Below, in pieces: positions 1-27,179 of a stretch of DNA of 27,179 nucleotides. Made by a program: the position numbers and the translations under genes. Within the stretch, counting starts at the first letter, position 1. The number at the start of each line of letters is the position of its first letter. The DNA is from Candidatus Thorarchaeota archaeon. Its GTDB lineage: Archaea > Asgardarchaeota > Thorarchaeia > Thorarchaeales > Thorarchaeaceae. The notes beneath the pieces were generated by a model. The model made no database searches and was not told the DNA's origin. It saw nothing but the letters and a program-made list of their open reading frames with translations. The DNA is taken from the NCBI GenBank assembly GCA_038893995.1, contig JAWAQK010000033.1, positions 1-27,179 on the forward strand, read 5' to 3'.

Positions 1-27
1 CTGAGCGGAGGATCAGTATGTCACGGA

Positions 28-684
28 TCACGGACCCATCCCTGCAGACGGACATAGAGCCAAGAGGACGCAAGACGAGCAGCGGGGAGACCTTGCAGTA
101 CAAGTTCTCCTTCCATGGGCACCGACAAGTCTTGAGTAGTCGCCCCAACTCTCCCTGGGAATCAGGTCCATCAGGTCCCTCTCAATCTTCTCGGGACTGC
201 GTTTGGTGCTCAGTGCAAGCCTCTGCGAAACACGCATGACGTGGGTATCGACAACGACGCCCTCATTGATACCAAATGCCACGGACAGCACCACGTTGGC
301 CGTCTTGCGGGAGATCCCAGGGAGAAGCACGAGCTCCCTCAGTGATCTCGGTACCTCACCTCCAAACCTCTCCATGAGCATTCGAGATGCACCGCAGATG
401 TATTCTGCCTTCTTGTTGTAGGTGCCGCAGGGCCGGATGATCTGAGCCACGTCGACAGGATCCGCGTCTGCAAGAGACTTTGCATCGGGATATCTTGAGA
501 ATAGACGGGGTGTTACGGAATTCACGCAACGATCGGTGGTATGAGCAGATAGAATCGTAGATATCATCATCTCAAACGGATTGTGGAAAGAGAGGTAAGT
601 CGGGGGAGCGTCGGGATACGCTTCAGAGAGCAGTTGTAACACCCTGATGGCACGTTCTGCCGGAGTCATTTCAGACATCACCAT
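28..684 (-). CDS. nth: Endonuclease III (HhH-GPD DNA glycosylase/AP lyase)
   Basis: HhH motif LPGISRKTANVVL, VVDTHVMRVSQRL, and C-terminal Fe-S motif CTARSPRCSSCVLLALC. Start may be ATG 678. Confidence 0.95.
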   Translation of the reverse strand: MVMSEMTPAERAIRVLQLLSEAYPDAPPTYLSFHNPFEMMISTILSAHTTDRCVNSVTPRLFSRYPDAKSLADADPVDVAQIIRPCGTYNKKAEYICGASRMLMERFGGEVPRSLRELVLLPGISRKTANVVLSVAFGINEGVVVDTHVMRVSQRLALSTKRSPEKIERDLMDLIPRESWGDYSRLVGAHGRRTCTARSPRCSSCVLLALCPSAGMGP

Positions 685-774
685 GAGACTGGCCGGATCC
701 CAAGATTACTCTTTGGCTCCGACAACAGGGGAGTACCTCTACAGGGTGGTTCTGGCCAGTCTGAGATCGTATGC

Positions 775-788
775 GAGAGCTTATTAGA
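775..788 (+). promoter_or_regulatory. Probable BRE/TATA element of the RNase P RNA gene
   Basis: GAGAGC-TTATTAGA about 25-30 nt upstream of the inferred RNA 5' end at 811. Confidence 0.45.
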
Positions 789-810
789 GGTTCGGACAAT
801 GTCACGATAA

Positions 811-1162
811 GTGGCCTCGGAGCAGAAGTGCGACTGACGGTGCTCGCCAAAAACACAGAGCGCTGAGGAAACTCCCGACTACAGGTCGACGCCGGTTCTG
901 CGCAAGCTGAAGGGTGAGAGCCCTGCTCTGGGAACAGAAACGTCACCACTGAACCAGAGATGACGGTGATGCAGCAATGATGACTGCTGAGGACTGGTCC
1001 AGCGGGTTGAAACGGCCCAACACCGGGTAGCAACTCCAAGAATACGCCGATGACCTGTCGACAAGAGGCGTAGGGTAGGAGGCACAGTCTGATGTCGCAA
1101 GGGACCCCCGGGCAACTGGGGGAACGTAACAGAATCGGGGTTACTCTCTGCACCAAGGCCAC
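811..1162 (+). ncRNA. rnpB: RNase P RNA (archaeal type A-like)
   Basis: CR-I GAGGAAACTCCCGA (865-878) pairs with 3' ACAGAATCGGGGTTA to form P4 with the bulged U. P1 GTGGCCT (811)/AGGCCAC (1162); P2 TGCGAC/GTCGCA; P6 ACAGGTC/GACCTGT; AGAAAC and TGAAAC conserved regions; P16 TACGCC/GGCGTA; P19 CCCCCGG-GCAA-CTGGGGG. Confidence 0.93.
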
Positions 1163-1164
1163 GC

Positions 1165-1734
1165 TCATTCTTGCGAGGAGGCCTCGCCGCGATTGCTGCG
1201 ATGTTGAAGCCTCCTATGTTCATTCATTATGCGGGACTGGACTGATACTACCTCCAGGCTATCACTGCATTGTGAGTACAACTCCAGCCATTCGTAATTG
1301 ACTGCGATGAAGGCGGGGCCCCAGCTGAAGACAGACATCAGACGTTCAGCCTCACTCTTGAATCCCATGATGTACAGAGAGGCGCTAACAGCCTCGGCAG
1401 TAGACAGTCGTACTGGTCGATAAGTGTTTACAGGGTTGGCAGCGAGGAGATAGGGGAGGGCCCTCTGAACGCCAGACATAGGTTTCTTGAAGATGTCTTC
1501 AGCACGACTCCATGAACAGTCCAAGACGACAAGACCGTATCTGAGAGCCACTGTTCTGTCTGCAGGAGAGAGTGCTGTATCTGACGCAGGATTCAGAACT
1601 ACTGCACCTCGTGGTATTTGAGAGGTACTGCGTACTAGTTCTGCCATTCGCATCCGGACCAGTCGACGGCCCGTGCATTTGCTGCGGTCACACTGATCTG
1701 CATGATAGACTATGACTCGCGGAGAGCCCATCAT
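1165..1734 (-). CDS. tsr3: SSU rRNA aminocarboxypropyltransferase Tsr3 (DUF367)
   Basis: QCDRSKCTGRRL, LSPAD, LDCSW, RALPYLLAANPVN, LSTAEA and FSWGPAF motifs. Confidence 0.95.
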   Translation of the reverse strand: MMGSPRVIVYHADQCDRSKCTGRRLVRMRMAELVRSTSQIPRGAVVLNPASDTALSPADRTVALRYGLVVLDCSWSRAEDIFKKPMSGVQRALPYLLAANPVNTYRPVRLSTAEAVSASLYIMGFKSEAERLMSVFSWGPAFIAVNYEWLELYSQCSDSLEVVSVQSRIMNEHRRLQHRSNRGEASSQE

Positions 1735-1793
1735 TTAGAGCATACTTGGTGATTGCACAACAGATTTCAATATTGTCATTTCTTGACGACCTG

Positions 1794-2069
1794 ATGAGGA
1801 CAGTAGCATGGAGAGCTCGATCAGACACCTGTGAGATCTGCGGACGAAGCAAATGTCTCACCTTCAGGTGCAGAATATGCGGAGCCAACGCATGCGAGGG
1901 CTGTGTGGACTCAGAAGGACGCTGCCTTGCATGCGCAGAGGCTCTGTGTCAGGACTGCAGGACACACCTATCAAGTCGTGCATGTGAGAGATGTGGTAGG
2001 CTAGTCTGCGAGGATCACGGCAGGAGGGTCGGCGAGGCCACCCTCTGTGACCAATGCTCTGAAACATAG
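1794..2069 (+). CDS. Small Cys-rich tandem zinc-finger protein
   Basis: Eight CxxC/CxxH pairs in two similar halves (CEIC, CRIC, CEGC, CLAC; CQDC, CERC, CEDH, CDQC). ATG 1794 preferred over GTG 1746, which would leave almost no room for the divergent tsr3 promoter. Confidence 0.75.
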   Translation: MRTVAWRARSDTCEICGRSKCLTFRCRICGANACEGCVDSEGRCLACAEALCQDCRTHLSSRACERCGRLVCEDHGRRVGEATLCDQCSET

Positions 2070-2087
2070 GATGAAATCTCGTGGGGC

Positions 2088-3419
2088 CTGAGGGAAACGC
2101 TGATTCACGTAGGACTCGACGACATTGACAGTCCAAGAGGAGGCTGTACGACTCATTTCGCAAGCCTGATAGTGGAACATCTCGACAGAATCGGTGTACG
2201 CTGGTTGGACTATCCAAACCTCGTCAGGCTAAATCCCAATGTTCCCTTTCGAACAAGAGGAAACGGAGCCGTAGCACTCAGATTCGAAGCCGAGCAGAGC
2301 GAAGTGGACGATGTGGCCGGTATCCTCGAGGACAGCGTGGTGAGGTATTCGGAACTCGACTATCCTAACACCAATCCGGGAATAGTTGTCTTGGCTGGAA
2401 GCACTCCAGAGACAGTGAGAAGATTGGCTGAGGCGGCAATGTGGAGGCTCGTACCACTGTCCCTTGCTAAGCGTGTCGTGGAGCGAGAACGGATATGTCA
2501 CATAGAGAAGGGAAACGGAAGAGGACTTGTGGGGGCCCTGTCTGCCATCGGAAACGACCTCTCGGGAGATCACACGTTTGAGTATCTTGCCTACCGCTCT
2601 CTGGATCGGCACACACGCCACAGAGGAGTCGACCCAGAGTCAGTCGCACTCATGGATCGCCTGACCAGGGGTCGAACATACTCCAATATCGACCCGGAGA
2701 CCGGTACAGTCCTAGTGGAACCTCATGGGCCGGATCCGGTGATCTTCGGAATAAGAGGCGAGACCTCAATAGCAGTCAGGGAGGCGGCCCGGATGGTGAA
2801 GACTCAGGATCACATCGAGAGGTGGATGATATTCCGTACCAACCAGGGAACTGGTGCACATCTGGTCCATGAGGTGCCCATATCTGACCTGAGACCCTAC
2901 ATGGCTGCCACCGTAGTTGGTGAGGTCCGTTCCACGCCCAGAATGATAGAGGGAGGACACGTTGTATTTCGGTTGGGGGACGAGAACGGTACGATAGACT
3001 GCGCCGCGTACGAACCGACTGCAAGCTTCAGAAACCATATACTGAGGCTGTGGCCCGGTGACAGGATTGCGCTATATGCGGGTGTGAGACCGGCCTCGCG
3101 TCTTCATGGTCCGACTCTGAACATCGAGGGGATGAAGATACTGTCAGTGGTGCCAAGAACCCAGTGGATCAATCCATTATGTATCTGTGGTCATAGGATG
3201 AAGAGTGCTGGAACTGGAAAGGGATTCAAGTGTGAGAAGTGTGGACGGAGAAACACTGCCGTCCAGAGGACTGAACTCGTGCTTAACGACCCTCCACCAC
3301 TCGGTCTATATCTGCCGCCGCCACGGGCACAGAGGCACCTGAGCAGGCCCTACTCAAGACTAGCACTGAACAACGAACATTCGAGGCCCGATCTGACTAT
3401 TGAGTGGCATTCTCCCTAG
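2088..3419 (+). CDS. tiaS: tRNA(Ile2) 2-agmatinylcytidine synthetase TiaS
   Basis: Conserved N-terminal IHVGLDDIDSPRGGCTTH lies in frame upstream of the called GTG 2172. Also LVRLNPNVPFRTRGNGA, GRGLVGAL, PHGPDPVIFGIRG, TNQGT, AYEPT, a Zn ribbon and RHLSRP. Start is probably CTG 2088 or 2100. Confidence 0.93.
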   Translation: MRETLIHVGLDDIDSPRGGCTTHFASLIVEHLDRIGVRWLDYPNLVRLNPNVPFRTRGNGAVALRFEAEQSEVDDVAGILEDSVVRYSELDYPNTNPGIVVLAGSTPETVRRLAEAAMWRLVPLSLAKRVVERERICHIEKGNGRGLVGALSAIGNDLSGDHTFEYLAYRSLDRHTRHRGVDPESVALMDRLTRGRTYSNIDPETGTVLVEPHGPDPVIFGIRGETSIAVREAARMVKTQDHIERWMIFRTNQGTGAHLVHEVPISDLRPYMAATVVGEVRSTPRMIEGGHVVFRLGDENGTIDCAAYEPTASFRNHILRLWPGDRIALYAGVRPASRLHGPTLNIEGMKILSVVPRTQWINPLCICGHRMKSAGTGKGFKCEKCGRRNTAVQRTELVLNDPPPLGLYLPPPRAQRHLSRPYSRLALNNEHSRPDLTIEWHSP

Positions 3420-3531
3420 CTCAGTGAAACCGAGCGACAATGGGAAGCATCCTGTGCCTGCACGATTCCAGATGAAACTATCGTATGCACTGACGTGCCG
3501 CCACCCAGACAGAATCGTAGATGATACTGGA

Positions 3532-3561
3532 CCTGTGCTCGCGACATGACAGCGGCACAGG
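3532..3561 (-). terminator. Stem-loop just downstream of rps11, between convergent genes
   Basis: CCTGTGC(T)CGC...GCGGCACAGG inverted repeat 4 nt beyond the rps11 stop. Confidence 0.4.
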
Positions 3562-3565
3562 GTAG

Positions 3566-3961
3566 CTACACTCGTCGACCCCGTCTTCCGCCAGGCTTAC
3601 GAGTTCCGTCGTGGGGAATAGGTGTTACCTCATCGATCATTCCTATCCTCAGGCCTGCACGGCTCAGAGCACGGATTGCTGCCTGTGCACCGGGTCCCGG
3701 AGTCTTGGGGCCGTGACCACCTGGAGCTCTAACGCGGATGTGAATGCCATAGATGCCCTTGTCCTTTGCTTCACGTGCTGCTTGAAACGCAGCTTGCATT
3801 GCTGCATGGGGAGATGACTCGAAGCGATCAGCCTTCACCATCATACCACCGCTGCATCGAGCAATGGTTTCTGCACCAGTGAGATCAGTTATGTGAACGA
3901 TTGTGTCGTTGTATGAGGCAAATATGTGCGCAATTCCCCATCTTTCCTTGGTCTCACTCAA
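3566..3961 (-). CDS. rps11: 30S ribosomal protein uS11
   Basis: [62 protein letters not shown] start overlaps the rps4 stop. Confidence 0.98.
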
Positions 3962-4647
3962 ATCCTCTCATCCTCCATGGTGAAATCGTGAACATCTTCG
4001 TCCTTGTCGGGTTCCATGTCGCCATCTACATCCTCTGCCAGGATTATGGGGCGGACTGCCTTTCTTGGGCCGCCAAATTCGCCTTCTCCTATCGCACCAG
4101 ATGGGACAGGGCTTAACCTCTGGGCCGCATTCGATGCCGCTATTCGGGCCGGGTGAGCAGGATCGTTCAGCTTAGAACCCGGGGCGTAACCTATCTTGTC
4201 CTCTTCGTCAACACGTATCAGCCGCGATGGCGTCATGACCCGGACATTGTCTAGGGCAATGTGTCCGTGTACAACGAGCTGACGAGCATGATATGCCGAG
4301 GAGGCGAGCCCCTTTCTGAAGACGATCGTCTGAAGTCTGCGTTCCAGCAAGTCGGCCAAGGTCAGGCCGAGAACACCGTCAAGTGTCCGGTCACCTTTCA
4401 GGATTCCAAGACGGGCAAGTTTGTCTATAAGTTCTTTCTCCTGCACTGCGCGCTCTCCTGGACTCTTCGCTAGTAGCGAACGCGCCTGACGTCTATACTG
4501 GGAGAGCTCGGTCCGATGCCTCCACAGCTCCCTCTTGTTTCTCAGACCATATGTTCCCATGAAGTGTAGCTCTTGCTCAAACCTGTCCGTTTCAAAGGGA
4601 CGCCTGGGACGTGAGTATTTCTGTGTCGTGCGACGTATGTCTCCCAT
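3958..4647 (-). CDS. rps4: 30S ribosomal protein uS4 with an acidic C-terminal extension
   Basis: [37 protein letters not shown]. Confidence 0.97.
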
Positions 4648-4663
4648 TGCAAACCACCAGCAT

Positions 4664-5116
4664 CTAGTCCTTCTTCCTCGACACGCCTACCGCGACCCCA
4701 CCACGGCCAGTACTCTTGGTGTGCTGCCCCCTGACCTTTAGACCTAGCGAATGACGCACGCCCCTCCAACAGCGTATACGCTTGAGTCTGTCAATGTCGT
4801 TTCTGTGGGCAAAGTCGAGATCGGCACCAATCAGATGCAAGGTCCGACCAGTTGTGCGGTCGCGTGATCGGTTCGCAAACCACTCAGGAAAACCAGACTC
4901 CTGGAGCCCGTAGAGGGTCTTCTCTATCCGCTCGATGTCTGTATCAGACAGGAATCCGAGCCTACTGGTCGGGTCGAAGCCCAGTTGTGTCAAGACTGCC
5001 TTGGAGGTCCTCAGTCCAACTCCCAGGATCCTGGTGAGGCCCTGAAGCAGGCTCTCCTGACCACTGATGTCTCGTCCTGCCACACGGACTATGTGTCGGT
5101 ATTCCTGTTCTGACAT
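4664..5116 (-). CDS. rps13: 30S ribosomal protein uS13
   Basis: RHIVRVAGRDI, GVGLR, PEWFANR, WRGVRHSLGLKVRGQHTKSTGR. Confidence 0.98.
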   Translation of the reverse strand: MSEQEYRHIVRVAGRDISGQESLLQGLTRILGVGLRTSKAVLTQLGFDPTSRLGFLSDTDIERIEKTLYGLQESGFPEWFANRSRDRTTGRTLHLIGADLDFAHRNDIDRLKRIRCWRGVRHSLGLKVRGQHTKSTGRGGVAVGVSRKKD

Positions 5117-5280
5117 GTGATAGTCCTCGTCTTGAATTGCTCCTAGGACTGCGCATTCCCCGGGGATGCCTTATAATCATTGTCATCAGAACTCTCCGGA
5201 CAGTACTCAGTCCAGAGTTCAGTCACGGTTCACACTGAACAGAAAAGGTGAAAAGTATCTCATAATCAAGGGCACACAGT

Positions 5281-5393
5281 GCCCGGATAGCCAAGTGGTT
5301 TACGGCGGTAGCCTGGAGATGCCCATGGCATTAGAACTGGAGAGCTACTCTCCCAGATGGGAGGCATGAGTTCGAATCTCATTCCGGGCGCCA
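5281..5393 (+). tRNA. tRNA-Ser(GGA) with a 24-nt intron at 37/38 (5319-5342) and encoded CCA
   Basis: Acceptor stem GCCCGGA/TCCGGGC, discriminator G, CCA; D arm GCC...GGC; anticodon stem GTAGC/GCTAC with CT-GGA-G; long variable arm CTCCCAGATGGGAG; T arm ATGAG-TTCGAAT-CTCAT. Confidence 0.93.
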
Positions 5394-5549
5394 CTACCGG
5401 TTTCTGTTCTCGTCTGTTCACGGATTCGCATGTTCATCTCTCTCGTCGAACAATCTGGCACCGAAACTGCAAGAAATAGAGCTCCATGCAGTAACAGATG
5501 TGATATGTCCATGCACTGGCCAAACTATTCGAGACAACTTGAACTGGCC

Positions 5550-6587
5550 TCATGATGCACTCATGGTAAACTCGTTGACGAAATTCTTGTACATCATCTC
5601 CTTCACACGGGCGGGATCGTGTGTGTGTCCCAGTACCCAGGCCAGCTTCACTAGTGTGGCCTCGGACGTCATGTCACGGGCACTGATGGCCCCCGCATCC
5701 AGCGCCTCCTTACCCATCTCATAGAGTGAGAGATCGGCCTGCCCAAAGGCGCACTGAGAACTCACTACGACTGTGCACCCCTGGTCAACGGCCTGCCGAA
5801 TGCTCCCCAGAAGAGAATTCTCTCCAGTCGGAATGTTACCTGAACCAAATCCTTCAAGGACCAGACCACGACAGCCCATATCAACAATCTGGGTTATTAT
5901 CCTAGGAGGCATGCCAGGGAATATCTTGAGCAGGAATATCCGGTCATCAAGGCGGGTGTCGAAGTTGGGAATCAGGGCCTGTCGTCGACGATGTTCCTGA
6001 TGAAGAACTATGTCACGTGACAGCATGCCGAGGGGATATGGGTCAACAGAATCGAATGCATCAAAGGCATTGGTACGTACCTTCTTCGTCCGAGATGGTC
6101 GGTGGATCTCACCATTGAACACGATACAGGTTTCACCCAGATCTGCAAGGGCTGCAACCCTTATTGCATCTACGAGATTGCGTGCGCCGTCGCTCCATGG
6201 AACTGTTGCAGGGACCTGTGCGCCAGTGAAGACAATAGGCTTGCCAAAGTTCTGCAGCATGAAGCTGACAGCCGTTGCCGAATAGACCATCGTGTCAGTA
6301 CCGTGGGTCACGACAATGCCTGCTAGGTCAGGACTCTCTTCATGGACCTGCTTGATGGCTGCCGCAATCTCCTGCCAGTGGTGGGGCTGTGCATTGGCTG
6401 AGTCGAGTTGAAAGAGTTCGTGCTTCTCAAGCTGAATTGTTGCAAGTCTTCGGGGAAGACTGTCCAGAAGTGCATCAATCGACAGACCCGGCCGCAGTGC
6501 TTGTGTGGCGGGATCATATACACTACCAATCGTACCACCAGTTGTAATTAGAGAGACAACTGCAACTCTATCTGATCCTTCGCTCAC
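5550..6587 (-). CDS. L-asparaginase type I (AnsA/GatD catalytic-domain family)
   Basis: TTGGTI, HGTDTM, FTGAQ, DAFDS, GFGSGN, DMTSEATLVKL. No GatD N-terminal domain. GTG 6587 preferred because a TATA-like CTATAAGA lies about 25 nt upstream. Confidence 0.88.
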   Translation of the reverse strand: MSEGSDRVAVVSLITTGGTIGSVYDPATQALRPGLSIDALLDSLPRRLATIQLEKHELFQLDSANAQPHHWQEIAAAIKQVHEESPDLAGIVVTHGTDTMVYSATAVSFMLQNFGKPIVFTGAQVPATVPWSDGARNLVDAIRVAALADLGETCIVFNGEIHRPSRTKKVRTNAFDAFDSVDPYPLGMLSRDIVLHQEHRRRQALIPNFDTRLDDRIFLLKIFPGMPPRIITQIVDMGCRGLVLEGFGSGNIPTGENSLLGSIRQAVDQGCTVVVSSQCAFGQADLSLYEMGKEALDAGAISARDMTSEATLVKLAWVLGHTHDPARVKEMMYKNFVNEFTMSAS

Positions 6588-6767
6588 GAGATGATTCCAC
6601 TGAGCGAATCTTATAGATGTTGGCCCGCAGACCGAACCAGTGGCACATGTCACACCCCAGCCCATCAGATCGACTGCATGCGGCGTGAGAGAATCATTGG
6701 CACGACAGCTATTCCAAGATGGTGTAGAACAAAGGCGAGCCGCCCCCAGAATACCAGCACACGACTG

Positions 6768-7712
6768 TCACTGAATGCCACCGTCGAGAAGGGCAACACC
6801 ATTCCGGTCTACTCGTAGACGCATCAGATCCCGGGCGAGCATGGAGTTGGGGAAGACGGCCCGAGCCTCCTCAAGCACAGGTCGACCCTTAACCAGATCG
6901 TACCTGGGACTCAGATGTGTCAGGACCAGTGTCTTCACGCCACACTCTGATGCAATCTGGGCAGCCTCGACCCCCGTCATGTGCCCCCGCTCCTCGGCCT
7001 CCTTCTGATGTTCAGACGAGAACATGGACTCACAGATGAATAGGTCAGCAGATCTGGCTGCCTCACGCAGACCGGCACAGGGTCTGGAGTCCCCTGAGTA
7101 GACAATCTTTATCGGCGAAGGTCTGGAGGCTGTGACCTCGGCCGGCGTCACTACTCGTCCGTCGTCAAGTCTGATCGAAACACCCGAAGCCAGTTCTCTC
7201 CAGAGAGGACCGCGGGGCACGCCCAACGATATTGCTCGCTCCGGTAGGAATTCTCCTGTGGGTCGCTCATGCTTGATCTGGTAGCCCAACGCAGGTCCAT
7301 GGTGTTGGACCTCGAATGATCTGATCACCAGGTCGTTGATCGTGACCTCGTGGCCCGGAAGAATTGGATACACAGTGGTCTCAAAGTGCGTGTGAAGATT
7401 GATCGTGGCAACACCTGCCCTAACAAAGTCCACCAGTTCCTTGGGCCCATATATGGCAAGAGGCGCCAGCCTCCCAAGCAGCGAGAGCCTCAGGAGGAGT
7501 CCTGGAAGACCCAGACAGTGGTCAGCATGGGCATGCGTGATGAAAATGAGCATTCTCTTGTTGACTCCAATCCGGGCCCTGTCAAACTGAATCTGTGTGC
7601 CCTCTCCAGCATCCAGGAGGATGTGGAGTCCCTGATGCATGACAAGGATTGCTGGGTGCATTCGGTTGGCGGTCGGTATGGCACCGCCTGTGCCCAGGAA
7701 CACCACTTCCAT
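6768..7712 (-). CDS. rnz: Ribonuclease Z (tRNA 3' endonuclease)
   Basis: FLGTGGAIP, DAGEGTQ, THAHADHCLGLPG, exosite GVPRGPLW, YSGDSRP, LTHLSPRY. ATG 7712 follows SD GGTGA. Confidence 0.95.
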   Translation of the reverse strand: MEVVFLGTGGAIPTANRMHPAILVMHQGLHILLDAGEGTQIQFDRARIGVNKRMLIFITHAHADHCLGLPGLLLRLSLLGRLAPLAIYGPKELVDFVRAGVATINLHTHFETTVYPILPGHEVTINDLVIRSFEVQHHGPALGYQIKHERPTGEFLPERAISLGVPRGPLWRELASGVSIRLDDGRVVTPAEVTASRPSPIKIVYSGDSRPCAGLREAARSADLFICESMFSSEHQKEAEERGHMTGVEAAQIASECGVKTLVLTHLSPRYDLVKGRPVLEEARAVFPNSMLARDLMRLRVDRNGVALLDGGIQ

Positions 7713-7761
7713 CTGGTTCACCAAGTCTAGTGGCTGGACTTGGACGACATAAAGGATTTCA

Positions 7762-9147
7762 TTAGGCCAAGTCAAGAGGAGCTGTATCACGTCTTGCTTC
7801 CTGTCTCGCTACAGCGTAAGAGCACACATCCAGGATGTCACCGTGACTCCATGCAGACTCCTTCCTCTTGCGGTCAAATAGGAGTGACAGGGGCATTCTC
7901 CTCTCGGAACCAGAAGAAACGACGTGCGCAGAGAGGGCCCTGTTCAGATTGAGTTCGGATCTCAGTGCGTCAACGACTGCACGTCCTGCACCCGCTGGCA
8001 ACGCGGTCGTGAGAATGGCCCTCTGATCGCTGGTGTCCTCGATATTAGTGATACGAGACGCGTAAGTGAGGGGTAAATGAAACCAGGCGGGTAGGACATC
8101 TCCGGCTCGGTCGGCGGGTATCATTGCAACCACCCTCTCACTGAGAAGTGGGATATCTACTGTAATTCGGGGGACCAGCAGACCTCTCGTGAGCACGGAC
8201 CTCCTGATCCTGAATACTGCGGAGCGTGAGAGACCAGAGACAGACGAGATCTGCGAGGCAGTTGCATCAAAGTTCGTGCGCATCATATCAATGACGCGGA
8301 GTTCAGACGTGCTGAGCGAGGGGGATACCGACATGGGCATCGAATCAGGTGCTAGCACTAGCTTGCTGTCGCCTCCCCTGAGCGCAATCCGGAAATGGAG
8401 AAGGTCAGGGGCCCACGAGAGAGGCTGTGCCCTATAGTACAGGGGCGAGAACCGTGTCTTGCCCTCTGCAAGCCGCCACATCGTGACATTGGAGGCGGAT
8501 GAGCGGAGGGCTCGAAGGTAATCAATCACAGCAGACCTCTTATCCATGGGACAAGTTATCACAAGAAGGACCAACGAGACTGGCCCATCGACGAAGAGCG
8601 TGTGCTCAATGAACTCGGATTGGAGTACAAACGCGGGCTCTTCGAGCACAGCCAGTATTCTCTCGAGACCCATGGCATCATATCTCAGCAGTCCCCTCTT
8701 CCTCAAGACTCCCGACTGGGTCAGCCTATTGTATGCCCTGCGAATACGACCATATGCCACTCCTGTCCGCTCACTCAGGTTGGACAGGCTCATTGTGGGC
8801 TCCCTGACCAGGTTTCCGATACAGAGGATCTCGATGCTACTGAGTCTGGAAATGTTACTTCTCCATATCCACTCAGCGATGAACTGAACATCATGCTGGG
8901 TCACAATCGAGACATGTCCTCTAGACAGACTCTCACGTATCGTTTCGAGGATCTGACTGTATAGGCTGCCACGAGTTGTCAGACACATCATCTCAAGGCG
9001 ACGATTGTATGGATCATCCTCAAACAGGTCAGGGCTTGCGCCCTGTTCGATCGAGAGCAGATGTTTCATCAGGGACTGGGCTGCTGGCGAGAGTGAGAGC
9101 AAGACCGCATCAGCAGACCCCCGTGTTGCCATGGCTTCTGTCGTCAC
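7762..9147 (-). CDS. Large protein with tandem Lrp/AsnC-like winged-helix modules
   Basis: Two HTH-like segments (PTMSLSNLSERTGVAYGRIRRAYNRLTQSGVL...YDAMGL and DATASQISSVSGLSRSAVFRIRRSVLTRGLL), each followed by alpha/beta sequence. Confidence 0.6.
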   Translation of the reverse strand: MTTEAMATRGSADAVLLSLSPAAQSLMKHLLSIEQGASPDLFEDDPYNRRLEMMCLTTRGSLYSQILETIRESLSRGHVSIVTQHDVQFIAEWIWRSNISRLSSIEILCIGNLVREPTMSLSNLSERTGVAYGRIRRAYNRLTQSGVLRKRGLLRYDAMGLERILAVLEEPAFVLQSEFIEHTLFVDGPVSLVLLVITCPMDKRSAVIDYLRALRSSASNVTMWRLAEGKTRFSPLYYRAQPLSWAPDLLHFRIALRGGDSKLVLAPDSMPMSVSPSLSTSELRVIDMMRTNFDATASQISSVSGLSRSAVFRIRRSVLTRGLLVPRITVDIPLLSERVVAMIPADRAGDVLPAWFHLPLTYASRITNIEDTSDQRAILTTALPAGAGRAVVDALRSELNLNRALSAHVVSSGSERRMPLSLLFDRKRKESAWSHGDILDVCSYAVARQEARRDTAPLDLA

Positions 9148-9205
9148 CAGTATCGAGAAACACCCATGTAGATGTTACTGGTACAGCGATATAAGCTCCC
9201 GACAT

Positions 9206-9973
9206 CTAGGCTTGGGTCGATTCGGACCAGAGGCTGTCAAAATACCGGGACGACATCTCTGCAAAGATAGGTGCAGAGGCGTATATTCCAAGAAACGAGT
9301 CGTCTCTATCACCTGAGAGCATTATCAGTGTATGCTGCCTATCAACGACAAGACCTGTACCGAAGACTCTGCTTCTGAGCCGGACTTCAAATCCGGGAGG
9401 CAGCACAGAAGGCAGGTCCTCTGTCACTGCCGACGTGAGTATTCGCACACTCGGAGTGCGTAGATTCAGAACTCTGTTCACTATGTCCGACATGTCAGAG
9501 GATGCCAGAGAACCCGTGTCAAGAGAGGGAATCGAGAGCATGACGGATACTCGAGCGTCATCCAGCATCTCAAATGCCTTTGCAAGTATTGCCGAGCGTC
9601 CGTGAAGCAGCCACACATCCCGTGTAGTCGCCTGGATGTCTCTCTCGAAACGGGGTTGAAGTTCGTCCACAATGGCCCGCGTATAAGAGCGGAGCCGAGT
9701 CTCCCACTCGAGCGATATCAGTTTCATGACCTCAGACGGTGCCTTGGGAATGTATCTCGTTGGTCGCCCACGGTTTATCTGAATGAAGCCCCGTTCTTCT
9801 AGTCGGCCCAAGACATCATAGATCCGGCTGAAAGGAACCCTGCTTACACTGCTCACCTCGGATGCGGACATTTCTCCCCCATCAACCAATGTCACGTATG
9901 CCTGGACCTCATACTCGGTGAGACCAAGCTCCCTGAATGCCTTCATGACAGCCTCGCTGATTCTGACGCTCAT
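9206..9973 (-). CDS. TrmB family transcriptional regulator
   Basis: LGLTEYEVQAYVTL...SRVPFSRIYDVLGRLEERGFI...GRPTRY, plus a C-terminal effector domain. Confidence 0.93.
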   Translation of the reverse strand: MSVRISEAVMKAFRELGLTEYEVQAYVTLVDGGEMSASEVSSVSRVPFSRIYDVLGRLEERGFIQINRGRPTRYIPKAPSEVMKLISLEWETRLRSYTRAIVDELQPRFERDIQATTRDVWLLHGRSAILAKAFEMLDDARVSVMLSIPSLDTGSLASSDMSDIVNRVLNLRTPSVRILTSAVTEDLPSVLPPGFEVRLRSRVFGTGLVVDRQHTLIMLSGDRDDSFLGIYASAPIFAEMSSRYFDSLWSESTQA

Positions 9974-9986
9974 CAGCTAGAGGAAC

Positions 9987-10571
9987 TCAGCACTTGGAAC
10001 ATAAGCCTTCTCGATACTTACGGTACCACGAGAGTAGTGCCCGGAAGGCACGCGTCCGATGCGATATTGCGATCTTTTCCTCAAATCCTAGCTGAGCAAG
10101 CGTGAGGTCATATCCTTCAGGAACGAAGATTGGATCATAACCGAAGCCTCCAGTGCCAGCCTCAACGTGAGATATCCTACCTAACAGCTCCCCGGTAAAC
10201 ACCATCGTTGTGCTCCCGTCATGATAGGCACACGCTGTCACGAACCTTGCAGACCTGTCGCGAGCATCTTGCATCAGTTTCAAGATTCCCTGACGGCCAA
10301 TAGTTTCCAGGACAAAGGAGGGATAGGCTCGTGGGAAACCCTTGAGTGCACTGATGTAGAGACCCGTGTCCTCGGTCACCAGTGGCCGGTGTATGATGCG
10401 GTAAGCACTCATGGCCGCGTGCAGTGCGACAGTCTCGACCGAGTCTGAACGCACCTCTTCCTTCTCGATTGCGGAAACCTCGAACCTGACATCATATTCC
10501 TCAAAGATGGGTGTCAGTTCCCGCACCTTGTTCTGATTCTTGGTAACGAGTACCACATCAGCCCCGGACAT
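9987..10571 (-). CDS. Non-canonical purine NTP pyrophosphatase (RdgB/HAM1, XTP/dITP diphosphatase)
   Basis: TKNQNKVRE, EDTGLYISALKGFP, GFGYDPIF, SHRTRAF. Confidence 0.95.
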   Translation of the reverse strand: MSGADVVLVTKNQNKVRELTPIFEEYDVRFEVSAIEKEEVRSDSVETVALHAAMSAYRIIHRPLVTEDTGLYISALKGFPRAYPSFVLETIGRQGILKLMQDARDRSARFVTACAYHDGSTTMVFTGELLGRISHVEAGTGGFGYDPIFVPEGYDLTLAQLGFEEKIAISHRTRAFRALLSWYRKYREGLCSKC

Positions 10572-11682
10572 ATGACAATACATCCTTTAGAACCTTGTAT
10601 GAAGTTCTGGTCTTGTTGAGATCGAACATACCGGTCACATTCCAGATTATCATGTGATCGAGACCCGCCTGACAGTACTCCTCCAACTCCTTGATGACCG
10701 AGTCAGCATCGCCACAGGAATAGAACGCTCTCAAGACTTCCGGAGGAACTGAATTGATGGCATTGAGCATTGTTTCACGATCATACCTCATGGGAACGTA
10801 GTCTGTGAGTGAATAGAATCTATCGCCGAGTGGATGACGAAAACCAAGACGCGTCCATTCGGATGCTGGTAGCAATAGAGATAGAGCACGAGCAAGCGGG
10901 GTCATTGCCAGCCTATCGCACTCGGCAGGGTCCTCGTCGAGAATGTGCCACCTCCATAGGGCTGCAGTGAATGGCCCAGTACGTTCGTACTGTTTGCGGA
11001 GAGAGCGAATTGAGCCCAACAATCGGCTGTAGGTCCTCGGATCCAAGAGCGTCGGGATCCAACCATCGCCAAACTCAGCTGCAAGTCTAATCATCTTCGG
11101 ACCATGGGCGGCTATCCATATTGGAGGAGGTTTGTCCGGACGCGCAGGTCGAAGAGACATGACAGCGTTTCTCAGAGTGAAGTACTTTCCCTCGAAGCTG
11201 AATGGGTCCTTCACCTTCCAGATGGTCCGGATGATCTCCAACGCTTCCCTCAGCCGTTCGACTGGTGAAGTGTAGTTTAGCCCGTAGGGCTCAGTATTCT
11301 CGATCTCTCCGGCACCAATGCCCATGACCACCCGGCCGTTGCTGATATGGTCAAGTGTCAGAAAGGTTTGAGCTAGCAGGACTGGATGCCTTCTGATAGG
11401 TTCTGTGACTGCCGAGATCAGCCTCACCCTCTCTGTCACAGCAGCACAGGCGGCCATGACCGTACTCATCTCATAGAACGTATGAGGGGACTCTTGGAAG
11501 AGACACAGTGGGGTAATATCGGGAGTCCACAGTGACTGGGGAATGAACCCTGCAAAGTGATCGGGAAATGCCATGCTGTCGTATCCCAGTGAGTCAATCA
11601 GCCTGGCGCTCTTGAGGGCATTCTCCCATGGAGGTAGAAAAGGACCTGGCACACCAATGGCCAGATCATGTATGTCGCTCAT
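10558..11682 (-). CDS. LLM class (probably F420-dependent) oxidoreductase
   Basis: GYDSMAFPDH, RRHPVLLAQTFLTLDHISNGR..GIGAGE..N, PPIWIAAHGPKM..LAAEFGDGW. ATG 11682 forms an ATGA overlap with the upstream gene. Confidence 0.9.
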   Translation of the reverse strand: MSDIHDLAIGVPGPFLPPWENALKSARLIDSLGYDSMAFPDHFAGFIPQSLWTPDITPLCLFQESPHTFYEMSTVMAACAAVTERVRLISAVTEPIRRHPVLLAQTFLTLDHISNGRVVMGIGAGEIENTEPYGLNYTSPVERLREALEIIRTIWKVKDPFSFEGKYFTLRNAVMSLRPARPDKPPPIWIAAHGPKMIRLAAEFGDGWIPTLLDPRTYSRLLGSIRSLRKQYERTGPFTAALWRWHILDEDPAECDRLAMTPLARALSLLLPASEWTRLGFRHPLGDRFYSLTDYVPMRYDRETMLNAINSVPPEVLRAFYSCGDADSVIKELEEYCQAGLDHMIIWNVTGMFDLNKTRTSYKVLKDVLSYVRG

Positions 11683-12863
11683 GTTTGCCACGTCCTCGCG
11701 AACCGGATGAGGCTTCGCTTCACGTTCTCAAAGTCAGCAAGTCGCATGAACTCATCGACGCCGTGAATATTGGTGTCCTCGGCGAGTGTACCGTAGCAGG
11801 CTGTCGGTATGCCCACCGCCGTGAAATAGTGACCATCATTTCCTCCAAGGTCCGCCGCGAGCGTGATAGATGGTGACACCTCGCTTTGCACGGCGCGGAG
11901 AAAAGCCTTCACGAACGGATTGGATGGGTCAGAGTTCCAGCCTCGGGCCTTCGTAGTGAACCTTAGGTCTGCATCGACACATGTCTCCTCCTTCGCTCTC
12001 TCGAAGAATGTGGAGAACTCGGCTGCAACAACCTCGGGGTCCTCCTCCGGAATCAGCCTGCAGTCGAACGATATCTCCGCCTTTCCGGGGATGACATTGG
12101 TCCTACTACCCGCATGATACATCGTCAACGAGAAACGACCCCAGATGTTCTTGTTTGGTGAGAATGGGGGTGCAGGTAATCGTGAAACTACATTATTCCG
12201 AATGTCTACATAGTCCAAGAGCACGTTCAAGAGCGGCACAGATAGGTGTATCGCGTTGTTGAATCGATACGGATATCCTGCATGTCCCTGTGTCCCGTGG
12301 ACTGTTATCACTCCGGCGAGTACACCGCTTGAGCCTATGCTGACGTATGCTGGTGATGAGTCAACCACTATGCAGAAGTCGCCTCTCACTCTTGGAGGAC
12401 CATTGACAAGATAGTCAATTCCCCAAACCCCTCCGGCCTCCTCATTGGGAGAGATAAGGATCACGTAGTTGACTCGAGAAGTCTTGTCTTGAGCCAGCTC
12501 CCTCGCTGCGCTGACACAGGCGACTATGTTGCCCTTGTCGTCATTGACACCCCGTCCGTATGCCCGATCTCCCTCTATCGTCAGAGCAAACGGAGGACGA
12601 GTCCATGAGGGCAGGTCACCCGCTGGAACTACGTCATAGTGGCTGCACAACAAGACATCAGTGCTGGAGCCAGCATCCATCCTCGCAACGATGTTTGGTT
12701 GGGGTATGCCATCATGATTCGAGTCGTAGATCTCGACGCCAAGACCGGCCTCCTCACAGTATCTCCGGATCACATCTGTGCATTGTGAATAGTTGCGTTT
12801 CTCATCACAGTTGGTGTCAAGTTCTACAATCTCTCGAAGAAAACTGGTTTCCCACTTGTTCAT
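11679..12863 (-). CDS. M20 family metallopeptidase/deacylase (ArgE/DapE-like)
   Basis: SHYDVVPAG, YGRGVNDDKG, NEEAGG, GHAG, NVIPG, HGVDE. Confidence 0.92.
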   Translation of the reverse strand: MNKWETSFLREIVELDTNCDEKRNYSQCTDVIRRYCEEAGLGVEIYDSNHDGIPQPNIVARMDAGSSTDVLLCSHYDVVPAGDLPSWTRPPFALTIEGDRAYGRGVNDDKGNIVACVSAARELAQDKTSRVNYVILISPNEEAGGVWGIDYLVNGPPRVRGDFCIVVDSSPAYVSIGSSGVLAGVITVHGTQGHAGYPYRFNNAIHLSVPLLNVLLDYVDIRNNVVSRLPAPPFSPNKNIWGRFSLTMYHAGSRTNVIPGKAEISFDCRLIPEEDPEVVAAEFSTFFERAKEETCVDADLRFTTKARGWNSDPSNPFVKAFLRAVQSEVSPSITLAADLGGNDGHYFTAVGIPTACYGTLAEDTNIHGVDEFMRLADFENVKRSLIRFARTWQT

Positions 12864-13067
12864 CTACGACCAAATGTAGTCATGACTGTGCTCTCTCATT
12901 AGTGTTGTGAAATCGGGCGCACAGGGATGTACGGAACATCATCTCATGGGCAGGATCAATCTCCCCGTCCCGGTAGGCCTAGCGGTGATGCGAGCCATGT
13001 TTGGCTCGGACCCGAAAATGGGACATTCACTGGTTCACTGGAACGGAGATGCATATGCACTCAGTTA

Positions 13068-13077
13068 CATTAATAGC
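13068..13077 (+). promoter_or_regulatory. TATA-like box of the gelsolin gene (probably leaderless transcript)
   Basis: TTAATA at 13070-13075, about 25 nt before ATG 13100. Confidence 0.4.
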
Positions 13078-13099
13078 AAGCGGAGCAACACTTGGTAGT

Positions 13100-13690
13100 A
13101 TGGTCGAAGTGTACCATATCCAGAAGGGAAAGCTGGTCAGAGTCCCAAACCCTGGAAGGTTTGGAAGAGGTGATTGCTATCTTGTGGATGCGGGACCCAA
13201 GATCTACCTGTGGATAGGGCCCAAATCGACGCCTGACGAGAAGTTCCTCGCAGCCGCAGAGGCCGTGTTCCGTGATGTCAAGAGGATGGGCGAGGCGCGC
13301 ATCGAACACGTCGAGGGTGAGAAGGAACCAGCTGAGTTTAGGAAGCTCTTTCAGAAGATCGAGATCACCGATGAGGATACAGAGAGCATCCTCAAGAAGG
13401 TTCAACTTCAGAAACATGAATACAAGCTCTGGAGGCTGAGCAGGGATGCTGGAGACTCATACTACGTGGAGGTCCCCATAAAGAGGAGCTCCCTTGACAG
13501 CGAGGACGTATTTGTACTCGACACATGGGACAAGATCTACGTGTGGAGAGGAAAGAGGAGCTCGGCAAGAGAACGGTTTGACGCCACCCTTATCGCAAGG
13601 AGCTATGATGCCGAGAGGGTTGGGGTGCAGAAGATCGTGATCGTTGACGAGGGACAGGAACCTCCTGACTTCTTCAAGGCCCTCGAATAG
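13100..13690 (+). CDS. Two-domain gelsolin-like actin-binding protein (Asgard 2DGel type)
   Basis: Two gelsolin repeats (GRFGRGDCYLVD..KIYLWIG.KS..DEK...EPAEF; SSLDSEDVFVLDT.DKIYVWRG..SS..ER...DEGQEPPDFF) joined by an LKKV linker. ATG 13100 preferred over TTG 13001. Confidence 0.9.
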   Translation: MVEVYHIQKGKLVRVPNPGRFGRGDCYLVDAGPKIYLWIGPKSTPDEKFLAAAEAVFRDVKRMGEARIEHVEGEKEPAEFRKLFQKIEITDEDTESILKKVQLQKHEYKLWRLSRDAGDSYYVEVPIKRSSLDSEDVFVLDTWDKIYVWRGKRSSARERFDATLIARSYDAERVGVQKIVIVDEGQEPPDFFKALE

Positions 13691-13707
13691 CTCGAAGGGC
13701 CATTCAC

Positions 13708-15147
13708 CTAGACAAGACGAAAGTGACCAGGCCGAGGTTCGTACAAGACCCCAGCCTCCTTCATCTTGGAGAGCTCTGCTGCGACCTGGTGAACATCCAT
13801 ACCTGCTTCGACAGCGATCTCGTCAAGAGTCGGTCCCAATGCTGTGGTTGTCCCAGAGTCAAGCCGGCTGAGCACCTTTAGTAACTTGGTGCTGAACTTC
13901 TCAATACGAGCTTCTTCACCCCACCTGTCCGCCGCATCAGCCTTGACCTGTACCAGCTCTATATATGACCTCAGCGCCGGCTCAAGCACTCTGTCCCAGG
14001 AGCCCCGAACATCATTGACTACAATCCGTTCCTTCCACTGTGACCTGGCTGTCGATCTCGCGACACGAATTGCACTCAAGGAACGCCCGTCCTGATCAGC
14101 ATCAAGCAGACCCCCTCTACACATTACTGTGTCAGGGAGGCCATAGATCTCCTTGATGTGCTCAATCCGTCGGAGCACGTGTTTGACACTTGCAACTATG
14201 GTCTGTTCAGAAACCTGCGGTGAGAGAAGCTGGTAAGTGATAATTGACTTTGTAATGGGGAGTCTGAGGGTCCCCCAGTCGCGCGGCTCAATCCAGAAGT
14301 CGTCCGATGTCAGTACCAGAGGTATGTCGGGCAGCGTGGACGTATTCGGATCTGTCAACGTGCTCAGTGAAACTTCTCTGAATCCAGACATGTCCCTCCT
14401 TTCAACACAGAGCTTCCGCAGATGAGCGGGACTGTATGTTCCCACTTCAAGTCGCCACAACCTGGGGATGTCCACCTGAATACCACTGATGTCAATGGAG
14501 CGACTCCGCCTGTTTCGGAAACTTGGTGGTACTATTCCTCTCATGAATGACAGTAGCTGTCGGATATGTCTTTGTGACGCTTGCGCCTGGACCCCACAGG
14601 TGAGCCCTCCGACCGAATCAGCATATGGAGGGCTAGATATGAAGAGCCGAGTGAAGACCGCCTTGCTTGACTCCTCCAGACCTACATGTTCGAACAGCAG
14701 TTCAGACAGCTCCGAGAGCTGCATGGGCCGGGGAATGATTCTCGTCACATCGAGAGGCTGACTCTTGACACTCTCAGCCATGAATGCCTCAACACTAGTT
14801 CCATTGCGTTCGATAAGGTGTGGAACGGCCAGCCGTCGACCAATGACCTCTACGAACGATCCGTCCGGTGGAGCGTCCTCATCTGGATCCAGACAGATGG
14901 GCGTGCCACTTGCAAGCCAGGGACTGGGCGATACGAAGAATAGCGATCTGTACCTAGTGTGGCGCACAAAGCCACGGAACCTGTATAGCTGTCCTCCAAT
15001 GCGTTTTCTGAAGTCACTCACGAAGGTACGTTCCCACTCAGCAAGCTCTGAACCGCTCTCCCTCTCAAACACGTCTCGTTTACCCTCGACCTGTTCGAGA
15101 GGGTCGCGCTTTTCTGTGCCTGGAATGTCAGGACCCCGTGTTTCCAT
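13708..15147 (-). CDS. Degenerate MCM-like protein (OB-like N-terminus, eroded AAA+ core, AAA lid, C-terminal winged helix)
   Basis: HVGLEESSKAVFTRLF...RQLLSFMRGIVP parallels MCM IYGxExxKxAIxLxLF...GDPGTAKSQLLxYxxxxAP but has no P-loop. GRSLSAIRVARSTAR...IVVNDV is a lid-like helix pair. KEAGVLYEPRPGHFRLV matches the archaeal MCM winged-helix end. Start is ATG 15147 or GTG 15201. Confidence 0.6.
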   Translation of the reverse strand: METRGPDIPGTEKRDPLEQVEGKRDVFERESGSELAEWERTFVSDFRKRIGGQLYRFRGFVRHTRYRSLFFVSPSPWLASGTPICLDPDEDAPPDGSFVEVIGRRLAVPHLIERNGTSVEAFMAESVKSQPLDVTRIIPRPMQLSELSELLFEHVGLEESSKAVFTRLFISSPPYADSVGGLTCGVQAQASQRHIRQLLSFMRGIVPPSFRNRRSRSIDISGIQVDIPRLWRLEVGTYSPAHLRKLCVERRDMSGFREVSLSTLTDPNTSTLPDIPLVLTSDDFWIEPRDWGTLRLPITKSIITYQLLSPQVSEQTIVASVKHVLRRIEHIKEIYGLPDTVMCRGGLLDADQDGRSLSAIRVARSTARSQWKERIVVNDVRGSWDRVLEPALRSYIELVQVKADAADRWGEEARIEKFSTKLLKVLSRLDSGTTTALGPTLDEIAVEAGMDVHQVAAELSKMKEAGVLYEPRPGHFRLV

Positions 15148-15495
15148 AGTCAGTCCCCACCTGTGTTCGGGGCGCTCCGTTTGAGAAACGTTTCCTGCCA
15201 CTACCTACTGAGAGCCTCTGTGCGTCCAGCTCTTGAGCTGAGGAGCGGTGAACTGGAACCGAAGCACAATCAGGTCGGTGTAGGCCATGTCAGCATATGA
15301 GTTTTGAGCCTAGGATGTAGAAGCGAAGACCCTGTCTTGCGTTGGTTGAGGCACAGGCTCTCTCTCATCGTGGATATGAGAGTGCATGCGGGGGATTCTG
15401 GCATGTAGCAGGACTCCTTAGAATCAATGAATCCTCCAACGGAGACATGGCGCTTGGGGAGAATCAAGAACACTGGGTTAAGAGAACTGGAATGT

Positions 15496-15525
15496 GAGGA
15501 GGAGGAGTCGCTCCCCCACCTCCTC
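15496..15525 (-). terminator. GC-rich stem-loop directly downstream of the actin stop
   Basis: GAGGAGG-AGGAG-TCG-CTCC-CCCA-CCTCCTC inverted repeat, followed on the minus strand by a pyrimidine-rich tract. Confidence 0.5.
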
Positions 15526-15541
15526 GACTGGACTAGGACGT

Positions 15542-16681
15542 CTAGATACAGCGGTGAATCACTTCTGGTCCTGCCTCTTCAAACTCCTTCTTCGAGACCC
15601 ACATCTTCTGGAAGGTCTTGAGCGAGGCAAGTATGGACCCACCAATCCAGACGGAATACTGTCGCTCGGGCGGAGCAATTATGCGCACCTCGATATTCTC
15701 GGGAACCAGCTCGCTTATCTCCTTGTGGAGCCGCTCCTTCAGGCCCGGGAACATTGTCGAACCGCCGGACAGCACTATGTTGGCGTACAGATCACGTCGC
15801 AGGTCCACGTCACAGGCCTTGATAGACTCGACAATGTGTTCGTCCAGAGGTACAGTGTCAAGCCCGATAGCACTCGGGTTGAAGAACAACTCTGGTGCCT
15901 GGAAACGTTCTGCGCCAATCGTGATCACCTCACCATCGGGCAACATGTAGGGCTTGTCAACACCAGCCTTGTCGGCGACCGTCCGCTCACGCTCCGGATC
16001 AAGAGCAACGTAGCAAAGCTTCTCCTTTATGTCACGGACAATCTCCTTCTCCGCTCCGCTGACGAAGGAATAGCCTCTCTGTCTCAGCAGCCGACGCAAG
16101 TATTCGGTTATGTCTCGCCCAGCCAAATCAATTCGACGAATTGCATGGTTGATTGAGAAACCCTCGTAGATCGGGACAATGTGTGTGACACCATCACCAG
16201 AGTCGATAACCAGACCGGTCGTGCGTCCTGAAGCATATAGTGAGAGGACGGCCTGTGTTGCAACGTAAACTGCGGGAACACCGAAGTTGTCAAACATCAC
16301 AGACGCCATGCGTTCTCTGTTCTCACGGGGGTTGAAAGGTGCTTCAGTCAGCAGGACAGGGTTCTCGCTGGGATCTACCTTGAGGTCGTTGTAGAACGTG
16401 TAAGACCATATCTTCTCAATTGCATCCCAGTCATCAATCACACCATGGGTGATTGGATACACGAGACGGAGAACACCCCTGAGGTTTATGGCCTCTTCAC
16501 CAATGTAGTAGTCCCTGGTGTAGTGATCCACGTCCGTCATGATGTGCTCGTATCTCGGATATCCAATCAGTGTAGGCCAGACACTGCGAGGCTGATCCTC
16601 ACCAGCGTAGCCGTTCTTCGACAGGCCAGTACCGTTATCAATGACGATAGGTTTGCTGCCTAGAAACATGTCTTCAGCCAT
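15542..16681 (-). CDS. Actin (Asgard/Lokiactin-like, eukaryote-type)
   Basis: [123 protein letters not shown] upstream. Confidence 0.98.
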
Positions 16682-16810
16682 CTTGGTTCGCTCCTCTTTC
16701 TCTTTGTCATGCGGGTATGTGGAAACGGGTCATTTCATGTCAGGAGTACTGACAGCACGATCACCGAGTCCAACCAGCCACCATCGGTGAGTATGTACGG
16801 CATGTGATAC

Positions 16811-16828
16811 TATTTAAGGGTTGTTTGA
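16811..16828 (-). promoter_or_regulatory. Probable actin promoter (BRE + TATA)
   Basis: Minus strand TCAAACAAC-CCTTAAATA; would give a leader of about 100 nt containing the SD. Confidence 0.5.
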
Positions 16829-16837
16829 ATAGGCGTT

Positions 16838-16862
16838 ATATATACATTACATATGTATATAT
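16838..16862. repeat. Perfect 10-bp AT-rich inverted repeat with a 5-nt spacer (candidate operator)
   Basis: ATATATACAT-tacat-ATGTATATAT, with nested palindrome TACATATGTA (16848-16857). Confidence 0.6.
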
Positions 16863-17005
16863 TATATAGCGATATTTGCCCGGCTGAACCCGGTGAAGCC
16901 AATCTTTGGGGAGTGAGTGGTCGTGACTCGACAGAAGGCGTCTTTGGTATGACCTGGGTATTATCAGGGTAATACAGTTCTGACGACGAACGACCTAAGA
17001 AATGT

Positions 17006-17018
17006 CAAAGATATATAA
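17006..17018 (+). promoter_or_regulatory. BRE/TATA of the wHTH-CARF-like gene
   Basis: CAAAG-ATATATAA about 30 nt before ATG 17048. Confidence 0.55.
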
Positions 17019-17047
17019 GAGAATTATATTCAATATATTCGAGACCT

Positions 17048-17842
17048 ATGCACCGTAACATCGACGAACTCGTCCGCAAGGAGATAGAGAGTGTAAGGGC
17101 TAGGAAGATCATTCTCGAGGAGCTTGAGAAAGGATCAAGGAATGGGAATGAGCTCAGAAAGAGAATACAGGAGGATATGATTGAGCAGGCGAGGGAAAAG
17201 GACCCAGGGAAGACGATCGATCCAGACGAGTACGTAGTCACGGACCCGAAGCTCTACTTCAACACAAGACATCTCGAGTCGATGGGCCTCATAGTCAGTC
17301 ATAAGGAGTCCCAGCAGAGAGTATTCATGCTACATCCGAAGTCAGTCCACGCAGTCCGTCGCGTCCTTGGCGTCACAAGACCCACAGTCATATTTACGTC
17401 CATGACCCGACCCGATGACATAAGGCCGTTAATGCACTGGTTCACTGCAGAGGCAGAATCACACTTCAAGAGCCTGAGACTAATAGTGGAGAAGGAGCGA
17501 TTCTCGAAGGGCGTGACAAAGGATCTAGAGAGATTCGTGGCAGAGGGTAGCACCAAACGATGGTCGAGTCATTGGGACGAACTGCCAGAGCATGTAGTAG
17601 GATATTATGACGGGGGTACACAGGGAGACCTGATGGCGACATACGCGCACATTGAGAGGATGCTTATGGAGGAGATACCTGAGAGGAGCGTAGTGTTCGA
17701 TCTCTCTACAGCACCACCCGTGATAGCGATCGCGTTCTGTCTGCTATCAAACGATTACGCAATTCCAGCCATCTACATCAGGCGCAGAGTCGGTCCCAAG
17801 ACAGGGATCACGCACTACATTCCAGGAGCTGGTCTGATCTGA
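17048..17842 (+). CDS. Winged-helix regulator with a C-terminal CARF-like Rossmann domain
   Basis: N-terminal PadR/ArsR-like wHTH (IILEELEKGSRNGNELRKRI...KLYFNTRHLESMGLI...RVFML). C-terminal TVIFTS...DLMATYAHIERML...VVFDLSTAPPVIAIAFCLLS...PAIYI resembles the CARF DxTGG helix-strand pattern. Confidence 0.55.
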   Translation: MHRNIDELVRKEIESVRARKIILEELEKGSRNGNELRKRIQEDMIEQAREKDPGKTIDPDEYVVTDPKLYFNTRHLESMGLIVSHKESQQRVFMLHPKSVHAVRRVLGVTRPTVIFTSMTRPDDIRPLMHWFTAEAESHFKSLRLIVEKERFSKGVTKDLERFVAEGSTKRWSSHWDELPEHVVGYYDGGTQGDLMATYAHIERMLMEEIPERSVVFDLSTAPPVIAIAFCLLSNDYAIPAIYIRRRVGPKTGITHYIPGAGLI

Positions 17843-18546
17843 AGAACAGACATCTGCCGCTCGAGAGACTAGACATCGACTTTGCGCTCTCATCCCTCAT
17901 TGATCTTGTCACGAAGGATCTCTCAGCGGTGAGTGCAACTGACTCGAGGCTAAGGGCCAAGTTCACGAGATGGATCAACCAGCTCGTCACCATAAGAGAG
18001 GGAATACACAGGGCCGCGGCGACTCTGAATGAGAGACTGGTCGGAACTGTAGCACTGAATGTTGATCCGGAGTTGCTGACCGTTGCCATGTTTCAGCCCA
18101 GCACCAGAAACGTGTTTCTTGAGATTGAAACTCATCATTGCAGGCAGGGAAGGAGTGTTCAGTGCGAGCATGCAAGGAGACTCTCTCTGATCAGTGATCT
18201 GGCGCGCGTCTTGGCCCTAGTCGGGGATGCCGCCCTGTCAATTGCTGTGGTACATAGACTGTGGAACCCCTCGGTGCTCAGCGTGGGACGCCTCACACAG
18301 GTAAGAGCCAAACTTGTGAGCAATGAGAAACTCGCACAGGTATGCGACAGATGGGGCCTGTATGAGATGAGGATCCACTTTGATCCTGAGGTCACCACTA
18401 GGTCAGAGATAGATCGCGTCAAGGGGACGCTTGTGGAGGCGATAATTGGAGCAATCTACGTCGAGCATGGAATCGACGGAGTAGTGAAGACCACAGGGTA
18501 CATCCTAGCTCTCGACGAAATGCAGAAATCAGAACTGGGGGTCTGA
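17839..18546 (+). CDS. RNase III-domain protein (Mini-III-like, no dsRBD) with an N-terminal helical extension
   Basis: LALVGDAAL, GRLTQVRAKLVSNEKLAQ..WGL, GTLVEAIIGAIY. The frame is open back to CTG 17839, which overlaps the upstream TGA (CTGA); the track calls GTG 17929. Confidence 0.85.
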   Translation: MKNRHLPLERLDIDFALSSLIDLVTKDLSAVSATDSRLRAKFTRWINQLVTIREGIHRAAATLNERLVGTVALNVDPELLTVAMFQPSTRNVFLEIETHHCRQGRSVQCEHARRLSLISDLARVLALVGDAALSIAVVHRLWNPSVLSVGRLTQVRAKLVSNEKLAQVCDRWGLYEMRIHFDPEVTTRSEIDRVKGTLVEAIIGAIYVEHGIDGVVKTTGYILALDEMQKSELGV

Positions 18547-20070
18547 CCCGGTCACATCCACATCCGTACGGAACACCTCATCGAACCGTCTGCGAACCTG
18601 CTCGGCATTCACTGGATCGCTGTACACCCTGATGCAGGGTATTGTCTTCTTCTGTTGTCTGAGTGTTGCGATCAGAGGATTCCCTTCCCTAAGCTCTCTC
18701 AACTCTCTGAGTAAATAGCCGGACGACTCGCTTCCCACGAGAAGGGGAATGGAACCAATGCCCTTATCGCCAACTTCCGGGTCTAGCACATCAATCACCG
18801 CGCCACCGATATCTCCGGATAGTTCCGTCTCAACCTCACTGAGCCGTTCCAAGTCTTCTGACAACCTGAGGATCTCATTCCAGGTGTCCTGAGAGAACAT
18901 CCCCTTCGGTCTAGACACCACGACCTTGAACAGCCGACGGTACCTGATGCGGGCTGCATAATCAGATACAAAATCGATCTCAGAGCTCTCGAGCCAACGG
19001 TAGAGATCGTCATCCGTCATGCGAGTGAAGAGGCCTATGCACTCCTCTCTGGACAGTTGTGTCTCCTTGATTCTAGAGTATGTGGCCTTGCAGGTCATGG
19101 CCTCGGCCACCCTCACTGCATGATGGAGATACAGGTCGCTGAACATCCAGTTACGGCTCAGGATGAGTGACTCAAGCGAGTGCAGTGCCTTCAGCATGAA
19201 GGCCCGAACCCACTGGCCTGCAGAGTCTAGTACTACCCGGTTCGTCAGCAGAACACGTTCTGCGGGGAACACCCCCAGTTGTACTCCACTGAAATGTGCA
19301 TCCCGTATCAGGTAATCGGTCTTGTCGATGTCCAGTGGTGAGTCCAAGAAGTCCGAGATGAGGGATAGGAGCGGATCCTGAGTCCTCCGCTTCAGGACGC
19401 CAACGACTGCGTTCGGGTCAATGTCATTCTTCTCGAGCACATCGACCAGATCACTCTTCAGAATGAGATATTCTCCAATGTCTGTGTGATCTAGACCACA
19501 CCATGACTCAAGTGCAGGCTCGATCGTATGAGAAGTGGGGGGGTGTCCAACATCATGGAGAAGAGCGGCAGCGCGAAATACCCTCTGGTGATAGCCATCC
19601 ATTAGCTCGGAGATCGGGCGGAAGCAGGGATGGGCAAGGTCATCGCAGTAACTGACCACAGCGATGCACTTCTGTGCCAGATAATTGGTGCCCAGACTGT
19701 GCTCGAACCGCGTATGAGTCGCGCCAGGATAGACTATGTGAGCTGGCCCCAGTTGCTTGATGTGACGAAGCCTCAGAACTTCCCATGTTGAAACGATATC
19801 AAGCTCCCACGGAGCCAGTATTATTGCGCCATATACTGGATCCTGAATTGCCTTCTGCCGGGAATGTCGCTCTGCAAGGCAGAGCATCTTCTCATGCCGT
19901 GCCTTGAGTCGCTGAATTGACGCCCATACTGCATCCTGACGTGCACTGGCAGCCTCAATGTCCGAGAATCTCATGCCAGTGACCTGGACAAGTCGAACAA
20001 TATCGGAACTGACATCTTGGACCCGAGATGAATCAACACGAGGGATGCGTCCCCTGGGCTTCATGGTCAC
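18529..20070 (-). CDS. HD-domain phosphohydrolase (SAMHD1/YdhJ-like dNTP triphosphohydrolase family)
   Basis: IQDPVYG, RLRHIKQLG, YPGATHTRFEHSLG, ALLHDVGHPPTSH..E, DIDKTDYLIRD, LYLHH; N-terminal extension of about 70 aa. Confidence 0.9.
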   Translation of the reverse strand: MTMKPRGRIPRVDSSRVQDVSSDIVRLVQVTGMRFSDIEAASARQDAVWASIQRLKARHEKMLCLAERHSRQKAIQDPVYGAIILAPWELDIVSTWEVLRLRHIKQLGPAHIVYPGATHTRFEHSLGTNYLAQKCIAVVSYCDDLAHPCFRPISELMDGYHQRVFRAAALLHDVGHPPTSHTIEPALESWCGLDHTDIGEYLILKSDLVDVLEKNDIDPNAVVGVLKRRTQDPLLSLISDFLDSPLDIDKTDYLIRDAHFSGVQLGVFPAERVLLTNRVVLDSAGQWVRAFMLKALHSLESLILSRNWMFSDLYLHHAVRVAEAMTCKATYSRIKETQLSREECIGLFTRMTDDDLYRWLESSEIDFVSDYAARIRYRRLFKVVVSRPKGMFSQDTWNEILRLSEDLERLSEVETELSGDIGGAVIDVLDPEVGDKGIGSIPLLVGSESSGYLLRELRELREGNPLIATLRQQKKTIPCIRVYSDPVNAEQVRRRFDEVFRTDVDVTGSDPQF

Positions 20071-20139
20071 TTACAAGTACATCGGAGGATGAGAAGATAT
20101 CGATTCAATCACTAGTGCCTGCACCAACCGATTGAGATG

Positions 20140-20682
20140 TCAAAGGTTTCGTGACAACTTGACCCTATCACGTGCTGAATAGTAATCCATGGGATCCCCG
20201 TGAGAAATGGCGGCACAGTATTCATCGGGCTTACAGTATCCCCATTCTCTCATCCTCTTGCAGTTGAAACGGAAACCAACACGATAGTGAGGGGGCTGTA
20301 TCAACCCAGCGCGTACTAGGAAGTCGGTGACTATCCGAATCCTCCTGACCTCAAACGCGTTTCTTATGCACGGAGGGGCGCGATCAAGTCCGATGCGTCG
20401 TGCCTCTCGAAATAGACGGGACCAAAGAAGACATTCCCTTGGAGAATAGAGCTGGTCGCATCTTGGACAAAGGTCTGCAAGGATTGAAACACGACAGAGC
20501 CCGACTCTGGCGGAGGTGGTGAGCCCAGCAGGTTTCAATAGGTCAAATCGGATCTCAGCGAATCGATCAGGGTCAAAGGAACCGAACTCGTCAGCAAACA
20601 TGCGAATCGCGTTCTCGATCTCCTTTGGAGATACTCTCCAACATGAGAGAAACTGAGACCGGCCCATCCTTGTTCGCTGCAT
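20140..20682 (-). CDS. Small protein with a primase large subunit (PriL) C-terminal Fe-S-like motif
   Basis: PPCI...FL..AG...NCKRMREWGYC....YC....HGDPMDYY has four Cys arranged like the PriL C-terminal domain, but much shortened. Confidence 0.55.
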   Translation of the reverse strand: MQRTRMGRSQFLSCWRVSPKEIENAIRMFADEFGSFDPDRFAEIRFDLLKPAGLTTSARVGLCRVSILADLCPRCDQLYSPRECLLWSRLFREARRIGLDRAPPCIRNAFEVRRIRIVTDFLVRAGLIQPPHYRVGFRFNCKRMREWGYCKPDEYCAAISHGDPMDYYSARDRVKLSRNL

Positions 20683-20814
20683 TCACTCACATCAACTGAG
20701 AATATGAAACTTACAGTAATAACGTCAACTGCAGAGGCGTCTGGTGTACTCCAATAACCCTTAAATCAAATACAGAGGTGGTGTTGAAACCACATTCGTC
20801 GGGGTGCCTCCGAG

Positions 20815-21819
20815 ATGATCAGATTGGCACTCGAGAAGAGTGTTGTATTGAAAGAGGCAATCACATCAATAGTCGTTGGAGACTTCGAGAGGAACAACAA
20901 TGACGAGATAGCCATAATGACAGCTGGAGGCAATCTGAGGGTCCTTAGGCTGGACTCAAAATCCAGAGAAACTCTCGAGATCGCAAGCATGGGGGGATTT
21001 TCCGCCACCTCGATGTGCGCTGGAAATGTCACGGGGACCGAGGGAATTGACTTTGTGATGGCTGAGCGGGGGGGAACACTGAGAATAGTGTCCCTGCACA
21101 ATGGGGCTCTCGATGAAGTTGGAGTGTATCCATTGGGAACAGAACCGACTGCTCTGGCAGTCCTCGATGTATTGGGCACCGATCGTGCGGGAGTTGTCGT
21201 CGCGACTAACGACTGTGCCATCAGATGCTACGGTTGGTTGGGGGACTGTCTAGATAAGATGGCACACAAGTCGGTAGACTATCCGATAATATCCATAGGG
21301 GAGTACAGGGCCAGGGGAATCCCCTACTCGCGTCTTGTTATTGGAGACAACAACAAGGGCCTTTATCTGTACCAGTATGCAGACGACCGCCTGCACGAGA
21401 TCGCTCGAGCAGCGGCCAGAGGAGCCGTGACATCGGTAACAGGAGGAAACATCACAGGCGGCCGGCTTGACGAGATTGTGTGTATCTCAGATGAGATCAA
21501 TATCACGGTATTCACAGCGGAGAACAACGCAATCAAGGCGATTGATAATCTAAAAGCGACCAGCAAGATAACCTCGGCAAAGACAGGAAACGTTGTGGGA
21601 AGCGGTACCTCGAACGATCAGATAATAGTGGCTCATGAGAACTCGAATGTGACGATCATGTCACTTGAGGGAAGACGACTGGTCCCCACGACAAGCCTCC
21701 GGACAGGGAGTGCTGGTCTTAGACCCCTACTGGCCATTGGCAGGCCTCGAGAGCATGGCAGCCTCATATACCATGCAGTAGATCGTACCGTAAACATCCT
21801 GTCAGTAGAGCATGTGTGA
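20815..21819 (+). CDS. Beta-propeller protein with FG-GAP/VCBS-like repeats, no signal peptide
   Basis: About seven ~45-aa repeats, including ITSIVVGDFERNNNDEIAI, TSMCAGNVTGTEGIDFVM, TALAVLDVLGTDRAGVVV, VTSVTGGNITGGRLDEIVC, ITSAKTGNVVGSGTSNDQIIV. Confidence 0.75.
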   Translation: MIRLALEKSVVLKEAITSIVVGDFERNNNDEIAIMTAGGNLRVLRLDSKSRETLEIASMGGFSATSMCAGNVTGTEGIDFVMAERGGTLRIVSLHNGALDEVGVYPLGTEPTALAVLDVLGTDRAGVVVATNDCAIRCYGWLGDCLDKMAHKSVDYPIISIGEYRARGIPYSRLVIGDNNKGLYLYQYADDRLHEIARAAARGAVTSVTGGNITGGRLDEIVCISDEINITVFTAENNAIKAIDNLKATSKITSAKTGNVVGSGTSNDQIIVAHENSNVTIMSLEGRRLVPTTSLRTGSAGLRPLLAIGRPREHGSLIYHAVDRTVNILSVEHV

Positions 21820-22239
21820 CTACTTGATCTGCGGCATGTAGAGTTCTTGGGGTTGGAGTATCCGAATAGTCTTGACGGGCACTCGCTGACGAATCCTGGT
21901 AGCAAACTCTGAGTCTATCCAGGACTTGGCCCTGGACCGGGCCTCCTCAATTGTCCCAGCATCGATGTTGATATCAATCCTGACAAACAGATGGTACGGC
22001 TCTCTCGGGGTCAGTTCCTTCTTAACCATGGCCCAGAATGCCCTAGAACCGTGGGGGACAGCCAAACGACCAGTAATCTCAGACCACTGCTTGTGCTCCA
22101 TTCGACGGGCAACAACGGACAGGTCCTTCAGTTCTGGCAAGTCTCTCAGTGCCTCCATGACACTGTTGCCAGCAGATGGTAAGTCAGTCACCTTTTCCAG
22201 TTCAGCCACCAGGTAGTGATCTGCTCTGAATACCGGCAT
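21820..22239 (-). CDS. Hypothetical protein (139 aa, MPVFRADHYL...)
   Basis: Protein-like composition from ATG 22239. The upstream part of the 245-aa track ORF overlaps the neighbouring gene in another frame. Confidence 0.7.
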   Translation of the reverse strand: MPVFRADHYLVAELEKVTDLPSAGNSVMEALRDLPELKDLSVVARRMEHKQWSEITGRLAVPHGSRAFWAMVKKELTPREPYHLFVRIDINIDAGTIEEARSRAKSWIDSEFATRIRQRVPVKTIRILQPQELYMPQIK

Positions 22240-22286
22240 CACGAAAACCCCATGCTGTTCTGTCGATGGTCGCCGAGTGCCCACAC

Positions 22287-22916
22287 TTAAGCCTGATGGT
22301 TCAGAGGTGTGTTTCCGGAGCCGGACCTGAGTTCGTGTCGATACTTGACGAAACGATACGAGGCGGTTGTCACGCCTAGCGCAGTAAGAAGTGGAAGACC
22401 ATAGTGAAGGAGATTGAACACGGCCATCAGAAACAGGGCGAACACCCGTTCGGATCTGCCCCCTAGTCCTATGTCCAAGTCTTTCACCCCGAGACTCTCT
22501 GCCCTGCACCTGACGTAGCTGGTGAGCTGCCATGATGAAACACAGACAGCCATCCACAGTCCCGAGTCAAGACCCAGAATCATCACATCATAGAAGCGAA
22601 TAGCCAGAGCCATCAGGATGATCAACTCACTGACTCGATCGACCACGGAATCGGTAAGTGCGCCAGCAGGTGTTGCCTCGTTTCTCATTCGGGCGACAGC
22701 CCCGTCAACACCGTCAAGGAGGCCTGTAGAGAACACCAGTATTCCGTACAGTATGTAGTCGTGCATCGATGTCAATGAGAGGAATGCGCCAAGCGCAGTG
22801 AGTAGAGAGAGATAGGTCACCGTTGTTGCGTCAACACCGAACCTGATGAACATGCTAGCAATGCTCAGAACCACTGGTCTGAAAACTCTCCTCATTCTCC
22901 ACCTGCTGGGGGTCAA
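22287..22916 (-). CDS. CDP-alcohol phosphatidyltransferase family protein (archaetidylinositol-phosphate synthase-like)
   Basis: DGVDGAVAR...GALTDSVVDR signature, SYVRCRAE, GRSER, several TM segments. TTG start overlaps the upstream TGA. Confidence 0.92.
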   Translation of the reverse strand: MTPSRWRMRRVFRPVVLSIASMFIRFGVDATTVTYLSLLTALGAFLSLTSMHDYILYGILVFSTGLLDGVDGAVARMRNEATPAGALTDSVVDRVSELIILMALAIRFYDVMILGLDSGLWMAVCVSSWQLTSYVRCRAESLGVKDLDIGLGGRSERVFALFLMAVFNLLHYGLPLLTALGVTTASYRFVKYRHELRSGSGNTPLNHQA

Positions 22917-23941
22917 TGTTCATCTCTCCCGCATGTCTGGTCGCCATACACCACTGTTGACTCGTAGATCTTGTCAGATAGAAACACTGCACCGCCAAAT
23001 GCTACAGTATCGCGGACAATCGTACGTTCGCCAACGCTGGAACTGGGACCCAGGATGGCGAGTGGCCCCACTACCGCACCATGTCCCATTTTGCTCCCGG
23101 GACCTACATAGCTCGGACCAATGATGGATGCGCCGGAGGCCAGATGGATGTCATATTCCTCAGCCCCCACACCCCCTGCGTCGACATGCGTTCCGGAGGG
23201 GACACAGAGGCCTCTGTTCACGGACCGACAACCACGCATGATGAGATGACGATTGGCGGCGAGGAGATCAGAAAAGTCGTCGATATCGAACAGCGGACAC
23301 TCGAATGTATGATATCCGATTCGCGCACCCTTGGCCAGGGCCATATTCAATGCATCAGTGACCCTGCTGCAACCCACTGATAGAGCCTCTCTGCAGTGTT
23401 CTACGAAAGAGGGGTGTGCCACGAGGATCATGGCGGACCGACCGACATCGTGACAACTGTCTGGTTGACCATCAATGCTCGCTATCTCGTTTGGTGCCCT
23501 ACTGTAGACCCTGGTGCCTCCGTTCATTGAAGGGTGAACGGCCAGAGTAGCAATTCGACAGTCCTGAGCCGACCCATGAGCCTGAAGTGTGCCAATCACC
23601 AATTCGGGCTCCACCACACAGTCAGCAGGACATGACAAGAACTGTTCGACGGGAGCCGCTTCGAGAGCCCTCACAAGCGTTGTCAGAGGACCACTGTTCC
23701 AGTCATGAACATGAACAACACGGACCTCAGAGTCAGGATAGGATTCACGGATGTGCTCCTCGATCATTTGACCCTTCCACCCAACTCCGATGACCACATG
23801 TTGTACGTCTGACGCATGAAGGACTGCTATCAGCCTGTCAATGAGACATACATCGACTACAGGCATGAGGGCCTTTGGCACGTGAGCCGTCAGGCAAGAC
23901 ATTCGGAGACCACGACCAGCAGCGAGGACTACAGCCTGAAT
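22913..23941 (-). CDS. Sugar-phosphate nucleotidyltransferase with a C-terminal left-handed beta-helix
   Basis: QAVVLAAGRGLRM..LT..VPKALMPV, DIDDFSDLLAAN, hexapeptide repeats (GASIIGPSYVGPGSKMGHGAVVGP). Likely ATT start at 23941 behind SD GGGGGTG. Confidence 0.85.
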   Translation of the reverse strand: MQAVVLAAGRGLRMSCLTAHVPKALMPVVDVCLIDRLIAVLHASDVQHVVIGVGWKGQMIEEHIRESYPDSEVRVVHVHDWNSGPLTTLVRALEAAPVEQFLSCPADCVVEPELVIGTLQAHGSAQDCRIATLAVHPSMNGGTRVYSRAPNEIASIDGQPDSCHDVGRSAMILVAHPSFVEHCREALSVGCSRVTDALNMALAKGARIGYHTFECPLFDIDDFSDLLAANRHLIMRGCRSVNRGLCVPSGTHVDAGGVGAEEYDIHLASGASIIGPSYVGPGSKMGHGAVVGPLAILGPSSSVGERTIVRDTVAFGGAVFLSDKIYESTVVYGDQTCGRDEH

Positions 23942-24010
23942 GGTAACACCCCCAAGAAACCGAACACAACGAACATATGTAGATATGCAGTAGTGCAAGC
24001 CGTGGAACTG

Positions 24011-24694
24011 ATGGGCGAGACAGTTGCTGTACGCAGCTCAGAGGATGTGGAGGATGCTGCAAAGAGGGCAGTGGAGGTTCTGAGGTCCGGAGGACTTGTG
24101 GTATATCCGACGGATACCAGCTACGGAATCTCATGCGATCCCAGCAACGAGGATGCTATACTGAGGCTACTCGAGGCCAAGCAACGTCCTGCAAGTATGG
24201 GACTTCCACTACTGTACTCGGACCTGGCAATGTGCGACCAGTACCTCGATCTGAATGAGTTCGAGAGAGTCATTGCGAAGATGTTCTGGCCTGGCCCGCT
24301 GACACTTGTAGTGACCGCCAGGACACGTCTGCCATACAGCGTCACTGGCAAACACGACAAGGTTGCAGCGAGGATACCGGACCACTCTGTTCCCAGGGCG
24401 ATCTCGAGGATGCTGGGTGGTCCAATTGTGGGTACCAGTGCGAATCGGACCGGGGGACCAAGCCCATTCGACATTGAAACTGCAAGAGCTCAGCTTGGCA
24501 ATCTGGTAGAGCTCTACCTGGATTCCGGGCCATCGTCTGCAAAGAAGAACTCGACCATAGTCGAAGTCGAACCAGGGGACCCAGCCAGTATCAGGGTGCA
24601 CAGAGAGGGAGAGGTCTCAATCGAGCAGCTGAGGGAAAGGCTCCGACTTGACAAGGACGCACTTCGATACTGGAGTACAAGGATAACTGCATGA
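24011..24694 (+). CDS. sua5: L-threonylcarbamoyladenylate synthase (single-domain TsaC/YrdC type)
   Basis: GGLVVYPTDTSYG, K.R, FWPGPLTLV, VAARIPD, GTSANRTG, STIV. No SUA5 C-terminal domain. ATG 24011. Confidence 0.93.
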   Translation: MGETVAVRSSEDVEDAAKRAVEVLRSGGLVVYPTDTSYGISCDPSNEDAILRLLEAKQRPASMGLPLLYSDLAMCDQYLDLNEFERVIAKMFWPGPLTLVVTARTRLPYSVTGKHDKVAARIPDHSVPRAISRMLGGPIVGTSANRTGGPSPFDIETARAQLGNLVELYLDSGPSSAKKNSTIVEVEPGDPASIRVHREGEVSIEQLRERLRLDKDALRYWSTRITA

Positions 24695-25272
24695 GGCGGT
24701 GCAAAGTCCGCATGGAAGAGGGGTACTTGTTCAATCTGGTAGTAGGTTGTCCTCATGATAGAGAGAGGGCAGCTGGAGCTGAGGTCAAGTATTTCATCGG
24801 AGACCTGCTCGACGATCCACAACTCGTCATCAACAGAGTCGGAGTACCGGGGATCGTCACGTGCCATACGGCCCTCGATCCATTTGATGTGACGCATCGG
24901 TTGAGGACTCTCGCTAAAGAGAATCCATACCAGTTCCGGTATGCATTGAGATTCACGCCCATCGAAAGATGCGTGCCTACAAGTGTAGACAAGATCATCT
25001 CCGCCGTCGAACAGGTACGCCACAGGATTGCTGCAGACGAGTCCTTCCGGGTCACCATCAGAAGAAGAGGCATCAAGTTCAACACAACCCAGTTGATCGA
25101 TGCCGTCGCATCTCTAATACCGGCACGGGTGGACCTATCTGAACCTGACAAACACCTGTGGATAGAGATCGTCGGAGATCTTACGGGCGTATCTGTGCTT
25201 AGCCCGCTCTCAGACATATTCTCGGCAGCCACACTGCAGATGGAGTCTGACAATCGTCTCAGTCAGGTATAG
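24691..25272 (+). CDS. THUMP-domain protein (Tan1/THUMPD1-like)
   Basis: FNLVV, LRFTPIE, ESFRVTIRRR, VDLSEPDKHLWIEIVG..TGVSVL. ATGA overlap with sua5; alternative start 24712. Confidence 0.88.
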   Translation: MRRCKVRMEEGYLFNLVVGCPHDRERAAGAEVKYFIGDLLDDPQLVINRVGVPGIVTCHTALDPFDVTHRLRTLAKENPYQFRYALRFTPIERCVPTSVDKIISAVEQVRHRIAADESFRVTIRRRGIKFNTTQLIDAVASLIPARVDLSEPDKHLWIEIVGDLTGVSVLSPLSDIFSAATLQMESDNRLSQV

Positions 25273-25846
25273 CCACCAGCGAGACACGATTCGCTACACA
25301 ACGTGCCAGCACAGACTGGATCTCCTGAGAGTCATCAGACTGCGCGATACTCATTATCTCGGTGTCATCAACGCCAAACAGTGCACAGATTCGTGCAGTA
25401 CGAGACGGCTCAGGCGGAAACGGGGGATCTCTAACGGGACCAATTAGCTCAGATAGTACCTGCAGACATTCCCTCACCCGTTCGGGGCGTCTGGCCACAA
25501 TGACAGCTGCAATGTACTCACTAGAGTCATGCAGACCCATGATCTCTATTGCCCGACTGATCTGCTTCTGAGCAGACGCGTAGACAAGTATCTCCAGTCC
25601 TAGGCTACGAGACCGGGAGTATCCTCCACGAACCGCACTAAGTGCATTCTGTGCAGATGACAGCAGATGTACCACACCGGCCACATAGGTGGAGTCCATG
25701 AGCTGAACGGCCAGCGTGTCAGCGCAACTCTCTGCAGAGAGAGCGATCAGTCTCTCACGCGGCATCAGTGCGACGTTCCTATACTCGCCGATGCCAACGT
25801 AGCACTCCTCAGTATCATCTAGCTGCTCAACTATCAAGATCACCAT
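25259..25846 (-). CDS. cgi121: KEOPS complex subunit Cgi121
   Basis: VQLMDSTYVAGVVHL..AQNAL......SRSRSLGLEILVYASAQKQISRAIEIMG. Confidence 0.88.
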   Translation of the reverse strand: MVILIVEQLDDTEECYVGIGEYRNVALMPRERLIALSAESCADTLAVQLMDSTYVAGVVHLLSSAQNALSAVRGGYSRSRSLGLEILVYASAQKQISRAIEIMGLHDSSEYIAAVIVARRPERVRECLQVLSELIGPVRDPPFPPEPSRTARICALFGVDDTEIMSIAQSDDSQEIQSVLARCVANRVSLVAIPD

Positions 25847-25852
25847 GACCTC

Positions 25853-26443
25853 TCATAGACGTCTGATGAAGTAGTCTGCGATCGTTGGCTCAAAACCAAC
25901 TTCGAAGACAAGCTTCTCGCGGATCGTGTTCATGTCAATACCTGGCTGTTCGGTAGTGAACTTTTTCACCAATGCGATTATGGACTCTCGTATCTCCCAA
26001 GGATAGATCGTCCAGGAATCGACCAACTCCATGTAGTAGTCGGGCGTTATGCATGAGTGAGGTTTGAGATGAAGTACTGCAGAGCGGACTTCTATCACAC
26101 CTTGTTTCTCCACATGACGGACCGCGTGCATGAGACTCTCTCCCGAATCGGCTACTTCGTCGACCACTAGGACTCTCTGGCCCTCAAGGGGAACAAGCAG
26201 GGGCTGTGTGATCCTCGGTTCCCGTCCCTTTCGTCCCAAATCAGTATAGTACTCGATACGCACATTCCACATAGTGTTGGCATACAATACGTCAGAGAGT
26301 ATCCTTGCTGGAATCCAGCCTCCTCTCGCAATACCCACTATCACTGAGGGCTTGAATCCACTTGCGACTATTCGTTCCGAGAGGCGCAGAGTGAGATTGT
26401 ACACGTCCTCCCAGTTCAATACTATGTACTTCGACTCGGTCAA
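25853..26443 (-). CDS. Purine (hypoxanthine/guanine/xanthine) phosphoribosyltransferase family
   Basis: VGIARGGWIPAR, PRPP motif VLVVDEVADSGESL, PDYY, WTIYPWE. Confidence 0.9.
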   Translation of the reverse strand: MTESKYIVLNWEDVYNLTLRLSERIVASGFKPSVIVGIARGGWIPARILSDVLYANTMWNVRIEYYTDLGRKGREPRITQPLLVPLEGQRVLVVDEVADSGESLMHAVRHVEKQGVIEVRSAVLHLKPHSCITPDYYMELVDSWTIYPWEIRESIIALVKKFTTEQPGIDMNTIREKLVFEVGFEPTIADYFIRRL

Positions 26444-26549
26444 TGCAGAAACGCCCTGCGTGTGTTCGAGATGTCTGCCTAATTAAGGATGTCAGCAGAC
26501 ATGACCATAATCCAGATGAGCCAGTATCTCACCACCATGGCTGGGAGAA

Positions 26550-27179
26550 ATGAAACCAGATCTTCTCATCACACACATAGGGCAGCTCGCAACTGTTGCA
26601 GGTAACAGCAACTCTCCCAAGACAGGAGAGTCCATGAAGGACATTGGCATCATCGAGGATGCCGCTGTGGCAATAGAAGACGGAAGGATAACAGCAGTTG
26701 GAACTACTCGAGATGTACTCAACCAGTTGACTGCAGAACCGGTGAGTGAGCTGACTTTCGCCGGAAGATTTGCAATGCCCGGATTTGTGGATAGTCACAC
26801 TCACGTCGTGTTCGCAGGATCTCGTGAGAACGATTTCATCATGAAACTCGCAGGGAAGACATACATGGATATCCTAGAGGCGGGGGGAGGTATACTCAGC
26901 ACTGTTCGGGCAACCAGAAGGGCGACATTGGAGGAACTCCGAAGTAGCACGTTCTCGGGTCTTCTGAGCATGCTCGAACACGGTACTACCTGTGTCGAGG
27001 GCAAGAGCGGCTACGGTCTCAATACGAGAGATGAGATCAAGATGCTCGTGGCACTGGACGAAGCCTCCGAGAAAGTCCCCATGGAGGTAGTGTCTACGTT
27101 CATGGGAGCGCACATGGTCCCTCCTGAGTATGAGGGACGTACGGACGACTACGTAGATTTAGTCGTCAGCGAGATGATC
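26550..27179 (+). CDS. hutI: Imidazolonepropionase (partial; runs off the window end, absent from the ORF track)
   Basis: Manual translation from ATG 26550 (SD GGGAG): MKPDLLITHIGQLAT...MPGFVDSHTHVVFAGSRENDF...GGGILSTVRATR...GTTCVEGKSGYGL...TFMGAH. Confidence 0.93.
   Translation, partial: MKPDLLITHIGQLATVAGNSNSPKTGESMKDIGIIEDAAVAIEDGRITAVGTTRDVLNQLTAEPVSELTFAGRFAMPGFVDSHTHVVFAGSRENDFIMKLAGKTYMDILEAGGGILSTVRATRRATLEELRSSTFSGLLSMLEHGTTCVEGKSGYGLNTRDEIKMLVALDEASEKVPMEVVSTFMGAHMVPPEYEGRTDDYVDLVVSEMI

Follow-up and report, generated by a model that had tools for sequence, protein, structure and literature searches.

A probable ATPase-dead paralogue of the MCM helicase, encoded between actin and gelsolin genes in a Thorarchaeote and patchily distributed in other archaea

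In the window, i.e., the whole stretch of 27,179 nucleotides analysed here, the gene lying between those for a gelsolin and a eukaryote-like actin very probably encodes an ATPase-dead paralogue of the MCM helicase. The gene is unannotated, and its host, a hot-spring Thorarchaeote, retains an active canonical MCM (L001:544-2751) beside it. The pseudo-MCM family is old and patchily distributed in archaea (Asgard and Thermoproteota), and it has no catalytically intact members. We found no published description of it. The features of the locus are as follows.

13001..13690, plus strand: two-domain gelsolin gene (Pfam Gelsolin, 3e-30), convergent with the paralogue, with 17 nt between the stop codons
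13708..15147, minus strand: coding sequence of the very probable ATPase-dead MCM paralogue, 479 aa plus a TAG stop codon (13708-13710); an ORF whose length and start match ~190 homologues
13711..13911, minus strand: MCM-type C-terminal winged helix (residues 413-479), ending in GVLYEPRPGHFRLV (Pfam MCM_WH_arc and MCM_C; PDB 2m45)
13912..14127, minus strand: MCM-type AAA lid (residues 341-412; hmmsearch against PDB 8x7t_D, Pfam MCM_lid, column counts)
14128..14604, minus strand: degenerate AAA+ alpha/beta core (residues 182-340; hhalign motif map, column counts, rmsd to the MCM5/MCM7 ATPase chains)
14605..14742, minus strand: pre-AAA helices with GLEESSKAVFTRLF and the signature [VI]-S-S-P-x6-G-G (residues 136-181), aligned to MCM SIAPSIyG-e-vK-aiaLlLFGG
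14743..15102, minus strand: short N-terminal helices and OB fold (residues 16-135), comparable to subdomain C of the MCM N-terminal tier (model strands 47-129, pLDDT 81-93; VIA/Foldseek)
15148..15201, minus strand: 18-codon upstream extension from the GTG at 15201, probably a 5' leader, with a Shine-Dalgarno-like GGTGGGG at 15155-15161; most homologues start at 15147
15542..16681, minus strand: eukaryote-like actin gene (Pfam Actin, 445 bits), 394 nt upstream of the paralogue on the same strand

Translation of 13708-15201 on the minus strand gave a single open frame of 497 codons from a GTG; the plus-strand reading of the same interval is full of stops. An earlier reading of the DNA, made from the sequence only, had picked out motif strings without giving a strand. 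All of them (GLEESSKAVFTRLF, QAQASQRH, RQLLSFMRGIVP, RSLSAIRVARSTAR...VNDV and the terminal GVLYEPRPGHFRLV) lie in this minus-strand frame, and the 497-aa extent is probably too long. About 190 homologues are 478-481 aa in length, most of them beginning at the equivalent of the ATG at 15147, and the Shine-Dalgarno-like run ends 7 nt upstream of this codon. As judged from these features, translation probably begins with the ATG at 15147, to give a product of 479 aa rather than 497.

Single-sequence Pfam and NCBIfam scans of the protein returned nothing useful, its identity to MCM is just 9-14%, and it falls below every Pfam MCM gathering threshold. The profiles for the MCM P-loop (PF00493) and MCM_OB (PF17207) matched neither the query protein nor any of 89 family members even at E <= 1, and PF00493 detected only the canonical MCM and one unrelated AAA+ protein in the genome. 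When the family was aligned with Asgard MCMs by hhalign, the probabilities were 96-98.6% with E values of 1e-9 to 4e-15 over 440-460 colinear columns in MCM order; the best alignments reached E 4e-15 in global and 6e-11 in local mode (probability 97-98.6%). The distant-only subset of the family matched MCM by itself (98.2%, E 4.5e-13). The correspondences that the sequence-only reading had drawn between its motifs and those of MCM were reproduced by the global profile-profile alignment, far beyond chance (hhalign E 1e-10 to 4e-15). In an hmmsearch of the family profile against the PDB, the MCM chain 8x7t_D was matched at E 1e-4 (query 353-479 to MCM 553-682) and 2m45, the winged helix of the Sulfolobus solfataricus MCM, at E 0.012; 4fdg was also matched. 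With the part of the profile covering the lid and winged helix, the canonical MCM was recovered from most Asgard genomes (E 1e-6 to 1e-11). Among the 89 members, MCM_WH_arc was detected in 29 and MCM_C in 20 (best E 5e-6), and MCM_lid in 13 (best E 1e-3).

The predicted structure gave the same answer. The AlphaFold (AF2) model of the paralogue has a pLDDT of 84.7 and a pTM of 0.78. In a first model, which was built from 41 Thor-only sequences and compared in VIA with Z 8-9 and an rmsd of ~14 Å, the pLDDT of the middle domain was 60, and this was mended by adding distant homologues. The top 50 Foldseek matches were all MCM chains (E 1e-13 to 5e-11), with alignments of 425-575 columns. VIA comparison with MCM chains gave Z 16-19 over model residues 44-479, and the ATPase tier superimposed on AAA+-only MCM5/MCM7 chains with an rmsd of 3.4 Å over 217-221 residues (Z 18). 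Beyond the family's own clusters, the shape neighbours in the ESM Atlas were all MCM. The AlphaFold model thus contains an MCM-type AAA+ fold, the absence of which had been named as the result that would speak against the proposal, and the landmarks follow in the MCM order (OB, AAA+-like core, lid and winged helix) by hhalign, Foldseek and VIA alike, as had been read from the letters. The Orc1/Cdc6 family, in which an AAA+ module is likewise followed by a winged helix, was set aside on account of the OB fold, the MCM-type lid and winged helix, and the all-MCM match lists.

Each domain carries features of its own. Model residues from ~44 onwards align to the MCM OB fold (VIA/Foldseek); the subdomain A bundle and the Zn finger are missing from this N-terminal region (residues 16-135), and zero basic residues of the OB fold are conserved family-wide. 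The signature preceding the core consists of S171, P173, G180 and G181, the last three of which are invariant in 89 sequences. The AAA-like core has conserved E258-x-S260 and D274-x-P276. In the lid, G354-[RK]355-P-x-S358 occupies the sensor-2 position, the residue aligned with sensor 2 being R or K in 78 of 89 members, and R368 is invariant. Of all the domains, conservation is highest in the winged helix. The calculated pI is 9.9 for the AAA-like module and 9.5 for the winged helix.

On the other hand, the ATPase machinery is lost throughout. The P-loop is replaced by AQASQRH (QAQASQRH in the sequence-only reading), and the aligned columns 188-195 are unconserved. The Walker A pattern GxxGxxK[ST] was present in both MCM controls and in 0 of 228 family proteins, so that homologues with intact motifs, which would have counted against the proposal, were not encountered. 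The Walker B motif IDEFDK aligns to a gap or to HLRK in the hhalign motif map, the sensor-1 (AAANP) strand and the PS1 region are deleted, and the arginine-finger (SRFD) position is Asp in 87 of 89 members (Asp274 in the paralogue). Two CxxC motifs, as expected for a Zn finger, occur in 0 of 89 members; in this genome's own MCM they are located at 191 and 213 and are invariant in 17 Asgard MCMs. The eroded ATPase site and the missing Zn-finger Cys cluster described in the sequence-only reading were therefore both borne out. From the loss of Walker A, Walker B, sensor 1 and the arginine finger, the paralogue is predicted to be unable to bind or hydrolyse ATP in the MCM manner, or to translocate on DNA. 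Since Walker A is absent from all 228 proteins and the other ATPase motifs are gone as well, the family represents an old pseudo-ATPase, not a decaying copy.

All 26 genomes sampled from the Thorarchaeota family to which the host belongs carry the paralogue at full length, with the frame intact and no internal stops. The gene is part of the core of this family and has been inherited vertically. Elsewhere in Asgard, just four of the genomes sampled have a full-length copy. One genome of a sister family in the same order (96% complete) showed no such copy, and the paralogue is therefore not indispensable to all relatives. More distant relatives occur in Odinarchaeota, and in Methanomethylicaceae and Nitrosotalea, which belong to the Thermoproteota. 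The pseudo-MCM is accordingly neither an Asgard-wide nor an Asgard-specific trait, as its description as an Asgard pseudo-helicase might have suggested. Mean column identity in the family alignment is 68%, and the very distant homologues, at 16-22% identity, show the same architecture and the same losses. A partial entry labelled 'Patescibacteria', on a 1.9-kb contig, was regarded as mis-binned. Longer fused forms (897-2560 aa) were looked for and none was found, which is weak evidence. In one run labelled metatranscriptomic, the contigs cover the actin gene in parts and none covers the paralogue, an observation that is uninformative on expression.

What the protein does is addressed by its retained parts and by its distant neighbourhoods. 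We judge the chances of a replication-linked, non-enzymatic role to be about even. With its OB fold, AAA+-like core, MCM lid and MCM winged helix, the paralogue would work as a motor-less replication factor that binds the Orc1/Cdc6 initiator, DNA and/or the canonical MCM, and such binding would modulate helicase loading or availability, whether as a decoy, a co-loader or a chaperone. Docking specifically on the initiator or on MCM is proposed tentatively, because the lid and winged helix are under the strongest constraint, the AAA-like module is basic, and the winged helix of Sulfolobus MCM is the element that docks on origin-bound Orc1-1 (PMC12141716). Hints of replication come from the neighbourhoods: in two Methanomethylicaceae genomes, so closely related that they amount to a single observation, the homologue has Cren7 on one side and Orc1/Cdc6-TFB on the other, and PCNA is located 3 kb from the homologue in a Nitrosotalea-type locus. 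Other distant homologues lie in unrelated housekeeping or mobile-element contexts. A complex prediction that paired residues 140-650 of the canonical MCM with residues 20-479 of the paralogue gave no answer (score 0.00, without controls) and bears neither way on binding. In a bolder version, which we consider rather unlikely, the pseudo-MCM would predate the Asgard-Thermoproteota split, dock via its winged helix and lid on origin-bound Orc1/Cdc6 or cap the ring of the canonical MCM, and license or restrain loading as an archaeal counterpart of Cdt1, geminin or MCM-BP, conceivably being the stock of MCM-BP.

The paralogue could instead be a DNA- or chromatin-binding scaffold or regulator, acting in repair, transcription or nucleoid organisation, that has kept the MCM shell, left helicase loading and may self-assemble into a ring; we regard this as a minor but serious possibility. 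Winged-helix domains serve quite generally for binding DNA or protein, and the family searches also matched many winged helices from outside MCM. The basic AAA-like and winged-helix modules and the adjoining Cren7 in Methanomethylicaceae fit this explanation, and no replication-gene neighbour is conserved across lineages. However, the winged helix and lid are of the MCM type, not the MarR/TrmB type: MCM_WH_arc is the Pfam profile matched by the most members, and the lid matches MCM_lid.

It is improbable that the protein would be a true orthologue or precursor of eukaryotic MCM-BP (or MCMDC2), i.e., an MCM-subunit chaperone. MCM-BP is likewise without Walker A/B and the arginine finger (PMC10317167), and an MCM_bind cluster ranked 10 among the language-model look-alikes, with a score of 0.83 that is below the trusted 0.9. 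Nevertheless, with Pfam MCM_bind (PF09739) the 89 members gave no match at E <= 1, and the genome gave none up to E <= 10. The ten nearest shape neighbours in the Atlas include MCM but not MCM_bind. The patchy distribution in Asgard, together with the copies in Thermoproteota, does not fit a trait that eukaryotes inherited from an Asgard ancestor. The likeness to MCM-BP and MCMDC2 asserted in the sequence-only reading holds as an analogy between motor-less MCM relatives, and not as membership of the MCM_bind family.

We also see little prospect that the gene is a domesticated remnant of a mobile-element or viral MCM, or a defence module with the DNA methyltransferase that is often adjacent. 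MCM-like viral clusters do appear among the look-alikes, one distant homologue lies beside an integrase and a DUF927 protein, and some Thor genomes have a methyltransferase ahead of the paralogue. Against this, searches of IMG/VR contigs and of 50,697 phage records turned up no relative, the methyltransferase is absent from the window, the chromosomal location is uniform, and the gene belongs to a colinear housekeeping block in Thorarchaeota that includes ribosomal proteins, Sua5, Cgi121 and others.

The flanking genes had suggested a factor coupling chromosome handling to the actin cytoskeleton and tied functionally to actin and gelsolin. The arrangement itself is as described: gelsolin and actin flank the paralogue, the latter upstream and co-oriented. 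Of 28 related loci, 26 have gelsolin as the immediate, convergent neighbour, and six have actin at a distance of 0.4 to ~7 kb on the upstream side. Since gelsolin is convergent, it belongs to a separate transcript and is not co-transcribed with the paralogue. In relatives, genes for a methyltransferase, Fe-S, NYN and other proteins are inserted between actin and the paralogue. The whole 20-kb block is colinear, with the M20 peptidase, luciferase-like, Ham1 and TrmB genes in conserved order, and the adjacency is therefore what block synteny within one family predicts. The more distant members (G111, G025, G048, Methanomethylicaceae, Nitrosotalea-type and others) have neither actin nor gelsolin nearby. 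The adjacency is thus inherited gene order, the cytoskeletal link drawn from it is unsupported, and we hold such a coupling to be highly unlikely. Finally, a lineage-specific decaying copy of the canonical MCM, a pseudogene in the making, is effectively refuted by the conservation data (frames intact in all 26 family genomes, length conserved in ~190 homologues, family-specific invariant motifs, and architecture and losses shared at 16-22% identity), although the paralogue does evolve faster, with 43-48% identity against 69-72% for the canonical MCM in the same genome pairs.

In the textbook view of archaeal replication, one active MCM homohexamer is loaded by Orc1/Cdc6. In the most recent survey of the Asgard replisome, MCM is taken to be essentially a single-copy gene (PMC12680538). 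The pseudo-MCM, conserved beside the active helicase but without a motor of its own, hints that a non-catalytic component of archaeal chromosome replication or maintenance has gone unrecognised. Every one of the 26 genomes sampled from one Thorarchaeota family has it, and its occurrence in Odinarchaeota, Methanomethylicia and Nitrososphaeria is patchy. It may well serve replication in a non-enzymatic way, and we infer a modulator working via Orc1/Cdc6, MCM or DNA. Several hundred database entries that are currently called 'hypothetical protein' obtain a name, and the actin cytoskeleton of Asgard archaea is no longer to be linked with replication, an idea that is tempting but lacks support. The 479-aa paralogue, soluble-looking and confidently modelled, is a tractable target. 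It allows one to ask how archaeal helicase loading is regulated, and whether MCM-BP and similar pseudo-ATPases related to MCM arose before eukaryotes did.

As compared with MCM-BP, the paralogue shows the same loss of Walker A/B and the arginine finger, a shared loss that is not proof of common descent; it is shorter, it ends in a winged helix of the archaeal MCM type, and its phyletic pattern does not suggest descent into eukaryotes. With the canonical archaeal MCM (PDB 8x7t; S. solfataricus 6mii/2m45; M. acidophilum 8q67), it shares the colinear OB fold, AAA+ core, lid and C-terminal winged helix, as well as a basic residue at the sensor-2 position and A-x-A-R in the lid, and G-h-h-[YF]-E-P-[KR]-x-G-x-[YF]-[RK] in the wing. 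It differs in being ~210 residues shorter, in lacking subdomain A, the Zn finger, the PS1 hairpin segment, Walker A/B and sensor 1, in having Asp for the arginine finger, and in its own SSP-x6-GG signature. The extra MCM paralogues of Methanococcales and Thermococcales are full-length, have intact ATPase motifs and are often derived from mobile genetic elements. They likewise stand as additional genes beside the essential helicase (PMC12680538, PMC3307487), whereas the pseudo-MCM is truncated and motif-less in every member. The inactivated archaeal RecJ/Cdc45 homologues (arCOG00428, arCOG00432 and arCOG05692) also lost the catalytic site while the protein was kept, and they have been taken to serve the replication complex as a dedicated structural part (PMC3307487). 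Their fold is unrelated (DHH phosphoesterase), and they stand in for the active orthologue, whereas the pseudo-MCM is present in addition to an active MCM.

The paralogue forms one open frame of 497 codons from a GTG at 13708-15201 on the minus strand, and every string quoted in an earlier sequence-only reading was found in its translation. The plus strand of this interval showed many stops and no open frame on translation. About 190 database homologues are 478-481 amino acids long, with a start matching an internal ATG at 15147; 7 nt before this ATG there is a GGTGGGG run. Judged by these homologues and this run, the product is most likely a protein of 479 amino acids (13708-15147). The actin and gelsolin genes were both found where that reading had placed them. 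The paralogue, its neighbours and some further genes beside them are as follows.

13708-15147 (most likely extent), minus strand: the ATPase-dead MCM paralogue (protein P0002)
394 nt upstream of the paralogue, same strand: eukaryote-like actin (Pfam Actin, 445 bits)
17 nt past the paralogue stop, convergent: two-domain gelsolin, named as a neighbour in the earlier reading
17048-17842, plus strand: 264-aa ORF with no Pfam match, divergent beside actin; found in the same place in six related Thorarchaeota loci (40-62% identity), and a candidate for an uncharacterised gene associated with actin
17929-18546, plus strand: protein of 205 aa that has a Ribonuclease III domain (Pfam E 9e-15) and is conserved within this block among related genomes; RNase III is uncommon in archaea
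20815-21819, plus strand: 334-aa ORF with a sub-threshold BBS7 beta-propeller match (E 1e-5; 25.3 bits, cut-off 27) and conserved counterparts at two related loci (35-39% identity)
7762-9147, minus strand: protein of 461 aa that matches several winged-helix models weakly (MarR_2, HTH_24, TrmB), a fixed part of the colinear block, yet with an identity of only 29-42% from genome to genome within the window's family

The remaining genes are housekeeping genes (ribosomal proteins S11/S4/S13, TiaS, endonuclease III, Sua5, Cgi121, Ham1, M20 peptidase and a luciferase-like oxidoreductase). The DNA runs containing the window are hot-spring metagenomes. Contigs of X4, a run labelled metatranscriptomic, matched two 151-nt pieces of the actin gene within 15596-16666 at 99-100% identity and nothing else in the compared stretch, which is at best a hint that actin RNA was present in that hot-spring sample.

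Single-sequence searches with the paralogue gave no useful match, the sole signal being the winged helix of S. solfataricus MCM (E 1.7). A 41-sequence family profile searched against the PDB found MCM 8x7t over the lid and winged helix (E 1e-4) and the MCM winged helix 2m45 (E 0.012). When the family was aligned with 17 Asgard MCMs by hhalign, the probability was 96-98.6% (E 1e-9 to 4e-15) over 440-460 colinear columns, from the OB fold through the final winged-helix strand, and a profile of the distant members only matched MCM independently (98.2%, E 4.5e-13). The lid and winged-helix part of the profile, run against 151 Asgard genomes, detected the canonical MCM of most of them (E 1e-6 to 1e-11). 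As a separate observation, in many Asgard genomes the canonical MCM gene (among them loci L024-L033) lies in an open frame of about 1,000-2,300 aa and its Pfam MCM match falls into two parts, as would be expected if inteins were inserted in the ATPase domain.

A first AlphaFold model that drew only on sequences of Thorarchaeota had a weak middle part (pLDDT 60); the model from 89 sequences including distant relatives reached pLDDT 84.7 and pTM 0.78. When it was compared with the PDB by Foldseek, the best 50 matches were all MCM chains, archaeal and MCM2-7 (probability 1.00, E 1e-13 to 5e-11). VIA-align of the model to MCM chains gave Z 16-19, and the chains of the ATPase tier only, 8s0e_5 and 8q6p_7, gave an rmsd of 3.4 A over 217-221 residues. 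The nearest shapes in the ESM Atlas were all MCM, after three archaeal clusters of the paralogue's own family. Because all of these comparisons return MCM, the possibility that the protein lacks an AAA+/MCM fold can be set aside.

The motif map of the earlier reading was reproduced by global profile alignment to MCM. In this alignment, GLEESSKAVFTRLFISS of the paralogue was aligned with QGYERVKESIALLLFGG of MCM, and GGLTCGVQAQASQRHIRQLLSFMRGIVP with RGRSNILMIGDPGTGKSQILKFIAGLAS, and therefore AQASQRH stands in place of the P-loop GDPGTGKS. Walker B of MCM aligns to a gap, the paralogue has lost the sensor-1 strand and the PS1 segment, and Asp274 takes the arginine-finger position. At the sensor-2 position R/K is retained, within G-[RK]-P-x-S. 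The protein is an MCM shell without the motor, and very probably an ATPase-dead MCM paralogue. GxxGxxK[ST] was present in both MCM controls and in none of the 228 family proteins, and none of the 89 members searched had the pair of CxxC motifs that forms the Zn finger. Architecture and losses are alike even in members that share only 16-22% identity with P0002, and homologues with intact Walker motifs, which would have pointed to a decaying copy, were thus not found. The inactivation is ancestral to the family. The family has its own invariant residues (G59, P173, G180, G181 and R368) and near-invariant ones (S171, E258, D274, P310, G354, P356 and S358), and these features point to a function that is different and maintained, not to decay. 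The winged helix is the most conserved domain (majority fraction 0.82 in Thorarchaeota), followed by an SSP-x6-GG segment and the lid, and the AAA-like and winged-helix modules have a basic pI (family medians 9.9 and 9.5). Compared with the family alignment A1, P0002 itself is much less basic than the median, with a pI of 6.8 vs 9.1 overall, 6.5 vs 9.2 for the lid and 7.0 vs 9.5 for the winged helix.

The window's own genome has one canonical MCM with complete motifs. The full-length paralogue, with no internal stops, was present in 26 of 26 genomes of its GTDB family. Among the other Asgard genomes sampled, full-length copies were found only in four (G111, G025, G048 and G031). A genome from a sister family of the same order, 96% complete, yielded none, and no copy was found in viral contigs or phage records. 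By source name the close homologues are Thorarchaeota, apart from a few given as Sifarchaeia or Promethearchaeota. When 1.84 billion representatives were searched exhaustively with a profile, 74 proteins were recovered; about 60 were divergent relatives, most with 430-500 aa, and the few organism names among the distant relatives are Odinarchaeota, Asgardarchaeia, Methanomethylicaceae and Nitrosotalea sp. From these genome counts and names, the family is old and patchy over Asgard archaea and Thermoproteota, neither Asgard-wide nor Asgard-specific, and a specificity for Asgard archaea is not supported.

The window's genes were mapped onto the surroundings of the paralogue (up to 19 kb) in 27 genomes from the window's GTDB family, in G111, G025 and G048, and at locus L004. 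In 26 of 28 related loci the paralogue has gelsolin as its immediate convergent neighbour, but the M20 peptidase, luciferase-like, Ham1, TrmB and further genes also come next in the same order, and therefore the whole 20-kb block is colinear. Actin lies upstream in six loci, 0.4 to about 7 kb away, and in one other Thorarchaeote genes for a methyltransferase, an Fe-S protein and an NYN protein lie between it and the paralogue. At the three Asgard loci that are more distant, and at seven that hold distant homologues, neither actin nor gelsolin was near the gene. For these reasons the adjacency is best read as inherited gene order, and the proposed link to the cytoskeleton gained no support. In two closely related Methanomethylicaceae (L085, 565-4543; L086, 4810-8788), the order is Cren7, the gene, Orc1/Cdc6 and TFB, and this region is likely origin-proximal. 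On a Nitrosotalea-type contig, PCNA is 3 kb from the homologue. These are the only replication-flavoured contexts, and the link to replication is suggestive but thin.

We infer the role of the paralogue from its anatomy, namely the conserved winged helix, SSP-x6-GG segment and lid and the basic modules. In Sulfolobus, the C-terminal winged helix of MCM interacts with origin-bound Orc1-1 in helicase recruitment (PMC12141716). An MCM-type winged helix and lid without ATP hydrolysis would suit occupying or bridging an initiator; alternatively, the protein could bind DNA, or could sit against an MCM subunit. Any of the three would tune helicase loading or availability. A replication-linked, non-enzymatic role has about an even chance of being correct, and docking specifically on the initiator or MCM is a tentative and rather doubtful proposal.

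A full-text literature search found no description of such a family, and a 2025 survey of the Asgard replisome describes MCM as mostly single-copy, without the words 'inactive' or 'pseudo' (PMC12680538). We regard the family as a variant of the MCM superfamily that is new, carries no annotation and has a putative function, and an ATPase-dead MCM paralogue is of real interest for replication biologists. Its eukaryotic analogue is MCM-BP, which is likewise MCM-related and has neither Walker A/B nor the arginine finger (PMC10317167). Pfam MCM_bind matched none of the 89 members and nothing in the window's genome, and was only sub-threshold (0.83) among language-model look-alikes. The inactive MCM paralogue of the earlier reading stands, with its MCM fold and lost motifs; kinship to MCM-BP is not supported. 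The resemblance to MCM-BP/MCMDC2 is one of kind, and nothing in the phyletic pattern suggests that eukaryotes inherited the protein. Replisome components that are catalytically dead have a published precedent in the inactivated RecJ/Cdc45 homologues of archaea, which are retained as structural parts (PMC3307487).

Follow-up and report, generated by a model that had tools for sequence, protein, structure and literature searches.

The question raised by this locus is whether four neighbouring genes of a Thorarchaeal genome, one of them encoding a CARF domain, a sensor familiar from the signalling of type III CRISPR systems, work together as one nucleotide-signal module. The locus occupies positions 17048-20682 of the window, that is, the whole stretch of DNA analysed, comprising 27,179 nt from Candidatus Thorarchaeota archaeon (GCA_038893995.1 JAWAQK010000033.1:1-27179). 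Its genes, here called A to D, encode a winged-helix protein with a CARF domain, an RNase III, an HD phosphohydrolase and a small Cys-rich protein. An earlier note had joined them into a circuit of ligand sensing, RNA cleavage and dNTP depletion, acting in defence or growth control. Comparative data largely refute this circuit, pointing to one operon with two unrelated neighbours.

The arrangement of the genes agrees with what had been described earlier. Gene A (17048..17842, plus strand, 264 aa) and gene B (17839..18546, plus strand) share a CTGA at 17839..17842 on the plus strand, where TGA is the stop of A and CTG stands in the frame of B. The 3' end of B overlaps that of the convergent gene C (18529..20070, minus strand, 513 aa) by 18 nt (18529-18546), and gene D (20140..20682, minus strand, 180 aa) lies 69 nt upstream of C on the same strand. 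The window had also been rightly described as devoid of cas genes, cyclases and arrays, as Pfam searches of all its large ORFs revealed neither of the first two, and the repeat search found no array or tandem repeats. Considering the genome (91% complete), its cas genes form two type I-B loci, both located on other contigs, and neither Cas10 nor a SMODS cyclase was found. The GC content of A-D is like that of their flanks. A tRNA was matched by Rfam and missed by ARAGORN.

Gene A comprises an N-terminal winged helix (approximately residues 1-107), which resembles ArsR/SqrR-type winged helices in Foldseek, and a C-terminal CARF domain (approximately residues 110-260). The protein matches the PADLOC profile CARF_m5 (PDLC01987; the meaning of "CARF_m5" is taken from the profile name) over residues 63-245, at 6e-15 and 53.8 bits, and has no match to the Pfam CARF families. 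Its AF2 model reaches a pLDDT of 93.5 and, when it is compared with the PDB by Foldseek, the top 46 matches are all CARF proteins (best 2.4e-5, probability 1.00), among them Csm6, Cam1, Card1, Crn1, Csa3, Can2 and Cad1. Both the profile and the predicted structure thus bear out the earlier description of A as a winged-helix regulator with a genuine CARF fold, and the suspicion that its C-terminal domain might be something else, named as an argument against the module, falls away.

Judging from the profile scores, A is a divergent member of CARF_m5, as the Thorarchaeal family of the window reaches 50-85 bits, compared to 120-260 bits in other Asgard families. The pocket motif located after the fourth strand, D-h-T-x-G-x-[RK], appears as DVTCGSR, DVTDGTR or ELTGGTK in other Asgard CARF_m5 proteins, while it reads DLSxGPP in the relatives of A and DLSTAPP in A itself, the basic residue being lost throughout the family and the glycine replaced by alanine in this genome as well. 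Another string, DGGTQGD at approximately residues 185-191, was considered as the pocket motif and discarded, as the alignment places the motif at DLSTAPP. Alignment of A with its relatives also reveals an insertion of approximately 25 aa in the CARF domain of this family. Because of the altered pocket and the insertion, the ligand may be unusual, or there may be none at all.

Csa3 (PDB 2wte, 6wxq, 6w11) has the same two domains, CARF and winged helix, and a size similar to A, and its chains are significant Foldseek matches of A at ranks 28, 35 and 42. This analogy suggests that A may regulate in response to a ligand. However, A differs from a Csa3-type regulator, where the CARF domain is N-terminal, the wHTH is C-terminal and the gene is an accessory within or beside a cas locus. 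In A, the winged helix comes first, no cas gene is adjacent, no Cas10 was found that could provide cA4, the pocket motif is altered, and the gene is a vertically inherited core gene beside actin. The CARF_m5 proteins of other Asgard families (220-260 aa, wHTH-CARF) share the domain order, size and actin neighbour of A; compared to them, its branch is divergent, carries the insertion of approximately 25 aa and a DLS-x-(G/A)-P-P pocket, and is the only one where an RNase III gene has joined the operon.

The actin gene, located beyond the segment (15542..16681, minus strand, Pfam Actin 1.9e-133), is divergent from A, both having in common a 366-bp control region (16682..17047). Actin adjoins the orthologue of A in 20/20 loci of the window's own family. 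When 20 loci from 11 other families are compared, the CARF_m5 gene has actin as its neighbour in 12, of which 11 are arranged head-to-head; CARF_m5 in the 11 other families has no RNase III at all. On this distribution, the older partner of A is the divergent actin gene, as found in at least ten other Asgard families. No paper on the pairing of CARF with lokiactin, or on CARF_m5, was found in the literature. In a MAFFT alignment of the spacer from 21 family orthologues, two outward-facing TATA-like blocks and an AT-rich quasi-palindrome are conserved. The conserved blocks are TATTTAAG, read as the actin TATA on the minus strand, TATACAT..ATGTATA, and ATATATAT, situated approximately 30-40 nt before the start of A. 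The CARF_m5/actin spacers of other families carry recurring palindromes, which are candidate operators.

Regarding the junction between A and B, the frame of B is open at 17683-18546 (plus strand), and the first canonical start codon (ATG, GTG or TTG) in it is the GTG at 17929. This GTG was set aside as the start because the 30 codons upstream of it, counted from 17839, align with the N-termini of the orthologues; B probably begins at the CTG at 17839, with a GGAG at 17825-17828, 10 nt upstream. The contig of a second sample, from the same hot-spring metagenome study, carries the same CTG and no differences at the junction. The CTGA is represented by ATGA, GTGA or TTGA at the same site in 12 of 20 orthologous loci, so the translational coupling predicted earlier for A and the RNase III is conserved, as far as can be read from the junctions; among the remaining ones, the genes also overlap in three, where an ATG 11 nt upstream is the start, and are separated by 3-16 nt in four. 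In 23 of 24 family genomes, both genes lie side by side on the same strand (the remaining genome is fragmented), and they constitute a family-specific bicistronic operon of these Thorarchaeota. As stop/start overlaps are frequent in operons, they are no proof that A and B are functionally linked and, given the synteny of the whole block in the family, the conservation of the pair there carries less weight than it seems to.

Gene B belongs to the RNase III family, matching Pfam Ribonuclease_3 (PF00636) at 1.2e-14 and 55.3 bits (cut-off 27), with G129, D130 and E200 of the signature motifs LALVGD and KGTLVEA invariant in 21 sequences, and no other gene of the genome gives an RNase III match. The single RNase III domain of B follows a conserved helical extension of approximately 75 aa at the N-terminus, which bears an invariant Trp. 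The C-terminal dsRNA-binding domain of Class 1 enzymes (Rnc) is lacking, as the Pfam dsrm domain has no match in B, and the NCBIfam RNaseIII equivalog reaches 41.8 bits with a cut-off of 166. B resembles Mini-III (MrnC) in having a single RNase III domain without dsRBD, and, like Mini-III and Rnc, has an invariant Asp and Glu in its two signature motifs, the LAxxGD/TxxEA pattern being a Mini-III trait. However, Mini-III is formed by the RNase III domain alone (approximately 140 aa), without the extension seen in B. Among the PDB sequence matches of B at E <= 0.01, there is no Mini-III entry, the best being Drosha RIIIDa (2e-7) and Giardia Dicer, followed by bacterial RNase III. In other Asgard families, two sampled RNase III genes have the size of Rnc, one possessing a dsrm domain (1.2e-11) and the other having no Pfam dsrm match, and none of 18 RNase III loci from other Asgard families adjoins a homologue of A, C or D. 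B-type RNase III genes without a CARF neighbour occur in a genus on the Loki/Heimdall side and in Methanomicrobiales.

Gene C shows the features of SAMHD1/EF1143-type HD dNTPases, with the H..HD..D metal motif readable in the translation (EHSLG, LHDVGH, DYLIRD) and the associated C-terminal region. Both Pfam HD (31.4 bits) and HD_assoc_2 (70.2 bits) exceed their cut-offs, and the PDB sequence matches include 2hek (6.6e-34), EF1143 (1.8e-28) and SAMHD1 (approximately 1e-20). It does not score as an anti-phage dGTPase, as the NCBIfam model NF041026 gives 16.7 bits with a cut-off of 400, and the PADLOC dGTPase match of 23 bits covers the HD motif only. Compared to SAMHD1, EF1143 and Aq_1910, which share its domains and metal motif, C is a third paralogue, the genome having three, and is family-specific, with an N-terminal extension of approximately 70 aa. 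Its orthologue is absent from two genera, although A, B and D are present in both: in one of them (G015), the gene is cleanly deleted and, in the other (G012), a CitMHS transporter gene stands in its place, together with a remnant containing stop codons. This amounts to two losses of C, neither of which affected A, B or D, and the gene is dispensable.

Gene D is more difficult to place. Eight cysteines are invariant in its alignment, and its N-terminal half is weakly winged-helix-like. No Pfam family matches it, a Foldseek search of the PDB returned nothing at E <= 0.001, a wide VIA-align search nothing at Z >= 5, a PDB profile search nothing meaningful, and the ESM Atlas no usable match, the model of D being poor. 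The similarity to PriL claimed earlier is found in three weak comparisons, all of them below significance: NCBIfam PriL (E 0.034), human p58C (5dqo; VIA-align Z 3.5) and the genome's own PriL, with whose four cysteines hhalign aligns C105 (PPCI), C141 (SCK/NCK), C150 and C156 of D (E 0.061, probability 0.9). The C-terminal half may thus be a miniature Fe-S domain resembling the C-terminal [4Fe-4S] domain of PriL/p58 and PriX. Compared to PriL, of which a normal 368-aa copy is encoded elsewhere in the genome, D has four further invariant cysteines (C63, C72, C75 and C84), the winged-helix-like N-terminal half and a much shorter spacing, approximately 35 residues, between its first and second cysteines. 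Outside the family, homologues were located at six loci (in five of which D was found by profile) with neither CARF nor HD neighbours, and those from three other families are not linked to CARF, HD or RNase III.

It had been proposed that the four genes, if they form one system, should remain linked in related genomes. They are indeed adjacent in 19 of 24 family genomes, and B and C converge tightly at their 3' ends in all cases, from a 32-nt overlap to 47 nt apart, with one orthologous pair at 192 nt; together with the membership of C in the SAMHD1/EF1143 family, this is what favours the module. The linkage is uninformative, however, because the whole stretch is collinear across the family, forming a block of at least 11 kb and at least 14 genes (actin, A-D and nine more) in 20 genera-level loci, with collinearity in approximately 20 genera running from actin to beyond 26 kb. 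Its other members, assigned by Pfam, include a CDP-alcohol transferase, an NTP transferase, Sua5, a THUMP protein, Cgi121 and a PRTase. In addition, the two losses of C left A, B and D in place, and none of the pairs A-C, B-C, B-D and C-D recurs outside the family. The defence role fares no better, since all four are near-universal core genes with housekeeping flanks (A, B and D in 71, 73 and 73 of 76 family genomes, respectively), single-copy as a rule, with a second match in a few, and A-D have flank-like GC content and lack the patchy, mobile distribution and co-occurrence across unrelated genomes that mark defence islands. PADLOC itself matches only the CARF domain and, at 23 bits, the HD motif, and the anti-phage dGTPase model remains below its cut-off. 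A joint sensing, RNA-cleaving and dNTP-depleting module is, consequently, highly improbable. C and D are ordinary neighbours in a conserved housekeeping block, so the earlier concession that the genes might be a chance juxtaposition holds for these two, but not for A and B, whose coupling is conserved.

The relation between A and B then admits several readings, which differ in what the CARF domain does. As cOA switches Csm6, Can1 or Card1, both proteins could form a physical complex, a split and CRISPR-independent CARF-gated nuclease, where the ligand of A turns the RNase III dimer on or off. The stop/start coupling kept across the family, the coincidence of the CARF changes (insertion and altered pocket motif) with the arrival of B downstream, and the conserved extension of B with its invariant Trp are all consistent with such a contact. 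This is nevertheless quite unlikely, as Methanomicrobiales and another Asgard genus have B-type enzymes with no CARF gene nearby, the CARF_m5 proteins of 11 other families do without any RNase III, and the winged helix of A is complete, consistent with an output via DNA binding; the lack of an A-RNase III fusion among longer homologues of A is weak evidence in the same direction. It may also be considered that the CARF domain of this family has ceased to sense ligands and acts only as a scaffold through which a constitutive winged-helix regulator dimerises, with B merely co-transcribed. The loss of the basic pocket residue, the alanine found in this genome, the lack of a detected cOA synthase and the low profile scores relative to other Asgard families would agree with this. 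However, the conservation of DLSxGPP and of a Thr/Ser-rich loop following strand 1 extends across genera whose overall identity is only 34-63%, suggesting a maintained pocket, and the fold is predicted with high confidence, making a pure scaffold an unlikely outcome.

The explanation that is somewhat favoured is one real A-B operon beside two unrelated neighbours, in which A is a ligand-sensing regulator at the actin/A promoter that co-expresses a housekeeping RNase III. It builds on the CARF fold, the conserved stop/start overlap, the near-universal, vertical single-copy inheritance and the place of the genes in a housekeeping block. Beyond these, A would regulate transcription as a dimer in the manner of Csa3, and its CARF pocket would bind a small nucleotide or an RNA end, the ligand presumably not being a Cas10-made cOA because no Cas10 was found. 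It would act on the 366-bp region common to A and the divergent actin gene, setting its own level and, via coupled translation, that of the RNase III, while B would be an ordinary homodimeric dsRNA endonuclease in the processing of rRNA, antisense RNA or ncRNA. As part of the same favoured explanation, C would be one of three dNTP-housekeeping paralogues and D a separate core gene, both positioned by shared descent and not by shared function.

A more far-reaching proposal, which can be entertained only tentatively, is that the wHTH-CARF protein, under the control of a ligand, acts as a switch on the promoter region common to its own gene and actin and, in this Thorarchaeal family, also doses the sole RNase III. 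If true, a nucleotide second messenger would be connected to both the expression of the cytoskeleton and the processing of dsRNA in those prokaryotes most closely related to eukaryotes. The CARF domain is found here in a core chromosomal regulator, tied to actin across Asgard archaea and to RNase III in one family. Should its ligand and DNA targets be found, it would provide a rare handle on the regulation of the eukaryote-like cytoskeleton of Asgard archaea, as well as an example of CARF signalling outside immunity.

In the window, gene A (17048-17842, +; 264 aa), encoding a winged-helix and CARF protein, is followed by the RNase III gene B (open frame 17683-18546, +), and the TGA stop codon of gene A (17840-17842) overlaps an in-frame CTG of gene B at 17839, forming the sequence CTGA. 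The 3' ends of gene B and of the HD phosphohydrolase gene C (18529-20070, -; 513 aa) overlap by 18 nt, and gene D (20140-20682, -; 180 aa), encoding a Cys-rich protein, lies on the same strand as gene C, 69 nt upstream of it. These four genes had been proposed in the earlier note to form a sensing, RNA-cleavage and dNTP-depletion module for defence or growth control. Comparison of the loci indicates that the four-gene module is not real, and that the pair formed by genes A and B is.

When 20 window proteins were mapped by tblastn onto 20 orthologous loci, genes A to D were found linked within the family Thorarchaeaceae, but so were actin and nine further genes: the whole series, from window position 15542 to past 26443, is collinear in practically all genera; therefore, this linkage carries no specific information. 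Moreover, gene C is dispensed with in two genomes that both keep A, B and D. In G015 it is cleanly deleted, leaving 56 nt between B and D, while in G012 (locus L030, 10649-12430) a CitMHS/TrkA-C transporter gene occupies its slot between B and D, with a short HD remnant bearing four stop codons adjoining gene D. No orthologue-level HD match was found elsewhere in either genome, and, judged from the sequences, these are two independent losses. Outside the family the links are absent, and family-level HMMs detected no homologues of A, C or D near RNase III in 18 loci of other families. As for a defence role, it is not upheld by the distribution of the genes in the family, where 71 of 76 genomes carry gene A and 73 carry each of B and D, as a rule in single copy, with a second match in a few genomes. 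This near-universal single-copy pattern is the opposite of that of defence islands.

The translational coupling of A and B, also proposed earlier, is real. Both genes are adjacent and in the same orientation in 23 of the 24 sampled family genomes, the remaining one being fragmented, and ATGA, GTGA or TTGA stands at the exact position of the window's CTGA in 12 of the 20 fetched loci; among the others, three overlap through an ATG located 11 nt upstream, and in four the two genes are separated by 3-16 nt. The first canonical start codon of gene B in the window is the GTG at 17929; the preceding 30 codons, counted from CTG 17839, align with the N-termini of the orthologues, and this CTG is preceded, at a distance of 10 nt, by a GGAG. 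Gene B would start at the CTG, or by reinitiation past the stop codon of gene A. The junction reads identically in a second sample's contig, which excludes a one-off assembly error as the source of the CTG.

Regarding the protein encoded by gene A, it has no significant Pfam match and is recognized by CARF_m5, the PADLOC profile for a minor CARF clade (6e-15). A confident AlphaFold2 model (pLDDT 93.5), based on an alignment of 35 sequences, had CARF domains without exception as its best 46 Foldseek matches in the PDB, with Csm6, Cam1, Card1, Crn1/Sso2081, Csa3, Can2 and Cad1 among the CARF proteins matched, and its N-terminal third resembles winged helices of the ArsR/SqrR type. The C-terminal domain is thus confirmed as a CARF fold by both the profile and the structural matches. 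According to the same alignment, the pocket motif is D-h-T-x-G-x-R/K in other Asgard CARF_m5 proteins, the same position reading DLSTAPP in the window and DLSxGPP in its family relatives, and the family protein carries an insertion of approximately 25 residues.

Across the phylum, 127 of 301 genomes contain CARF_m5 genes, including genomes of many families without any RNase III. Of 20 loci fetched from other families, 12, covering 11 families, have the CARF_m5 gene adjoining actin, and in 11 of these the two are head-to-head, as in the window (15542-17842), where the actin gene (15542-16681, -) diverges from gene A; loci with the pair include L061, L063-L066, L069, L070 and L073-L076. The pairing of actin with CARF_m5 extends much further across the Asgard families than the A-B operon does. 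The side of the CARF_m5 gene away from actin carries the same succession of housekeeping genes (ComB, CDP-alcohol transferase, NTP transferase, Sua5 and others). Within this synteny block, genes B, C and D are confined to the window's family, together with a beta-propeller gene (20815-21819, +). The latter is a 334 aa ORF with a weak match to the BBS7 propeller, under the Pfam cut-off. In the spacer shared by actin and gene A (16682-17047), three elements are conserved within the family: the TATA box of actin, a quasi-palindrome rich in A and T (TATACAT..ATGTATA) and a TATA-like block belonging to gene A. The spacers of other families contain candidate palindromes with a TCTAT(C/A) half-site, such as that of L069, with 11-bp arms (CATCTCTATCA-N10-TGATAGAGATG).

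Gene B encodes a single RNase III domain above the Pfam cut-off, with no dsRBD found by Pfam, preceded by a helical extension of approximately 75 aa that is conserved in the orthologues. Among these sequences no variation is seen at the Asp of the LALVGD motif or at the Glu of KGTLVEA. Its closest solved sequence relatives, with modest E-values, are Drosha RIIIDa and Giardia Dicer, before bacterial enzymes. It is the sole RNase III match in its genome; across the phylum RNase III is common, 198 of 301 genomes having it. Two enzymes sampled from other Asgard families were both Rnc-sized, one with a dsrm domain and the other without a Pfam dsrm. RNase III of the gene B type, extended at the N-terminus and lacking a dsRBD, is also encoded in a single genus of another Asgard family (L060 5632-6318, genome G062; 3e-62 against the family HMM) and in Methanomicrobiales, for example Methanofollis, at 35-42% identity (further loci of this type: L087 5001-5681 and L088 5001-5714). 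In these two groups it is always stand-alone, with unrelated metabolic genes as neighbours, and its patchy distribution suggests horizontal transfer.

Gene C encodes a protein with HD and HD_assoc_2 domains, akin to Aq_1910, EF1143 and SAMHD1; the genome has two further paralogues of it, and it scores far under the curated anti-phage dGTPase model. Gene D has eight invariant cysteines and matches PriL weakly in three ways, none significant alone: the NCBIfam PriL model (0.034), human p58C (VIA-align Z 3.5) and, by hhalign, the genome's own PriL, where PPCI, SCK and two more Cys are aligned (E 0.061). Hence, for the C-terminal half, a miniature Fe-S domain resembling the PriL-CTD is a plausible label, nothing more. 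Homologues of gene D in three other families show no linkage to genes for CARF, HD or RNase III proteins.

The remaining large ORFs of the window are all housekeeping by Pfam, encoding endonuclease III, Tsr3, TiaS, ribosomal proteins S11, S4 and S13, asparaginase, TrmB, Ham1, gelsolin, actin, CDP-alcohol transferase, NTP transferase, Sua5, a THUMP protein, Cgi121 and a PRTase. The presence of actin and gelsolin assigns the organism to the Asgard archaea, and relatives of gene B carry the name Thorarchaeota in databases. Between gelsolin and actin, a 497-aa ORF without a Pfam match (13708-15201, -) is kept at 43-49% identity among family relatives. Archaeal RNase P RNA lies at 818-1155 (+; Rfam RF00373, 169.5 bits), so the opposite-strand ORFs 671-1168 and 879-1223 are probably spurious. 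A 110-nt tRNA gene at 5281-5390 (+; Rfam, 46 bits), missed by ARAGORN, probably contains an intron. The GC content is flat along the region, and no tandem repeats or CRISPR arrays were found within the window.

Off the window's contig, the genome, which is 91% complete, carries two separate type I-B cas loci (contigs C72, L090, and C48, L091) with the content Cas8b-Cas7-Cas5-Cas3-...-Cas1, of TNEAP and HMARI flavours. The Cas10 models Csm1 and Cmr2 and the SMODS cyclase model had no match in this genome; therefore, a classical cOA signal is unsupported here. Most likely, gene A encodes a Csa3-like regulator with the domain order reversed relative to Csa3, whose CARF pocket, altered in the window's family, would sense a small molecule. 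It would bind DNA, probably acting on the promoter region common to actin and gene A, and probably autoregulating the A-B operon. Gene B would encode a dsRNA endonuclease with a housekeeping role, its dosage tied to gene A, and genes C and D would be independent core genes.
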